A DNA stretch of 64,000 nucleotides, from assembly GCA_965248195.1 (NCBI GenBank), contig CBDFIQ010000002.1, forward strand, positions 128,001 through 192,000, in the 5' to 3' direction. How positions within the stretch are numbered: position 1 is the first letter of the stretch; each line of letters opens with the position of its first letter. The DNA comes from Longimicrobiales bacterium. Its GTDB lineage: Bacteria; Gemmatimonadota; Gemmatimonadetes; Longimicrobiales; Gaopeijiaceae. Under the pieces are notes generated by a model that saw only the letters and a program-made list of their open reading frames with translations, ran no database searches and was not told the origin of the DNA. Positions 1 through 64,000 of the stretch are shown one piece after another. The translations under genes and the position numbers were made by a program.

Positions 1-608
1 CCCCCAACGCCGAGGGGGACAGCATCAACAACGGGGCCGATGACGACGCCTCCGGGACCGCGGCAGTCCTCGAGATCGCCGAGGCGTTTGCGTCGCTTCC
101 CACGAAGCCGAAGCGCTCCATGATCTTCTTGTTGGTGAGCGGTGAAGAGAAGGGCCTTTGGGGTAGCGCGTATTTTGCGGAAAACCCGCCTGTGCCCGTC
201 GAGCGCATGGTGGCTGACCTGAACGCCGACATGGTCGGACGTAACTGGCCGGACACGATCGTTGCGATCGGCATGGAGCACTCCGATCTCGGCGAGACGC
301 TCGGGCTCGTGAATGAAGCGCATCCCGAACTCGGAATGACGGCTATCGACGACATCTGGCCCGACGAGCGTTTCTACTTCCGCTCCGACCACTACAACTT
401 CGCCCGAAAGGGAGTCCCGATTCTCTTCTTCTTCAACGGAACCCACGAGGACTATCACGGGCGTGACGACGAGGTGGATCGCATCGACCCAGAGAAGGCG
501 GTGAGAATCAGCCGGTTGATCTTCTACCTTGGATACGAGTTGGCCAACCGCTCTGAGCGCCCCCGATGGAATCCCGAAAGCCGGCGCCAGATCGTAACGG
601 ACCGGTAG
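1..608 (+). CDS. M28 family metallopeptidase (5' partial)
   Basis: Frame is open from position 3: NNGADDDASG, SGEEKGLWGS, NADMVGR, RSDHYNF, EDYH motifs. Confidence 0.92.
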   Translation, partial: PNAEGDSINNGADDDASGTAAVLEIAEAFASLPTKPKRSMIFLLVSGEEKGLWGSAYFAENPPVPVERMVADLNADMVGRNWPDTIVAIGMEHSDLGETLGLVNEAHPELGMTAIDDIWPDERFYFRSDHYNFARKGVPILFFFNGTHEDYHGRDDEVDRIDPEKAVRISRLIFYLGYELANRSERPRWNPESRRQIVTDR

Positions 609-664
609 CGTCCAGCACGGACCTTCTCCGGAGCATGGCTGCGGCACTTAGGTCCATCAAATGG

Positions 665-698
665 AAAAAAATGCCCCCGCCCTGGAGGGCGAGGGGCA
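665..698 (-). terminator. Rho-independent terminator after the STAS gene
   Basis: GC hairpin tgcccccgccc-tgga-gggcgaggggca next to A7 on + (U7 tail on - strand). Confidence 0.7.
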
Positions 699-725
699 CG
701 GAGAGCGGGGGAGGCCCAGTCGGTG

Positions 726-1043
726 CTAGTTCAGCGGTCCCCAAGGGGATCTGACCCGAATGAAGAGGTCGTCCAGGCCCATCGCCTCGAGCACGGACCA
801 CGCGTTCTCCGGCAGCCCCATGAGCCACACCTGGCGATCTTCGGAGTGGGCGAGGCGTTGCGCGGTCAAAAGGAGCGTAAGTCCCTCAAAATCAACGACA
901 TGGGAGTCTGTGAAATCGATCAAGACATCCGACTTGGTGTCTTCTGGGACGTGTACGGCGACTTCGGGCACGGCTTCAACGACGGGCGTTACCGCCGGGG
1001 AGCTTCGGCCCCAAGTGTTGCTGTCGTGTCCGCTCATGACCAC
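726..1043 (-). CDS. STAS-domain protein (anti-sigma antagonist-like)
   Basis: VLIDFTDSHVVDFEGLTLL...VLEAMGLDDLF STAS pattern; the usual phospho-Ser (DSxG) is replaced. Confidence 0.7.
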   Translation of the reverse strand: MVMSGHDSNTWGRSSPAVTPVVEAVPEVAVHVPEDTKSDVLIDFTDSHVVDFEGLTLLLTAQRLAHSEDRQVWLMGLPENAWSVLEAMGLDDLFIRVRSPWGPLN

Positions 1044-1099
1044 CTCCTCGTTCAGATCGAGGGAGCCGGCGATGCGATGCCGGTCCGATCTGACTTAAC

Positions 1100-1115
1100 T
1101 TCAAGAGTCGTGCCA
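1100..1115 (-). promoter_or_regulatory. Sigma54-like promoter (imperfect -12)
   Basis: TGGCAC-GACTC-TTGAA on - strand upstream of STAS gene. Confidence 0.4.
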
Positions 1116-1264
1116 CAGCGGAGAATTCCCTCGGATTGGCCGCAAAACCGGTCCGCCCGATCTCGACATGGCGAAACGTGGATCTCCGTGGAAGATTAAG
1201 GACCCGGAGTCGTGCGGTTGGGCTCGGGATCAGATTGCCATCGGAGTCGGTCGAGGAGGCAGCG

Positions 1265-1816
1265 TTGAGTCGATTACACGGAGCCATGGTTGGGGCGCTC
1301 GGGCTCATGAGCGCGATACCGCTTTCACTTGCGGCCCAACGGCGCGTCCCCGACCAAACGGACATCGACGCTTATCATGCCACCGTAGCCCGGGCGTTCT
1401 CCCTTCCCCCCGATGAGGTCGGCATTCTTTCGGAGTGGCCACTCGACGCCGATGAGATCGCGGTGGTCCTGTTCGTCGCCAGAAACGTGGGGGTCTCGCC
1501 CGACGCGGTGGCGTCGCTCAGAAGCTCTGGCCTTACCTGGGCGAGCATTCTGCGAACGTATTCCGTGGGTCCTGGTGCGCTGCAGATCTCCTTCCCCGCG
1601 GGGACCAGTCTGGGACCTCTCGAAGAGACGTACCGTACCTTTTCGGAGACACCGAGAACCTCCTGGGCAACGATCGACCTTTCAGATCAGACAGTGATCG
1701 CACTGGTGAACATTCGAATTCTCGCGCGGGAGGTCGGGGTCACGGTCGGCCGCGCGCTCCGGACCTGGGATGGTGTGGGAGACTTCGTCTTGGTTCACCA
1801 AAGGATCACAAGGTGA
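1265..1816 (+). CDS. Hypothetical exported protein
   Basis: TTG start after GAGGAGG; signal-peptide-like N-terminus; GTGA overlap with next gene. Confidence 0.6.
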
Positions 1817-2499
1817 CCCAGGCAATGGGAACGCCCTCGGGACTCGTGCCGTTGTCCAGCTACGTCGAGTTGCCTGCGGATGAGATGCGGGAGCGTGCGA
1901 GTGCATTCCTGAACGAGGCTCAGCGCCGCCGTACGGTCCGTGATTTTTCCGACCGGCCCGTTCCCCGAGACATCATCGAAATGTGCATCCTCGCGGCTGG
2001 TACCGCACCAAACGGAGCCCACCGGCAACCATGGCGTTTCGTGGCCGTTTCGGATCCGGAGATCAAACGAGTCATCCGTGTGGCTGCCGAGAAGGAGGAA
2101 CAGGCGTTCTACGGGGGTCGCGCGCCCGAAGAGTGGCTAGAGGTTCTGGCACCCCTGGGCACGGATGACACGAAGCCGTTTCTCGAAAGGGCCCCATACC
2201 TGATCGTGGTTTTCGGAGAGAGCTACGCGGTCGACAAGGGCGGTGAAAAGAGCAAGAACTATTACGTGACCGAATCCGTGGGTATCGCCACCGGGATGCT
2301 CATCACCGCTGTTCACCGAGCCGGTCTCGTTTCGTTGACCCACACCCCCTCACCGATGGCATTTCTTAATGAGATACTCGGGCGGCCCGAAAATGAGCGA
2401 CCCTTTCTGATCCTGGTAGTAGGCTATCCCGCCCCTGACGCAACCGTCCCGGAACTCCGGAGGAAGTCGTTGGAAGAAATCGCGACCTTCCTCGAATGA
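1813..2499 (+). CDS. iyd: Iodotyrosine deiodinase-like nitroreductase-family flavoprotein
   Basis: [18 protein letters not shown], lid EKEEQAFY...[14 protein letters not shown] motif of the IYD subgroup. Confidence 0.85.
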
Positions 2500-4421
2500 T
2501 GGAGCAGGCCGTCGCTTCCGAGATGGGAAAAGGCTCGATCCGTGCCTTTACGAAGGCCCTTCTCAAGGACCTCCAGGCCCTCGAACGGATGCTGGATGAG
2601 GGCCTGATCGAGTCCGGTGTACGCCGGTTTGGTTGCGAGCAGGAAATGTTCCTGGTCAACCAGGCTTGGCGCCCCGCGCCGGTCGCCATGGAGGTTCTCG
2701 ATCGGCTCGAGGGAGGAGCGTTCACCACGGAGTTGGCGCGCTTCAACCTCGAGATGAACCTCGAGCCCATGATGCTTGGTGGCGGTTGCTTTAGCGCGCT
2801 CCAGACCAACATCGAGGAACTCCTGGACATGGTACGTGCGGCCGCGAGCGAGGAGGGCGCAGATGTGGTTCTGGTGGGCATCCTTCCCACCCTCGGCAAG
2901 TCTGACCTCACGCTCGACAATATCAGTCCGATTCCGCGGTACTATGCTCTAAACGAGTCGCTGACGAGGATGCGTGGGGGGGCGTACAGGCTCCAACTCG
3001 AGGGGCATGACGAACTCCAGATCGAACACGATTCGGTGATGCTGGAGGCGTGCAACAGCAGTTGTCAGGTTCACCTTCAAGTCGACGCGGTGGACTTCGC
3101 GGCGATGTATAACGTTGCCCAGGCCATAACCGGCCCGGTCCTGGCCGCCGCCGTCAATTCGCCCATCCTATTCGGCAAGCGTCTCTGGGCCGAGACCCGA
3201 ATCGCTCTATTTCGCCAATCCCTTGATACGCGAAGCACTTCGGTTCACCTCCGCGATTTCAGCCCACGGGTGCGATTCGGTGATCGGTGGGTGAAGGAGT
3301 CCGTGACCGAGCTTTTCCAAGAGGACATCGCCCAGTTCAGGGTGTTGTTGGCTCAGGAGACCGTGGAGGATCCCTTCGAGCAATTAGCGGGCGGGGGCAT
3401 CCCTCGACTGCAGGCGCTCCAACTCCACAACAGCACAGTGTATCGGTGGAACCGGCCCTGTTATGGAATTTCGGAAGGGAAATCCCATCTCCGCATCGAG
3501 TGCCGCATGTTGCCCTCAGGCCCGACCGTGCTGGACGAGGTGGCGAATGCGGCTTTCTGGATCGGCTTGGTTCTTGGCTTGCAGAGCGAATACGGCGACA
3601 TCACGGAGAGGCTGAGCTTCGACGACGCGAAGCACAACTTCCTGACGGCCTCGCGCCAGGGGCTCAACGCCGGATTTCACTGGGTCGATGGAGAGACGGT
3701 TACCGCGCCGAAGCTCATTCTCGAAACGCTGATTCCGTTGGCTCGGAGAGGCCTGGAGTCATCCGTCGATCGATCCGAAATCGACAAATATCTCGGTGTG
3801 ATTCACGACCGGGTTGAGCATTGTGGGACCGGCTCCGAGTGGATGATGCGCTCATTGTCCCAGATGAAGGACCGCGGTACGCGCTCCGAACGCATGACGG
3901 CGCTTACGGCCGCCATCGCCGATCGGCAGATGGAAGGGAAGCCCTGCCATGAGTGGGCGTTGGCGCGGCTGGATGAAGCGGGCGGTTGGACCCAGAATTA
4001 TGTGAAGGTGGAACACTACATGACCACCCAGCTCTTCACGGTGCAGGAGGATGAGCTGCTCGAGATGGTGGCCTTCTTGATGGAGCGGAACCAGATTCGC
4101 CACGTGCCGGTGGAGGATGATCAGCATCGGCTGGTGGGTCTGGTATCGTATCGATCCATCCTACGGATGATCGCCAATGTGGGGAGCGAAAGGGACAAGG
4201 GGACCACGCCCGTGAAGACGATCATGGAGACGGATCCGGTGAGCGTAACGCCCGAGACCTCCACGCTCGAGGCCATCGACCTGATGCGGAGGAAGGGCGT
4301 GTCCTGCCTGCCCGTGTTGAAAGGCGAAAAGCTTGTGGGGCTCGTCACCGAGGCGGACTTCATGCCGATCGCATACCAGCTGCTGGAGAAACAGCTGACG
4401 GAGGCAGCCAAGGAGGAGTAA
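2496..4421 (+). CDS. Glutamate-cysteine ligase family (GCS2) protein with C-terminal CBS pair
   Basis: [34 protein letters not shown]; two CBS motifs at C-terminus. Confidence 0.85.
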
Positions 4422-4457
4422 CGCCACGACTCGTGAGGCAGATGGAGGAATCCGTGG

Positions 4458-4904
4458 ATGTGCGGTCGGTATAGCCTGACGACGCCGGTGGACCATCTCA
4501 TCGAGGTCTTCGACGTTCCCCCGGTGACGTTCGACTACCGCCCGCGGTACAACATCGCTCCCTCACAAGATGTGCCGGTGGTCGCTTCCGACAGGCACGG
4601 CGCAAGGCTGGGCTTGCTGCGCTGGGGACTCGTACCTGCCTGGGCTGACGATCCCGCGACCGGTTCGCGAATGATCAACGCCAGAGCCGAGACCTTGCTG
4701 GACAAGTCCTCTTTCAGGGAAGCCGCCGTATCCCGGCGTTGCCTTGTCCCGGCCGACGGATTCTACGAATGGTCGAAGGAAGGTGGCCGCAAGGTTCCGT
4801 TTTGGATTCACCCTCCGGACCGCGAGCCAATGGGGTTGGCCGGGATTTGGGAGCGCTGGCATCCCGAGGGACCCGAGCCCGTCTACTCCACGGGTCGAGC
4901 TTGA
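4458..4904 (+). pseudogene. SRAP (YedK/HMCES) abasic-site protein, 3' truncated
   Basis: MCGRY start, RYNIAPSQ, WGLVP, INARAET, ADGFYEW; homology stops near 4890 before the TILT/HxRMP region. Confidence 0.8.
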
Positions 4905-5796
4905 GAAGCGGCATCCGCCACTCGGCGGCGACCGCCTTGGCGCACAGGCTCTTGCCACATCCGGGCACGCCCAGGAGCAGCATGCCACGGGGAAAGCTCA
5001 GGCCGAACTCCTCGGCTCGCTCCGGCTGTGTGACCACGGCCTTCCGCTTCCCCAGCCACGCTTTCAGGCTGCGGAGGTCCGCAATCTTCGAGAGCGCCGC
5101 CTCCACTGGGTAGTACTCCAGCAGACCATCCTTCTCGACGATTGCGATCTTCGCCTCGATCACGTGGCGAATGTCCTCCACCGCGAGCTTTCCGTCCTCG
5201 ATGATCGCCTTGGTCAGGATCTTCTTCGACTCCATGAGCGTGAGTCCGGCCAGGTGCCGAACCAGGAGTGTGATCTCGTCCTCGGTCAACGCCATGTCGA
5301 CATGCTGCCGCTTGGTCACGTCCCGAACGATCTGGGAGAGCAACTCCTTGTATTCCTCATGGGTCGGGCCCGGCATCGTGACGACCGTCGCCATCCGCTC
5401 CACGGCGTCGGGGAAGGGAATTCCCCGCCCAGTCACGAGAATCGCTCCACCGACGCTGGAAACCGTCTCGGCGGCCTCCTTCATCTGGGCAGCCAGGACG
5501 GCGTCTTGGTTCAGATGTGGCCCGAGATCCTTGAAGTGGTAGAGTCCGGGCTGATCGGATGCCGCTACGTGACGAAAGGCCTTCGCGGGATTCTCGGTGT
5601 CGTACACGGTTCCAGGTAGGTCCACTCTGCCCAGGCCCCGGACACGAGTCCAGGCGAACAAGGGCTGGTCGAGGCGGTCCGCCACGTGGAGGAGAAGCGC
5701 GGAGACGCGATCCTCCTCCTCGGTATCGAGATGCAGCAACTGGTGCCCTGAACGGACCAGGAGCACCAGGTCGTGAACCGGACCGATCTTGCTCAC
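4889..5796 (-). pseudogene. AAA+ ATPase (Ycf46-like), 3' truncated
   Basis: Walker A GVPGCGKS present; homology ends at LLKLDP before Walker B and the frame runs into antisense SRAP. Confidence 0.8.
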
Positions 5797-6929
5797 GTAG
5801 CACTCCTCGATTGCTCTTCTGCGGCATCGAATGCGGCGGCCAACCGTTCCAGGGCTTCCTCCAGTTCGGGTGCTGGTGGGCCGAAGCCGAGTCGTAAATA
5901 ATGGTCCATTCCGAAGTGATCTCCCGGAACTACCAGTAGGTCCGTCTCTGTCCGTAGGGTCTCTGCAAATTGAGTGGAATTGATCGACGGACCATAGCGC
6001 GTGTAGCAGATCGCGCCTGCGTCGGGAGCCCGATAACTAAACCGGCCTTCCTGACCATCCATCCAGCTCGACAACAGGGCGAAATTGCTGGTCAGAATGC
6101 TGCGCGTTCGTGCCAGGATCTTTCGTCTCGTATCGGGTTCCAGCGCCACGCAAGCCAGCGTGTCCGAAAGGCTCGCCGTGGTGATGGTCGTGTAATCCTT
6201 GCGGCCCCACAGAGCTTGCATCATCTCGGCGGGCCCCACCACCCAGCCTATCCGAAGCCCGGGCAATCCGTAAGCCTTGGACAACGAGTTTGTGACGAGG
6301 ACCCGATCGTGAAGGCCCCAGAACGACGGGGTCTCGGGACCGTCGAGCTCGGCACCTCGGTAGACCTCATCAGCGAGAATCCATGCCCCGTAGCGGTCGG
6401 CGAGTGCGACGATCCCAGACATGGAAGTTTCATCGAGGACGGCACCCGTCGGGTTGTTCGGATTGGTGACCAGAATGAAGCGGGCGCCGTCCCCCAGGCC
6501 CTTTTCCAACTCGTTCAGGTCGGGCTGCCAGCCCTTCTCTTCCACTAGGTGGAACGGGTGTGTAGGCGCTCCGAAGCTCTCGAGCAGCCCCGGAACCTGC
6601 ATGTAGTTGGGAAGCATGACGGCTACCGAGGCCTCCGGCTCCATGAGTTCCCAAAAGGCTGTGAAGTTGGCCTCCGCTCCGCCGGTGGTCACCAGTACCG
6701 ACGCTTCGGTCGCGCCGGGATAGAGCTTGGCGATCAGGTTCCGGAGCTCATCGCTACCGTTGGACTGCCCATATCCGAGACGGACGTCGAGGGTTTCCGG
6801 TGGCCGGTCCGCCAACGAAAGCAACTCCGTTACGGAGAGTGGGTGTACCCCACTCTCCGATAGGTTGAAGCGAACGCGGTGCTCGTAGGTGGACTGCCAC
6901 CGTTCCATGACGAAGGGATGGTACTTCAC
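5793..6929 (-). CDS. Class I/II PLP-dependent aminotransferase
   Basis: NPNNPTG, DEVY, SLSKAYGLPGLRIGW. Confidence 0.93.
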   Translation of the reverse strand: MKYHPFVMERWQSTYEHRVRFNLSESGVHPLSVTELLSLADRPPETLDVRLGYGQSNGSDELRNLIAKLYPGATEASVLVTTGGAEANFTAFWELMEPEASVAVMLPNYMQVPGLLESFGAPTHPFHLVEEKGWQPDLNELEKGLGDGARFILVTNPNNPTGAVLDETSMSGIVALADRYGAWILADEVYRGAELDGPETPSFWGLHDRVLVTNSLSKAYGLPGLRIGWVVGPAEMMQALWGRKDYTTITTASLSDTLACVALEPDTRRKILARTRSILTSNFALLSSWMDGQEGRFSYRAPDAGAICYTRYGPSINSTQFAETLRTETDLLVVPGDHFGMDHYLRLGFGPPAPELEEALERLAAAFDAAEEQSRSAT

Positions 6930-7063
6930 CTACAGATCCTCCCGGCCTGAGCGATTCGGATTCGCGCTTGGAAATTAATCCTGAAACATCGTATCGGCTT
7001 CAAGGTCCCGCTATGTTTTCCGCGAAAGAAAGGGTTCTTCACAAGATTTCTCAGGACGAAGTC

Positions 7064-8284
7064 ATGTCGCACGCCTCGCTCCCCCATGACCTCGCTGTCC
7101 ACCGCGAAAGTGGTGGAACGATCATCATGCTTGTCATGGATGGGTTGGGCGGCTTGCCGCATCCGGACACGGGTTCCACCGAGCTGGAATCTGCCGCGAC
7201 CCCCCAACTCGACGCCCTCGCCGCACGGAGCTCCTTGGGCATGCTGGCTCCGGTAGGGCACGGAATCACGCCGGGAAGCGGACCGGGACACCTAGCGCTC
7301 TTCGGGTACGATCCCATTGAGTCGATGATCGGGAGGGGCGTACTCAGCGCGCTGGGGGTCGGGTTCGAGCTGCAGCCCGGGGACGTTGCGGCCCGCCTCA
7401 ACCTGGCCACCGTCGATCGTAAAGGAGTCGTGACGGACCGCCGGGCCGGACGTCCGTCGGACGAGGACGGGCGGCGCGTGATAGAGGGGGTCCGTGCCAG
7501 ACTTCGCGCTCCGGAGGGAGTCGAGGTGACGCTCATTCATGAGAAAGAGCACCGCGCCGTCCTCGTGCTTCGGGGCGAGGGTCTGGGGGCTGGTATCGCG
7601 GACACCGATCCGCAGCGCACCGGTCTCACACCCGTTCCCGCCACTGCCACCGGGGCGGACCCGGCGTCCGGGCGGACGGCGGCGATCGTGCAGGGCATCC
7701 TCGAACAGGTTCGGGAGATCCTCGCGGACGAGCCTCAGGCGAACTCGTTCCTCGCGCGCGGATTCGCGGCGTTTATGCCCTACCCCACATTTGAGACGCG
7801 GTATGGCCTCCGAGCGGTCGCGGTGGCGAGGTACCCCATGTATCGCGGCGTGGCGAGCTTGGTCGGCATGGCGGTCGAGGGGGTGCCCGACTCGAACGAA
7901 GGCAGCGTCGAGATGCTCGAGGGGCACTTTGGCGCCTACGACTTCTACTTCATCCACTTCAAGGACACGGACTCCCGGGGTCATGACGGTGATTTCGAAG
8001 GGAAGGTCGCGGCCATCGAAGAGGTGGATGCCTTGTTGCCTCGGATCACGGACCTCGGCGCCGACGTGCTCATCGTTACTGGCGATCACTCGACGCCGGC
8101 CCTTTACAGGGAGCATACCTGGCACCACGTGCCAACGCTCGTCGCTTCGAACTGGGCACGGCCCTCGGCGGAAGTGTTCGGGGAGTCGTCTTGCCGAGAA
8201 GGGGAGCTCGGGGTCGTGCCGGGCAAGGATCTGATGTCCTTGGCCCTCGCGCATGCCGTCCGACTCGACAAGTATGGGGCGTGA
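7064..8284 (+). CDS. apgM: 2,3-bisphosphoglycerate-independent phosphoglycerate mutase (ApgM type)
   Basis: MDGLGG, TPGSGPGHLALFGYDP, DSRGHDG, TGDHSTP. Confidence 0.9.
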   Translation: MSHASLPHDLAVHRESGGTIIMLVMDGLGGLPHPDTGSTELESAATPQLDALAARSSLGMLAPVGHGITPGSGPGHLALFGYDPIESMIGRGVLSALGVGFELQPGDVAARLNLATVDRKGVVTDRRAGRPSDEDGRRVIEGVRARLRAPEGVEVTLIHEKEHRAVLVLRGEGLGAGIADTDPQRTGLTPVPATATGADPASGRTAAIVQGILEQVREILADEPQANSFLARGFAAFMPYPTFETRYGLRAVAVARYPMYRGVASLVGMAVEGVPDSNEGSVEMLEGHFGAYDFYFIHFKDTDSRGHDGDFEGKVAAIEEVDALLPRITDLGADVLIVTGDHSTPALYREHTWHHVPTLVASNWARPSAEVFGESSCREGELGVVPGKDLMSLALAHAVRLDKYGA

Positions 8285-9089
8285 CGGACCGCCTCCCCAG
8301 GACAACTTCTCCATTTTCCGTGAGAGGTACGCGGACCCCCATTCCGTCGTTGCCCTAAGGATGGAGCAGGAGGTATTTGGTCATTCGTCTGGAGTGGATG
8401 GCTTTACCACCCTCGAGGAGGCGGATGCCCTGTCCACCGTTCTAGGCGTAGGGTCCGGGTCCACGGTCCTGGACCTCGGCGCCGGTCGTGGTTGGCTCGC
8501 GGGTTATGTCGCCGAAGCGAGCGGCTGTCACGTGGTTTCGTCTGACATTCCCACCGACGCCCTCGTTGAGTCCAACCGGCGATTTTCTGCCCAGGGCTTG
8601 GTCGGTCGAGCAACCACCGTGGCTGCGGATGCGAGGGCTTTACCCTTTCGCCGGCAAGGGATCGATGCCGCAATACACTCGGATGTGTTCTGCTGAATTC
8701 CCGAAAAACTCTCCGTGCTGAGAGAATGCCACAGGGTGCTGAAGCCCGAGGGCGTCCTCGCCGGATACCTTATCCACACCCCGCCTGGACTCACGCCCGC
8801 ACAGGAGCAGGAGGCGGTAGATTTGGGCCCCTCCGCGGTGGGTGCCGAGCGTTCTCCGGCGGACATGGCTACCGAGGCCGGCTTCGGAGAGGTCGGTGTG
8901 GAGGACGTGACGGACACGTTCCTCGCGACCCTGGACCGGGTTATCTCGGCCCGTTTTTCCTACGAAACCCGGCTCCGCGAGCTGGAGGGGGATCAGGTTT
9001 TCGAGGACGAACAGGGCGAGAGCGAGGGAAGGCGCCGGGGAGTTCTCTCGGGGCTGCTGAAACGGAGCTTCATCGTTGCCCGGAAATGA
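8274..9089 (+). CDS. Class I SAM-dependent methyltransferase with in-frame TGA (probable selenocysteine)
   Basis: VLDLGAGRG motif I; ORFs 8253-8696 and 8715-9089 share a frame, joined as DAAIHSDVFC-TGA-IPEKLSVLRECHRVLKPEG. Confidence 0.8.
8694..8727 (+). promoter_or_regulatory. Putative bacterial SECIS element
   Basis: Stem CTCTC(8709-13)/GAGAG(8720-24), loop CGTGCT with G at position 2, loop starts after 17 nt following the TGA. Confidence 0.55.
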
Positions 9090-9157
9090 CGCACTCCGGG
9101 GAGGAGGCAACCGTGAGTAGCGCTACCCACCGAGTCCGTTAACTTTCACGAGCCCTC

Positions 9158-10492
9158 GTGCCGGACCCCCGGCCCGTGCCTCCACAAAATGTGAGCGCCA
9201 TGCTGTCGATCCCAATCGAGCGGTTCACGTTGGATAACGGCCTCCGGGTAAATCTCTCCCACGATGCCACGACCCCGGTCGTCGCGATCAACCTTTGGTA
9301 TGGCGTGGGATCCCGGAACGAGCGCGAGGGCAAGACCGGATTCGCTCACCTGTTCGAGCACATGATGTTCCAGGGCTCCGAGCATGTGCCCAAGAACCGG
9401 CATTTCGAGTTGATCGAGAGGGCAGGGGGCTCACTCAACGCGACCACTTGGTTCGACCGGACCAACTACTTCGAGACCGTCCCCTCACACCACCTGGAGC
9501 TCGCGCTGTGGCTCGAGTCCGACCGTATGGGGTGGATGCTTCCGGCCATGACTCAGGAGAAACTCGACAATCAACGCGATGTCGTCTTGAACGAGAAGCG
9601 GCAGCGTTATGACAACCAACCCTACGGCGACTGGGACGAGTGGATTCAGGCGATGGTGTTCCCGGAGTCCCACCCTTACCACCACACCGTAATCGGATCG
9701 ATGGCGGACATCGAGGCTGCCACGCTCGAGGATGTCGCCGAGTTTTTCCAGACGTACTACGTACCCAACAATGCAGTGCTGACCGTGTGTGGGGACTTCG
9801 GTCAAGACGAAGCCCTGGACCTCATCGAGCGGCATTTCGGGGGAATCCCGCCGGGTGGTGAGACCCCCGCCATTCCAGGGGAGCCGGATCTCGATCCCCT
9901 TATCGGCGGGACGGTGCGCGAGCGCGTCGAGGCCGAGGTGCCTCTCCCACGCGTTCTCATGGCCTCCCGCGTTCCCACGTATACCGATGCCGGTTTCTAC
10001 GCGGCGGACGTCGCTGGGTCCGTGCTCGGGACCGGGCGGGCGTCGCGGCTTTACCGTTCCCTGGTTCGTGAGCGGCGTGTGGCCAAGGATGTAACGAGCT
10101 TCGTTCTGCCACTCACTTCCGGTGCGGGGATGTTGCTCACGTGGGCGACCGGATTCCCCGAGGGAGATCCGGCGGAACTCGAGGCTGCCCTGGTCGCAGA
10201 AAGCGAAGGACTCGCATCCGTAACCGACCAGGAGATCGAGCGGGCTGTCGCGCTCACGGAGACGGCGCTCGTACGGCAGATCGAACAAGTGGGGGAAAGG
10301 GCCGACCTAGTGTCGATGTTCGACCAACTCTTTGATGATCCCGAGCGGTTGAACGGCGAGTTGGAGCGGCTACGTGCGGTGACACCCGCGGACGTCTCGG
10401 CATTTGTGGAGCGTTTTCTCGGCGCAGATAATCGGGCGGTGCTCACGTATGTGCCTGAGACCGCGAAACCGCCGACTCCGAGCGTGCCGTGA
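9158..10492 (+). CDS. M16 family zinc peptidase, catalytic subunit
   Basis: GFAHLFEHMMFQGS (HxxEH). Confidence 0.93.
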   Translation: MPDPRPVPPQNVSAMLSIPIERFTLDNGLRVNLSHDATTPVVAINLWYGVGSRNEREGKTGFAHLFEHMMFQGSEHVPKNRHFELIERAGGSLNATTWFDRTNYFETVPSHHLELALWLESDRMGWMLPAMTQEKLDNQRDVVLNEKRQRYDNQPYGDWDEWIQAMVFPESHPYHHTVIGSMADIEAATLEDVAEFFQTYYVPNNAVLTVCGDFGQDEALDLIERHFGGIPPGGETPAIPGEPDLDPLIGGTVRERVEAEVPLPRVLMASRVPTYTDAGFYAADVAGSVLGTGRASRLYRSLVRERRVAKDVTSFVLPLTSGAGMLLTWATGFPEGDPAELEAALVAESEGLASVTDQEIERAVALTETALVRQIEQVGERADLVSMFDQLFDDPERLNGELERLRAVTPADVSAFVERFLGADNRAVLTYVPETAKPPTPSVP

Positions 10493-11850
10493 GCCCACCA
10501 TCCCGATCCGTGGTGCCGCCCGCGGGGCCTGTCCGGAGCTTCGACTTTCCGTCAGTCCAAGCCGAGGTGTTGGATAACGGTCTCCGGATCCGGTCTGTCC
10601 AGGTCGGGCGCCTTCCGGTCGTAACGGCCATGGTGGTCCTGGACGCTGGTGAGGGACTGCTCGACGACAGCCGGGGCGGTCTCTCGGTTCTGACAGGGGA
10701 TTGCCTGGAGGGAGGCACTGCGAAACGGACCGGGGTGGAGCTCGCCGAGGCGCTGGAGACGATTGGAGCCGGGCTCTCCGTTGGGACCGGATGGGATTCC
10801 ACGACCGTGTCGCTTTCGTGCATGGCGGACCGGCTGGATGACGCGATGGGCCTTCTCGCGGAAGTACTTATTCAGCCGACCTTTCCTGACGACGAGGTCG
10901 AACGGATTCGCGGTCAACGTTTGGCAGCGATACGACAGAGGGAGATGGATCCGGGCGGAATCGCCACGACCGCGTCACGCCGTCTGACCTACGCGGAAGG
11001 TGTTCCGTATGGGCGCCCGCTGGGAGGGACGACCGAGTCGGTGGGTCCGTTCAGTGCCGACGCCGCCGCAGCGTTTGTGGCGGCCCGGTATCGTCCTCAG
11101 GGGTCCGGGTTGGTCGTGGTGGGCGACGTCGATGCCCGGCAGGTGCGCTCTCTCGTGGAGACGCACTTTGGAGAATGGGGCGGTGGGACTGAACTCCCGC
11201 CCGAGATCGACGCCGAACCCAGGACCCGCGAGCGGGGGATCGTCGTGGTGGACCGCGCGGATGCGGTTCAATCCGAAATCCGCATCGGTCACGTGGGACA
11301 GGCCCGATCCACGCTGCATTATTTCCCCCTCAGGGTTCTCAACACCGTTCTCGGCGGTGCGTTTACGAGCCGGCTCAATCTCAACCTCCGCGAGGAGAAT
11401 GGGTTTACTTATGGCGTTCGTTCCCGCTTCCTGGTCCGCAGAGGAGCCGGACCGTGGTGCGTTTCCACCGCGGTGGGTACCGACGTGACCGCGGACGCGG
11501 TGCACGAAGCCGTCACCGAGATCACGACCCTGGTCGCGGAGGGACCGACAGAAGAGGAGGTTGGTGCGGCTCGGGACTACCTTGCGGGTGTTTTCCCACT
11601 CCAGTTGGAAACGACCGGCCAGATCGCGGCCCGGATCGCGGAGCTCCTCATTTACGAACTCCCGGACGACTACTACGCAGGCTATCGAGATCGTATTCGT
11701 GGCGTGACGCTCGAAGAGGCCCATGAGGCCGCCGGCCATTGTATCCGCCCGGACGAGATGACAGTCGTAGTCGGTGGGGACGCCAAGGAGATCCAAGGCC
11801 CGCTGGAGGAACTCGGATGGGGACCCCTGACGGTCGAGGCGGCTCCTTAG
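10489..11850 (+). CDS. M16 family peptidase, non-catalytic partner
   Basis: LGGAFTSRLNLNLREENGFTYG; no HxxEH; coupled to upstream M16 gene. Confidence 0.9.
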   Translation: MSPPSRSVVPPAGPVRSFDFPSVQAEVLDNGLRIRSVQVGRLPVVTAMVVLDAGEGLLDDSRGGLSVLTGDCLEGGTAKRTGVELAEALETIGAGLSVGTGWDSTTVSLSCMADRLDDAMGLLAEVLIQPTFPDDEVERIRGQRLAAIRQREMDPGGIATTASRRLTYAEGVPYGRPLGGTTESVGPFSADAAAAFVAARYRPQGSGLVVVGDVDARQVRSLVETHFGEWGGGTELPPEIDAEPRTRERGIVVVDRADAVQSEIRIGHVGQARSTLHYFPLRVLNTVLGGAFTSRLNLNLREENGFTYGVRSRFLVRRGAGPWCVSTAVGTDVTADAVHEAVTEITTLVAEGPTEEEVGAARDYLAGVFPLQLETTGQIAARIAELLIYELPDDYYAGYRDRIRGVTLEEAHEAAGHCIRPDEMTVVVGGDAKEIQGPLEELGWGPLTVEAAP

Positions 11851-12154
11851 AAGGGTGATCGGAAAGGGGGGCGGGTCGCGCACATGGCGCTTGCGTGCGT
11901 TCAGACAAGGAACGACGAGGAGTCGTAGTCCCTCTACGGCGACGAGGAGAGACGCAGGATCAACCGCGCAACCGCCATGTGCCCACGACCATGAATGACA
12001 TGACCTTACACGTTGAAGGGTTGCGGTGGCACGACCCCATCTCCGTTGTTGGAGTTCCTAGCCATAGCTACGGCTATGGCGTCGTCGCTCCGCCTAGGAG
12101 CTGGGGCCGTGGCATCCGCAACGCGGCCCACCCCCCTTTCCGATCACCCTTCTA
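11848..12154. mobile_element. MITE with 33-bp terminal inverted repeats
   Basis: 11848-11880 vs reverse complement of 12122-12154 match 31/33; TA at both ends; internal hairpin 12061-12080. Confidence 0.75.
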
Positions 12155-12158
12155 GAGC

Positions 12159-12758
12159 ATGCCCACGCCCGGGCGGATCGACAGTGAGCCCGTATACGAT
12201 GGACGGGTCGTTCGGCTGAGTGTGGACACGGTTCGGTTCCCCGACGGGAGTGAGGGCCGACTTGAGATGATTCGGCATGCCGGCGCGTCCGCCGTGTTGC
12301 CCTTCCTGGGCGGTCTATTCGACCCGGATCCGGACGTGCTTTTGGTTCGGCAGTACCGGTACGCGTCCGACGGCTATCTATACGAAATACCGGCTGGCTT
12401 GCCGGCCGGGCCCCAGGAGAGCTGGGAGGAGTGCGCGCATCGGGAGCTCGAAGAAGAAACCGGCATGCGGGCGGCAACCATGACCCCGCTCACACGCATC
12501 TATACTACACCGGGCTTTACGGACGAGGTGATCCGGCTCTTTGTCGCGACGGATCTGGAGCCGGGGGAACTCTCGAGAGACCCGGACGAATTCATGGAAG
12601 TAGTGCGGGTCGCTTTCTCGGAAGTGCTGGAAATGGTCCGAGACGGACGGATCGTGGACGCCAAAAGCGTCGCGACCATCCTCTTTGCGGATCGGTTCGT
12701 GCGGGGCGATCGTGGTGGGCGCGGACCGGGCGGGCAGGAGGATGTGTCCCCCCGTTGA
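12159..12758 (+). CDS. nudF: NUDIX hydrolase (ADP-ribose pyrophosphatase-like)
   Basis: RQYRY, EIPAG, AHRELEEETG Nudix box, YTTPGFTDE, IVDAKS. Confidence 0.88.
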   Translation: MPTPGRIDSEPVYDGRVVRLSVDTVRFPDGSEGRLEMIRHAGASAVLPFLGGLFDPDPDVLLVRQYRYASDGYLYEIPAGLPAGPQESWEECAHRELEEETGMRAATMTPLTRIYTTPGFTDEVIRLFVATDLEPGELSRDPDEFMEVVRVAFSEVLEMVRDGRIVDAKSVATILFADRFVRGDRGGRGPGGQEDVSPR

Positions 12759-12834
12759 GATCAAGCGTCCCAAAAGTGGGACGGAAGAGGTCCGCCGAAC
12801 AGGCAGAAATCGGTTATTTTGGTTTATGCCGGAG

Positions 12835-12849
12835 TGGCACGGTACGTGC
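12835..12849 (+). promoter_or_regulatory. Sigma54 (-24/-12) promoter
   Basis: TGGCAC-GGTAC-GTGC with GG-N10-GC spacing upstream of the ECF sigma gene. Confidence 0.55.
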
Positions 12850-12900
12850 GATACCAGTACGACTAGACGGGTAGGTGCTCCGCAGAAGGGGAGTCGAGAC

Positions 12901-13542
12901 GTGAAGAACACAGCCGAGATCCGGGTTCTGCCGGGAGGGGCGGCAAAAGAGCATCGCAAGATGCTGGGGCAACTCGGCGACAGTGATGTGGTACGGGCCT
13001 TCCTGGACGGTGACGAGCGCGCGTTTGGGGAGCTGGTGAAACGATATGATGGACGGCTCTTGAACTTCGTCTATCGCACGGTCGGTGACCGTGAGCGGGC
13101 ACAGGATCTCGTCCAGGAGACCTTCGTCAGGGTGTACCGGCATATGCACCGTTTCGACCAGACGAAGAAATTTTCGACGTGGATCTACACCATTGCCGGT
13201 AACCTTGCCAAGAACGAGTTGAGGAACCGTTCGAGGAACCCATTGGTGCTTTTCCAGACCATCCGGAAAAACTGGGAGGCCGATCACAGGCCGCTCGAAT
13301 GGGAGGACTCGACCTACAGGCCTGACGATCTCTTCCGCAAGCGGCACCTCAAGGATCTGGTCGAAAAGGCAGTGACCCAACTGCCGGAGCATCACCGGAT
13401 CGTTTTCGTGCTCCGCGAGCTCGAGGGTAAGACCTATGAGGAAATCGCGGAAATCACTGGATGCAACCTCGGCACGGTGAAGAGCCGCCTAAACCGGGCG
13501 CGCAACAATTTCGCTCGCGTGATCGCGCCCACGCTCGACTGA
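12901..13542 (+). CDS. ECF RNA polymerase sigma factor
   Basis: AQDLVQETF, FSTWIYTIA, YEEIAEITGCNLGTVKSRLNRAR; GTG start after GGGGAG. Confidence 0.93.
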   Translation: MKNTAEIRVLPGGAAKEHRKMLGQLGDSDVVRAFLDGDERAFGELVKRYDGRLLNFVYRTVGDRERAQDLVQETFVRVYRHMHRFDQTKKFSTWIYTIAGNLAKNELRNRSRNPLVLFQTIRKNWEADHRPLEWEDSTYRPDDLFRKRHLKDLVEKAVTQLPEHHRIVFVLRELEGKTYEEIAEITGCNLGTVKSRLNRARNNFARVIAPTLD

Positions 13543-13586
13543 CTCTCCGAAACCTCGTTCTTCCTCCCCAGGTACCATCTCCAAAG

Positions 13587-13612
13587 GGAACACCACCGGG
13601 CGGTGCACGTAA
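13587..13612 (+). promoter_or_regulatory. ECF-type promoter upstream of the anti-sigma gene
   Basis: GGAAC-N16-CGTAA. Confidence 0.5.
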
Positions 13613-13672
13613 TACCCAAGCCCGATGGCGTTGGCCGTGTACGAATCTCGGATCAGGAGCCCGTCTCACTCT

Positions 13673-14254
13673 ATGGATTGCTCGGAATTTTTAAGCCGGT
13701 TTTCCGAGTTCTATGACGCTCCCCGTGGAGCCCCGGCACGGCAGGAAGCCGAGGCCCACATGGCGGCGTGCGGAAAGTGTGCTCGATACCAAGAAGTCGT
13801 TTCCCGGAGCGTGGCGTTACTCCACGCGATGCCCAGGGCTGAACTCGCCGAGAGTTTCCGGCCGCGGCTCGAGCACCGGTTGTTCCACCTGGATGACGGC
13901 GGTGCGGTTGGCCGGCCCGGCAGAGGCTCCGCCACACCGGTGGTGACCTTGCTAGGGATGGCGATCCTGCTCACTGCCGTTGCCTGGTCACCGACGATGG
14001 GCAGTAGCGTTCCCGAAGTCGAGCTTCCGGCCATCGTAGTATCCGGCCCGCCGATGCTCGATCCGCTCCTCGATCCCGATGCGGCCGGTCTCATGCCGGT
14101 TTCTTCCGGTGTGCCGGCCTCTTCCGGTTTGTTCCAGGGAGGGCTATGGTCGGACGCGAAGAGCCTCCTGTACGAGTATTCTCCGATGAGTGAGCGTTAT
14201 CGGGGCCAGCGGGATTCTGGCGAGCGGGTACTCCGAAGAACGGGTTTCGATTGA
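13673..14254 (+). CDS. Zinc-binding anti-sigma factor (zf-HC2) with TM helix
   Basis: MDC...HMAACGKC (HxxxCxxC); hydrophobic helix; follows the ECF sigma. Confidence 0.85.
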   Translation: MDCSEFLSRFSEFYDAPRGAPARQEAEAHMAACGKCARYQEVVSRSVALLHAMPRAELAESFRPRLEHRLFHLDDGGAVGRPGRGSATPVVTLLGMAILLTAVAWSPTMGSSVPEVELPAIVVSGPPMLDPLLDPDAAGLMPVSSGVPASSGLFQGGLWSDAKSLLYEYSPMSERYRGQRDSGERVLRRTGFD

Positions 14255-14288
14255 ACGGAAAAACGCATCCGACGTACCGGCCATCGCC

Positions 14289-15293
14289 ATGAAAAACCCT
14301 CTCCGGACGATCCTCGCGCAGGGATCCCCGGGCGGGGTTTTCTTCCTTTATGGGGAGGACGAGCATCGCAAGGCGGAGGCCGCTCAGGCCTTGGTGGACG
14401 CTCACTTGGATCCGGGGACTCGTGACTTCAACTTGGACGTGGTGCAAGCCTCCGAGGTGAGTGTCGAGGATCTTGCCCGCATACTGGCCACCCCTCCAAT
14501 GATGGCCGAGCGAAGAGTGGTTGTGGTGAGGGGTGCCGAAGCCTTTGCCGGCGCGGCCCGATCCCGGGACCTCATCCTCGGTCTGGTCGAAAATTGCCCG
14601 TCGGATCTCGCCCTTATTCTCTCGGCGAGGATTCCCGAGCGTTCGAAAGCGAAGTTTTACCGGACTCTGATCAAGCGCGCTCAATCGGTGGAGTTCGCCA
14701 CGATCACGCCGGATGACGTGCCCGGGTGGTTGATGGAGGAAGCCACCGTCCGTTTCGGGGCGACCCTGGAGCCCGATGCTGCGAGGGCGCTGGGCCAAGC
14801 GATCGGGGCGGACCTGGGCATTCTTTCACGGGAACTCGAAAAGCTCGCGGCCGTTGCCGGAAACGAAGAACGAATTACCCTAGAGCATGTTCGGGTGGCC
14901 GGGACTGTTTTGCCGAAGCAGGATCGTTGGAAGTGGTTCGATCTCGTGGGAGCAAGGCGGTTCCAAGAGGCTGTACCGGGGGTCCGAGTGCTCTTGAACC
15001 AAGGCGAGAGCGGTGTCGGCCTAACCCTCGGGCTGTCGACCCACTTGTTGAGAATCGCCTTGGCGGTGGAGAGCGGCCCGCGTGCGCTAGAGGAGGTGCT
15101 GCCCCCACATCAGAGGTGGCTGTCCCGGCAGCTCGGCGAGCAGGCCAAGGGATGGGAGGCGGGTGCGATCCGGTCGGCGGTGTTAGGCTTGCTTCGGATC
15201 GATCGCTTGTTAAAGGCGAGTTCACTTTCGGACGAACATTACTTAGAAGAATGGCTTCTCACGTTGATGGCCCGCGAAGACGTCGCGGCGTAA
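14289..15293 (+). CDS. holA: DNA polymerase III delta subunit
   Basis: VFFLYGEDE, TPPMMAERRVVVV, GADLGILSRELEKL. Confidence 0.88.
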   Translation: MKNPLRTILAQGSPGGVFFLYGEDEHRKAEAAQALVDAHLDPGTRDFNLDVVQASEVSVEDLARILATPPMMAERRVVVVRGAEAFAGAARSRDLILGLVENCPSDLALILSARIPERSKAKFYRTLIKRAQSVEFATITPDDVPGWLMEEATVRFGATLEPDAARALGQAIGADLGILSRELEKLAAVAGNEERITLEHVRVAGTVLPKQDRWKWFDLVGARRFQEAVPGVRVLLNQGESGVGLTLGLSTHLLRIALAVESGPRALEEVLPPHQRWLSRQLGEQAKGWEAGAIRSAVLGLLRIDRLLKASSLSDEHYLEEWLLTLMAREDVAA

Positions 15294-16057
15294 TTCATTC
15301 ATCTGCTCTGATCCTGGCGGTGGGCATCGCGGTTCCTGCGGGTGCCCAGGAGAGCTTGGACGTGGTGGATTCACTTGCCTCGGCCGGCCGGGCGGACGAG
15401 GCCCGGGAGGCACTCGAGTCCTGGTGGGAGGATCAGCGGGTGGGAGCGGGCCGTCGCGACCGGCAACGCGGGTTGTGGCTGAGGGGGATTCTCACCGTGG
15501 ATCCTCGCATGGCCGGCCTCGACTTTCAGCGGTTGGTCCTAGAGTACCCAGGTGGATCGCACTCCGATGAGGCACTGCTGCGGTTGGGCTTGATCTCGGC
15601 CGACACGGAGGACATCCTGCGCGCGGCGGGGTATTTCCGCACATTAGTGACGGATTACCCGAGGAGCCCGCAGCGGCGTCGGGCGCAGGAGTGGCTCGCC
15701 GAGAACCTGGTGGCGATCGAGGAGGCGGAGTTGGAGGCGGAGGCGGAGACCGCGGTTGCCGGAGCCCGGGAGCCCGAGCTGGACCCCCCAGTCCCAGCCG
15801 AAACGGAGTCAACCCGATATGCTGTCCAGGTAGGTGCGTTCGAGAGCGAGGAGCGCGCTAGCAGCCTGCTGTCGTCGGTCAACGCTTCCGGCTTTCGGGC
15901 GAGGATCGTGCGCGTCACGGGGAGCACGCTCGTGCGTGTCCGAATCGGGGCCTTTCTCGATCGCAGCGGAGCCGTCGAGTTGATGGATCGGGTGAGGAGA
16001 CGGGGGCACGAAGCGACGATTGCGGTGGATGTGGCCGAAGAGGAACTAATTCGATGA
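15251..16057 (+). CDS. Exported TPR + SPOR domain protein
   Basis: Signal peptide MASHVDGPRRRR...AGAQ; YPGG..DEALLRLG TPR; YAVQVGAF...RVRIGAF SPOR domain. Confidence 0.8.
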   Translation: MASHVDGPRRRRGVIHSSALILAVGIAVPAGAQESLDVVDSLASAGRADEAREALESWWEDQRVGAGRRDRQRGLWLRGILTVDPRMAGLDFQRLVLEYPGGSHSDEALLRLGLISADTEDILRAAGYFRTLVTDYPRSPQRRRAQEWLAENLVAIEEAELEAEAETAVAGAREPELDPPVPAETESTRYAVQVGAFESEERASSLLSSVNASGFRARIVRVTGSTLVRVRIGAFLDRSGAVELMDRVRRRGHEATIAVDVAEEELIR

Positions 16058-16227
16058 CCTGATCGGGGGCTCGGGACCGTTTCTCCTTCCCCGTAAACGT
16101 CTTGATGGACCTCTACTTGAGGGGGGGTTACCTTTACCACAGTTGAGCGGGTGACTGCACTCGGGGGCGTTTTGCTCAGGCTTCGGCGACTCACGGGGCG
16201 GCCTGATCGTCATGTCGAGGCGCACGG

Positions 16228-19200
16228 ATGAATCGAAAAAATCGGACTTGGCAGCCCATAGATCCGGCAGCTGGGGGTCTACCGGAGGGACTTGAGTCTG
16301 CCCTCGGTGATGGGGAGTCCGTGTCCGCCTGCGTCGTCGTTCTGGTCGACTCCGAAATCGACTCTGAGTGGGGTGCGCTGGCGAGTTTGGCGATTGCCAA
16401 GAGATGGGCGGAGTCGGGGCACCGCGTCATTCTCGCGGATGCGTGCCTGGACCGTCCGGTGCTCCACGAGGTGGCGGGCGTCGAGAATGGCGAGGGTGTC
16501 TCCGACGTGATGCTCCTTGGGGCATCACTTGAGCGAATCGCGGAACCTCTCGGAGAGAGGCTGTTCCTCGTCCCCGCTGGAACACCGGTCGATCAAGTCG
16601 CCGACGTTCTGACACACATCGAATGGGACATCGTGATTCGGGGGTGTAAGCGGGCTGGGGCGACGCTCGTTTTTCACGTGTCGACCGGGACGCCCGGTGC
16701 ACAGTCTCTGACGGAGCGAGCCGAAGGGGTTCTGGTGCTCGCCCCGTCATCGCAGGACCTCGACACCATCGTTGGGAGCGAATCGGGTCCGCTGATCGCG
16801 GTACTGGGTCCGGGGAACAGAGGAGACCCGTCCGCTGCCGGCTTACCAGGTCCAGCGCTTGCCGACCCCGCGGGGGAGGGGTTCGGCTCCGACGAAACGC
16901 CTGAACCGGCCTTTGCGGAGCCCGGCGGCGGAGATTTCTCACTGGATGAGGAGGACGCTCTCGCCGTCGAGGGATTACCTGAGTTACCGGAGGAGCCACC
17001 GGCCTTCTCCGTGGATGATCCGCCGGAGTTGCTCTCTAGCGAAGGTGAGGATGGAGAGACGTCCGATGCTTTCAGCATACCGAGCCTGGAGGGCTCACAG
17101 TACGATGCGGGGGACTCGCGGGACGCGGCGCTGGAAGCCGACGTCCCTGAGGCGGAGGCTGTGGTCTCGGAAGCTGAGGAGTCCACAGAGGCATCTGGCA
17201 CGCCTGAGGCCGGCGACGTCGGTGTGGGGACCGCGGATCTGGATTCAGGATCGGATCTGGAAGTCGAGACGTCGGTCGAGGGCGATACCCCGCTGGTGGA
17301 CCCGGTCTCTGTCTCCGATTCACTCGCGGAGGTGGGGGCTGAGGAATCTGCAATAGAGGACGCTCTCGCCGTCGAGGGATTACCTGGGTCACCGGAGGAG
17401 CCAGAGGCCTTCTCCGTGGATGATCCGCCGGAGTTGCTCTCTAGCGAGGGTGAGGATGGAGAGACGTCCGATGCTTTCAGCATACCGAGCCTGGAGGGCT
17501 CACAGTACGATGCGGGGGACTCGCGGGACGCGGCGCTGGAAGCCGATGTCCCTGAGGCGGAGGCTGTGGTCTCGGAAGCTGAGGAGTCCACAGAGGCATC
17601 TGGTACGACTGAGGGCGGCGACGTCGGTGTGGGGACCGCGGATCTGGATTCAGGATCGGATCTGGAAGTCGAGACGTCGGTCGAGGGCGATACCCCGCTG
17701 GTGGACCCGGTCCCTGTCTCCGATTCACTCGCGGAGGTGGGGGCTGAGGAATCTGCAATAGAGGACGCTCTCGCCGTCGAGGGATTACCTGGGTCACCGG
17801 AGGAGCCACCGGCCTTCTCCGTCGATGATCCGCCGGAGTTGCCCTCTAGCGAAGGTGAGGATGGAGAGACGTCCGATGCTTTCAGCGTACCGAGCCTGGA
17901 GGGCTCACAGTACGATGCGGGGGACTCGCGGGACGCGGCGCTGGAAGCCGATGTCCCTGAGGCGGAGGCTGTGGTCTCGGAAGCTGAGGAGTCCACAGAG
18001 GCATCGGGCACGACTGAGGGCGGCGACGTCGGTGTGGGGACCGCGGATCTGGATTCAGGATCGGATCTGGAAGTCGAGACGTCGGTCGAGGGCGATACCC
18101 CGCTGGTGGAGCCGCTCCCTGTCTCCGATTCACTCGTGGAGGTGGGGGCTGAGGGATCTGCAATAGAGGACGCTCTCGCCGTCGAGGGATTACCTGAGTC
18201 ACCGGAGGAGCCACCGGCCTTCTCCGTCGATGATCCGCCGGAGTTGCCCTCTAGCGAAGGTGAGGATGGAGAGACGTCCGATGCTTTCAGCGTACCGAGC
18301 CTGGAGGGCTCACAGAAGCGGATCTGGAGATCGAGGGATCTGCCGGAGTGGTCCTCTCGCGAAGGCGAGGATGGAGAGACGTCCGATGCCTTCAGCGTGC
18401 CGAGCCTGGAGGGCTCACAATACGACGCGGGGGACTCGCGGGACGTGGCGCTGAAAGCCGACGCCCCTGAGGCGGGGGCTGTCGTCTCGGAAGCCAAAGA
18501 GTCCACAGAGGCATCTGGCACGGCTGAGGGTGGCGACCTCGGTGTGGGGACCGAGGATCTGGATTCAAGAGCGGATCTGCAGGTCGAGACCTCGGTCGAG
18601 GGCGAGACCGCGCTGGTGGAGCCGCTCCCCGTCTCCGATTCACCCGCGGAGGTGGGGGCTGAGGATTCTCCAACAGAGGAGCCGCAGGGAGAGTCCACCG
18701 AGGAGGATGCGGAGGCCGGGCGGGGGTACGAGGGTCCAGCCCGGGTGGAGAAGTTGCGGAAGACGGAGCGGAAGACGGAGCTGAGGACGAAACGGGAGAC
18801 GAAACTGAAGACGGAGCGAAAGACGGGGCAGAAGACGGGGCAGAAGACGGAGTGGCATGTCCTTCTCGTAGACGACGACGACGACTACTCCCTGGTCATA
18901 GAGCGATCTCTTAGGTCGGCCGCTGGCGTCCCAGTGGAGATCCGGAGGGCCCGCAAAGGCGGCGAGGCGCTCACCGTGCTAGGGGATTTCGTGCCCGATC
19001 TACTCTTGCTGGATCTGAAGATGCCGGGGATGGGGGGTCACGAGGTTCTCGAGAGGATCAAGGGGGACGACAAGCTTCGTTCGGTTCCCGTAGCGGTTCT
19101 TTCGTCTTCCGACCGCGACGAAGATGTTGCCAAGAGCTACGGATTCGGAGGTAATCACTTCATCACGAAGCCAAGCAATCCCCTAGTGCTCGAGGCGAAG

Positions 19201-19389
19201 CTGGGAGCGTTGCTTCGGAACCTCGCGGAGTTGGGGGGGATTCGTCGGGGGTCGACGGGAGTATCGACGACGGCGGTCAGCGCTGTGGACCCACACTCCA
19301 TGACCATACTAAAGGTGCTCCGCTGGGTGGTGGTCGTGGGTGCGTTGATCGCGCTTTACATCTTCGGCAAGGTTTCGGGGGCGTTTTAG
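16228..19389 (+). CDS. Multidomain protein: degenerate MinD/CapB-like domain, acidic repeats, receiver domain, C-terminal TM helix
   Basis: GHRVILADACLDRPVLH; 135-aa D/E-rich repeats; LLVDDD..LLDLKMP..LSSS..FITKP REC; hydrophobic C-terminus. Confidence 0.8.
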   Translation: MNRKNRTWQPIDPAAGGLPEGLESALGDGESVSACVVVLVDSEIDSEWGALASLAIAKRWAESGHRVILADACLDRPVLHEVAGVENGEGVSDVMLLGASLERIAEPLGERLFLVPAGTPVDQVADVLTHIEWDIVIRGCKRAGATLVFHVSTGTPGAQSLTERAEGVLVLAPSSQDLDTIVGSESGPLIAVLGPGNRGDPSAAGLPGPALADPAGEGFGSDETPEPAFAEPGGGDFSLDEEDALAVEGLPELPEEPPAFSVDDPPELLSSEGEDGETSDAFSIPSLEGSQYDAGDSRDAALEADVPEAEAVVSEAEESTEASGTPEAGDVGVGTADLDSGSDLEVETSVEGDTPLVDPVSVSDSLAEVGAEESAIEDALAVEGLPGSPEEPEAFSVDDPPELLSSEGEDGETSDAFSIPSLEGSQYDAGDSRDAALEADVPEAEAVVSEAEESTEASGTTEGGDVGVGTADLDSGSDLEVETSVEGDTPLVDPVPVSDSLAEVGAEESAIEDALAVEGLPGSPEEPPAFSVDDPPELPSSEGEDGETSDAFSVPSLEGSQYDAGDSRDAALEADVPEAEAVVSEAEESTEASGTTEGGDVGVGTADLDSGSDLEVETSVEGDTPLVEPLPVSDSLVEVGAEGSAIEDALAVEGLPESPEEPPAFSVDDPPELPSSEGEDGETSDAFSVPSLEGSQKRIWRSRDLPEWSSREGEDGETSDAFSVPSLEGSQYDAGDSRDVALKADAPEAGAVVSEAKESTEASGTAEGGDLGVGTEDLDSRADLQVETSVEGETALVEPLPVSDSPAEVGAEDSPTEEPQGESTEEDAEAGRGYEGPARVEKLRKTERKTELRTKRETKLKTERKTGQKTGQKTEWHVLLVDDDDDYSLVIERSLRSAAGVPVEIRRARKGGEALTVLGDFVPDLLLLDLKMPGMGGHEVLERIKGDDKLRSVPVAVLSSSDRDEDVAKSYGFGGNHFITKPSNPLVLEAKLGALLRNLAELGGIRRGSTGVSTTAVSAVDPHSMTILKVLRWVVVVGALIALYIFGKVSGAF
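16951..18665 (+). repeat. 405-bp in-frame tandem repeat (about 4 copies)
   Basis: gaggacgctctcgccgtcgaggg at 16951, 17356, 17761, 18166; last copy interrupted and diverged. Confidence 0.95.
18757..18852 (+). repeat. 12-bp degenerate tandem repeat (KTER/KTGQ)
   Basis: cggaagacggag and cagaagacgggg units. Confidence 0.75.
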
Positions 19390-19408
19390 AAGGATGATCA
19401 CCCTTCTA
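19387..19408. repeat. Collapsed MITE-end palindrome
   Basis: TAGAAGGATGATCACCCTTCTA equals both termini of the 11848-12154 element fused at GATC (1 mismatch). Confidence 0.7.
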
Positions 19409-19449
19409 GAGCGGCGCTCCGGACGCTCCGGGCACCGAGAAGGAAAGTC

Positions 19450-21741
19450 ATGACCACGCTTCTCACCCAGGAGATCCAGATTACCGGCATGACCTGCGCC
19501 GCGTGCGTCCGGCGTGTGGAGAATGCGGTGGCCAGCGTTCCCGGCGTCGCTCAGGTAGAGGTCAGCCTCGCCACCGAAGCCGCCCGGGTGCAGTACGCGC
19601 CTGGAGCCCTGGAGACGGATGCGATTCGGGAGGCGGTGGTAGCGGCCGGCTACGACGTGGACTCGGCCGCCGAGACCGAGGCGCTCGAAGAGACCCTCCA
19701 GCGTCGCGACGAAGAACGGGAAGCGGAGGCGAGGGGGCTTCTCCAGCGCTTCCAGATCGGGGCTCTGCTGGGCGTGCCCGTCGTGATCATAGGGCATGCC
19801 CAGTTCATTCCCGGCCTCCAGGGCCTGAGTCCCGGTGTGATGCGGGGTTTGTGGACCCTCAGCGGCTTTTTGACCATCCCGATCATGGTGTTTGTCGGTG
19901 GTCGCTTCTTTACGGGGGGATGGTCGGCCTTCCGGCGGCACGACGCAAACATGGATACGCTGGTCGCTCTCGGAACGGGGGCGGCGTGGCTCTACTCGAC
20001 GGTCGCCGTTGCGTTTCCCGGGCTCTTTCCCGAGGGGATGGCCCACCCATTCTACGAGGCGACGGCGGTCGTCATCACGCTTGTGGTGCTCGGCCAGGCG
20101 CTGGAGGCCCGCGCGAAGGGTCGGACCTCCCAAGCCGTTCGGCGCCTCATGGACCTCCGCCCTCTGATCGCCAGGGTCATCCGCGACGGTGCCGAGCTGG
20201 AGATTCCGGCTGCCGAGGTGAGGGTAGGTGAGATGGTGGTGGTACGCCCCGGAGAAAAAATTCCTGTTGACGGGCGCGTTCACGAGGGCCGGAGCGCCGT
20301 GGACGAGTCGATGGTCACCGGCGAGAGCATCCCCGTCGAGAAGGCCCCGGGCGACGAGGTTGTCGGCGGCACGATCAACGCGTCGGGGATAATCCACTTC
20401 GCGGCCGAGCGGGTCGGAAGCGAGATGGTCCTCTCACGCATCGTCCAGATGGTGCGAGACGCTCAGGGCGCCAAGCCGCCCATCCAGAGGATCGTAGACG
20501 TGGTGGCCAGCTACTTCGTTCCCTCCGTCATGATCGTGTCGGTGGTGTCCTTCGCCGTCTGGTACACCTTCGGTCCTGCTCCTGCGCTGAGCTACGCGGT
20601 GATTGTGGCGGTCGCCGTCCTTGTGATCGCCTGCCCGTGCGCACTGGGGTTGGCGACGCCGATCTCGATCATGGTTGCCGTGGGGAAGGCCGCCGAGCAC
20701 GGGATCCTCATCCGTAACGGAGAGGCGTTACAGCGGGCCCGGAACGTGGACACCATAGTGCTCGACAAGACCGGTACGGTGACGCAGGGCGCGGCGACCC
20801 TCACCGATGTGGTTCCCCAGGAGGGCGTGATTGAAGCGGACCTTCTCAGGCTGGCCGCGGCGGTCGAGGCGGGTTCGGAGCACCCGCTCGGGAGGGCCGT
20901 GGTCGATGGCGCCTCCGCCCGCGGGATCCAGTCCGAGCGGGCGACGGATTTCACGGCCGTCCCGGGGCGGGGCGTGCGGGCCACCGTGGGTGAGAAGGCC
21001 GTGCTCGTGGGCACCGCGTTCTTCCTGGCGGAAGCCGGCGTAGACACGGAGAGTTTGGAGCGGCAAGCGGCCGAGCTCGCGGCGGATGGGCGCACGCCGA
21101 TCCTGGCCGCTGCGGACGGGAGGCCCTTGGGGGTACTCGGAATTTTCGATCCTGTGAAGGCGGATTCGGTGGAGGCCATTCGCCGGCTCCAGACCATGGG
21201 TAAGCATGTTGTGATCTTGACGGGGGACCACGAAGCGACCGCCCGGGCGGTGGCGCACGAGGTCGGGGTCGCCACGGTTTTGGCCCGCGTGCTGCCGGAG
21301 CAGAAGGCCCAGCGGATCGCCGAGATTCAGAAGCGGGGTGGCCGGGTGGCCATGGTGGGTGACGGGATCAACGACGCGCCAGCGCTCGCCCAGGCGGATG
21401 TCGGGATCGCCATCGGGACCGGGACCGATGTGGCGATGGAGGCCGCCGACGTGACGCTCATGGGCGGATCCCTGGGGGGCGTAGTCGATCTCGTGGAGAT
21501 CTCCGAAGCTACCTTCGCCAACATCCGGCAAAACCTTGTCGGCGCCTTCATCTATAACGTGCTCGGGATTCCGGTGGCCGCGGGGGTGTTCTACCCCTTC
21601 TTCGGCATCCTGTTGTCGCCCCTCATCGCGGGGGCCGCCATGGCATTCAGTTCGGTGACGGTAGTGTCCAATGCGAATCGTCTGAGGAGCTTCACGCCCC
21701 GGCGGTTGGCGGAGTCGGGGTCCGGGTCCGGGTCCGGGTGA
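19450..21741 (+). CDS. copA: Cu(I)-translocating P1B-type ATPase
   Basis: GMTCAAC HMA, TGES, CPC, DKTGT, SEHPL, GDGIND, YN and MAFSS TM motifs. Confidence 0.95.
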
Positions 21742-21830
21742 TGCCCATCGACGTGCTTCTTGTGAACGTAGGCGCCGTCCTGGCGATCGTATGGATCGTT
21801 TGGTACTTCTGGATGTCGGGAGAGGCCTGA
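21741..21830 (+). CDS. 29-aa single-pass membrane protein
   Basis: [34 protein letters not shown] overlap with the copA stop. Confidence 0.65.
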   Translation: MPIDVLLVNVGAVLAIVWIVWYFWMSGEA

Positions 21831-21836
21831 CCCGAC

Positions 21837-22955
21837 TCAACTCCGGGAAGGGCTCGGACTTCCGTAGAGCACCGCTTCCCAGCCGTCCAGCATCTTTTGG
21901 TACGAAAATCGCTCCCGATAGCGCTCCTCCGCAGCGCGCCCCATTTCCTCCAGGAGCTCTCGGTCGTATAGGACGGAGTTCAGAGCCGAGGCGATCTCCG
22001 GTGGTGCGAAGCCCGTGACCAGTCCGGGTGCGCTGCCGTTGGTTTCGGGCTCCAAAGCCTCACGCGCTCCCGAGACATCGGTGGAGATCACCGGAACACC
22101 TCTCGACATCGCCTCGAGCATCGCACCGGACATCCCTTCTCGGTCAGAAGCGATGACTAGGGCGTCCACCGCGTCCATCAAGGTGGCGATGTTCGGCTGG
22201 TAGCCAAGAAAATGAACTCGGTGGCGGACTCCGAGCTGGCGGGCGTGCTGCCCGAGGGCCCCGCGCAGGGGACCATCTCCTGCGATGGCCAGATGAGCGT
22301 CTTCGTGGAGGAACACCATGGATTCCAGCAACTGGCCCAGGCGCTTTTGGGAGACGAGCCGGCTGACGCTCCCTAGGAGGGGCACGTCCGTCGGCAGGCT
22401 GAGCGCCCGCCTCGCGGCCCCGCCTGTCAAGCGTGGGCCCAGAGGCGGAATACCCTTGTGGATCGTGGTCAGCCGAGGACCTAGCTCGGGGATGGCCTCG
22501 ATATACGATTCCCGCATCGCCTCCGCCACGAAGACCACGTGATCCACCCAGTGTCTCAGCACGAACTGATACTTGAAATTCCTCGGGGTATCGCTCGAGA
22601 GTCCGATTCGCGCCACGAGGTTGGGAACCCTGGCCATCCTCGCTCCCAATGCCGCCGGCCAGAGCTTACGGAAGGTCCCGACGACGAAGGCGTCCGGCCG
22701 CTCTCGCCGGAGAACCAGCCCTAGATGAAGAGCGTCGTGGATCGCGAGGTCGCCTCCCAACCTCAACAGGCGCGTATCGACCCCCCTCGCTTGCGCCGCC
22801 TCCGCGACCAACCCTCGGTTGCAGAAAAGCGAAACTCGATGGCCGCGGCTCGCCAGGCCGAGCAGGAGATCGGCCAGCGCGATCTCGCCACCACCCCACT
22901 CGGACGCACCATTGTGGGCGATGATCCGCAGGGGGGCTCTCTGCTGGCGAGACAT
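21837..22955 (-). CDS. GT4 family glycosyltransferase
   Basis: GGGE, VSRLVSQKR, GDGPLR, EGMSGAMLEAM, STDVSG. Confidence 0.9.
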   Translation of the reverse strand: MSRQQRAPLRIIAHNGASEWGGGEIALADLLLGLASRGHRVSLFCNRGLVAEAAQARGVDTRLLRLGGDLAIHDALHLGLVLRRERPDAFVVGTFRKLWPAALGARMARVPNLVARIGLSSDTPRNFKYQFVLRHWVDHVVFVAEAMRESYIEAIPELGPRLTTIHKGIPPLGPRLTGGAARRALSLPTDVPLLGSVSRLVSQKRLGQLLESMVFLHEDAHLAIAGDGPLRGALGQHARQLGVRHRVHFLGYQPNIATLMDAVDALVIASDREGMSGAMLEAMSRGVPVISTDVSGAREALEPETNGSAPGLVTGFAPPEIASALNSVLYDRELLEEMGRAAEERYRERFSYQKMLDGWEAVLYGSPSPSRS

Positions 22956-23061
22956 GGGGAAATCCTCTGCGCGTTTCGGTTGGTTGATCGGGTTCCGGCC
23001 GGCGGGTATCCTACCACACATTCGCTCGTTCACACATGCCCGAGCCCTGTAACCTCTCGTA

Positions 23062-25695
23062 ATGCCACAGGCCGACGATACTCCACTGATGCGTCAGTGG
23101 CGAGAGATCAAATCCCGGCACCGGGACTCTCTCGTCTTTTTTCGGGTCGGAGATTTCTACGAGCTTTTCTTTGGGGACGCCGAGGAGGGATCCCGGCTCC
23201 TGGGGTTGACGCTCACGTCTCGAAACAACGGAGCGGCAGCTCGTGTGCCCCTCGCTGGCGTCCCGGCAAAGGCTTTGGACGAGTACCTGGGACGGCTGGT
23301 TGCGCTGGGGCAGAGGGTCGCCATCTGCGACCAAGTGGAAGATCCGGCCGAAGCCGAGGGGATCGTTCGGCGCGAAGTCACCGAGACGGTGACTCCCGGC
23401 ACCGTTCTTCATGACGCGCTCCTGACCGCCGAGCGAAACAATTTCTTGGTCGCTCTGACAGAGCCGACGGAAGAGCGCCTTGGGCTCGCCACGCTCGACC
23501 TGTCCACCGGTGAATTGTCCGTCCAAGACGTGCTCGTTTCCGAGTTGAGAGCCGAGCTGGGCCGGCTCGATCCGACGGAACTGTTGTTGCCCCGCGTATT
23601 CGAGGAAGCTGGGAATAGCCTGGAGTCGTGGGGAGGAGCGCTCTCCGGCCGCCTCCGCACGTACCGCGACGACTGGGTCTTCGACTACACGTCTGCCGCG
23701 GACGAGATGAAACGCCGCTACGGCATCCAGAGCCTCGAAGCGTTCGGCTTCCGACGGGAGGACCGGCTGCTCGTTCAGGCCACAGGAGCGCTTCTGGCCT
23801 ACGTCGCGGAGATCCGGCCTGGGGGAGTAGGACACCTGCGCCGACCGCAGATCGTTCGTCGAGGGAGCGCGATGCTCCTCGATGAGATGACGCGCCGGAA
23901 CCTGGAGTTGGTCGAGCCCCTCCGAACAGGCGAGGAGGGCGGCACGCTCGTGTGGGTGCTCGATGAAACCGTGACCGCCATGGGTGCGCGGGCGCTCCGG
24001 CGTTGGATCTTGAACCCCTTGGTGGATGCGGAGGAGATCTGGCGAAGGCAGGAGGCCATCGCGGAGCTCTTCGACGCTCCCGACGTGCGCGCCCGACTGC
24101 GGGACGCTCTCGGCCACATTACCGACCTGGAACGCCTGGCCGGAAAGGTGGGCGCGGGGCGCGTCTCACCGAGGGAGCTTCTCGGCCTCGGCCGGTCGCT
24201 TGGCGAGCTCCCGGAGATCCAGGAGGTGGTCGCGGGCGCGGAGAGCGTGTTTCTGCGGAGTCTGGTCACCGAAATGGATCTACTGCAGGATGTGCGGGAC
24301 TTAGTCGAAATGGCCATCTCACCGGATGCTCCCGCCACGCTCCAGGACGGAGGGATCATCCGCGAGGGATACTCCGCCGATCTGGACGAGCTTCGCGCGA
24401 CCCGGGACGGCGCGCACGACTTCATCGCCGGGCTCCAGAGCCGGGAACGCGAGCGTACCGAGATATCATCACTCAAGGTCGGCTTCAACAAAGTGTTCGG
24501 GTACTACTTGGAGGTCACCAAGGCGAACCTCGACAAGGTGCCCGACGATTATGTCCGTAAGCAGACACTGGCCAACGCGGAGCGGTATTTCACTCCCGAG
24601 CTGAAGGAGTGGGAGGAAAGGGTCTTCGACGCCGAGGACCGCATGGAGAAACTGGAAGCCGGACTCTTCAGCGAGGTTCGTGCCCGGGTGGCGGCGGAGG
24701 TGAGCCGCATCCAAGAGGCCGGAAGCCGTGCCGCCCGGCTCGACGTGTTGAGCACCTTGGCGCACGTTGCGGAAAGGCGCGGCTACGTAAGACCCGAGGT
24801 CCACACTGGGTTTGAGGTGGACATTCTTGCGGGTCGGCACCCGGTGGTCGAAATGATGATGCCCACCGAATCGTTCATCCCGAACGACGTGGCTCTGGAC
24901 GCGGCCCGTCGCATCGTGGTGCTTACCGGTCCCAACATGGCGGGGAAATCGACCTTGCTCCGCCAGGTAGGGCTCATCCACCTGATGGCGCAGGTCGGAT
25001 CCTTCGTTCCCGCGGACCGGGCACGCCTTCCGGTCTGTGATCGGATCTTCACCCGGGTGGGCGCCTCCGACAACCTGGCTCGCGGCCAGTCGACCTTCAT
25101 GGTGGAGATGAATGAGACTGCCTCCATCATCCATGGCGCCACGGAGCGGAGCCTCGTCCTTCTCGACGAGATCGGTCGGGGCACTTCCACATACGATGGG
25201 GTGTCCATCGCCTGGGCGGTCACTGAGCACCTGCACGAAGAAATTGGTGCGAAGACGATCTTTGCCACCCACTATCACGAGTTGACCCAACTCGGCGACC
25301 TGCTGCCCGGCGTCGTGAACATGAATGTGTCGGTACGGGAGGTCGGAGAGGAGATCGTCTTCCTGCGCAGGCTCGAGGAGGGCGGAGCCGACCGGTCCTA
25401 CGGAATCCAGGTGGCGCGGTTGGCCGGACTCCCTGGCGAAGTGATCGCTCGAGCGAGGGAACTTCTTACCGAGTTGGAGGGAACACACACCGGGGGGGGA
25501 GAGGGTTTGGGCCGGTTCGGAGCACATCGTCCGGCGTCGGAGCCCTCGCTCGATCAACTCTCATTCTTTGCGGCCGGTGACCCGCCCTTGCTAAGGCAAC
25601 TCCGGGCGATCGATCCGGAAACGATGACGCCCAAGGAGGCCCTGGACTTGTTGTTCGATCTCCATAAGAAGTCCCTTTCGGGGGAGGACGGTTGA
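23062..25695 (+). CDS. mutS: DNA mismatch repair protein MutS
   Basis: TPLMRQW, GDFYELF, TGPNMAGKST, DEIGRGTST, ATHYHEL. Confidence 0.98.
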   Translation: MPQADDTPLMRQWREIKSRHRDSLVFFRVGDFYELFFGDAEEGSRLLGLTLTSRNNGAAARVPLAGVPAKALDEYLGRLVALGQRVAICDQVEDPAEAEGIVRREVTETVTPGTVLHDALLTAERNNFLVALTEPTEERLGLATLDLSTGELSVQDVLVSELRAELGRLDPTELLLPRVFEEAGNSLESWGGALSGRLRTYRDDWVFDYTSAADEMKRRYGIQSLEAFGFRREDRLLVQATGALLAYVAEIRPGGVGHLRRPQIVRRGSAMLLDEMTRRNLELVEPLRTGEEGGTLVWVLDETVTAMGARALRRWILNPLVDAEEIWRRQEAIAELFDAPDVRARLRDALGHITDLERLAGKVGAGRVSPRELLGLGRSLGELPEIQEVVAGAESVFLRSLVTEMDLLQDVRDLVEMAISPDAPATLQDGGIIREGYSADLDELRATRDGAHDFIAGLQSRERERTEISSLKVGFNKVFGYYLEVTKANLDKVPDDYVRKQTLANAERYFTPELKEWEERVFDAEDRMEKLEAGLFSEVRARVAAEVSRIQEAGSRAARLDVLSTLAHVAERRGYVRPEVHTGFEVDILAGRHPVVEMMMPTESFIPNDVALDAARRIVVLTGPNMAGKSTLLRQVGLIHLMAQVGSFVPADRARLPVCDRIFTRVGASDNLARGQSTFMVEMNETASIIHGATERSLVLLDEIGRGTSTYDGVSIAWAVTEHLHEEIGAKTIFATHYHELTQLGDLLPGVVNMNVSVREVGEEIVFLRRLEEGGADRSYGIQVARLAGLPGEVIARARELLTELEGTHTGGGEGLGRFGAHRPASEPSLDQLSFFAAGDPPLLRQLRAIDPETMTPKEALDLLFDLHKKSLSGEDG

Positions 25696-26066
25696 GGCCG
25701 CGTAGGAGCCGAAGGCCATCGGGTTCCCTGGCCCTGTGCGCGTTGCTCGCGGGCAGCATTTCCGCGTGTTCTGCTGATCAAGAGATCGAGAGCCCGTCGC
25801 CGTTGAGCGCTTCGGTGCCGATCGATTACCCGTTGGATCTGTGGGATCAGGGGATCGAGGGGAGCTCCGTTTTGAAGGTGCGTGTGACGGACCTGGGCGA
25901 CGTGGACAGCGTGGTTGTAATGGAGTCCAGCGGATATCCCGCCTTCGACTCCTCGGCGGTCCGGGGAGCGAGAACGCTGAGATTCAGCCCGGCGCGCCAG
26001 GGGGACAAGCGCATCGAAGTCTGGGCCCACGTGCCCGTGCATTTTTCGAAGAGGCCGCGTCCTTGA
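25692..26066 (+). CDS. TonB C-terminal domain lipoprotein
   Basis: ISAC lipobox; YP..GIEG, ESSGYPAFDSSAV, FSPA. Confidence 0.8.
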   Translation: MRPRRSRRPSGSLALCALLAGSISACSADQEIESPSPLSASVPIDYPLDLWDQGIEGSSVLKVRVTDLGDVDSVVVMESSGYPAFDSSAVRGARTLRFSPARQGDKRIEVWAHVPVHFSKRPRP

Positions 26067-26081
26067 TCCTCCGTGCGGGTC

Positions 26082-27470
26082 ATGAGTGAAAATCACCCCC
26101 GCCCATACAACGACGTCACGGAGGTGGTGGGTGCGACCCCTCTGATCCGGCTGAACAGCGTCGCTCGGGACGTCCCCGGGACCATCTATGTGAAATGCGA
26201 GTTCATGAATCCGTCTGGATCCTTGAAGGATCGCATCGGCCTGGCCATGGTGGAGGAAGCCGAGCGCGAAGGGGCGCTCAAGCCCGGAGGGGTGATCGTC
26301 GAGGCGACCAGCGGCAATACGGGGATGGCGCTGGCGATGGTCGCTGCCATACGCGGCTACCGGTGCATCTTCACGATGCCCGACAAGATGAGCCAGGAGA
26401 AGGTGAAGCTCCTGCGCGCTTTCGGGGCGGAGGTGGTCATCGTACCCACCGCGGTGCCCCCGAACCATCCTGAGCACTACTGCGTAAAGGCCGAGACCAT
26501 CGCACGAGAGACACCTGGGGCGATACTCGCCAACCAGTTCAACAACCTGGCAAACCCGCAGGCGCACTACGAGACGACCGGGCCCGAGATCTGGGCACAA
26601 ACGGAAGGAAGAGTCACTCACTTTCTCGCGGGTTCCGGTACCGGGGGTACGATTACCGGCGTGGGTAGATACCTCAAAGAGCGGAACCCGGACGTCCAGA
26701 TCGTGGGTGTGGACCCCGAGGGATCGATTCTTAAGGCCTTCTTCGATACGGAGGAGTTGACCGTGGGCGAGCCCTACAAGGTGGAGGGGATCGGCAGCGA
26801 CAAGATTCCGGGCGCTCTGGACATGAGCGTCGTGGACCGCTGGATCACCGTGACCGATGCCGAGTCGTTCGCGATGACACGCCGCGTCGCGCGGGAGGAG
26901 GGCCTATTCGCTGGGGGCTCGAGTGGACTCGTGGTGCACGCTGCCCTGGAGGTCGCGAAGGACGCCGGCGAGGACGCCGTGGTAGTCACACTACTTTCTG
27001 ACTGGGGTGAGCACTACCTCACCAAGGTCTATGACGACGATTGGATGCGGGAGAACGGGTTCTTGAAGCGGGCGCACCACAGCGTGCATCACCTGGTGGC
27101 CGCAAAGGACCGTGAGCTTCCCGAGCTGGTCACGGTTCAGCCCACCACACCGGTGCGAGTCGCCCTCTCGACGCTCACGTCGTACAACGTGTCGCAGTTA
27201 CCTGTAATCTTAGACGGTGAATGCGTCGGCTCGCTGAACGACGGCGAACTGATGTCCTCTGTGATCGAGGATCCTGAGCTCCTTGACCGGCCGGTCGAGT
27301 CGATCATGGATGCGCCCTTCCCTGTCGTGGATGGCCATATGGACGCCGAGGGGGCCGCACAACTCCTGACTCGGAAGAACTCGGCCGTCCTCGTCCGGGA
27401 CGAGGGTGGGATCGGCGGGATTCTCACCCGGTACGACCTGATCCGTGACCTGACGGGCGCGACCGGCTGA
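26082..27470 (+). CDS. cbs: Cystathionine beta-synthase with CBS domains
   Basis: NPSGSLKDR, ATSGNTG, MPDKMSQEK, GSGTGGT, C-terminal CBS pair. Confidence 0.9.
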   Translation: MSENHPRPYNDVTEVVGATPLIRLNSVARDVPGTIYVKCEFMNPSGSLKDRIGLAMVEEAEREGALKPGGVIVEATSGNTGMALAMVAAIRGYRCIFTMPDKMSQEKVKLLRAFGAEVVIVPTAVPPNHPEHYCVKAETIARETPGAILANQFNNLANPQAHYETTGPEIWAQTEGRVTHFLAGSGTGGTITGVGRYLKERNPDVQIVGVDPEGSILKAFFDTEELTVGEPYKVEGIGSDKIPGALDMSVVDRWITVTDAESFAMTRRVAREEGLFAGGSSGLVVHAALEVAKDAGEDAVVVTLLSDWGEHYLTKVYDDDWMRENGFLKRAHHSVHHLVAAKDRELPELVTVQPTTPVRVALSTLTSYNVSQLPVILDGECVGSLNDGELMSSVIEDPELLDRPVESIMDAPFPVVDGHMDAEGAAQLLTRKNSAVLVRDEGGIGGILTRYDLIRDLTGATG

Positions 27471-27519
27471 TGAGAGTGGTGGGGTACGTCGCGTCCGTGA
27501 GTGGACGGCTGCCCCCCCG

Positions 27520-28578
27520 ATGAGAGTCGTCGTCCTGCTCGGGGGCGAGTCGGAGGAGCGTGATGTTTCGCTCGCCTCCGGGTGCCAGGTGGCCGATGCT
27601 CTGCGGCAGGCAGGCCACGAGGTGGTTGCGTTCGACCCCGTGGGTGGGGCATTTACCCGTGCGGAAGAGGCCAAGACCCTGGCCGAGGGCGTGGGGACCC
27701 TGCCGCCGGGCGAGGTTTCTGATGGGGGGTCCGTCTCGGGGGCCGCGTCAGCCCCTTCCGGTGCCCCTACTGGCACGGCGTTTTCGAATCACGAGGAGAT
27801 CGTTTCGGCCGACGTCGTCTTTCCAGCGCTCCACGGGGGCATGGGCGAGGATGGTACTCTCCAGGCACTGCTCGACCTCGGCGGAGTCACCTACGCGGGA
27901 AGCGGAGTGCTCGCAAGCGCCCTCGCCATGGACAAGGACGTTACAAAGCGCATTCTCCGGGACGCCGGAGTTCCCACGCCGGACTGGCTCGTGAACCCCA
28001 CCGCCCAGGAGGCGGTCGAGGGGCTCGGCCTGCCCATCATCGCCAAACCGGTCGCGGGCGGCTCGTCGGTTCGGCTGTATTTGCTCGACGATGCCGCCGA
28101 AGTGGAGGAGAGGATCAGGGCGGAAGCCGTCCGCGCTTCCGAGAGCGGCGAGGCCTCGGACATGATGTACGAAGCCTTTGTCGCCGGGCGTGAGTTCACC
28201 GTGGGCATCCTGGGGGAGGAGGCCCTGCCAGTGGGCGAGATCGTTTCCGAGCACCGGCTGTTCGACTACGAGTGTAAGTACCAGATGGGCATGGCCGACG
28301 AGATTTTTCCGGCTGAGATCTCGGACGCCTTGGTCCGCACGCTTCAGGAGCGAGCCCTCGAGGTGCACCGGCTACTCCGGCTCAGGGACTTTTCTCGGGT
28401 CGACTTCATGGTCGATGGGGACGGCGAGGCCTGGTGCCTGGAGGCCAACACCCTGCCAGGGATGACCGCGACCAGCCTCCTTCCCCAGGCCGCGCGCGCG
28501 GCGGGCATGACCTTCCCGGAGTTGTGCGATCGGATCGTGCGCATGGCGGCGAAACGGGCCCGAAAAGCTTCGCCCTGA
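27520..28578 (+). CDS. ddl: D-alanine--D-alanine ligase
   Basis: GGESEERDVSL, LHGGMGEDG, DYECKY, EANTLPGMT. Confidence 0.95.
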   Translation: MRVVVLLGGESEERDVSLASGCQVADALRQAGHEVVAFDPVGGAFTRAEEAKTLAEGVGTLPPGEVSDGGSVSGAASAPSGAPTGTAFSNHEEIVSADVVFPALHGGMGEDGTLQALLDLGGVTYAGSGVLASALAMDKDVTKRILRDAGVPTPDWLVNPTAQEAVEGLGLPIIAKPVAGGSSVRLYLLDDAAEVEERIRAEAVRASESGEASDMMYEAFVAGREFTVGILGEEALPVGEIVSEHRLFDYECKYQMGMADEIFPAEISDALVRTLQERALEVHRLLRLRDFSRVDFMVDGDGEAWCLEANTLPGMTATSLLPQAARAAGMTFPELCDRIVRMAAKRARKASP

Positions 28579-28690
28579 GGAAATTCTGCACGCCCGCCGG
28601 AACCTGTTCGTGAGAACGGGGGTTTGAATTCGAGGCCGAAGTTCGCTTTTTTCGCTGTACTGGCTGTACTGTTAGGGTGGAGAAGGGACT

Positions 28691-29530
28691 TTGAGAAGCA
28701 CCGCAAATTACGGCTCGGGTGGGATGAACCTCAACTATCAATTGACCCCTTGGGTCAAGCGGCTGCTGATAGCGAATACGGTTGTATTTGCGCTCACCTG
28801 GGTCATCGGCCCGGGATTCGTCTTCGAGTGGTTTTCCTTCCAGCCCGTCAGGGTTTTGTTCCGTCCGTGGACCCTGCTCACCTACATGTTCCTCCACGGT
28901 GATTTTTGGCACGTTTTCATGAACATGCTGGTGCTCTTCTTCTTCGGCCCGCATCTCGAATCGAAGTGGGGGTCGAGGGAATTCATCCGGTACTATCTGG
29001 TGTGCGGCCTCGGAGGGGTAGCACTCAGCTTTCTCTTCGTGTCGTATTCGATCATAGGTGCGTCGGCAGCGGTCTACGGCGTCATGCTGGCGTTCGCCAT
29101 GGCGTGGCCCGACGCTCCCATTTATATCTGGGGCATCTTCCCGGTGAAGGCGAAGTGGCTGGTGGGCTTTTTCGTTCTCATCACCTTCACCAACGCCTTC
29201 GGCGGTGCGGGCGGGGGCGTCGCCCACTTCGCCCATCTCGGTGGCTTCGCTGCGGGCTTCCTTTATCTGAAGACCGACTGGCGTGCCTCGCAGGCGATAC
29301 AAAATATGGGGAAAGCCGCTCGCGCCAGGCGGTTCGCGATCGTTCCTCGGGAGGAGCGGGAGGCGGAAACGAGCGACAGCCGCCGCCGGAGCGACAACGC
29401 CGGCGAGAAAAAGACTTTGGACGCCGTCGACCGAGTCCTGGACAAAATCTCGGCGGAGGGGATGGGGTCCCTCACTGAGCAAGAAAGGAAGCTCCTCGAC
29501 GAGGTATCGAAGAAGCACCGCACGAACTGA
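28691..29530 (+). CDS. Rhomboid family intramembrane serine protease
   Basis: FLHG..HVFMNM, GASA, AHFAHLGG; VDRVLDKIS C-terminal domain. Confidence 0.92.
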   Translation: MRSTANYGSGGMNLNYQLTPWVKRLLIANTVVFALTWVIGPGFVFEWFSFQPVRVLFRPWTLLTYMFLHGDFWHVFMNMLVLFFFGPHLESKWGSREFIRYYLVCGLGGVALSFLFVSYSIIGASAAVYGVMLAFAMAWPDAPIYIWGIFPVKAKWLVGFFVLITFTNAFGGAGGGVAHFAHLGGFAAGFLYLKTDWRASQAIQNMGKAARARRFAIVPREEREAETSDSRRRSDNAGEKKTLDAVDRVLDKISAEGMGSLTEQERKLLDEVSKKHRTN

Positions 29531-29663
29531 ACATCGTCGTAGGACCCCCCGTTGGCTCCCTCTTGTGACGCCGTCCTCATCTGGACGAGATGGGCCCTTC
29601 CGCCTACAATCACCGTCCCCTGGGAAAAAAAACGATACGGTGCGAATCGGGTAGGAGGCATAC

Positions 29664-31763
29664 ATGGCGTTCGCCAAAGAGTATACGACGGATAAAATCA
29701 GGAATGTTGCCGTTCTGGGCCACGGCGGAGCCGGGAAGACCAGCCTCATCGACGCCCTCTGTTACACGGCTGGTTCCTCACGACGGAGGGGGAGCGTCAG
29801 CGAGGGAAGCGCGCTCACGATGTACACACCGGAGGAGGCGAGCCACGGGATTTCGCTTCAGTGCACGCCGGCGTTCTGCGAGTATTCGGGCGCCAAAATC
29901 AACCTGTTGGATACTCCGGGCTTCATGGATTTCGTCGGCGAGACGCTGGCGGCGATCCGGGTGGCGGACTCCGCGGTCATTGTGGTGAGCGCCACCTCCG
30001 GAGTGGAGGTAGGCACCGAAACCGTCTGGGAGTATGCGGAAGACCGGGGAATCCCCCGGTTCTTTTTTGTGTCCATGATGGACAAGGAGCACGCCTCCTT
30101 CGAGCGCGTGTATCAGGATATCAAGTCGCGCCTCACCGAAAAGGTCGTGCCCGTCGAGATCCCCATTGGGGAGGGTCCCGACTTCCACGGCATCGTCAAC
30201 CTGTTCAGTGAGCGGGCCCACATCTACAAGCCTGGGACCGAGCAGGGCGAGTACGACGAGGTCGACATCCCGGAGGAGCTCCAGGCCAAGTTCGAAGAGT
30301 GGGAGACCGAGCTTCAGGAGACGCTCGCCACGACCGACGAGGCGCTGCTCGACAAGTATCTCGAGGAGGGCAAGATAACCCGGGATGAGGCCATCCAGGC
30401 CATGCACAATGGCGTGGCGAGTGGCGATATCGTCCCGCTCTTCTGCGGATCGGCGGAACAGTCGTACGGGATGCGAGCGCTACTCCAGAAGCTCGTGGAG
30501 CTCTGCCCCAGCCCCGCTGAAGCGGGCGGCGAGACGGCCCAGCGGACCGGCATGGAGGAGGAGGTGCACCTGTCGGCCTCCGACGACGAGACCTTCTCCG
30601 CGCTCATCTATAAGACGGCGTCGGAGCCCCGCATTGGGGAGATGTCCTACTTCCGCGTCATGAGCGGCTCGGTCAGCAACGGGCAGGAGGTCAAGAACGG
30701 CGAGCGGGGAACCGTCGAAAAGCTGAACCACCTCTCGATACCCATGGGCAAGGAACGCTTCGAGGTCGCCAAGCTCCACGCGGGGGACCTCGGGGTGGTG
30801 GCGAAGCTCAAGGGCGCCCACACCAACGACACGCTTTGCGACATGTCCCGTCCGGTGGTACTCGAGAAGATCTCCTTCCCGAAGCCGGAGATCGCCATGG
30901 CGCTTCTGGGCGAAGGGCGCGGCGACGAAGACAAACTGGGCGAGGTCCTTCCCAAGCTACACGACGAGGACCCCACGTTTCTGGCCGAGTTCGACCCGGA
31001 ACTCCACCAGACGCTCGCCCGGGGGATGGGCGAGCTGCATCTGGCCGTTCAGATGGAGCGCATGAAGCGGAAGTACGGCGTGGCCGTACACATGGAGCAA
31101 CCGAAGATCGGCTACCGGGAAACGATCACGAAGGAGGCCGAGGGACAGGGGCGGCACAAGAAACAGTCCGGCGGACGCGGCCAGTTCGGGGACTGCTGGA
31201 TTCGCCTCAAGCCACGTGCTCCGGGGCACGGGTACGAATTCGTCAATTCCATCAAGGGTGGGGTGATCCCGACCAAGTACGTCCCCTCCGTGAACAAAGG
31301 CATCCAGGAGGCGGCCGCTCGCGGAGTCCTCGCCGGTTTTAAGTGCGTCGACTTCGAGGCGCAGTGTTACGACGGCTCTTACCATTCGGTTGACTCGAGC
31401 GATATCGCCTTCAAGCTGGCCGGCTCCAGCGCGTTCAAGAACGTCGCAGGGAAGTGCCGCCCAGTGATCCTGGAGCCCATCATCGAGGTCACGGTGACCA
31501 CCCCCGAGGACTACGTGGGCGACATCATGAGTGACATGAATCAGCGGCGTGGGAAGGTGCTGGGGATGGAGCCCACCGCGGGACGCACCACGGTCAAGGC
31601 CTTGGTGCCCGAGGCGGAGCTCTACAAGTATTCCACCTCGCTCCGTGCCATCACGCAAGGACGTGCGCGCCACAGCCGGAGCTTCTCCGGGTACGAGGCC
31701 CTTCCGGAACAGGAGGTGCCCAAGGTAATCGCGGCGTCGAAGGAGGCTGCGGAGGCTCACTAA
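29664..31763 (+). CDS. fusA2: Elongation factor G paralogue (EF-G2)
   Basis: GHGGAGKT, DTPG, HKKQSGGRGQFG; switch I reads HGISL rather than RGITI; not in the str operon. Confidence 0.9.
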   Translation: MAFAKEYTTDKIRNVAVLGHGGAGKTSLIDALCYTAGSSRRRGSVSEGSALTMYTPEEASHGISLQCTPAFCEYSGAKINLLDTPGFMDFVGETLAAIRVADSAVIVVSATSGVEVGTETVWEYAEDRGIPRFFFVSMMDKEHASFERVYQDIKSRLTEKVVPVEIPIGEGPDFHGIVNLFSERAHIYKPGTEQGEYDEVDIPEELQAKFEEWETELQETLATTDEALLDKYLEEGKITRDEAIQAMHNGVASGDIVPLFCGSAEQSYGMRALLQKLVELCPSPAEAGGETAQRTGMEEEVHLSASDDETFSALIYKTASEPRIGEMSYFRVMSGSVSNGQEVKNGERGTVEKLNHLSIPMGKERFEVAKLHAGDLGVVAKLKGAHTNDTLCDMSRPVVLEKISFPKPEIAMALLGEGRGDEDKLGEVLPKLHDEDPTFLAEFDPELHQTLARGMGELHLAVQMERMKRKYGVAVHMEQPKIGYRETITKEAEGQGRHKKQSGGRGQFGDCWIRLKPRAPGHGYEFVNSIKGGVIPTKYVPSVNKGIQEAAARGVLAGFKCVDFEAQCYDGSYHSVDSSDIAFKLAGSSAFKNVAGKCRPVILEPIIEVTVTTPEDYVGDIMSDMNQRRGKVLGMEPTAGRTTVKALVPEAELYKYSTSLRAITQGRARHSRSFSGYEALPEQEVPKVIAASKEAAEAH

Positions 31764-31852
31764 CCGTCAGGACCTGAGGCCGGAGGCACGGGGGCGGGCG
31801 CCGGAACCGGAAGGCGTGTCCGCACAGGAAGTACGAGACGGAGGCAGCTGCG

Positions 31853-32599
31853 GTGTCTGGACATAGCAAGTGGGCGACCATCAAGCGCAAGAAGGCGGCG
31901 ACTGACGCCAAGCGCGGCAAGACTTTCACCAAGCTGATCCGAGAGATCACGGTGGCAGCCCGAGATGGTGGGGGCGACCCGAACTTCAACCCGCGCCTTC
32001 GCCTCGCCGTGGACAATGCCAAGGCCGGCAACATGCCAGCGGAAAACATCACCCGGGCCATCAAGAAGGGCACGGGGGAGCTCGAGGGCGTCAGCTATGA
32101 GGAAGTCGTTTACGAGGGGTACGGCCCGGGCGGGGTTGCCCTCTACATCGAGACGCTTACCGACAACCAGAACCGGACCGTGGCCGACGTGAGGCACGTC
32201 CTGACCAAGCTCGGCGGTAGCTTGGGGACGACGGGCTCCGTGGGTTGGCAGTTCGACCGCAAAGGGCAGATCTACGTCGAGGCCTCGCGCAACTCCGAAG
32301 AGTCGGTCTTCGAAGCCGCGATCGAGGCGGGCGCCGATGACGTCGAGCCGGTGGACGATGAGTTCATCGTCACGACCGAGGCCAGCTCGTTCCACGAGGT
32401 GCAGGCGGGCATGAAGTCCGCGGGGATCGAGTTCGAGCGAGCCGAACTTACCTGGATTCCCCAGAACGAGATCCGAGTCGAGGGTAGGGACGCCGAGAAG
32501 CTCATCAAGCTCATGGAAGCGCTGGAGGACATCGACGACGTTCAGCAGGTCTCGTCCAACGCGGATATCGACGAAGAGATCCTCGCCCAGGCGATGTAG
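31853..32599 (+). CDS. yebC: YebC/PmpR family protein
   Basis: MSGHSKWATIKRKK, YEGYGPGG. Confidence 0.97.
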   Translation: MSGHSKWATIKRKKAATDAKRGKTFTKLIREITVAARDGGGDPNFNPRLRLAVDNAKAGNMPAENITRAIKKGTGELEGVSYEEVVYEGYGPGGVALYIETLTDNQNRTVADVRHVLTKLGGSLGTTGSVGWQFDRKGQIYVEASRNSEESVFEAAIEAGADDVEPVDDEFIVTTEASSFHEVQAGMKSAGIEFERAELTWIPQNEIRVEGRDAEKLIKLMEALEDIDDVQQVSSNADIDEEILAQAM

Positions 32600-32759
32600 T
32601 GTCCTGCCGCAGAAGCTCGCTGCATTCGACCTCCGCTGCATGCCGCCCTGCGGCGTTTCTCGTCGTCCGAAGGGCGGTGCCATTCCTCTTCCTCCCGCTT
32701 CGCAGGATCGGGCGCATCGGAGCCCTCGGTACGACGCGAGCTTCCGCGGCAGGACACTA
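32597..32759. mobile_element. MITE with 24-bp terminal inverted repeats
   Basis: tagtgtcctgccgcagaagctcgc vs reverse complement of 32736-32759 match 23/24; fills the yebC-ruvC gap. Confidence 0.75.
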
Positions 32760-32760
32760 G

Positions 32761-33249
32761 GTGAGCACCGAGTTGATTCTCGGGATCGATCCCGGAACGG
32801 CCGTCACTGGGTACGGCGTTGTCGCCAAGGAGGGCGGCGGCGCGGTTTCCTTGGTGGAGTGTGGGGTGGTGCGTACGTCGTCGGGTGAGGTGCTGGCGGT
32901 GCGGATTCGAGAGATCTACGACGCGGTTACCGTCCTGATCACCCGCCATGCGCCGTCGATCGTCGTCGTGGAGGCCGTCTTCCAGGGAAAGAACGTACAG
33001 AGCGCCCTCAAGCTCGGACACGCCCGGGGGGCTATACTGCTCGCGGCGGCGCTCGGCGAGATTCCGATCGCCGAGTACTCACCGAGGGAGATCAAGAAGG
33101 CCGTAGTGGGCAACGGAAACGCGACCAAGGATCAGGTAGGCTTCATGGTGCAGCAGCAGCTTCGCCTCAAGGCTCCGCCCTCGCCGGCCGATGCAGCCGA
33201 CGGCGTCGCCGCGGCGCTCTGCCACTGTGTCATGGGGGCGTTCCGTTGA
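32761..33249 (+). CDS. ruvC: Holliday junction resolvase RuvC
   Basis: ILGIDPG, LKLGHARG, GNATKDQV, DAAD. Confidence 0.97.
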   Translation: MSTELILGIDPGTAVTGYGVVAKEGGGAVSLVECGVVRTSSGEVLAVRIREIYDAVTVLITRHAPSIVVVEAVFQGKNVQSALKLGHARGAILLAAALGEIPIAEYSPREIKKAVVGNGNATKDQVGFMVQQQLRLKAPPSPADAADGVAAALCHCVMGAFR

Positions 33250-33845
33250 TCAGCCGCCTCAGGGGCACGCTCATCTCCAGGGAGCTGGATCACATCGAGG
33301 TAGAGACCGCTGGGGGCCTTGTCTACGAGGTCCAGATCCCGCTGTTGATCCTCGAACGCCTGCCGAAGCCGCCGGCTCCCGACTTCGAGATCCGGACTCT
33401 CCAGGTGGTTCGTGAGGATTCGGTCACACTTTACGGCTTCATGGAGACGTTCGAGCGCGAACTCTTTTCGCGGCTCCTGGGGGCGTCGGGCGTGGGGCCC
33501 AAGGTGGCGCTGGCCATGCTCTCCACGTACTCGGCGCGGCGCCTCGCCCAAGCGTTGGCCGAGAAGGACGTGAACGCCCTCAAGCAGGTGAGCGGCGTGG
33601 GGAAGAAGACCGCTGAACGCATCGTGCTGGAGTTGGCCGACAAAGTGGAGGACCTGGCCGTAGGAGCCGCCGGACCGGACGGTGCCCGCGGCGGAGCGTC
33701 GCCTGGCGCCCAGGAGGCGGTCGGGGCACTCGTGGCGTTGGGGTATTCGTTCGTGGATGCGGACGCGGCCGTCCGGCGCTCATTGGCGGAGGGCGAGGCG
33801 GCGGGCACCGACGAGTTGGTGCGCCGGGCTTTGGCGAAGCGTTGA
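33246..33845 (+). CDS. ruvA: Holliday junction protein RuvA
   Basis: VREDSVTLYGF, SGVGPK, GVGKKTAERI. Confidence 0.97.
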   Translation: MISRLRGTLISRELDHIEVETAGGLVYEVQIPLLILERLPKPPAPDFEIRTLQVVREDSVTLYGFMETFERELFSRLLGASGVGPKVALAMLSTYSARRLAQALAEKDVNALKQVSGVGKKTAERIVLELADKVEDLAVGAAGPDGARGGASPGAQEAVGALVALGYSFVDADAAVRRSLAEGEAAGTDELVRRALAKR

Positions 33846-33914
33846 AGAGGGGCGAAGATGGGCGATGGGTGAGCGACGGACGATGAGGGAGCGACCGACG
33901 ATGAGAGTTAGGCG

Positions 33915-34976
33915 ATGACCGGCAGGAGCGAAATCACCACCCCGGAGGTTCTCCAGGAAGACGTCGTGGCCGAGCCCTCGCTCCGGCCCCAGCGCCTCGA
34001 TGAGTTCATCGGCCAGGACAAAGTCTGCGAGGCTTTGAGCATCGCCATAGAGGCGGCCAAGCAGCGCCGGGAGCCATTGGACCACCTGCTCTTTCATGGT
34101 CCACCGGGGCTCGGAAAGACCACGCTGGCGTCGCTGATCGCGCGAGAAATGGGCGTGAACTTCAAGTCCACCTCGGGGCCCGTGCTGGAGAAACCGGCGG
34201 ACCTCGTGGGCATGCTCACCAATCAGCGTGAGGGAGACGTTCTCTTCATCGACGAGATCCACCGGCTCCGGCCCATCATCGAGGAGTTTCTGTATCCCGC
34301 CATGGAGGACTACCGGGTGGAGATCCGCCTAGCCGACGGTCCCCGGGCGCAGACCATGACCATGGACATCGAAGAGTTCACACTCGTGGGCGCGACCACA
34401 CGCTTCGGGCTCCTCACCGCGCCCATGCGGGCCCGCTTCGGCATCATCCAGCGGCTGAACTTCTATCCGCCCGAAGAGTTGGCGGTCGTCGTGTCGCGGA
34501 GCTCGGAGATTCTGGGCGTGGAGTGCTCGTCCGAGGGGGCGCAGATCCTGGCGCGCCGCGCGCGGGGAACGCCACGAGTGGCCAACCGGCTCCTCCGCCG
34601 GGTCCGCGACTTTGCCCAGGTGAGGGCCGAGGGCGTCATTACGGCAGTCGTGGCCGAGGAGGCGCTCAGGATGCTGGACGTCGATGAGTACGGCCTCGAC
34701 GAGATGGATGGCCGCGTGCTCCGCACCCTGATCGAGAAGTTCGAAGGCGGCCCCGCCGGGCTCGAGACGCTCGCCGTGGCGATGGGCGAGGACGCTTCCA
34801 CCCTGGAGGAGGTGTACGAGCCGTTCCTGATCCAGGAAGGCTTCCTCATGCGGACATCCCGTGGGCGGGTGGCGACGGTGAGGGCGTACGAGCGGTTTGG
34901 GTACGAGCCGCCCACCGACGGCGGAGCCGGGGCCGAGGGTGGAGCGGGAGGTGGGCAGTCGTCGCTCTTCGAGTGA
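33915..34976 (+). CDS. ruvB: Holliday junction helicase RuvB
   Basis: [30 protein letters not shown]. Confidence 0.98.
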
Positions 34977-35031
34977 CGGGACTGGGCGTTCCCGCGGGAA
35001 CGCGTCTGGCCCTCTTAGGGCCTTCCAATGT

Positions 35032-35077
35032 GTCGATCGGCGGCTAGCCGGGTGGTCGATCGGCGGCTAAGCGGGTG
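35032..35077 (+). repeat. 23-bp tandem duplication ending in the queA start codon
   Basis: gtcgatcggcggctagccgggtg followed by gtcgatcggcggctaagcgggtg. Confidence 0.8.
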
Positions 35078-36151
35078 AAGGACGGCTCGAGGGTCTCCGA
35101 CTACGAGTACGACCTCCCTCCCGGACGGATCGCGCAGTATCCGATCGAGCGCAGGGACCAGAGCCGGTTGTTGGTCGTGCCGCGAGGCGGTGAGTCGTTC
35201 GAGCATCGAGTGTTTTCGGATCTGGTCGACCTGCTGAACCCCGGCGACGTCCTGGTCGTGAACGAGAGCCGGGTAAGGCCAGCCAGGCTGCTGGGGCGAA
35301 AGCCCACCGGGGCGCCCTCCGAGATCCTGCTGTTGCGGCCCCGGACGGGTGGCGGGACCGCTACGGCCGCCGATCCGGAGTCCGACGAGACGACCCTCTG
35401 GGAGGCGCTGGTACGGCCCGGCGGGAAGCTCAAGCCCGGGCGGCTCGTGAACATCGCGCCGGGCTTCGACGTGGAGATCGTGGATGGCGCGCCGGGGGGC
35501 GGCCGGATCGTGAGGCTCGTCGTAGAGGGTTCCGTGCGTGAGGCACTCGAGGCGCATGGCCACATGCCACTCCCCCCCTATCTGGAGCGGGATGACGAGC
35601 CCCTGGACCGGGTACGCTACCAAACCGTGTACGCCCGTGTGCCGGGCTCGGTGGCGGCGCCCACGGCGGGACTGCACTTCACTCCGGAGCTGCTGGACAA
35701 GATCGACAAGAAGGGTGTGGAGCGCGTGGCGGTCACCCTGGATGTGGGGGTGGGGACGTTCCGCCCCGTGGAGGCCGAGGATCCGGCCGGGCACGACATG
35801 CACAGCGAGCGGTACTTCGTGTCTGGCGAGGCGTCAGGGGCGATCAACGTCGCGCGAGCGGAGGGGCGCCGCGTCTGGGCGGTGGGCACGACCGTGGTGC
35901 GCACGCTCGAGAGTGCAGCCCACGAGGGGGTTGTTGGGGTGGGGGGTGGGGTGACGGACCTGTTCGTCCGCCCGCCGTACCACTTTCAGGTGGTCGCCGG
36001 GCTGATCACCAACTTCCACTTGCCGCGGTCGACGCTCCTGATGCTGGTGGCCGCGTTCGGCGGGTACGAGAGGACGATGGAGGCGTACGGCGCGGCGATC
36101 CATGAGGGGTACCGGTTCTACTCATACGGGGATGCGATGGTGGTGGCGTGA
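35075..36151 (+). CDS. queA: SAM:tRNA ribosyltransferase-isomerase
   Basis: GSVAAPTAGLHF, VGTTVVR, TNFHLPRSTL, YRFYSYGD. Confidence 0.97.
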   Translation: MKDGSRVSDYEYDLPPGRIAQYPIERRDQSRLLVVPRGGESFEHRVFSDLVDLLNPGDVLVVNESRVRPARLLGRKPTGAPSEILLLRPRTGGGTATAADPESDETTLWEALVRPGGKLKPGRLVNIAPGFDVEIVDGAPGGGRIVRLVVEGSVREALEAHGHMPLPPYLERDDEPLDRVRYQTVYARVPGSVAAPTAGLHFTPELLDKIDKKGVERVAVTLDVGVGTFRPVEAEDPAGHDMHSERYFVSGEASGAINVARAEGRRVWAVGTTVVRTLESAAHEGVVGVGGGVTDLFVRPPYHFQVVAGLITNFHLPRSTLLMLVAAFGGYERTMEAYGAAIHEGYRFYSYGDAMVVA

Positions 36152-36179
36152 GGGGCGGATGCGATCCGACGCTAGGCAA

Positions 36180-37793
36180 TCACCCTGTAACAAAGCCCCG
36201 GGCCTCTCCGACCCCGTCCCTCGCCGTATCCGCGTCTCCCGCAACCTCGAGTAGCTGCTCGTAATGAGCCCTCGCCTGTTCGGCATCTCCCATCTGACGC
36301 GCGGCGCGCGCCGCACCCAAGAGCGAGTGGTACCGCTTTGGCCAAATCTCAAGCGACACAGTAAACGCCTCTAACGCATCCGCCGGACGGTCGAGCGCTA
36401 GCAACAGGTCGCCCAGCGCCTCATATGGCGGATACAGCGCCCCCGGCGTGACCGGGTGCTTCTGTACGGATGCTTCTACTTCTCCCGCCTCACGCATTGC
36501 CGCAACCGCGCTCTCTGCATCGCCCTGCGCGTAGGCAATCCACCCGGCGAGCACGAGGCGATCCGTCTCGATGTACCACTTGAACCCCTCCTCGCCGGCG
36601 TCGTCCGCACGGTCAAGCAGAATCCGTATGGTAGCCTCCGCCTCGCGAGCCCCGGAAAGGTCGCCGGTGCGCACGGCGCCGAGTCCTTTGGCAAACCAGC
36701 TCATCGCCTCGGGCCACCAAAACTGATCCCACGGGAGATAAGGGTGGGCACGCAGTTCGACCGTCGCCGCTTCGCTCCACTCGCGACGCTCGATGGCGTA
36801 CCGGGCCGGCATTGCGGCGAGATGGAAAGCGGCGGTGAAGGTCCCCTGGTGAGGTGATTGCGGCAGCGTCTCGTCCATGACCGTGCGAGCTGCTTCATCG
36901 TCCCCACCTTGAAGGTAGGCATACATGAGGTAGTCCATCGCGTGCGCGAAATGGTGGGATATGGCATCGCCTGCCGGGAATTGCAGCGCCGCGTCCGCTG
37001 ACTTTCGGTTCCACTCGATCACATCAGGCCACTCACCAAGACGCACGAAGATGTGCGTCGGCATATGCAAGGCATGAGGCACACTCGGCGAGATGTCGTC
37101 GTAGCTCCTGACGATATCCAGGGACTCGTTCGCACGGCCCCGCACGTCGTTCGCGTGGATCGTGTAGTGGGCGGCACCCGGATGCAGTGGCTCACGGTCG
37201 TGAATACCGAGCAACACCTCCGCCGCGCGTGCCTGATGGAGCATTTGGTTCTCCGACACTGGCCCGACCGCGAGCTGCGACAACGCGTAGAGCGCACCGG
37301 TCTCGATATCGTCCTGTCGGGGAGCAAACGCTTCATCCATCGCATCGGCCCATCGACGGATGCGCGTCCACCAGTCGGCGCTCTCGGGTTCCCGATAAAA
37401 GGCTTCCGCCGCTGCGACGAGTGCAAGTTCCCGGTCAGTCGCGGGCTCCAACTCCATAGCCCGACGCACGGAGGCTTCACCACGACGGAGATCCTCCAGC
37501 GCCGGCCGGGTGGGCCACAGAGGCTGAAACAACGTCATCGCGACGCCCCAGTGCGCCATCGCACAACTAGGCGCTTGCTCCGCGACTTCCTCGAACGCCG
37601 CCCGCGATTCCACGTACATCATGTGGTGAAGGAGCGCGACTGCACTGTCGAAGTCGTCCCGTACCTCGGCGACGCACGAAACGTCGAAGTCTACGCTACC
37701 GAGTTCGTGGTCACCCTCGGCGGCGTTCCCGCACGCGACCGCTGGCAACAGTAAGAGCGGGAGGAGGAAAAATCGGCGCATGATCTGTCTCAT
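36180..37793 (-). CDS. TPR-rich lipoprotein
   Basis: AVAC lipobox; HPGAAHYTIHA and PHALHMPTHIF conserved His motifs; TPRs. Confidence 0.8.
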   Translation of the reverse strand: MRQIMRRFFLLPLLLLPAVACGNAAEGDHELGSVDFDVSCVAEVRDDFDSAVALLHHMMYVESRAAFEEVAEQAPSCAMAHWGVAMTLFQPLWPTRPALEDLRRGEASVRRAMELEPATDRELALVAAAEAFYREPESADWWTRIRRWADAMDEAFAPRQDDIETGALYALSQLAVGPVSENQMLHQARAAEVLLGIHDREPLHPGAAHYTIHANDVRGRANESLDIVRSYDDISPSVPHALHMPTHIFVRLGEWPDVIEWNRKSADAALQFPAGDAISHHFAHAMDYLMYAYLQGGDDEAARTVMDETLPQSPHQGTFTAAFHLAAMPARYAIERREWSEAATVELRAHPYLPWDQFWWPEAMSWFAKGLGAVRTGDLSGAREAEATIRILLDRADDAGEEGFKWYIETDRLVLAGWIAYAQGDAESAVAAMREAGEVEASVQKHPVTPGALYPPYEALGDLLLALDRPADALEAFTVSLEIWPKRYHSLLGAARAARQMGDAEQARAHYEQLLEVAGDADTARDGVGEARGFVTG

Positions 37794-37897
37794 TGAGTTC
37801 ACGGTTAGGGGGTGCATCATGCCTGCGAGGCACTGTGTCCGCAAGGAAAACCCGCCCGCCCGTAAGCTGCTGGATGCGGCGTGAGGGGGAGAACTCT

Positions 37898-38266
37898 AAG
37901 TGGGGGGTTCCGGCGTTGCGCATCCATTGCCAGTGGAGCGACAACGAGCGGAAGATGCTACAGGAGATGGCGGTGCAGGCCGCCGAGATGCTGGAGTCGA
38001 TCGGAGGGCGCGACGTATCGTCACGTGTCGACGACAATCCGCCGGGGCTCACGATCCACGAAATGGGCACGGCACGGATGGGGCGCGACCCGGAGACTTC
38101 CGTCCTCAATGGCTGGAACCAGGCGTGGGATGTCCCGAACCTCTTCATGACGGACGGCGCTTGTATGACTTCCAGCGCGAATCAGAACCCGAGCATCACC
38201 TACATGGCGCTCACGGCGCGGGCCGCGAGCCATGCCGTCGATATGATTGACCGAGGAGAGCTTTGA
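37898..38266 (+). pseudogene. GMC oxidoreductase C-terminal fragment
   Basis: KWGVP, IHEMGTARMG, NPSITYMALTAR; FAD-binding N-terminus absent. Confidence 0.8.
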
Positions 38267-39156
38267 TGCTCGGTCGACGAGAGGCATTACGACGGATGGG
38301 CGGGTTGGCGGCGGGGGCGGCGGGGGCCGCCGCGATGGGTTGTTCTGGGGCGACTGTTCCCGGTGAAGCCCCCCCGACCGCCGCAGGTAGCGGGTCCGGT
38401 ACGACGCGCCTCCAGCCGCTCGGTGTTCAGCTCTACACCCTACGCTCGGAGATGGAGGGAAGGGTCGAGCAGACGCTCGAGCGTGTGGCAGCGATCGGTT
38501 ACCAGGAGGTCGAGTTGGTACGATCTCAGTATTTCGGTCACTCGCCCACCGAGATCCGAGAGATGCTCGCGAGGACCGGGTTGCGTGCCCCGGCCTCCCA
38601 CATCGCCCCCAGCTTCGAGACCGACGCTTGGGAACGGATCCTGGATGACGCGAACGAGGTCGGGCACGAATACGTGGTGGTGGCGTCGATCCCTCTGAAC
38701 ATGAGGGCCAACCTCGACGATTGGCGACGTACGGCCGAGGCCATGACCGGGGCCGGTGAGCGAGCCCGGGCGGCAGGCCTACAGTACGCCTATCACAATC
38801 ACGACTTCGAGTTCATCGAGATGGATGGCCGTGTGGCCTTCGACGTGTTCTGCGAGGAGTCCGATCCCGAGCTGGTGCAGATCGAGTTGGACCTATACTG
38901 GATCATTCACGGTGGCGGTGACCCCGTGGCGTTCTTCAACCGGTGGCCTGGGCGCATCCCCTTGGTGCACGTGAAGGATCGCACTGGCGCAGGCGAAATG
39001 GCGGACGTAGGTGCGGGTGTCATCGACTGGGCGGGGCTCTTCCAACACATCGATCACGCGGGGATGAAACACTTCTTGGTCGAACATGACCGTCCGGACG
39101 GGGCCTTCCGATCCATCGAGGCCAGCTACCGGTACCTGAGTAGGCTCGAGGTCTGA
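38263..39156 (+). CDS. Sugar phosphate isomerase/epimerase (AP_endonuc_2), Tat-exported
   Basis: GRREAL Tat motif; GVQLYTLR, YHNHDFEF, ELDLYW, HVKD, VEHD. Confidence 0.9.
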   Translation: MMLGRREALRRMGGLAAGAAGAAAMGCSGATVPGEAPPTAAGSGSGTTRLQPLGVQLYTLRSEMEGRVEQTLERVAAIGYQEVELVRSQYFGHSPTEIREMLARTGLRAPASHIAPSFETDAWERILDDANEVGHEYVVVASIPLNMRANLDDWRRTAEAMTGAGERARAAGLQYAYHNHDFEFIEMDGRVAFDVFCEESDPELVQIELDLYWIIHGGGDPVAFFNRWPGRIPLVHVKDRTGAGEMADVGAGVIDWAGLFQHIDHAGMKHFLVEHDRPDGAFRSIEASYRYLSRLEV

Positions 39157-39230
39157 TTGCGATGAAATGGGGGACCCACCGGCGGGGGCGGCCGGTGTCC
39201 GAGGGAGGCGAGTCGCCCCGTTAGGTGCTC

Positions 39231-40235
39231 CTAGTCGTCCCGTTGGAAGGCCGCGTCGAAGGCGGTCCCCGACGCCGGGAAATCCAGATCTCGTACGTAG
39301 CGACACGCCTCGGCGGCACCGTGCTCCCGCTCCATTCCCGCGTCCTCCCACTCCACGGAGAGAGGCCCCTGGTATCCCACGCGGTTGAGCGCCCGGATGA
39401 TTTCCTCGAAGGGCACACGCCCGTGACCTAGGGAACGGAAGTCCCAGAACCGGTCCTGGTCGCCGAACGGCAGGTGCCCGCCGAACACTCCCGACGGCAT
39501 GGGGGTGGAGGACCACCAGACGTCCTTCATGTGGGCGTGGAAGATGCGAGACTCGAAACGGAGGATGAACGCGACGCAGTCCACGCCCTGGTATGCGAGA
39601 TGGGACGGATCGTAGTTGAACCCGAAGGTGTCCCGGTATCCCACGGCCTCTAGCGCCCGCTCCGCGGTGACGATGTCGAAGGCGATTTCGGTGGGGTGCA
39701 CCTCCAAGGCGAAGCGCACCCCCACCTCGTCGAACACGTCCAGAATGGGGTTCCACAGCTCCGCGAACTCCTGGAAACCATGCTCGATGGTCTCTGGGCT
39801 CACAGGTGGGAACGAGTATAGGAATGGCCAGATGGGACTCCCGGTGAAGCCGTTCACCACTTCGACATCCATGTTGGCAGCCGCGCGGGCGGTCCGCTTC
39901 ATCTCCTCGGCCGCACGGGAACGTACGCCATCCGGATCTCCGTCCCCCCAGACGTGGGGTGGGAGGATGTCCTCGTGGCGGTCGTCCACCACGTCCGCCA
40001 CGGCCTGGCCCACGAGGTGGTTGCTGATGGCCCACACTCCGAGCCCGTGCGCTTCGAGCAGCAGCAGCCGCTCTTGGCAGTAGTCCGGGTCCTCCGCTCC
40101 TTGTGTCACGTCGAAGTGGTCACCCCAGCACGCCAACTCGAGCCCGTCGTATCCCCAGTCGGCCGCCTTGGGGCAGAGCTCCTCCAAGGGAAGATCGGCC
40201 CACTGTCCGGTGAAAAGTGTTACCGGTCGCGTCAT
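39231..40235 (-). CDS. Sugar phosphate isomerase/epimerase (cytoplasmic)
   Basis: [34 protein letters not shown]. Confidence 0.9.
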
Positions 40236-40257
40236 GGGGCGCCCCAAGCTCGCATGG

Positions 40258-41511
40258 TCAAACCGCCGAGGCCGCAGCTTCGGCCGGGGGCTCGTATGAC
40301 GCGGAGACCCGTCCGCCCCGGCGACCGCTTTCCACCGCCGTTTCGATGAAGTGGACGCCTCGGGCGCCGTCCTGCACGGTGGGGAAGTCGCCGTCGAATG
40401 GACAGGGGTCCGCAGTCCCCTTCCTGACCTGAACGGTGCGGGCGACGTTCCGGTAGAGATTCGCGAACGCCTCGATGAAACCCTCCGGATGTCCGGCGGG
40501 GAGTCGAGTGTGCGCCTGGGTCCGTGCCGAAAGGTCCGAGCCCCCGACGTGGAGCAGCCGTTCGGATCCGTCCGCCGCCATCAGCCGGAGGCGGTCCGGA
40601 ATCTCCTGGTTCCAATCCAGCCCTCCCTCGGTCCCGTAGACCCGAAGGCGGAGGTGGTTGCGCTCGCCCACCGAGATCTGAGAAGCGAGCAGAACGCCTC
40701 TCGCACCGCCCTCGAAGTGGAGGAGCACCGCGGCATCGTCTTCGAGGGCCCGGCCCGGTACCAGGGTCCCGAGGTCGGCAAACAGGCTCTCGACCTCCAG
40801 GCCCGTGACATATCGGGTCAGGTTGTGGGCGTGGGATCCGATGTCTCCCAAAGCCGAAGAGATGCCTGCCCGGTTGGGGTCCGTCCGCCACTCGGCCTGC
40901 TTGTGCCCGTCCGCTTCCAGTAGGGTGGCGAGCCAGCCCTGCGAATACTCGACGACCACCTTGCGAACCGGCCCCAGGGAGCCGGAGCGCACCCGCTCTC
41001 GGGCCTCCTTGACCATCGGGTAACCCGTGTAGTTGTGCGTCACGGCGAAGATACGATCCCCTTCAGCAGCCATCCGGCACAGGGTCTCGGCATCCTCCAG
41101 GGTGGTTGTGAGGGGCTTGTCGCACGCCACATGGAAGCCCGCCTCGAGAAACAAGCGAGCCACCGGAAAGTGGAGGTGGTTAGGGGTCACGATCGACACG
41201 ATTTCGATACGCTCGTCGGGCGTGAGGGCCGCCTCGGCACGCACCATCTCCTCGTACGAGGCGTACGTCCGCGTGGGATCGAGTCCGAGTTCCTCCCCTG
41301 TTTGCCGTGAGCGCTCCCCATCCGACGAGAACGCACCTGCCGCCAACGTGAACTGGCCGTCTAGGGCCGCGGCCATCCGGTGGACGGGCCCGATGAACGC
41401 GTCAGGACCGCCGCCCACCATGCCGTAGCGGACGGCCGTCAACGCACGATCCGCTGTACTTCTCGCACAGCCTTTAGGCCTCGATCCGTTCGACGACATA
41501 TCCGCCGTCAC
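40258..41511 (-). CDS. Gfo/Idh/MocA oxidoreductase
   Basis: GMVGGG..FIG, TPNHLH, CDKP, GDIGSH, GHPEG. Confidence 0.92.
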
Positions 41512-43015
41512 GGCGGTCCCGCATGTACAGCGTGCCGAAGATCAACATGAGCACACCGCACAAGGGCACCACGTACCGGAACGATATGAGCCCACCATAG
41601 TTGTCCGCCGGCCCGAGCACAGATTGGGCCTCGGCCACCAGCTCCGGAGACGCGTCGGAGGCGATGATGGCGCGAAGCGCGTTCGCGGTGGCGGGCTGGG
41701 GTAACGATCCAGTATTCCCGTAGTCCGCCACCAGATCTCCGGCTGCTTGGGCCGCCGCTCGGGCGTCGATGTCGTCAACCCCACCCAACGTGGTGGTGCT
41801 CGATTCCAGGAGAGCCACCGTGGCCGCGACGGGAAGCCGCTCGTGGGCGTACCGGTCCGCGATCTGTCCCATCATGGGTGAAGTGACCAGTCCGACCGTG
41901 GCCATCCCGACCGTCCCCATGAGGCCCAGTCCCAGGGCGCCGCTCTTGGGCACCCGCTCCGAGACCACCCCCAGCATGGTGGGCCAGAAATAGCAGACCC
42001 CCACGGCGAAGACAGTGGCGGAGCCGAAGGTCGCCCAGCCGGCCCCGCCGAGGCTCAGGCCCAACAGGCCCACCCCCGACAGGGCGGCGGAAGCGAGAAG
42101 GACGCCGGTGGGGGAGAGTTGCTTCACCACGGGACCAGCGCGGTAGCGAAGCACAGCCATGAGGCCGTTGATCCACACGAGCACGAGGATCCCCGCCATG
42201 CCCCCCGCCTCCAACACGGCCGGGACCCAGCGATTGGGTCCCAGCTCCACCGAGGCGGTCATGGCCATGGCCACCAGCATCACCCACATGAGGGGCGTGT
42301 TGAAGGACGCCTTGAACATCTCGCCGACGCTGACCCCCGCCCGCACCCCCTCCGTAGCCGGAAACGGTTGGGTGAGCAGGAGCCATCCGTACGCCAGCGT
42401 CGGGACCAGGATGAGGCCCAGCTTGAGCTGCCAGGCCCCGATTCCTACAGCGTCCAGGCCGAAGCTGGCCAACCCGCCGAGAACCACTCCCCCGGGAAAC
42501 CACACGTGGAATTGGTTGAGCTTGACCGTCTTGTTCTCGGGATAAAGGCTCGCCACCAGCGGATTACACGCCGCTTCGACGAGGCCGTTGGCCATGGCGA
42601 TGACCAGCGCCCCAGTGAAGAGCGTCCAGAAGCCGCCGGCCCCGATCATGATCAGGGTGCCCGCTAGGTGTCCCAGGAACGAGAGCCGGAGCAGGAAGCG
42701 CATCCCCAGCGTATCGCACAGGGGCGCAAAGACGAGTTGCGACACCGCGAATCCCCAGAGGGCCGCGCCGCCGATCCACCCCACCTCCTGGTTGGTCAGC
42801 ACGAACTCCCTCTTGAGAGCGAGCATGATGGCGCCCACGGTGGCGAAGGCCACCGACGTGGCGATGAGAGCCACGCAGCTCCCGAAGAAGAGCCGCCCGT
42901 CGTGAACGGAGGGAGCGTCGGTGCCGGAAGGAGGGTCGGCGCCGGAGGGAGCGTCGGTAACGGAAGGAGAGCCGGTGCCGGAAGGAGAGCCGGTGCCCGA
43001 GGGGGAGTCGGTCAT
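41474..43015 (-). CDS. MFS transporter
   Basis: Multiple TM helices; GLVEAACNPL, WFPGG, FWPTMLG; N-terminal 6-aa repeats. Confidence 0.88.
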   Translation of the reverse strand: MTDSPSGTGSPSGTGSPSVTDAPSGADPPSGTDAPSVHDGRLFFGSCVALIATSVAFATVGAIMLALKREFVLTNQEVGWIGGAALWGFAVSQLVFAPLCDTLGMRFLLRLSFLGHLAGTLIMIGAGGFWTLFTGALVIAMANGLVEAACNPLVASLYPENKTVKLNQFHVWFPGGVVLGGLASFGLDAVGIGAWQLKLGLILVPTLAYGWLLLTQPFPATEGVRAGVSVGEMFKASFNTPLMWVMLVAMAMTASVELGPNRWVPAVLEAGGMAGILVLVWINGLMAVLRYRAGPVVKQLSPTGVLLASAALSGVGLLGLSLGGAGWATFGSATVFAVGVCYFWPTMLGVVSERVPKSGALGLGLMGTVGMATVGLVTSPMMGQIADRYAHERLPVAATVALLESSTTTLGGVDDIDARAAAQAAGDLVADYGNTGSLPQPATANALRAIIASDASPELVAEAQSVLGPADNYGGLISFRYVVPLCGVLMLIFGTLYMRDRRDGGYVVERIEA

Positions 43016-43017
43016 GA

Positions 43018-43731
43018 TCAAGCGAGTCCCAGAAACTCGAGGACCTCGGGAGGCGGTGGATCCCACCGCTCCAGCGGTACGTTGCCGATGTATTGGAGGT
43101 CCTGCATCCCCTCGTCGGTGGTCCAGAAAGCGCCGGCCGTGAGGTCACGGACGCGGGCGAAAAAGCGAGCGCCCGACTCAAATCTGGGCGCCGCGTCCGG
43201 TACGTGGGAGATGTCGGCGCAGACTTCGTCCTTGCGCTGGAGACTCAGATCCCGGAAGCGTGTGCCTCGGCCGAAGCGGCGGCCCGCCTCCCCGTCGAGC
43301 CACACGAGTCCTTCCCGGATGAGAATCCGGTCTCGGCCCATGGGCTCGTAAGGGGCGCTCACCCACTCGTCGATGTAGTGGTGAGTACCCAACTCGCTGG
43401 CCGAAGGGGAGCGCTCGTCGGCCGGAAGGATCACGTCGCAGAGAGAAGCGAGCGTTTCCAGCTCATCCTGAGTGAGAACGCGCTCCCAGGGGATGACCGG
43501 CGACAGGAGATCCGGGTCCCACAGCGTACCGGCGGGGAGGGCGTTGCGGATCAGAGCCGACCCATCGGCCCCCTCTTCCGCCCCGGTCCCGCATGACGCC
43601 AGACCGGGGGTCGCCGCTGCCACCGCCATGACCTTCAGGGCCATCCGCCGGTTCATGGGGAGGAGCACGGGGAGGGATTGCCCGCTGGTCTCACGCCGTT
43701 CCTCGCTCATCCGCGGCTCGTCCTTGCTCAT
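43018..43731 (-). CDS. Gluconate 2-dehydrogenase subunit 3 family protein
   Basis: NRRMAL Tat motif; LCDVILP, YIDEWVSAP, FWTT..G..DLQYIGN. Confidence 0.85.
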   Translation of the reverse strand: MSKDEPRMSEERRETSGQSLPVLLPMNRRMALKVMAVAAATPGLASCGTGAEEGADGSALIRNALPAGTLWDPDLLSPVIPWERVLTQDELETLASLCDVILPADERSPSASELGTHHYIDEWVSAPYEPMGRDRILIREGLVWLDGEAGRRFGRGTRFRDLSLQRKDEVCADISHVPDAAPRFESGARFFARVRDLTAGAFWTTDEGMQDLQYIGNVPLERWDPPPPEVLEFLGLA

Positions 43732-43747
43732 CCGTTGCTCTCCCTCT

Positions 43748-45529
43748 TCATCCGATGCTCCCGCGCTGGAGCTCGTCCACCAGATAATCCGTCGCGCGCC
43801 ACGCGACGGACATGATGCTCAAGGTGGGGTTCTTGTCTGCGTTGGACAGGAAACATCCGCCATCGGTCACGAAGAGGTTATCCACCTCCCACGACTGGCA
43901 GAATGAGTTGAGCACGGATCTCGACGGGTCGTCGCCCATGCACACGCCCCCCACTTCGTGAATGATCTCACCGGGCGGGGCGATGGCGTCGGCGCCGTCG
44001 TCGTGGATGGTACTGAGTACCCGACCGCCCATGGACTCGATGATCTCGGCGAACGTGTGCTCCATGTGCCGGGCCTGGTTCAGCTCGTGGTCCGACCACT
44101 TCCAGTGGAAACGAAGGACCGGGATGCCCCACTGATCCACAGTGTCCGGATCGAGCTCACAATAGCAGTCCTCGTTCGGAATCATCTCCCCCCGTCCGCT
44201 GAAGCCGACGAACGACCCGTAGTAGCGGCGGCAGTCCTCCTTGAACGCCTGTCCGTAGGATCCCTCCGTGAAGCGTTCCAGCCGATTGAAGGTGCCGCCG
44301 CCCGGCATGCGCCGTCCGCCTCCCAACTCGATGTGATAACCCCTCGCGAAGTCCAGACGACCCCGGGCCTGCTCCCCGTATAACCACCACGGCACATACA
44401 TATGCATGGCAGAGGCGCCGTCGGTGTTGTGGGGCGGCATGTTCTCCAACGCAGGGATCTGGCCCTGCACCCCGGCGCCCACCGTGTCCATGATGTATTT
44501 CCCCACCAGTCCGCTTCCGTTGGCCAGGCCGTCTGGAAACAGGTTGCTCTTGGAGTTGAGGAGGATCCGAGCGGACGAGAGGGCGCTCGCGGCGAGGACC
44601 ACAACTCGCGCGCTAACGTGTTCGTCGAGGCGGGTGTGCTTGTCGATGTAGTGGACCCCCGTGGCCCTTCCCCGCGCGTCGACCGTCACCTCACGCACCA
44701 TGGCGTCGGTGATGAGATCCACATTGCCCGTGGCCAGGGCCGGTGGGATCAGGACCGTGGGGGACTGGAAATTCGCCTTGATGGAGCAACCCCGGCCGCA
44801 CGGCGTGGCCCAGAAGCAGGCCGCCCGCGAGCGCATGGACTCGCTGAGCACGCGCTGGGCCAGCGGGTTGTTCGGATGGATGAGTCCCGGAAGCGTCTCG
44901 TGGTCCTGCACCTCGGACAGAATGGCGATGTGGGCCGGGATCACTGGAATTCCCAGTTCCGCACAGGCGCGCTGTTCAAACAGTTCGTGGGCGCGCGGGG
45001 CAGGCGGAGCCTGGAGGACCCCAGGGGACGAATCGGGCGTGTTCTCGAGCCCCTCGTTGGACCCGTACACGCCGATGAGCCTCTCGGTCTTGTCGTAGTA
45101 TGGGGCCATGTCCTCGTACGACATGGGCCAGTCGAAGCCCAGACCATCCCGTGAGAAGGGCTTGTAGTCGTACGGCCCCATGCGGAGCGAGATGCGGCCC
45201 CAATGGTTGGTGCGACCACCCAGCATGCGGGCCCTCCACCAGCGGAAGTTGGTGCCCTCGCCTGATGTGTACGGCTCGCCGGGGACCTGCCAGCCGCCAT
45301 CGACCGTGGCGTCATAGAAGCCGAAGGGCTTCTCGGGCGTCCCGGCTCCCCGGAGCGGTGCGTCCTTGGGGAGGTTGAACATGGGGGTCTCGGCAACCGG
45401 GTCGTAGTTCCTCCCCGCTTCGAGCAAGAGGACCTTCACTCCGGCCACGGCGAGGAGATAGGCACACATGCCACCAGCGGCGCCCGAGCCCACTACGATG
45501 ACGTCGTATTCCTGCTGGGCTTGGCTCAC
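43748..45529 (-). CDS. GMC oxidoreductase (glycoside 3-dehydrogenase-like)
   Basis: GSGAAGG, LGGRTNHW, C..CxxxC cluster, IHEVGG, NPTLSI. Confidence 0.9.
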   Translation of the reverse strand: MSQAQQEYDVIVVGSGAAGGMCAYLLAVAGVKVLLLEAGRNYDPVAETPMFNLPKDAPLRGAGTPEKPFGFYDATVDGGWQVPGEPYTSGEGTNFRWWRARMLGGRTNHWGRISLRMGPYDYKPFSRDGLGFDWPMSYEDMAPYYDKTERLIGVYGSNEGLENTPDSSPGVLQAPPAPRAHELFEQRACAELGIPVIPAHIAILSEVQDHETLPGLIHPNNPLAQRVLSESMRSRAACFWATPCGRGCSIKANFQSPTVLIPPALATGNVDLITDAMVREVTVDARGRATGVHYIDKHTRLDEHVSARVVVLAASALSSARILLNSKSNLFPDGLANGSGLVGKYIMDTVGAGVQGQIPALENMPPHNTDGASAMHMYVPWWLYGEQARGRLDFARGYHIELGGGRRMPGGGTFNRLERFTEGSYGQAFKEDCRRYYGSFVGFSGRGEMIPNEDCYCELDPDTVDQWGIPVLRFHWKWSDHELNQARHMEHTFAEIIESMGGRVLSTIHDDGADAIAPPGEIIHEVGGVCMGDDPSRSVLNSFCQSWEVDNLFVTDGGCFLSNADKNPTLSIMSVAWRATDYLVDELQRGSIG

Positions 45530-46350
45530 GGCAGCCGCCGAATCTTGATGTTCCGGAAGGCGGCTCTATCTCCGTGATCTTGCAGCCCGATGTGGCCTCT
45601 GGACGCCTGTCCGTATTCAGGCCACTCGTTGAACTTGCTACCGGCGACGCGCTCCAACCAGTCGGCGCTGCCGAGCTCGTATTCCACGGTACGGACGCCG
45701 TTCAACCAGTGCTCCACGTGGTCGCCGTTCACGAGAATGCGCACGGAGTTCCACTCCCCGACGGGCCGCGCCAGGCCCCGGGGAGCTGGATGGAGTCCGA
45801 AGTTGGACCCCACCGACGTGAGGGCCGACTGACCGTCGGGGTGGTTGTTGTCGTCGAGGATCTGCATCTCGGGCGCGCCCATGTAGATTTGCTCGGAGCC
45901 TTCCACGGCATGGAAGAAAATGCCACTGTTCCCGCCGAGCTCCACCTTCCACTCCAGCGTCAGGTCGAAGTTCTCGAACTGCTCCTTGGTGATGACGTCC
46001 CGCCCCGGTCCAACAAGGGTGAGCTCTCCGTCCAGGACCCGCCACCCGTCGGGCACTCCGCTCATCATGTAGCCGCGCCACCCTTCCGTGCTGTGCCCGT
46101 CGAAGAGGAGCTCCCAGCCCGCCTCGCGCTCGGCGTCCGTCAGTGCGTTGATGGGCCGCTCGAGCAGCGGCGTCTGTTGTGCCCCGGCCGATCCCGAGAG
46201 TAGGAGCGGCCCGCATCCCAGCACCGCGACGCCAACAGCCGGGAGCAGGCAAGCGACCAAGCGTGCTCGTGCAGAGTCGCGTCGGGTCCAGTCTTGCGGG
46301 GCCGATGCAGGCCGAGCCCGGGATCCGGTAGTCTTCGTGGCCCCGGTCAC
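45526..46350 (-). CDS. DUF1080 (3-keto-disaccharide hydrolase family) protein
   Basis: [39 protein letters not shown]. Confidence 0.9.
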
Positions 46351-47008
46351 ATCGACCATCCGGGCCGGTACTCGCGCGTCAGGTACTGATTGGCTTCCTC
46401 GACGTTGGTCACACGCATGTTCCCTCCATCGTAATGGATTTTCCGTCCCTGACCCGTACGCAGCGCCACGATCCCGAGGAGCATCACTTCGGTGAGTCGG
46501 GCCGCATAGTCGAAGGGCGTCGTCGCCGTCGCCTGCCCTTTGCAAGCGAGTGCCCAGTTCATCTCGTGGCTCTCCTCGATGCGCGCGTAGGTTTGAGGTA
46601 CCACCGCCGCCTCTTCCTGGAGCTCGCGGGTGTGGCGATGAGGACGGCATCGATGTCGCTCTGCTTCTCGAGCATCTCGCGGAAGTCACTGTACCGGGCG
46701 GCAGCCGCGAATTGCTCCTGCCACCGCACGACCTTGGAGCGCTCGTTCTCATCGCCATCCGTCGGGAGCTCGGCGACCTTGCTCGTCACGTAGTCGAAGT
46801 CCACGTCACAGACCGCGACGATGTTCTCGGTTCCCAGCTCCTGAGCATTCTCGCCGCCCATCCCGCCTGCTCCGACGACGGCGATGTTGAGCGTGTCGCT
46901 CGGAGCCTGATATCCCACCCCACCCAGGACGTGTCGCGGCACGATCATGCCGCCCAACGCGAGCTTCGAAGTGCCTTGGACGAAGTCCCGGCGGGTCAGT
47001 CCGTTCAT
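46347..47008 (-). pseudogene. Gfo/Idh/MocA oxidoreductase with internal deletion and frameshift
   Basis: Tat TRRDF...GAGGMG...DAVLIATP joined out of frame to the C-terminal RELQEE...LTEVMLLG...YRPGW. Confidence 0.85.
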
Positions 47009-47212
47009 CTTCACGGCGAGCTCTCCCTTGGAGCGGAAGTATCGTGATCTGCGCCGGAGCGCGATCGTCCCGGGACTCGCCCGACAACATACGCGGGTTC
47101 GGCCCCGCAGACACGGCACCAGCGCCCCGACCGTGCTCCTGCGCACCCGAGTGCCCCACATTTAGCCTACCGAAGTAAGCGACTATCCCCCGTCCCCGGG
47201 GTAGGATGCGCA

Positions 47213-48141
47213 ATGACCACTCACAAGCACCGAGTTATCCCGTGGCTTGCCTATCCGGGTGCGATGGTCAGCGCCTTCCTCGTGTACGCTTTGCTCGATG
47301 CGCAGAGCGTCTCCGTCATGGTGAGCGCGTACGTTGCGGTCGTGTTCGGCGCGGCTGCGGTGACCCTGCTGGAGTTCATCATCCCGTACGATCGGGCCTG
47401 GCAACCCGATCGCGGAGACGTGAAGAACGATCTGCTCTTCATGGTGGCGGAGACGTGAAGAACGATCTGCTCTTCATGGTGATGGTTCAGATGGTGTTGC
47501 CACCGCTCCTGGGACTGCTCGCAGGTGTCAGCCTCGTCAGGTACCTCCGTGTGGAGGAGTGGCCCATCACGCTGTGGCCGCAGGACCTGCCGTTAGCCGT
47601 CCAGGTCGTGCTCATGTTGCTCGTAGCAGAATTCTTCCGTTACTGGCTCCACATCACGGCTCACAACACCAAGCTGCTGTGGCGCTTTCACGCCGTGCAC
47701 CACTCCCCCCACAAGCTCTACTGGCTCAACGTGGGACGTTTTCATCCGATGGAGAAGGCGCTTCAATACATGCTGGACATGCTGCCCTTCATTCTCGTGG
47801 GAGTCACCGAGCCGGTGATCGCCCTGTACTTCGTATTCTATGCCGTTAACGGCTTCTTCCAGCACTCGAACGTCGACGCGAGATACGGAGTGTTGAACTA
47901 CGTGGTGAGTGGCGCAGAGCTGCACCGCTGGCATCACTCGAAGCTCGTCGAGGAGTCCAACCGCAACTACGGCAACAACCTGATCGTGTGGGATCTGGTT
48001 TTCGGAAGCTGGTTTCTGCCCCGGGATCGCCGAGTAGGGGACTTGGGGCTGATCAACAGGAGCTATCCGCTCGATTTCGCATCCCAGATGAAGACCCCGT
48101 TCTCCTCAGGCCTGGACAAGACAGACTCCTCCGACTCATGA
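47213..48141 (+). pseudogene. Sterol desaturase/fatty acid hydroxylase, frameshifted by a 35-bp duplication
   Basis: His boxes YWLHITAH, FHAVHH, FQHSN, HRWHH; N- and C-parts lie in different frames. Confidence 0.85.
47412..47481 (+). repeat. Perfect 35-bp tandem duplication
   Basis: gcggagacgtgaagaacgatctgctcttcatggtg x2 (47412-47446, 47447-47481). Confidence 0.97.
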
Positions 48142-49820
48142 GCCGCTCGCTGAACGCACTCCTTTGGGGGCGGATGCAGCTACTCAGGTGGACCAACTGG
48201 AGGCCGTTGGTTGCGGCCGCCCGGCATCCGCGGCGAACGCAGAACCAGTGGCTGCGGCGTCATCTCGCCCGCAACGCCGACACACGTTTCGGCCGCGAGC
48301 ACGACTTCCGGACGATCACATCGTACGAGGAGTTTGCAGCACGCGTACCGATCCAGACGTACGAGACTCTGCGACCCTACATCGAAGGGCAGGAGCAGCA
48401 CGGCGAGCCAGCGCTCAACGCTGATCCGCCCATCATGTACGCTCAAACGAGCGGAACCACGGGGAAGCCGAAGCTCATACCGATCCTCCAGTCCACGTTG
48501 GAGAATCACCGCCGGAGCCAGGGGAGTCAGGCCTTCATCCAGTTCTCGACCGTTCCGGGTGCCTATTCCGGCAGGCTTCTGCCCATCGTCAGTCCGGCCG
48601 TGGAGGGAACGCTTCCGTCGGGCACCCCCTACGGCTCCGCTTCGGGACACGTGTACAAGAACATGCCCACGCTCGCCCGAGCCAAGTACGTTCTGCCGCA
48701 CGAAGTCTTCGAAATCGAAGACTACGACCTCAAGTACCGCACGATTCTGCGATTGGCCGCGCCGGCTCGTGACATCACCTTCATGGCGAGCGCCAACCCC
48801 TCGACGTTCCTTCGCCTGTTGGACCTGCTAGCTGAGCACCGGCTAGAGCTCCTCGAGGACATCGCTTCGCAACGCTTCCGTCACCTCGACGAGCTTCCAA
48901 GCTCGATCGCCGACGCCGTGCTACCCCGCCTTCGGACATCGAAGGTGCGCGTCGCCGAGCTCGATTCGGTTCTCCGCCTTCCGGCCCCGGCCTTCAAGCA
49001 CCTGTGGCCCGACCTCCGACTCGTAACGACGTGGACCGGAGGCAGTTGCCGTCTCGCCCTCAGCAAGGTCGTCGACGCGTGCCCCGGGTTCACCCGCATC
49101 GGCGAGCTGGGCTACCTCTCCAGCGAGTTCCGCGGAACGATTACCGTCGATCTCGAGCGCAACCTCGGCATGCCGACCATCCATGAGAACTTTCTGGAGT
49201 TCGTGGAGCGCGATGATTGGGACTCGGGCGATCGTCATGCCGTGACGGTCGAATATCTCGAGCTGGGTCGCGAATACTACGTCATAGTCACCACCGACTC
49301 GGGCCTCTACCGATACTTCATGAATGATCTCGTCGAAGTAACCGGGCGTTTCCACGCGACTCCCACCACCCAGTTCGTGCGGAAGGGTAGGGGCGTCACG
49401 AGCATCACGGGGGAGAAGCTCTATGAGAACCAGGTCATCGAAGCGGTGCAGGCTACCGGAGACGAGCTCGGCCAGTCCACGGATTTTCTGCTCATGTTGG
49501 CTGATCCCGAGGAATCACGTTATCGCCTGGTGATCGAGCTGGACCTGGACCGAACTGCTGCAGAGCAGTGGGGTCGCTCAGTGGAGCGGGCACTGGGCGA
49601 GCGGAATCTCGAGTACGCGCAGAAGCGGAAAAGCGGTCGCCTTCGCGCTCTGCAGATCATCTCAGTGGCTTCCGGCACTGGGGAACTCTACAAGCGGCAC
49701 ATGTTAGCGAAGGGGCAGAGAGAGGGCCAATTCAAGCTCGTCGCTCTCCAATATGCGACCGACTGCACGTTCGACTTCACACGCGCGAGCCCGACACATG
49801 CCTCGCTCGACCCGACATGA
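48138..49820 (+). CDS. GH3 family acyl-acid amido synthetase
   Basis: TRFGREHDF, QTSGTTGKPKLIP, YLSSE, GLYRYFMND, ITGEKL; ATGA coupling. Confidence 0.9.
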   Translation: MSRSLNALLWGRMQLLRWTNWRPLVAAARHPRRTQNQWLRRHLARNADTRFGREHDFRTITSYEEFAARVPIQTYETLRPYIEGQEQHGEPALNADPPIMYAQTSGTTGKPKLIPILQSTLENHRRSQGSQAFIQFSTVPGAYSGRLLPIVSPAVEGTLPSGTPYGSASGHVYKNMPTLARAKYVLPHEVFEIEDYDLKYRTILRLAAPARDITFMASANPSTFLRLLDLLAEHRLELLEDIASQRFRHLDELPSSIADAVLPRLRTSKVRVAELDSVLRLPAPAFKHLWPDLRLVTTWTGGSCRLALSKVVDACPGFTRIGELGYLSSEFRGTITVDLERNLGMPTIHENFLEFVERDDWDSGDRHAVTVEYLELGREYYVIVTTDSGLYRYFMNDLVEVTGRFHATPTTQFVRKGRGVTSITGEKLYENQVIEAVQATGDELGQSTDFLLMLADPEESRYRLVIELDLDRTAAEQWGRSVERALGERNLEYAQKRKSGRLRALQIISVASGTGELYKRHMLAKGQREGQFKLVALQYATDCTFDFTRASPTHASLDPT

Positions 49821-50935
49821 GCTCATTGGCCTTTTACCGCGTCGTCATACCCTTCCGGCAGCGGTTCAAGCATGGCTCGGCGGAGCGTACGCAGACACAG
49901 GCCGTTTGGGTCGAGGTCGATCGGGACGGAGTGACCGGCGTCGGCGAAGGCTGTCCGCGCGAGTACGTCACGGGGGAAAGCGTCGAGACTGCGGAGCGCT
50001 TCCTGACGGCGCACCGGCGTACGTGGGAGAGGGACTTCGAGACACTGGACGATATGACGAGATGGCTCGACGAGAGCGAGGGCATCGTGGACGCAAACCC
50101 GGCGGCGTGGTGCGCCGTCGAGCTCGCGTACCTCGACCTGTTCGGAAGGGAGCGTGCGCAATCCGTCGAGGAGCTCACGGGTGTCCCTCCGCTGCGGGGC
50201 TCTTTTTGCTACACGGCAGTCGTGGGGGACAGCGACGCTGAGACCTTTGATGCCATCGTGGGCCAATACCGGCGAATGGGCTTTTCTGACTTCAAGCTCA
50301 AGCTCTGCGGCGACATGGACCGGGATCGAGAGAAGCTGGCGCTCCTGCGCAAGCACGGAGTGCCCGAGAGCCACGTGCGGGTGGACGCCAACAACCTGTG
50401 GGACGATACCGGGGAAGCGATTCGGCATCTGACGGCGCTCGACTTCGCGTTCTTCGGCATCGAGGAGCCCTTGACGGCCGAGCAGCTGGATGCCCTACGA
50501 GAGGTCAGCAAATCGACCGGTTGCCAGATCATCCTCGACGAGAGCCTCGTGCGTGCCCGTCAGCTCGAGCTGCTCCTGCCGGACCCGGAGACTTGGATCC
50601 TGAACGTGCGGGTGTCGAAGATGGGTGGGGTCGTTCGGTCGCTCGACTTGCTCGGGCGTGCCAGCGAGTTAGGGCTCCCCGTGATCGTCGGCGCGCAGGT
50701 TGGCGAAACGAGCCTGCTTACCCGCGCTGGGCTCCTGGTGGCTGCCGCTGCTGGCGACTCTCTCCTGGGCCAGGAAGGAGCCTTCGGGACTTTCCTGCTG
50801 GAGCAGGACGTCTGCGAACCGCCCCTCATGTTCGGCGCGGGTGGAACGCTCGACGCGGACGCCTTGGGCCTCGCCTCACGGCCGGGACTAGGGATCGACG
50901 TCACGACCGCTCGGTCGATCTTCCAACCGTTGTGA
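49817..50935 (+). CDS. Mandelate racemase/muconate lactonizing (enolase superfamily) enzyme
   Basis: GEGCPREYVTGE, KLK, RVDAN, EEP, DES, NVRVSKMGG. Confidence 0.88.
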   Translation: MSSLAFYRVVIPFRQRFKHGSAERTQTQAVWVEVDRDGVTGVGEGCPREYVTGESVETAERFLTAHRRTWERDFETLDDMTRWLDESEGIVDANPAAWCAVELAYLDLFGRERAQSVEELTGVPPLRGSFCYTAVVGDSDAETFDAIVGQYRRMGFSDFKLKLCGDMDRDREKLALLRKHGVPESHVRVDANNLWDDTGEAIRHLTALDFAFFGIEEPLTAEQLDALREVSKSTGCQIILDESLVRARQLELLLPDPETWILNVRVSKMGGVVRSLDLLGRASELGLPVIVGAQVGETSLLTRAGLLVAAAAGDSLLGQEGAFGTFLLEQDVCEPPLMFGAGGTLDADALGLASRPGLGIDVTTARSIFQPL

Positions 50936-52671
50936 CTCGCTGGCGTCCATCCCGGCCATTCAAGCGCATCGCTCCAGTACGAGGCCATGCGTTCTGCAGC
51001 TACCTCGACGGCGGGTCGTCGGGGTGAAAATAGCTCACTCCGGTTGAGTGCGTCCCACTGGTGCATGACATACGCCCACTTGTATTGTGCGTCGCGCTGG
51101 CCACGGCTGACGTCGGAGCGTTGCCTTCGCTGCGCCCAACCGGGGCGCATCCGCCGCAGCCTCGGCCCGGCGAGACGACTGGACTCACGTTTGGCCGCGT
51201 ACTCGACGTTGAGCTGGGCTAGCTCGGCGTCGAGCTCGACCCGGAACGCCTCCAGCGTAGTTTCGTCTGCCCCGGTCTCGACGAGCACGTCGTAGCCGCA
51301 GCGTTCGGTGTCGGGGATCAACTGCACACGGTCGAGCGGCATTCCCACGCGCTCCATCGCGTGGCAGGCGGCCTGCGCGACCTGATCTCCGTGGAGCTTT
51401 TCGCCGGTGAGATTGGTCATGTCGGCGCCTTTGTGCACGAACTTGACCAGGGGCATTTCGCCGTGCATCGCGGTCACTTCCACCACGTCGGAGATGTCGT
51501 AGCGGTACAGCCCGGCCCGTGTAGTCAGCAGGACGTAGTAGCGCCGGCCGACCTCGAGCTCGTGGGCGAGTAATGTGCGTGGGTGGTCACCGCCGTGTTC
51601 CTCTTCCGGAATGAACTCGAAGAAGTTGTCGTGCAGCGTGAGCGCGCCGGCTGCCGTGGAGTCACTCAACGGTACCGCGATAGTCGCCTCGGTTGCCCGC
51701 AGCCCCAGGTCGCGAAGGGCGGCGTCCCCATAGTAGGCGCCTAACTTGCGTGCAAACACGCCAGCGCTCCCACCGAGCCAGCAGCCGATGACCGTCAGAT
51801 TCGGCCAGACGTGCTTGGGCAACAGGGAACCGTGTTGCTCGATCGAGCGCTCCAGCTGTTGGGCGCGGCCAGGGTTCCGCGTCAGCCGCTCCTCAATCAG
51901 CGCGAGTCTCGAACGATCTTCGGTCTCCCTCGGCGACAAGCGACCGAGACCTCCATCGTGGATGGCCGCGATGATGGCTTCGGCGTTCTGCGCGCCGACT
52001 TCGGCAAGGCGGAGCAGTGTCGTCGGGTTTGGAATCCCGACGAGCGAGACGTTGGCTTCGAGCATGAGCCGTGCTGCGACGAGATAGCGCGTGTCGTAGT
52101 TCATGATCTCCCCAACCTCGCCGGGCATCACGTAGTTGCGTTTCACGAGTGCAGACACGCGCTGGTACGTCAGGGCGGAGATCGAGCCACAGGGGATCCC
52201 GCTCTCGGACCGGGACTCCGCTGCCGAGCCGACGAAGCTCAGCGCCTTGCCATCGAAGAGCCCGGGGTGGGCGCGACCCGCCCGGGCCAGCCACAGGCGC
52301 ATCGCCATGGACAGGCCGCCGCACCAGCTCTTGGTCACCGGCACACGCTTCGCTTGACCCGTGGTGCCGGAAGTGGTCCCGAAGAAAAGTGGACTCTCCC
52401 GCGTCAGCACGTGTTCTTCCCCAGCCAACATCCGGTCGACGTAGGGGCGGAACGCTTCATAATCGCGGACGGGAACGGCGTCGGCATAACTCGCAGGGTC
52501 ACTCAGGTCAGCGAAGCCGTGTCGCCTCCCGAACTCGCAAGGAACGTTGGTGCTCAAGATCTGCGAGAGCGTTCGGAGCTGAACCCCCTTTGGGTCGGCG
52601 CTCGCCTGGGCGATCCGCCGATCGGGCTCGCGGCCCCGCGCGGCCACAAAGGCGCTGCAGAGCGTGCTCAT
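50560..52671 (-). CDS. GH3 family acyl-acid amido synthetase (second copy; true 3' end uncertain)
   Basis: EFGRRHGF, TTSGTTG, ATEA, GLYRYDISD, LTGEKL; homology ends near 51050 but the frame stays open to 50560. Confidence 0.85.
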   Translation of the reverse strand: MSTLCSAFVAARGREPDRRIAQASADPKGVQLRTLSQILSTNVPCEFGRRHGFADLSDPASYADAVPVRDYEAFRPYVDRMLAGEEHVLTRESPLFFGTTSGTTGQAKRVPVTKSWCGGLSMAMRLWLARAGRAHPGLFDGKALSFVGSAAESRSESGIPCGSISALTYQRVSALVKRNYVMPGEVGEIMNYDTRYLVAARLMLEANVSLVGIPNPTTLLRLAEVGAQNAEAIIAAIHDGGLGRLSPRETEDRSRLALIEERLTRNPGRAQQLERSIEQHGSLLPKHVWPNLTVIGCWLGGSAGVFARKLGAYYGDAALRDLGLRATEATIAVPLSDSTAAGALTLHDNFFEFIPEEEHGGDHPRTLLAHELEVGRRYYVLLTTRAGLYRYDISDVVEVTAMHGEMPLVKFVHKGADMTNLTGEKLHGDQVAQAACHAMERVGMPLDRVQLIPDTERCGYDVLVETGADETTLEAFRVELDAELAQLNVEYAAKRESSRLAGPRLRRMRPGWAQRRQRSDVSRGQRDAQYKWAYVMHQWDALNRSELFSPRRPAVEVAAERMASYWSDALEWPGWTPASHNGWKIDRAVVTSIPSPGREARPKASASSVPPAPNMRGGSQTSCSSRKVPKAPSWPRRESPAAAATRSPARVSRLVSPTCAPTITGSPNSLARPSKSSDRTTPPIFDTRTFRIQVSGSGRSSSS

Positions 52672-52745
52672 GACAGGCTCCACTCGCTCTCGGCGGATCT
52701 GTCGAGCCGCTTGTGAACCACTTCGACCAACTTGGGCGTATTCAT
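52668..52745 (-). CDS. 25-aa peptide coupled to GH3
   Basis: AAAGGGAG RBS; MNTPKLVEVVHKRLDRSAESEWSLS; ATGA overlap with the GH3 start. Confidence 0.5.
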   Translation of the reverse strand: MNTPKLVEVVHKRLDRSAESEWSLS

Positions 52746-52906
52746 GTGGGTTTCTCCCTTTACCGACCTCCTGCGCGTCTAGTCAACAACAAGATGTGGC
52801 AGACCGGGAGAGTTCTTTATACGTCGGATGACGTAGCAATAGCCGTCAGATTACGTAGCGGTGCACCCACGTATTTCTGCGACTTGCCGAATGGCAGGGG
52901 GGGGCT

Positions 52907-53308
52907 TCAACTGCGAAACGTCCAGCGCTTGAAGAGGATGAAGGCGACAGGAGTCACGATCAGCAGCGCCAGCGCCTGACCGAACGTCGGGTGGAGACCC
53001 GCCACATCGACGAGGACCACCAGCACGGCGACTGTCAGCCCGGCAACGGCGAGGCCCACGATCAGGTAGCGGACGTAGGCGCTCCAGAAGCCGGCGTGCC
53101 CGAGGCGAAACGTGAAGTACCGGTTTCCGAAGTACATCAGAACGTTCGAGATGAAGTAGGCGGCGACCGAGGCGACGACGTACCGCACTCCGCCCTCGAA
53201 GAGCGCCGCGAAGGCGAGGAGATTCACCACATAGCCGCCCACTCCGACCAGCACGAACTTCAACGGCTGGCCGACTCGGGTGCCAAGCTGCGGAATGGAC
53301 TCTTTCAT
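52907..53308 (-). CDS. GtrA family membrane protein
   Basis: KFVLVG, NRYFTF, four TM helices, KRWTF. Confidence 0.85.
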   Translation of the reverse strand: MKESIPQLGTRVGQPLKFVLVGVGGYVVNLLAFAALFEGGVRYVVASVAAYFISNVLMYFGNRYFTFRLGHAGFWSAYVRYLIVGLAVAGLTVAVLVVLVDVAGLHPTFGQALALLIVTPVAFILFKRWTFRS

Positions 53309-54435
53309 CGGGCGCCCCGGCGCAGATAACTCTCGACCTGACGGGCGAGGCGCCGGGAGTCGCGATTCGCCTCGAACAGCGCCCCGCGCGGCGTCTCGTT
53401 GAAGCCGATGAAGAACAGGCCCGGCACCGGGTCGGAGCTGCGCGGGTATGCGCGCTCGTCGAGGGCTTCTCGCGCATCGAGAAGCTCATCGAGGCCACTG
53501 CGGAAGCCTGTCGCCGCGACGATGGCGTCGAACTCCTCGGTGCGCCCGTCGGCGAAGACGACACCGCGCTCCGTGAGCCGGCTTGGGTCCGGGAGCACGT
53601 CGATCTTCCCGTTCTTGAGCTGCGTCAGGAAACCGACGTCGATGACGGGCGGTCGGCGCGCGGTGAACGGGCCCCAGGCTTCCGGGCCGATCCCGTAAAC
53701 ACTCAGGTCGCCGTTGGAGAACCGCCGCAAGGCCGCCCCGAGCCGATCGACCAGCTTCGGTGGAAACGGCGCGAGCAGGATTCCGAGCATCTGAACCGGA
53801 ATGCCGACGATCTCCCGCGAGGTGATCGCGGGCGACGTCCGAACCGCGATAGCGACGCGGGCTGCTCCCGACTCGACGAGGTCCGCCGCGATCTCCGCGC
53901 CGCTGTTTCCGATTCCGACGACGAGCACGCGCTTTCCGGCGTACAGCTCGCCACACCGGTAGTCGGCGGAATGTTCGATCGTGCCGCGGAAGGTCTCCGT
54001 TCCCGGCCAGGATGGCAGACGCGGGATTCTGTGCTTCCCCGTGGCGACGACGACGGCGCGGGCCTCCAGATTGCCGCCGTGCATTTGGAGGGCCCAGCCC
54101 GGGCCGTCTCCAGCTCGCCGGATTTTGGCGAGCTTCCGGTTGAGCACAACCCGCAGCCCGTGGTGCCGCGCGTAATCCGCGAGATAGAGCGCATAGTCGT
54201 CCTTGGGGACGTAGCGCGGCAGGTTGCGCGGCAGCGGGTGGTACGGCAAACCGGACAGTGCACGGGTCGTGTGCAGGTGCAGCCTGTCATAGCGCCGAGC
54301 CCAGGTGCCGCCGATCCGCCCGTCACCCTCGAGGATCAAGGGGTCGAGCCCGCGTCGCTTCATAGCGGCGCCGGCGGCCAGGCCCGAGGCGCCTGCCCCG
54401 AGGACCGCCACGTCGACGTGCTCAGTAGGAGGCAT
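53305..54435 (-). CDS. Flavin-containing monooxygenase (YUCCA/CzcO-like)
   Basis: GAGASG, RYDRLHLH, ATG, FRGTIEHSADY, GIGNSG, ATGF. Confidence 0.9.
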   Translation of the reverse strand: MPPTEHVDVAVLGAGASGLAAGAAMKRRGLDPLILEGDGRIGGTWARRYDRLHLHTTRALSGLPYHPLPRNLPRYVPKDDYALYLADYARHHGLRVVLNRKLAKIRRAGDGPGWALQMHGGNLEARAVVVATGKHRIPRLPSWPGTETFRGTIEHSADYRCGELYAGKRVLVVGIGNSGAEIAADLVESGAARVAIAVRTSPAITSREIVGIPVQMLGILLAPFPPKLVDRLGAALRRFSNGDLSVYGIGPEAWGPFTARRPPVIDVGFLTQLKNGKIDVLPDPSRLTERGVVFADGRTEEFDAIVAATGFRSGLDELLDAREALDERAYPRSSDPVPGLFFIGFNETPRGALFEANRDSRRLARQVESYLRRGAR

Positions 54436-54925
54436 GGTAGCTCCCGAGCGTGTGGACGAACGCTGCCAGAACGAAATGGAAGACGATCGGAATGGCACCG
54501 CCCGACCAGCGCTGCTCCGGCCTTCTTCCCATGCGGACGGCGTACCGAATGACCATGGCACCGACGTACACGTAGCTGAACCAGATGAGCGAGAAGCCCA
54601 GGACGCCGTGCGGCTGGGCCAAGAATCCGGCGTCCCGCGTCAGGTCCCGGGCGATCCAGCCCATCACGGCCAAGAAGAGAATCTGGGTCGGAAGCAGAAG
54701 CCGGTACGGCGTGAGGTTCCACTGCTCCATCGGCGGCAGCCAGCGCGGGGCACGGACGACGACGACGACCTGCCCGAGGACCCGTAGCAGGAAGAGAGCG
54801 AGGAAAATCCAGAGGAACATGCCGGCAAATCGCGGGTCGACCTCTGACGCGACGGTTCGGATGCGGAAGACCGCCACCGCGCAGGCCGTGAACACGAGCG
54901 TGGCGAGGAGCACCGCCTCGGTCAC
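54422..54925 (-). CDS. Hypothetical membrane protein
   Basis: About 5 hydrophobic helices; overlaps the FMO start. Confidence 0.7.
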   Translation of the reverse strand: MTEAVLLATLVFTACAVAVFRIRTVASEVDPRFAGMFLWIFLALFLLRVLGQVVVVVRAPRWLPPMEQWNLTPYRLLLPTQILFLAVMGWIARDLTRDAGFLAQPHGVLGFSLIWFSYVYVGAMVIRYAVRMGRRPEQRWSGGAIPIVFHFVLAAFVHTLGSYHASY

Positions 54926-54965
54926 GCGCGGTGAAGCCTCGGCGCCTCGATCAAAAAAAGATCGG

Positions 54966-55685
54966 TCAGTCGTGATCGCGGTTTCTCGAGTCGATTTCTT
55001 CCATCGTCACCCACGCCAGGGCCTTCGCCGCGGCGTACCGGTACGCCCGTTCCCGAAACGCTTGGAAGCTCACTGCAGAGGCCAGCAGGCTCACCATGAA
55101 CACCTGAGAGCGGATGATCGGGAAGGGTCCGAAGGACCCGGCGCCGTCGAGGGCGGCGACGGGAGCCCAGAACGGGAGGATGAAAGCCAGGACTGCCAAC
55201 GGGATAATGAATCCCCGAGCCATTCGGTACTGTTCGCGATACACCTGGATCGTCTCGTAGACGTGGGGTGCGCGGATCATAACCTGGTACTCCACGCCGT
55301 GCATGAACATACCTGCCCTCCACGCGCGGTTGTGAATGCCTTCCTCTTCGTCCCACAGGTCCGCATAGGTGGGTCCCCCCGGCGAGGGATAAATCCCGCC
55401 CAGGGCCGCCAGGCGGTTTTCCACCGCCCCGCTCGCCAAGACGTCCAGGGTCCACTGATTCTTCTGCTTGTGGAGGAGCCCTCGCGAGATCGTGTGCATG
55501 ACGATCCCCAGCGCGAACGACACCGTCAGGAGGGTCACGAGGACGAACACTGCCTGACTCCCGGTCCATGCCGGGATCTCTTCGACGTTGAACGTCGGTG
55601 ACCATACATCGGCCAGCACCAGCAAGACCATCGAAGTGAACAGGCCAGGGACCAGCGTCGTGACAGCCAGATAGAATGGTCGCAT
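54966..55685 (-). CDS. Hypothetical membrane protein
   Basis: Two pairs of TM helices around a soluble loop. Confidence 0.7.
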   Translation of the reverse strand: MRPFYLAVTTLVPGLFTSMVLLVLADVWSPTFNVEEIPAWTGSQAVFVLVTLLTVSFALGIVMHTISRGLLHKQKNQWTLDVLASGAVENRLAALGGIYPSPGGPTYADLWDEEEGIHNRAWRAGMFMHGVEYQVMIRAPHVYETIQVYREQYRMARGFIIPLAVLAFILPFWAPVAALDGAGSFGPFPIIRSQVFMVSLLASAVSFQAFRERAYRYAAAKALAWVTMEEIDSRNRDHD

Positions 55686-55873
55686 CGATCGGACTCCGAA
55701 GAGGGGTGGCGAAGTCTGCTCAGTAGGCCGCGAGGCCTCGAACTTCATGGACTCGCATGCCATAGATCTACTATAGGCCTGAGGCCGCCGATGCCGAAAT
55801 AGTTTCTTCCTCTAACCACTTCCTCTCAACGTCCGTAGCCCTCACGTAGTCTCTGTGGAAATCGAGAGAATCT

Positions 55874-56896
55874 CTACCCCTCGAGTTCCTCTCCGGGCGC
55901 TCTGTCCTCCCGGTGCCTCTCGATGAAGTCATCCGTCCCGGCGGGGAGCAGGAGGCTGTCTGCAATCGCCGCGATCTCTTCGGCTTCCTCCCACGCCCGC
56001 TCGAGCCGCCACAGCTCGCCGTCGAGCGCGCGCCGCTCCTGCTCCTCGTGGAGGGCCATCTCCAGGGCGAGCTTCGTGGGTCCGGGCATCTTGTTCACGT
56101 ATCCCGGAATGCCCTTCTTGTCCTTGTAGCGGTTTCCGGAAACCACGTAGGAGAGGAAGTCGTCGGGGTGACCGTGATGCTCGATCTCCGAGACCGCAGT
56201 CTGGACCGTCTCCCTCTTGCCGCCTCTGCGGTTCATCTTCGGGATGATCTGGCCGATGAGGCGCTCCGCCTCCTCCCCCTCGAACCACTCCTTCTTCTTG
56301 CCTCGGCGTATCTCTAGGGAGAAGCCGTGCCCGTCGGTATCCGAGCGGAGACGCGTACCCAGTAGGTCGGGATTCTTTAGCTTGATGACCCGGCCGCCGT
56401 CGGTGCGGAGCTTGGCCAGTGTGCGCCCGTTCACCCACAGGTTCACGAAGTTACCGCTCTGTGCCAGCAGCGCGCCGCTGAGCACGCCAGCCACAGCGCC
56501 GCCGACGACGATCCCGCCGATCACCACGGCACCACCCACGCCGTAGATCATTGCACGTTTGCGACGGCGGCCAAACTGATCTCCGTAGCGCCAAGCCGCG
56601 AACTCCGGCCTCATGGGCCGGCCGATCCGCACGAGTTCGAGCCCCTCCGGGTGCTTTGCCAGGCCCACGTTCTCCGTCGACACGCGAATTCGAGTGTCCC
56701 TGAAGAGCCGCTCGCAAGTCTCCACGGCCTCCCACCGCTCCTCGAGCGGGGAGAGGTTCCAGCGCTCGCACTTGCGGCAGACGACCCAGAGACGGCCCCG
56801 CCCCGCGTCGAAGGCCAACCGACGACCTACGGGGAAATGCTCGACCACCTCGTTCGTACCGAGTGGGCGGTTGCAAAACATGCAGGTCTTGTACAT
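55874..56896 (-). CDS. Hypothetical zinc-ribbon membrane protein
   Basis: CMFC and CRKC pairs, a central TM helix, LALEMALHEEQERRAL coiled segment. Confidence 0.75.
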   Translation of the reverse strand: MYKTCMFCNRPLGTNEVVEHFPVGRRLAFDAGRGRLWVVCRKCERWNLSPLEERWEAVETCERLFRDTRIRVSTENVGLAKHPEGLELVRIGRPMRPEFAAWRYGDQFGRRRKRAMIYGVGGAVVIGGIVVGGAVAGVLSGALLAQSGNFVNLWVNGRTLAKLRTDGGRVIKLKNPDLLGTRLRSDTDGHGFSLEIRRGKKKEWFEGEEAERLIGQIIPKMNRRGGKRETVQTAVSEIEHHGHPDDFLSYVVSGNRYKDKKGIPGYVNKMPGPTKLALEMALHEEQERRALDGELWRLERAWEEAEEIAAIADSLLLPAGTDDFIERHREDRAPGEELEG

Positions 56897-58779
56897 CGCG
56901 GGTCCGAGAGAGAGGGGTGACGATCACCTCTACTACAGAGCCGAAGGCACGAGTGTTCACCACGTCCGAAGTCAACGGCGACCCTGGGGTATGACACGTC
57001 GGAATCGCCACTCGCGTGATGGAGCCTGCTCGGAGACACCTTGGATCTTCGACCTACTTTATTCTCCGCGTTGCGGGTCCTGACGCGATTTTCTCGTGCA
57101 GCACCCCCCCCGCCGTTGGTATATTTTAAAGATGCCCAAGCGCACTCCACCGCACACGACTGTCGTCGACCAGGTCCCCAAGGCATTCCGCCTGGAGAGC
57201 ATCAAGAGCCGGATCGTGGGCCTCGCCTTGCTGGCCACGCTGATTCCGTCTCTGGGCATGGCCTGGATCTCGTACGTCCAGAACCGCGCGGCCCTGACCG
57301 ACAAGATCGCCGAAGAGCTGCGGAGCGTGGGTGCGCAGACCGCACGCGAGCTCGACCTCTGGTTCAAAGAGCGACTCTATGACGTCCGGGTCTTCGCGAG
57401 CTCCTACGAGGTAACCGAGAACATCGAGCGCGCTCGACAGACGGACGGGGGCGGTCAAGCGGGCGCTCGGCTAAACAACTACGTCACGTCGGTCGGGGAG
57501 CGGTTTCCGGACTACGAGGAGTTGATCGTCATCGACCGGGAAGGCCAGCCGCTCGCAACGAGCGCCGAGCACGCGGGCGACGTTCATCTCCCCCCCGGCT
57601 GGCTCGATCGTGTGGCGGGAGGCCAGGTGGTGGTCGCGGATGCATACTGGGACGAGCGGCTCGGCCAATCGCTCATGACCATTGCGGTCCCGGTCACCGC
57701 TGACGACCGCAACTTCGTGGGCGCGCTCGTCGCCAACGTTTCGTACCGGGCCGTGCTGACCACCCTGCTGGTCTTCGCGCCGGGCGATTCGGGCGACTTA
57801 TACGTGATCGCCCCGGAGGGCGCCGAGATCGTCAGCTCACGTGGTGACGAGCGGCCGCGCGCCGGGCGGAGGCTCTCGTCCGCCACGACGGAGCTCCTTT
57901 TCGCCAACGAGAGCAGTCCCGTCAGATACGCCAATCGTGAGGGAAGCGAGGTCATCGGAACCCTGGAGCGGGTTCCGAGCTTAGAGTGGGCGGTCGTGGC
58001 GGAGATCACGGCGGAAGAGGCCTACGCACAGGTCAAGCAGCTACGCGACATGACTGCCCTACTCGTGATGGGGCTCCTGGTCGTGGTCGGCTTCATCGCG
58101 TACTGGCTGGGCCTGCTGATCGTGCGCCCGCTGGATCGGCTGACCACGGGAGCCACGGAGGTTGCGGAGGGAGACCTCGACGTGGATCTGCCCGTGGGCA
58201 GGGGTGAGGTCGGGTACCTCACCGAAGTGTTCAACGGGATGGTCGACCGCCTGAGAGAGGGACGGCAGCAACTCGAAGAGCTGCTGGTCACCGATCCACT
58301 CACCGGGATCTCCAACCGCCGGCACCTGATGGAGACGATGAAGAATGAAGCGCGCCGCTCGCGCCGTTCGAAAAAGTCTTTCGCGATCCTCATGGTGGAT
58401 GTCGACCATTTCAAGAAGTTCAACGACACGCACGACCATATCGCGGGAGACGAGGCCCTCAAGGCCGTTGCAGAGGTCCTGCAGGGGGGGACGCACGAGA
58501 TCGATCACGTGGCACGTTACGGAGGTGAAGAATTCCTGGTCGTGCTGCCGGACACGGACATCGCCGGCGCGGTCAGGGCAGCCGAGCGGATCCGGGAGCG
58601 GCTTGCCAAGCGCAGCGTGGCCGTCGGGGAGCGGTCGGTCAAGCTGACCGTGAGCACCGGCGTCGCCCAGTTTCCCATCGACGGGGATTCACCCGAAGAT
58701 TTGGTCCTTTCGGCAGACACGGCGCTCTACCAGGCCACCCGGAACCTGTCAACGACAATGGGACACTCTACGGGATTAA

Positions 58780-59787
58780 TTAGAGAGCAATATCCTGTGT
58801 GGTGAGGGAAGGGATGGGAGGATTGATGTAGACGGCCTCCGGGAGCGGTTTGGGCTTCGGCACACCTGTGACGAAGCGTTCGGGATGAGCGGCCCATGCT
58901 TCGCGGAGCACGGATTTCCTGCCGGCAATGACCTGATCGGCGTTCCCGAAGTGGACCTGCTCGGGGGTTAGCATCGAGATACCGCCATGGCGGTGCTCGG
59001 CATTGTACCAGCGGAAGAACGATCGACACAACGTCTTGGCCTGGCCCTGATCCCCGAACCGCCCGGGAAACGAGGGATGGTACTTCAAGGTTTTGAACTG
59101 AGCCTCGGAAAACGGGTTGTCATCCGACACCTGAGGCCGGCTCAACGAGCGAGTCACGCCGAGGTCAGCGAGAAGTTGAGCGGTGCATTGGCTCGTCATT
59201 GGAGCTCCCCGATCCGAGTGCAGGGTCAGGACCCGGGGCTGGACGCCATGCTTCAGGCAGCTCTGCTGGATCAACCGGCCGGCCAGGGCCGAGTTCTCCC
59301 GGTCCGCCACCATCCAGCCCACGACGTAGCGGCTGTAGATGTCCATGATGACGTAGAGGTAGTAATAGCTCCACTTCTTCGGCCCGAGTAGCCGCGTGAT
59401 ATCCCAGGACCACACCTGGTTCGGCGCCGTGGCCATCAACTCGGGCTTCTTGTACTCGGGATGGGTGCGCTGCGCCCGGCGTTCCTGAACCGGCACCTCG
59501 GAGGCCAGAACACGATACATCGTGCGTTCGCTGCACAGGTAGACCTCTTCGTCGAGCAGCGTGGCCACCACCTCGGCGGGTGAGCGGTCCACGAACCGCT
59601 CCGAACACAGCGTGTCGAAGACCTCGCCTCGTTCCGTCTCGCTCAATGCCCGGGCGGGCGTCGGGCGGGGCTGCCGTTGCCCGGTCGATGGGCCTCGACG
59701 ACGGTAGAACGTCGATCGGGAGACCTCGAGAGCCGCGCACGCCGGTTTTACACCGACGTGCTTAGCCAGCTCATCGGCCGCCTTCAA
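58780..59787 (-). CDS. IS3 transposase OrfB (DDE)
   Basis: PNQVWSWDIT, DIYSRYVVGW, HSDRG, DNPFSE..FKTLK. Confidence 0.93.
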   Translation of the reverse strand: MKAADELAKHVGVKPACAALEVSRSTFYRRRGPSTGQRQPRPTPARALSETERGEVFDTLCSERFVDRSPAEVVATLLDEEVYLCSERTMYRVLASEVPVQERRAQRTHPEYKKPELMATAPNQVWSWDITRLLGPKKWSYYYLYVIMDIYSRYVVGWMVADRENSALAGRLIQQSCLKHGVQPRVLTLHSDRGAPMTSQCTAQLLADLGVTRSLSRPQVSDDNPFSEAQFKTLKYHPSFPGRFGDQGQAKTLCRSFFRWYNAEHRHGGISMLTPEQVHFGNADQVIAGRKSVLREAWAAHPERFVTGVPKPKPLPEAVYINPPIPSLTTQDIAL

Positions 59788-60233
59788 GAGTTCGTCCCGT
59801 CGTCGAGGCTTATCCCCAGCAGCCCCGCAACTTTTCCCTGCACGTCGATGATCAGGTGTGCCTTCCTGAGCTCATTCTCGAGCCGTGCGTTTTGCCGCTC
59901 CAGCTTGCGTACCTTCTCATCCAGCGGATTCCGCTCCGGCTTGCGGCCGCGTTTCTTCGACAGGGCCTTCAGCGACCCGCTATGCGCCGCCTTGCGCCAC
60001 GTCGTCAGGTGCGACGAGTACAGGCCCTCGCGCCGCAGGAGCTGACCCACCTCGCCGGGCTCGGTGCACCGGTCCGCTTCTTCGACGATCCGCAGCTTGT
60101 ACGATGGACTGAACCGCCGGCGTAGCGGCCTATCTACTACCTCCGGGTCCGCAGGAGCTGCCGCGCTTCGCTTGGCCTCCCCGATTCCAGGGGCACTACC
60201 ATTCTCTTCCATTCTCTCTCGCAGTCCCAACAT
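59784..60233 (-). CDS. IS3 transposase OrfA
   Basis: RRFSPSYKLRIV, LLRREGLYSSHLTTWR, leucine zipper; TTGA overlap with orfB. Confidence 0.9.
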   Translation of the reverse strand: MLGLRERMEENGSAPGIGEAKRSAAAPADPEVVDRPLRRRFSPSYKLRIVEEADRCTEPGEVGQLLRREGLYSSHLTTWRKAAHSGSLKALSKKRGRKPERNPLDEKVRKLERQNARLENELRKAHLIIDVQGKVAGLLGISLDDGTNS

Positions 60234-60387
60234 GTTCGTTTTCTCTGCCTTCGCCCTACTCTAATTCTTTGCGTGCTCCGTGTCTCACGTACGTTGGCAG
60301 AGAGGGAAACGGCGCGGACGTGACCGGGTGGTGCGTGTGAGTCGCCGCCGATCGACGACTGGAGCAACGGCACCGAAGAAGGCATCG

Positions 60388-60525
60388 AGGAAGACTTCGA
60401 CGAAAAGTCGGACGAAGAGTACGACGAAAGGTACGACGAACAGTACGACGAAACGTACGACGAAACGTACGACGAGGAGTAAGAAGAAGGCTGCGACGAA
60501 GAGGACGAGAAAGACTACGAAGGCA
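60388..60525 (+). repeat. 12-bp degenerate tandem repeat encoding a K/R/T tail
   Basis: agtacgacgaaa and cgtacgacgaaa units. Confidence 0.8.
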
Positions 60526-60545
60526 AAAAAAAGGTTCTGACGTAA

Positions 60546-61295
60546 CTACCGGCCACCGTCGCTCGGGCTCGTAACGAGGTTGTGGAAAATCCAGCCATCC
60601 CGTCCCTCGTCGTCCGTGATCCGCACCCACTGCTGCGTATACGAGTGCCCCACCAGCGGCGTTGCAGGATCGAGCGTAAAGAGCACACGAAATCCGAGCC
60701 CCGGCCCCGTGCGCACGTTGCTGCGCCGCGCCGTTGCCAGCGGCACCGGCAACGCGAACAGTACTTCCGTGGGCCGCCGGTCCCCCTGCCTTTCGCTGGT
60801 GAGCCGGAACTCTCCCGCACGGGCCGCGCTGCGGGCCTGGCTCGCCAGGTAAAGCGCACCACCGTAGTTCTCATCGCCGAACTCGGTTGCGCTGAGCATT
60901 AGGAGGTGGCGCGCCTCGATGGATTCAGGCACGTCGTCATCCCCCGCAGCATCGGTAACGGCCTGCACTCCGATTTCGGCTTCCGCCATTGCCGACGCCG
61001 CTTCGGCACGACTGGCCAAGGTCTGCAATCGCGCCATGGCGCGCACGGCTTCTCGTCGCGCCGCATCGAGTTGACGTTGGAGGTTTTCCACCTGGGCCGT
61101 GCGCTCCAGGAGTTGGAGCTGCCCGGTGGCGACGCGCTGTTGGAGCTCCGGATCCGCGCGAACCTCTACGGTGTCGACCACCACCCTCTCGGGTGCCCGT
61201 GTCCCTAGCCGTGCGCCGCTGGCGCACGCCGCCAAGGATACGCTGCACGCGCTGCACAGCACCCATCGGAATCGAAAAGCCAGGTGGTTCCTCAT
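60546..61295 (-). CDS. Coiled-coil + SH3b domain lipoprotein
   Basis: LAAC lipobox; SNVRTGPG...WVRI..GRDGWIF. Confidence 0.8.
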   Translation of the reverse strand: MRNHLAFRFRWVLCSACSVSLAACASGARLGTRAPERVVVDTVEVRADPELQQRVATGQLQLLERTAQVENLQRQLDAARREAVRAMARLQTLASRAEAASAMAEAEIGVQAVTDAAGDDDVPESIEARHLLMLSATEFGDENYGGALYLASQARSAARAGEFRLTSERQGDRRPTEVLFALPVPLATARRSNVRTGPGLGFRVLFTLDPATPLVGHSYTQQWVRITDDEGRDGWIFHNLVTSPSDGGR

Positions 61296-61543
61296 AACAA
61301 AAAGATGTGCACGCCCGGCCCACACCGCCATGAAATTGTTTCGCTTGGACGAGCCGAGCGGTGAGATCGAAAACAACTCGAGGCCGCCCGTTGGCCGCCA
61401 ACCGGCCTCCGATTGGCTAAATCGTTTGGCCAAACCGTGCCGATTTGGTCACTTTTCCCGATCCTTGTCGGGCGGAAGAGGCCGAAAGCTCCTGATTCGC
61501 CCCCGATTTCAGCTTTTTTCGGGGTTCCAGACCCCACCGTGCC

Positions 61544-61558
61544 TGGCACGAGCTTTGC
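61544..61558 (+). promoter_or_regulatory. Sigma54 (-24/-12) promoter
   Basis: Consensus TGGCAC-GAGCT-TTGC. Confidence 0.7.
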
Positions 61559-61661
61559 GATGAGTTAGATGACGGCTCTCCGAGGGGGTGTGCAAGCGAA
61601 CGCGCCTCGAACGTCCCCCTCTGAGATAGCAGCAAAGATAATTAGGGACCTGGAGGCGACG

Positions 61662-62270
61662 GTGCGGAAGATCTATCTACTGGGACTGCTCTACGTTGGC
61701 TTGAGCTTGGTGTACCTCATGGCGGCCGGGGACCCAGATGTGGTCCTTGATGATCCTCCCTTCACGGTCACCATCAACGTCCAGGGCGGGTCCAACGAGG
61801 GCCCCGTGGAACCCGTGGACGCCGTGGGCTGGTTCCGCACCATGAAGGCCTACTGTAACCCGGTGGAGGTGGATACCCGGCTCACATGGAGTCCGGCTCC
61901 CTCATCCGCCGACGGCACCGCGTACGAGGCCGCTTGTTTTGCACTCGCCGGGCGCATCGACTCGGCCCGGGACCGGATTCTCCAACTGCCCGAGGATCAG
62001 CGGTGGAACGCGGCCGGGGTGGTATTCAATGTCGGACATCCGGTTGCGGACGCCGGTGACGACCGTGCCGCCGGCCCCATCATGGAGCTGGTGGTGGAGT
62101 TTTGGCCTAACCATTACATGGCCCTCTATCACGCGGGGGCCGCACGCTACGCCCTGGGCGATCATTCGCCCGCCCATCGGTACCTCGTGAGCTTCCTCGA
62201 GCACTACGCATCCGACGATGGCTGGCGTCGGAATGCCCTGAGCATGATCGCGGAGATCGAGGCCCGATGA
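61662..62270 (+). CDS. Hypothetical membrane-anchored TPR-like protein
   Basis: GTG after GGAGG; N-terminal TM; WPNHYMALYHAG TPR-like helices. Confidence 0.7.
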   Translation: MRKIYLLGLLYVGLSLVYLMAAGDPDVVLDDPPFTVTINVQGGSNEGPVEPVDAVGWFRTMKAYCNPVEVDTRLTWSPAPSSADGTAYEAACFALAGRIDSARDRILQLPEDQRWNAAGVVFNVGHPVADAGDDRAAGPIMELVVEFWPNHYMALYHAGAARYALGDHSPAHRYLVSFLEHYASDDGWRRNALSMIAEIEAR

Positions 62271-63262
62271 GGGATGCCCCGACTTCAGTGAGGGAGGTCG
62301 GCTCCTGCGTTCTTTGCAGCGGTCCCGACAGCCTCGACCTTGCGGTCTGCCTCGATTGCGCGAGTCGCACGGGGGACGGCCTCGTGTTCGTGCGTCAATC
62401 CATCCGGAAGGCTGAGCGCGCGAGGATCGTCGAGCATCTACACGGAATCCTACCGCCAGGGGTCGAGTGGGAAGAGTTCAAGTTGGCTGCCAAGGGCTAT
62501 TTGCCGCTGGCTTCGGTGCCTTTCCCTGCTGCCAAGCAGGTTCTCGAGGCCTTCGCCCGCAAAAGTGTGCCGGCCCAACTCATTCCGAGGCGTTGGGGGG
62601 TGGCTCCGATTCCGCCGGGCCTCGGACTCGTGCTCTTGTCCGTGTTGATGGCGGGCACCCTGGTAGGTCTCGTTTCGGGTCAACTACTCTTCTTTGGGAG
62701 CGCCCTTTACGCCGGCCTTCTCTGGATTCTGGCCCAAATCCATCTCCGGAGACCGGCCGCGTGCGCGGGCAAAAGCGATCCTTGGCTTCCCCGCGACGTC
62801 GAGGAGCGCTTGGTGACGGCTCTCATGAGCTTGCCCGTGGGGACCCCGCGCACGCTCCTTTCGGATGCGGTTCGCCTCGGACGTCTCCTGTGGGAGAGAG
62901 CGAGGGTGACCGAGGACGTCGACATCGTACAGGACACATCCGAGCTCCTGGCTCTCGCCGCCGACGCCGCCACGGATCTGGCGCGGGTCGAGGAGGCCCG
63001 CCGGGTCATGGCGGGCCAGAGAGCCGAGGGCGCGACGGCACCCGTCTCAGATACAGGGGCCCTGCAGGCCATCGAAGCCTCTCGTCAGCGGCTCCACGAC
63101 CTCCTCCTCGACACGGTTCGGGCCATGGGCGGCGCCAACCGACGTCTGCCCGAAGCCGGGGGCCAAGCCGCCGAGCTGGCCCACCTGGCCGACGCCATCG
63201 AGACCAGTCGCGTTGCCCAGGCGGGAGCCGTCGCCGAAGTGGAGCGGCTGCTGGTGTCCTGA
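62267..63262 (+). CDS. Hypothetical zinc-finger membrane protein
   Basis: CVLC..CLDC, two TM helices, helical C-terminus; ATGA coupling. Confidence 0.7.
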   Translation: MRDAPTSVREVGSCVLCSGPDSLDLAVCLDCASRTGDGLVFVRQSIRKAERARIVEHLHGILPPGVEWEEFKLAAKGYLPLASVPFPAAKQVLEAFARKSVPAQLIPRRWGVAPIPPGLGLVLLSVLMAGTLVGLVSGQLLFFGSALYAGLLWILAQIHLRRPAACAGKSDPWLPRDVEERLVTALMSLPVGTPRTLLSDAVRLGRLLWERARVTEDVDIVQDTSELLALAADAATDLARVEEARRVMAGQRAEGATAPVSDTGALQAIEASRQRLHDLLLDTVRAMGGANRRLPEAGGQAAELAHLADAIETSRVAQAGAVAEVERLLVS

Positions 63263-63392
63263 GTCAGAATTCCAGCGAGTTTGGTGGGGATTTGCCATCG
63301 CGTGTTTCAAGGCTGTAATGTGTGGGTCCCGTCACGCGAATCCGAGTGGATCGATCCTCCATTCCCCTACACAACGACGCAAGGAGTCAGTG

Positions 63393-63968
63393 ATGAGCAG
63401 CCCTGAGATGAGCTCTAGCGATACCCCCATCGACAACGGCGTGAACGTCCAAGCGCTGCTCGACGCACGGAAAGCGCTGGCCGAGGCGCCTGAGGCCGCC
63501 GAGTTCCAGTGGCGGGCGAAGTGTGAGTGGGTGGAGGGCACCCGCAGTCGCTCCACAGTGGAGGGATTCTTCGGACTCGGCGAGGAGCAGAATCACAAGA
63601 GTGAATTCACCTTCGACGCCGACCACCCCGAGGTCTTCGCGTCGGAAGACCGTGGTGCGACGCCGGTCGAGATCGTGCTGGCCGGCCTGGCGAGCTGCCT
63701 CACTGCCGGCATCGCGTCCGTCGCCCAGCTTCGTGAGATCCAGCTGCATTCCGTCACCGCGACCGTCGAGGGTGGGATGGACATCCAGGGCATCCTCGGC
63801 ATGGACAGCGACGTACGGAACGGTTTCCACGGTATCAAGGTGACCTACACGATCGACGCAGACGCAACATCCGACGAGATCAAGGCGATCGTCGCCCAGT
63901 CGCAGAAGCGGTCGGCCGTCTTCGACGCGATCACGAACCCAACGAACGTCACGATGGTGTCCCGCTGA
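63393..63968 (+). CDS. OsmC family protein
   Basis: NGVNV, DHPEVF, TPVEIVLAGLASCL, RSAVFD; AAGGAG RBS. Confidence 0.88.
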   Translation: MSSPEMSSSDTPIDNGVNVQALLDARKALAEAPEAAEFQWRAKCEWVEGTRSRSTVEGFFGLGEEQNHKSEFTFDADHPEVFASEDRGATPVEIVLAGLASCLTAGIASVAQLREIQLHSVTATVEGGMDIQGILGMDSDVRNGFHGIKVTYTIDADATSDEIKAIVAQSQKRSAVFDAITNPTNVTMVSR

Positions 63969-64000
63969 CAGTTGAAGGTGGTGGCTCCGGAGAGTCTCCT

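Follow-up and report, generated by a model that had tools for sequence, protein, structure and literature searches.

A predicted Cys-Sec methyltransferase of the PMT/RebM type, encoded across an in-frame TGA, represents a widespread bacterial selenoprotein family

Selenoproteins and methyltransferases of several kinds provide points of comparison for the gene described here. In the accessible part of a 2026 inventory of 119 selenoprotein families (PMC13188914), Table 1 includes ArsM (motif UxxG), MduS (CxxU), UXPK-star, and two ArsM fusions. CU-dipeptide selenoproteins, namely, SaoL, SaoB, SaoC, HgcA, MbdU, and KCU-star, carry a vicinal Cys-Sec pair that alternates with Cys-Cys, and they too are truncated at the Cys in databases; their folds are unrelated to the one described below, and none of those in the available part of the lists is a class I S-adenosylmethionine (SAM) methyltransferase. 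CC and CU motifs have been linked with heavy-metal binding, as stated in the accessible portion of bioRxiv 10.1101/2022.07.06.499078. A further comparison comes from the N-methyltransferases acting on phosphoethanolamine (PMT) or on sarcosine/dimethylglycine (SDMT) and from the natural-product methyltransferases RebM, AtmM, MitM, and TleD (PDB 5wp5, 4iv0, 2o57, 3bus, 6uv6, 8zc8, and 5gm1). In Plasmodium PMT, Tyr19 and His132 form a catalytic dyad between SAM and the substrate, according to the part of PMC6705855 available, and PDB titles for this enzyme include the mutants Y19F, D128A, and H132A.

The gene lies between apgM and two M16 peptidases within a window of 64,000 nucleotides, the whole stretch of DNA that was analyzed. 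It is one open frame that starts at ATG 8274, overlapping apgM by 11 nt, and ends at a TGA at 9087-9089; reading through an earlier TGA yields a 271-aa class I SAM-dependent methyltransferase. The earlier note had claimed that two same-frame ORFs are split only by this TGA, which directly follows a Cys codon, and both points are borne out by the coordinates (see the table; the ORF listing gives 8253-8696 and 8715-9089) and by Pfam Methyltransf_11, which scores 61.4 bits (cutoff, 21.2) over residues 66 to 163 and spans the TGA. Together with this domain, motifs I to III and a Rossmann-like fold identify the product as a class I SAM methyltransferase. The start codon agrees with 14 database proteins of 140 aa, all of which terminate at Cys140. 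A search of positions 6700-12300 for a sigma-70-like promoter found none, and searches of RNA-labeled sequencing runs returned only partial contigs of relatives. The apgM gene is context only; outside the genus it is not a recurring neighbor.

Features of the methyltransferase locus, with positions in the window
Feature	Position	Strand	Basis
apgM-type phosphoglycerate mutase, upstream	6968..8284	+	NF003160, 525.8 bits (cutoff, 468)
Methyltransferase gene, 271 aa with one in-frame TGA	8274..9089	+	Reading frame, Pfam, AlphaFold model
Tyr19, conserved N-terminal Tyr	8328..8330	+	Alignment: present in 97% of the Sec and 90% of the Cys forms
SAM-binding motif I, residues 65-73, then family-specific Trp74	8466..8492	+	G69, G71, G73, and W74 invariant
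His135-x-Asp137, end of strand 130-135	8676..8684	+	Invariant in Sec forms
TGC codon of Cys140, which opens the CU/CC dipeptide	8691..8693	+	35/35 genomic orthologs; invariant in alignments
In-frame TGA, predicted Sec141	8694..8696	+	Aligns with RebM His141 and AtPMT2 His360
Predicted bacterial SECIS	8709..8724	+	5-bp stem, 6-nt loop, GU at loop positions 2-3
Motif III, residues 154-160, 3' of the TGA	8733..8753	+	Translation, alignment

Conservation of the TGA supports a real, widespread bacterial selenoprotein family. Matches were found in 34 of 401 genomes of the order (E ≤ 1e-22), with one TGA in each, and Cys followed by TGA at residue 141 was present in 35 of 35 orthologs whose DNA was examined (31 of the 34 order matches, one congener, G009, and three genomes of other families). 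These orthologs share 36 to 74% identity where measured, and their frames are open on both sides of the TGA. A phylum sample of 401 genomes gave 10 strong matches, all TGA forms, and 18 weaker matches without a stop, in which residue 141 is mostly His and many read Cys-His. In line with the standard of Haft and Gwadz, as given in the available part of their work, the family shows more than 10 examples, a stop that is always TGA in the genomic orthologs, homology through the site, and Cys homologues.

Metagenomes and protein databases extend this picture. A DNA pattern that leaves the last base of codon 141 free (TGN only, so that it compares TGA with TGG and TGY, not with TAA or TAG) gave, among at least 120 loci listed, 42 with TGA, 59 with TGC, 19 with TGT, and none with TGG. 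The best 150 representatives at 50% identity comprise 84 proteins with Cys-Cys, 30 that terminate precisely at Cys140, 22 that begin beyond residue 141, 2 with Cys-Trp, 5 with a different dipeptide, and 7 in which the site is not covered. Of these 7, 3 stop at residue 139, and Chloroflexota include forms with this end. The two Cys-Trp representatives are JGI records, available as protein records only, and their cluster also has fragments that start after the site. While a homology search with the single protein returned 12 weak matches, an alignment query returned 242, of which the best 120 comprise 117 Cys-Cys proteins and 3 unparsed ones. A single-protein search of genome contigs found one unrelated locus only, and no family match was found in the plasmids and viral contigs searched. 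Sec-Sec or Sec-Cys forms were sought in 301 family genomes, with two pattern matches, both unrelated.

Both halves of the gene are under purifying selection. Compared with the ortholog of congener G009, dN/dS is 0.275 on each half, and in eight other pairs it ranges from 0.12 to 0.40 upstream of the TGA and from 0.13 to 0.67 downstream. Broken, decaying copies occur in three congeners, and the G009 ortholog has a premature TAA; the gene is thus dispensable, as evidenced by its decay in those three congeners.

The host genome is equipped to decode Sec. It encodes SelA, SelB, and SelD above curated cutoffs together with tRNA-Sec(UCA), as the earlier note had proposed checking, and its selD gene itself has an in-frame TGA. 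The selA gene is present in 32 of the 34 TGA-bearing genomes, which is weakly informative given a family background of 207 of 256; in the other two genomes (82% and 78% complete) neither selA nor selB was found. The selA tally for the order counts one genome flagged as unpublished (G117), on which nothing else here depends. On this combination of comparative evidence, we infer that selenocysteine is almost certainly inserted at the in-frame TGA.

That TGA is instead a genuine stop in a split or decayed gene, or is read as Trp, seems very improbable. The broken copies in congeners would suit such a reading, as would the 2 Cys-Trp proteins among 150 and the departures of this copy from the family at Asn42, Pro75, Gly120, and Phe130. 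Against it stand the same TGA in all 35 orthologs, even at 36% identity, and in the 42 metagenome loci listed, the selection on both halves, and the lack of any TGG among the 120 loci listed. Moreover, TGA is a normal stop in this genome, where it terminates 1,005 of 1,951 open frames of at least 400 codons, and the only tRNAs found for Trp and Sec are tRNA-Trp(CCA) and tRNA-Sec(UCA). A base-call or assembly error, also raised in the earlier note, is excluded because independent contigs keep the TGA: contigs from two studies other than that of the best holder cover 8227-8845, with three differing letters (8347, 8444, and 8505, the positions listed at its depth), and 8568-8735, with no differing letter.

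Downstream of the TGA lies a putative bacterial SECIS, formed by CTCTC (8709-8713), the loop CGTGCT (8714-8719), and GAGAG (8720-8724); the second loop base is G and the third is U, and 17 nt separate the TGA from the loop. The bSECIS model, in the part of PMC13188914 available, calls for a loop of 3 to 9 nt, a stem of 4 to 16 bp, G at loop position 1 or 2, a spacing of 16 to 37 nt, and an energy of -7.5 kcal/mol or lower. The hairpin is present as the earlier note described it, and it agrees with the model in loop, stem, G position, and spacing; the energy reaches -8.0 kcal/mol for the fold of 50 nt from the TGA and only -5.5 kcal/mol for the isolated hairpin, which is weak (z, -0.74) and, as a single sequence, no better than chance. 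Its significance comes from the comparison of TGA genes with Cys genes. The hairpin is present in 34 of 35 genomic orthologs (the exception is G009) and, once defined on these, was tallied across the 118 listed metagenome loci that are in frame: five pairs plus a GUG loop occur in 40 of the 42 genes with TGA and in none of the 76 with Cys, a contrast for which related sequences inflate any P value. Cys genes coding for the same KLSVL or KLAVL peptide are without the hairpin. Codons at the hairpin are nearly fixed in 74 TGA genes (CTC in 72, TCC in 69, GTG in 74, and AGA in 61), and in the remainder of those genes AGA accounts for 6% of Arg codons.

Pairing in the stem is consistent with this view: across 60 sequences, 93.6% of cells are paired, versus 33 to 73% for slid partners, and one stem pair shows a two-sided change in three sequences, probably through one or two events. 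A lower SECIS stem was sought and is unsupported (228 of 500 shuffles scored as high), and a permissive search of the whole genome for SECIS elements gave an uninformative 1,122 candidates. The family-specific geometry, a pattern itself derived from the CU family, occurs at 18 of 128,177 TGA triplets. The selD gene and an ArsM-like gene of the host genome carry different hairpins. The conserved TGA aligned with Cys in homologues, the conservation on either side of it, the sel genes, and the exclusion of a base-call error uphold the central proposal of the earlier note, a CU-motif selenoprotein methyltransferase split by gene callers.

Structural comparison indicates the clade to which the protein belongs. 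An AlphaFold model, with U replaced by C, has a pLDDT of 90.4 and a pTM of 0.86 and places residues 138 to 141 in a short helix directly after strand 130-135. The closest structure to the model is AtPMT2 (Z, 27.9; rmsd, 2.9; 246 residues aligned), and other top structures are Plasmodium PMT, sarcosine/dimethylglycine methyltransferase, TleD, and RebM. Names returned from the ESM Atlas were those of generic methyltransferases only. The PMT/RebM group has the same fold over residues 8 to 271 (Z, 25 to 28), with fold and cap in common with PMT, SDMT, and RebM (Z, 27.9, 26.5, and 25.4), and it also shares length, SAM motifs, and an acidic residue that precedes the catalytic position by four. It differs in sequence, with 17 to 24% identity, and in having His (PMT) or His-His (RebM) after strand 4 where Cys-Sec or Cys-Cys stands here; the family model NF041675 scores 36.6 bits, below its cutoff of 550. 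By its modeled structure, then, the protein is a PMT/RebM-type methyltransferase and not an ArsM.

A profile alignment sets Cys140-Sec141 on RebM His140-His141, which we take to be catalytic, and on AtPMT2 Leu359-His360, while Asp137 falls on RebM Glu137 and AtPMT2 Asp356. The spacing from Asp to His in Plasmodium PMT equals that from Asp137 to Sec141. The Cys-Sec pair thus appears, from aligned sequences, to occupy the position of the catalytic His in these relatives. Tyr19 is possibly the counterpart of the Tyr19 dyad residue of Plasmodium PMT.

A quick maximum likelihood tree was built from 123 proteins, restricted to near-full-length loci, after masking of the site and of the residues coded within the SECIS. 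In it, a 100% branch separates the CU and CC forms from eight His-type relatives. One Cys clade accounts for 61 rows of the tree, and at least one Cys gene is nested within Sec branches, which implies that the codon switched more than once. In the main Cys clade a third Cys is conserved, at position 37 (91%), and a sister clade reads Cys-His at the site. Throughout the family itself, both positions of the dipeptide remain thiol or selenol.

The earlier note had likened the region after motif II to that carrying a catalytic Cys in ArsM, and this analogy turned out to be out of register. ArsM shares a class I SAM fold, a thiol or selenol near the active site, and Sec/Cys interchange, but it ranks 26th structurally (Z, 18.0), and in a pairwise alignment with the ArsM-like gene of the host the catalytic Cys after motif II falls on Asp137 rather than on Cys140 or Sec141. 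ArsM proteins are recognized by at least three of the CmArsM cysteines 44, 72, 174, and 224 (PMC5552862); no other Cys of the host ArsM-like gene aligns to a Cys, with its N-terminal part outside the alignment. Sec forms of ArsM carry UxxG, whereas the methyltransferase here carries CU. The ArsM and MduS models that the earlier note proposed for comparison gave no match above cutoff: NF008823, NF041536, NF041537, and NF047649 score 35.5, 40.8, 31.3, and 37.5 bits against cutoffs of 263, 510, 575, and 460, and MduS (NF045649), likewise a methyltransferase domain with Sec, scores 25.7 against 380 with a model of 338 positions. MduS is also listed with CxxU and two Sec residues, in contrast to the single CU here, in the accessible part of PMC13188914.

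The family is uncatalogued, being absent from the catalogues compared. NCBIfam 20.0 has no model above cutoff for this protein or for seven Cys-Cys homologues. In the available part of the 119-family inventory (PMC13188914), Table 1 contains no CU class I methyltransferase, and the PMT/RebM group has no Sec member. The word "methyltransferase" is absent from the main text, as far as accessible, of deep-Sep, BSepDB, and Haft and Gwadz. A literature search for a CU methyltransferase family found nothing, although its coverage is incomplete and an earlier mention is possible.

What might the enzyme do? We propose that the Cys-Sec pair beside SAM would capture a soft substrate of the sulfur, selenium, or arsenic type and bind it as a mixed thio/seleno adduct; the bound atom would be methylated, and the enzyme would then be recycled by a thiol reductant. 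This reading of the sequences has, in our judgment, slightly better than an even chance of being right. Reactive sulfur and selenium species (persulfide, hydrosulfide/selenide, and small thiols) rank slightly above As(III) and Sb(III) as candidate substrates. A soft substrate is suggested by the retention of sulfur or selenium at both positions across the family, by the third Cys, Cys37, in the Cys clade, by ArsM-like and rhodanese neighbors, and by the link made in the bioRxiv study between CC/CU motifs and heavy metals. The close solved relatives, all N-, O-, or C-methyltransferases of organic substrates, and the lack of a shared context in Gemmatimonadota count against it.

The neighborhood data come from two samples. 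At 23 Gemmatimonadota loci, neighbors vary by genus, with no metal or sulfur theme in common. Among 78 in-frame metagenome loci with flanks fetched, many of them short and with the informative ones from few related groups, an ArsM-like methyltransferase is the commonest recurring neighbor: it lies within 3 kb in 9 loci, plus one 68-residue piece, and 68 loci are without it. Six of the nine have TGA where Cys versions have Cys, and the paired states are CU+U in five, CC+C in three, and CC+U in one. The scores of these partners run from 214 to 225, against an ArsM cutoff of 263, and Gly takes the place of the Cys after motif II. Five metagenome loci contain ArsR-rhodanese fusions and two contain glyoxalase-like genes; at single loci there are an MBL-rhodanese fusion, DsrE genes, and lyases of the Cys/Met type. 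The host genome encodes an ArsM-like selenoprotein elsewhere. An obligate partnership with the ArsM-like gene was considered and rejected, as no enrichment was found (8 of 33 versus 48 of 256 genomes, family f1).

A more specific version, which we regard as doubtful, is that the CU enzyme, a PMT/RebM scaffold that exchanged its catalytic His for Cys-Sec and became selenium dependent, traps a persulfide, selenide, or trivalent metalloid and methylates it, possibly via methyl-Sec, in sequence with the one-Cys/Sec ArsM-like partner. If true, this would be an unrecognized route to volatile methylated sulfur, selenium, or arsenic in marine Gemmatimonadota as well as in Actinomycetota and Chloroflexota.

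Two other readings accept the selenoprotein and differ on its chemistry. It is rather unlikely that the enzyme methylates an ordinary organic amine or hydroxyl, with Sec or Cys standing in for His simply through its polar or basic character or with CU acting as a redox on/off switch of the active site. Organic methylation would agree with the best structural matches (AtPMT2, Plasmodium PMT, sarcosine/dimethylglycine methyltransferase, TleD, and RebM), with the retained Tyr19 and Asp137, with the Cys-His sister clade, and with the absence of a conserved metal or sulfur context in Gemmatimonadota; it accounts poorly for the sulfur or selenium at both residues family-wide and for the recurrence of ArsM-like and rhodanese neighbors. 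Less probable still is a covalent methyl-Sec mechanism, in which Sec141 would attack SAM and the methyl group would pass to a metal center, corrinoid, or protein while Cys140 resolves or orients the intermediate. Se-methyl-Sec is normally stable, and its turnover would need extra chemistry, which weighs against this scheme, as does the finding of no recurring corrinoid or acceptor gene nearby. In its favor, Sec141 occupies the site at which PMT has its His, between SAM and the substrate, and Sec is a strong nucleophile, in the available text of PMC13188914. A further point against organic methylation is that a selenolate is a poor general base compared with His. The pKa quoted in PMC13188914 is 5.2.

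These observations have several consequences. In GenBank and in metagenome annotations the family is recorded as fragments of 136 to 143 aa, such as MDE0729818.1, MCH7563934.1, and HIA74311.1. Sec is placed in a methyltransferase clade and at a position absent from the accessible part of the 119-family inventory, at a site that is His in characterized relatives. With Cys-His, Cys-Cys, and Cys-Sec versions all occurring in nature, the contribution of Sec to a group-transfer enzyme that is not a redox enzyme can be tested directly, and the adduct mechanism we favor, if its substrate is sulfur, selenium, or arsenic, would bear on the microbial volatilization of these elements. A Cys-Cys form exists in the cultured Pelagibius marinus and is convenient for assay. 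Orthologous fragments are annotated as Gemmatimonadota/Longimicrobiales.

The CU methyltransferase gene has decayed at the same genomic site in three congeners of the source genome. The copy in G009 (L008) combines a premature TAA with a mismatch in the stem of the predicted SECIS, and those in G001 (L014/L221) and G007 (L015/L222) have lost the catalytic domain through internal deletions. In other strains, contig joints connect apgM and the M16 peptidase gene without the methyltransferase gene between them. A 24-nt in-frame duplication at window position 8654, just 5' of the HxD-x-x-CU motif, occurs in contigs from two runs.

Sister methyltransferases from other families of the same class (L074 and L076-L084) carry Cys-His at positions 140-141, apparently an intermediate between the His-type and the Cys-Cys or Cys-Sec forms. 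Three database proteins of the CU methyltransferase family (P0119, P0136, and P0135, a cluster of 18 members, one with a Chloroflexota name) end at residue 139, one residue before the others, as would be expected if a second TGA stood at position 140, giving a putative Sec-Cys or Sec-Sec form. A search of 301 family genomes turned up neither form. The ortholog L064 (G711:C141), from another family, has an additional in-frame TAG besides the Sec TGA, about 10 codons before its end.

Elsewhere in the source genome lie two ArsM-like genes. The TGA of L212 aligns with a Cys of its relatives, and the gene contains a strong hairpin. Gly stands where ArsM has its post-motif-II Cys, and the score of 215, against an ArsM cut-off of 263, falls under every ArsM cut-off. 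TGA forms of the L212 type (at least 60% identity) are present in 25 of the 401 genomes of the order. L212 is followed by a gene similar to one that comes after the CU methyltransferase in genus g11 and belongs to the DAO family. In the second gene, L213, Ser replaces the Cys before motif I.

Coordinates of the ArsM-like genes and of a further ORF in the window
Feature	Location	Strand	Description
ArsM-like methyltransferase gene L212	G000:C2:2500671-2501444	+	in-frame TGA
ArsM-like gene L213	G000:C1:994276-995060	+	without in-frame TGA
1053-aa ORF	window 16228-19389	+	acidic repeats, then response-regulator-like domain

The several acidic repeats of the 1053-aa ORF are near-identical and span about 135 residues each.
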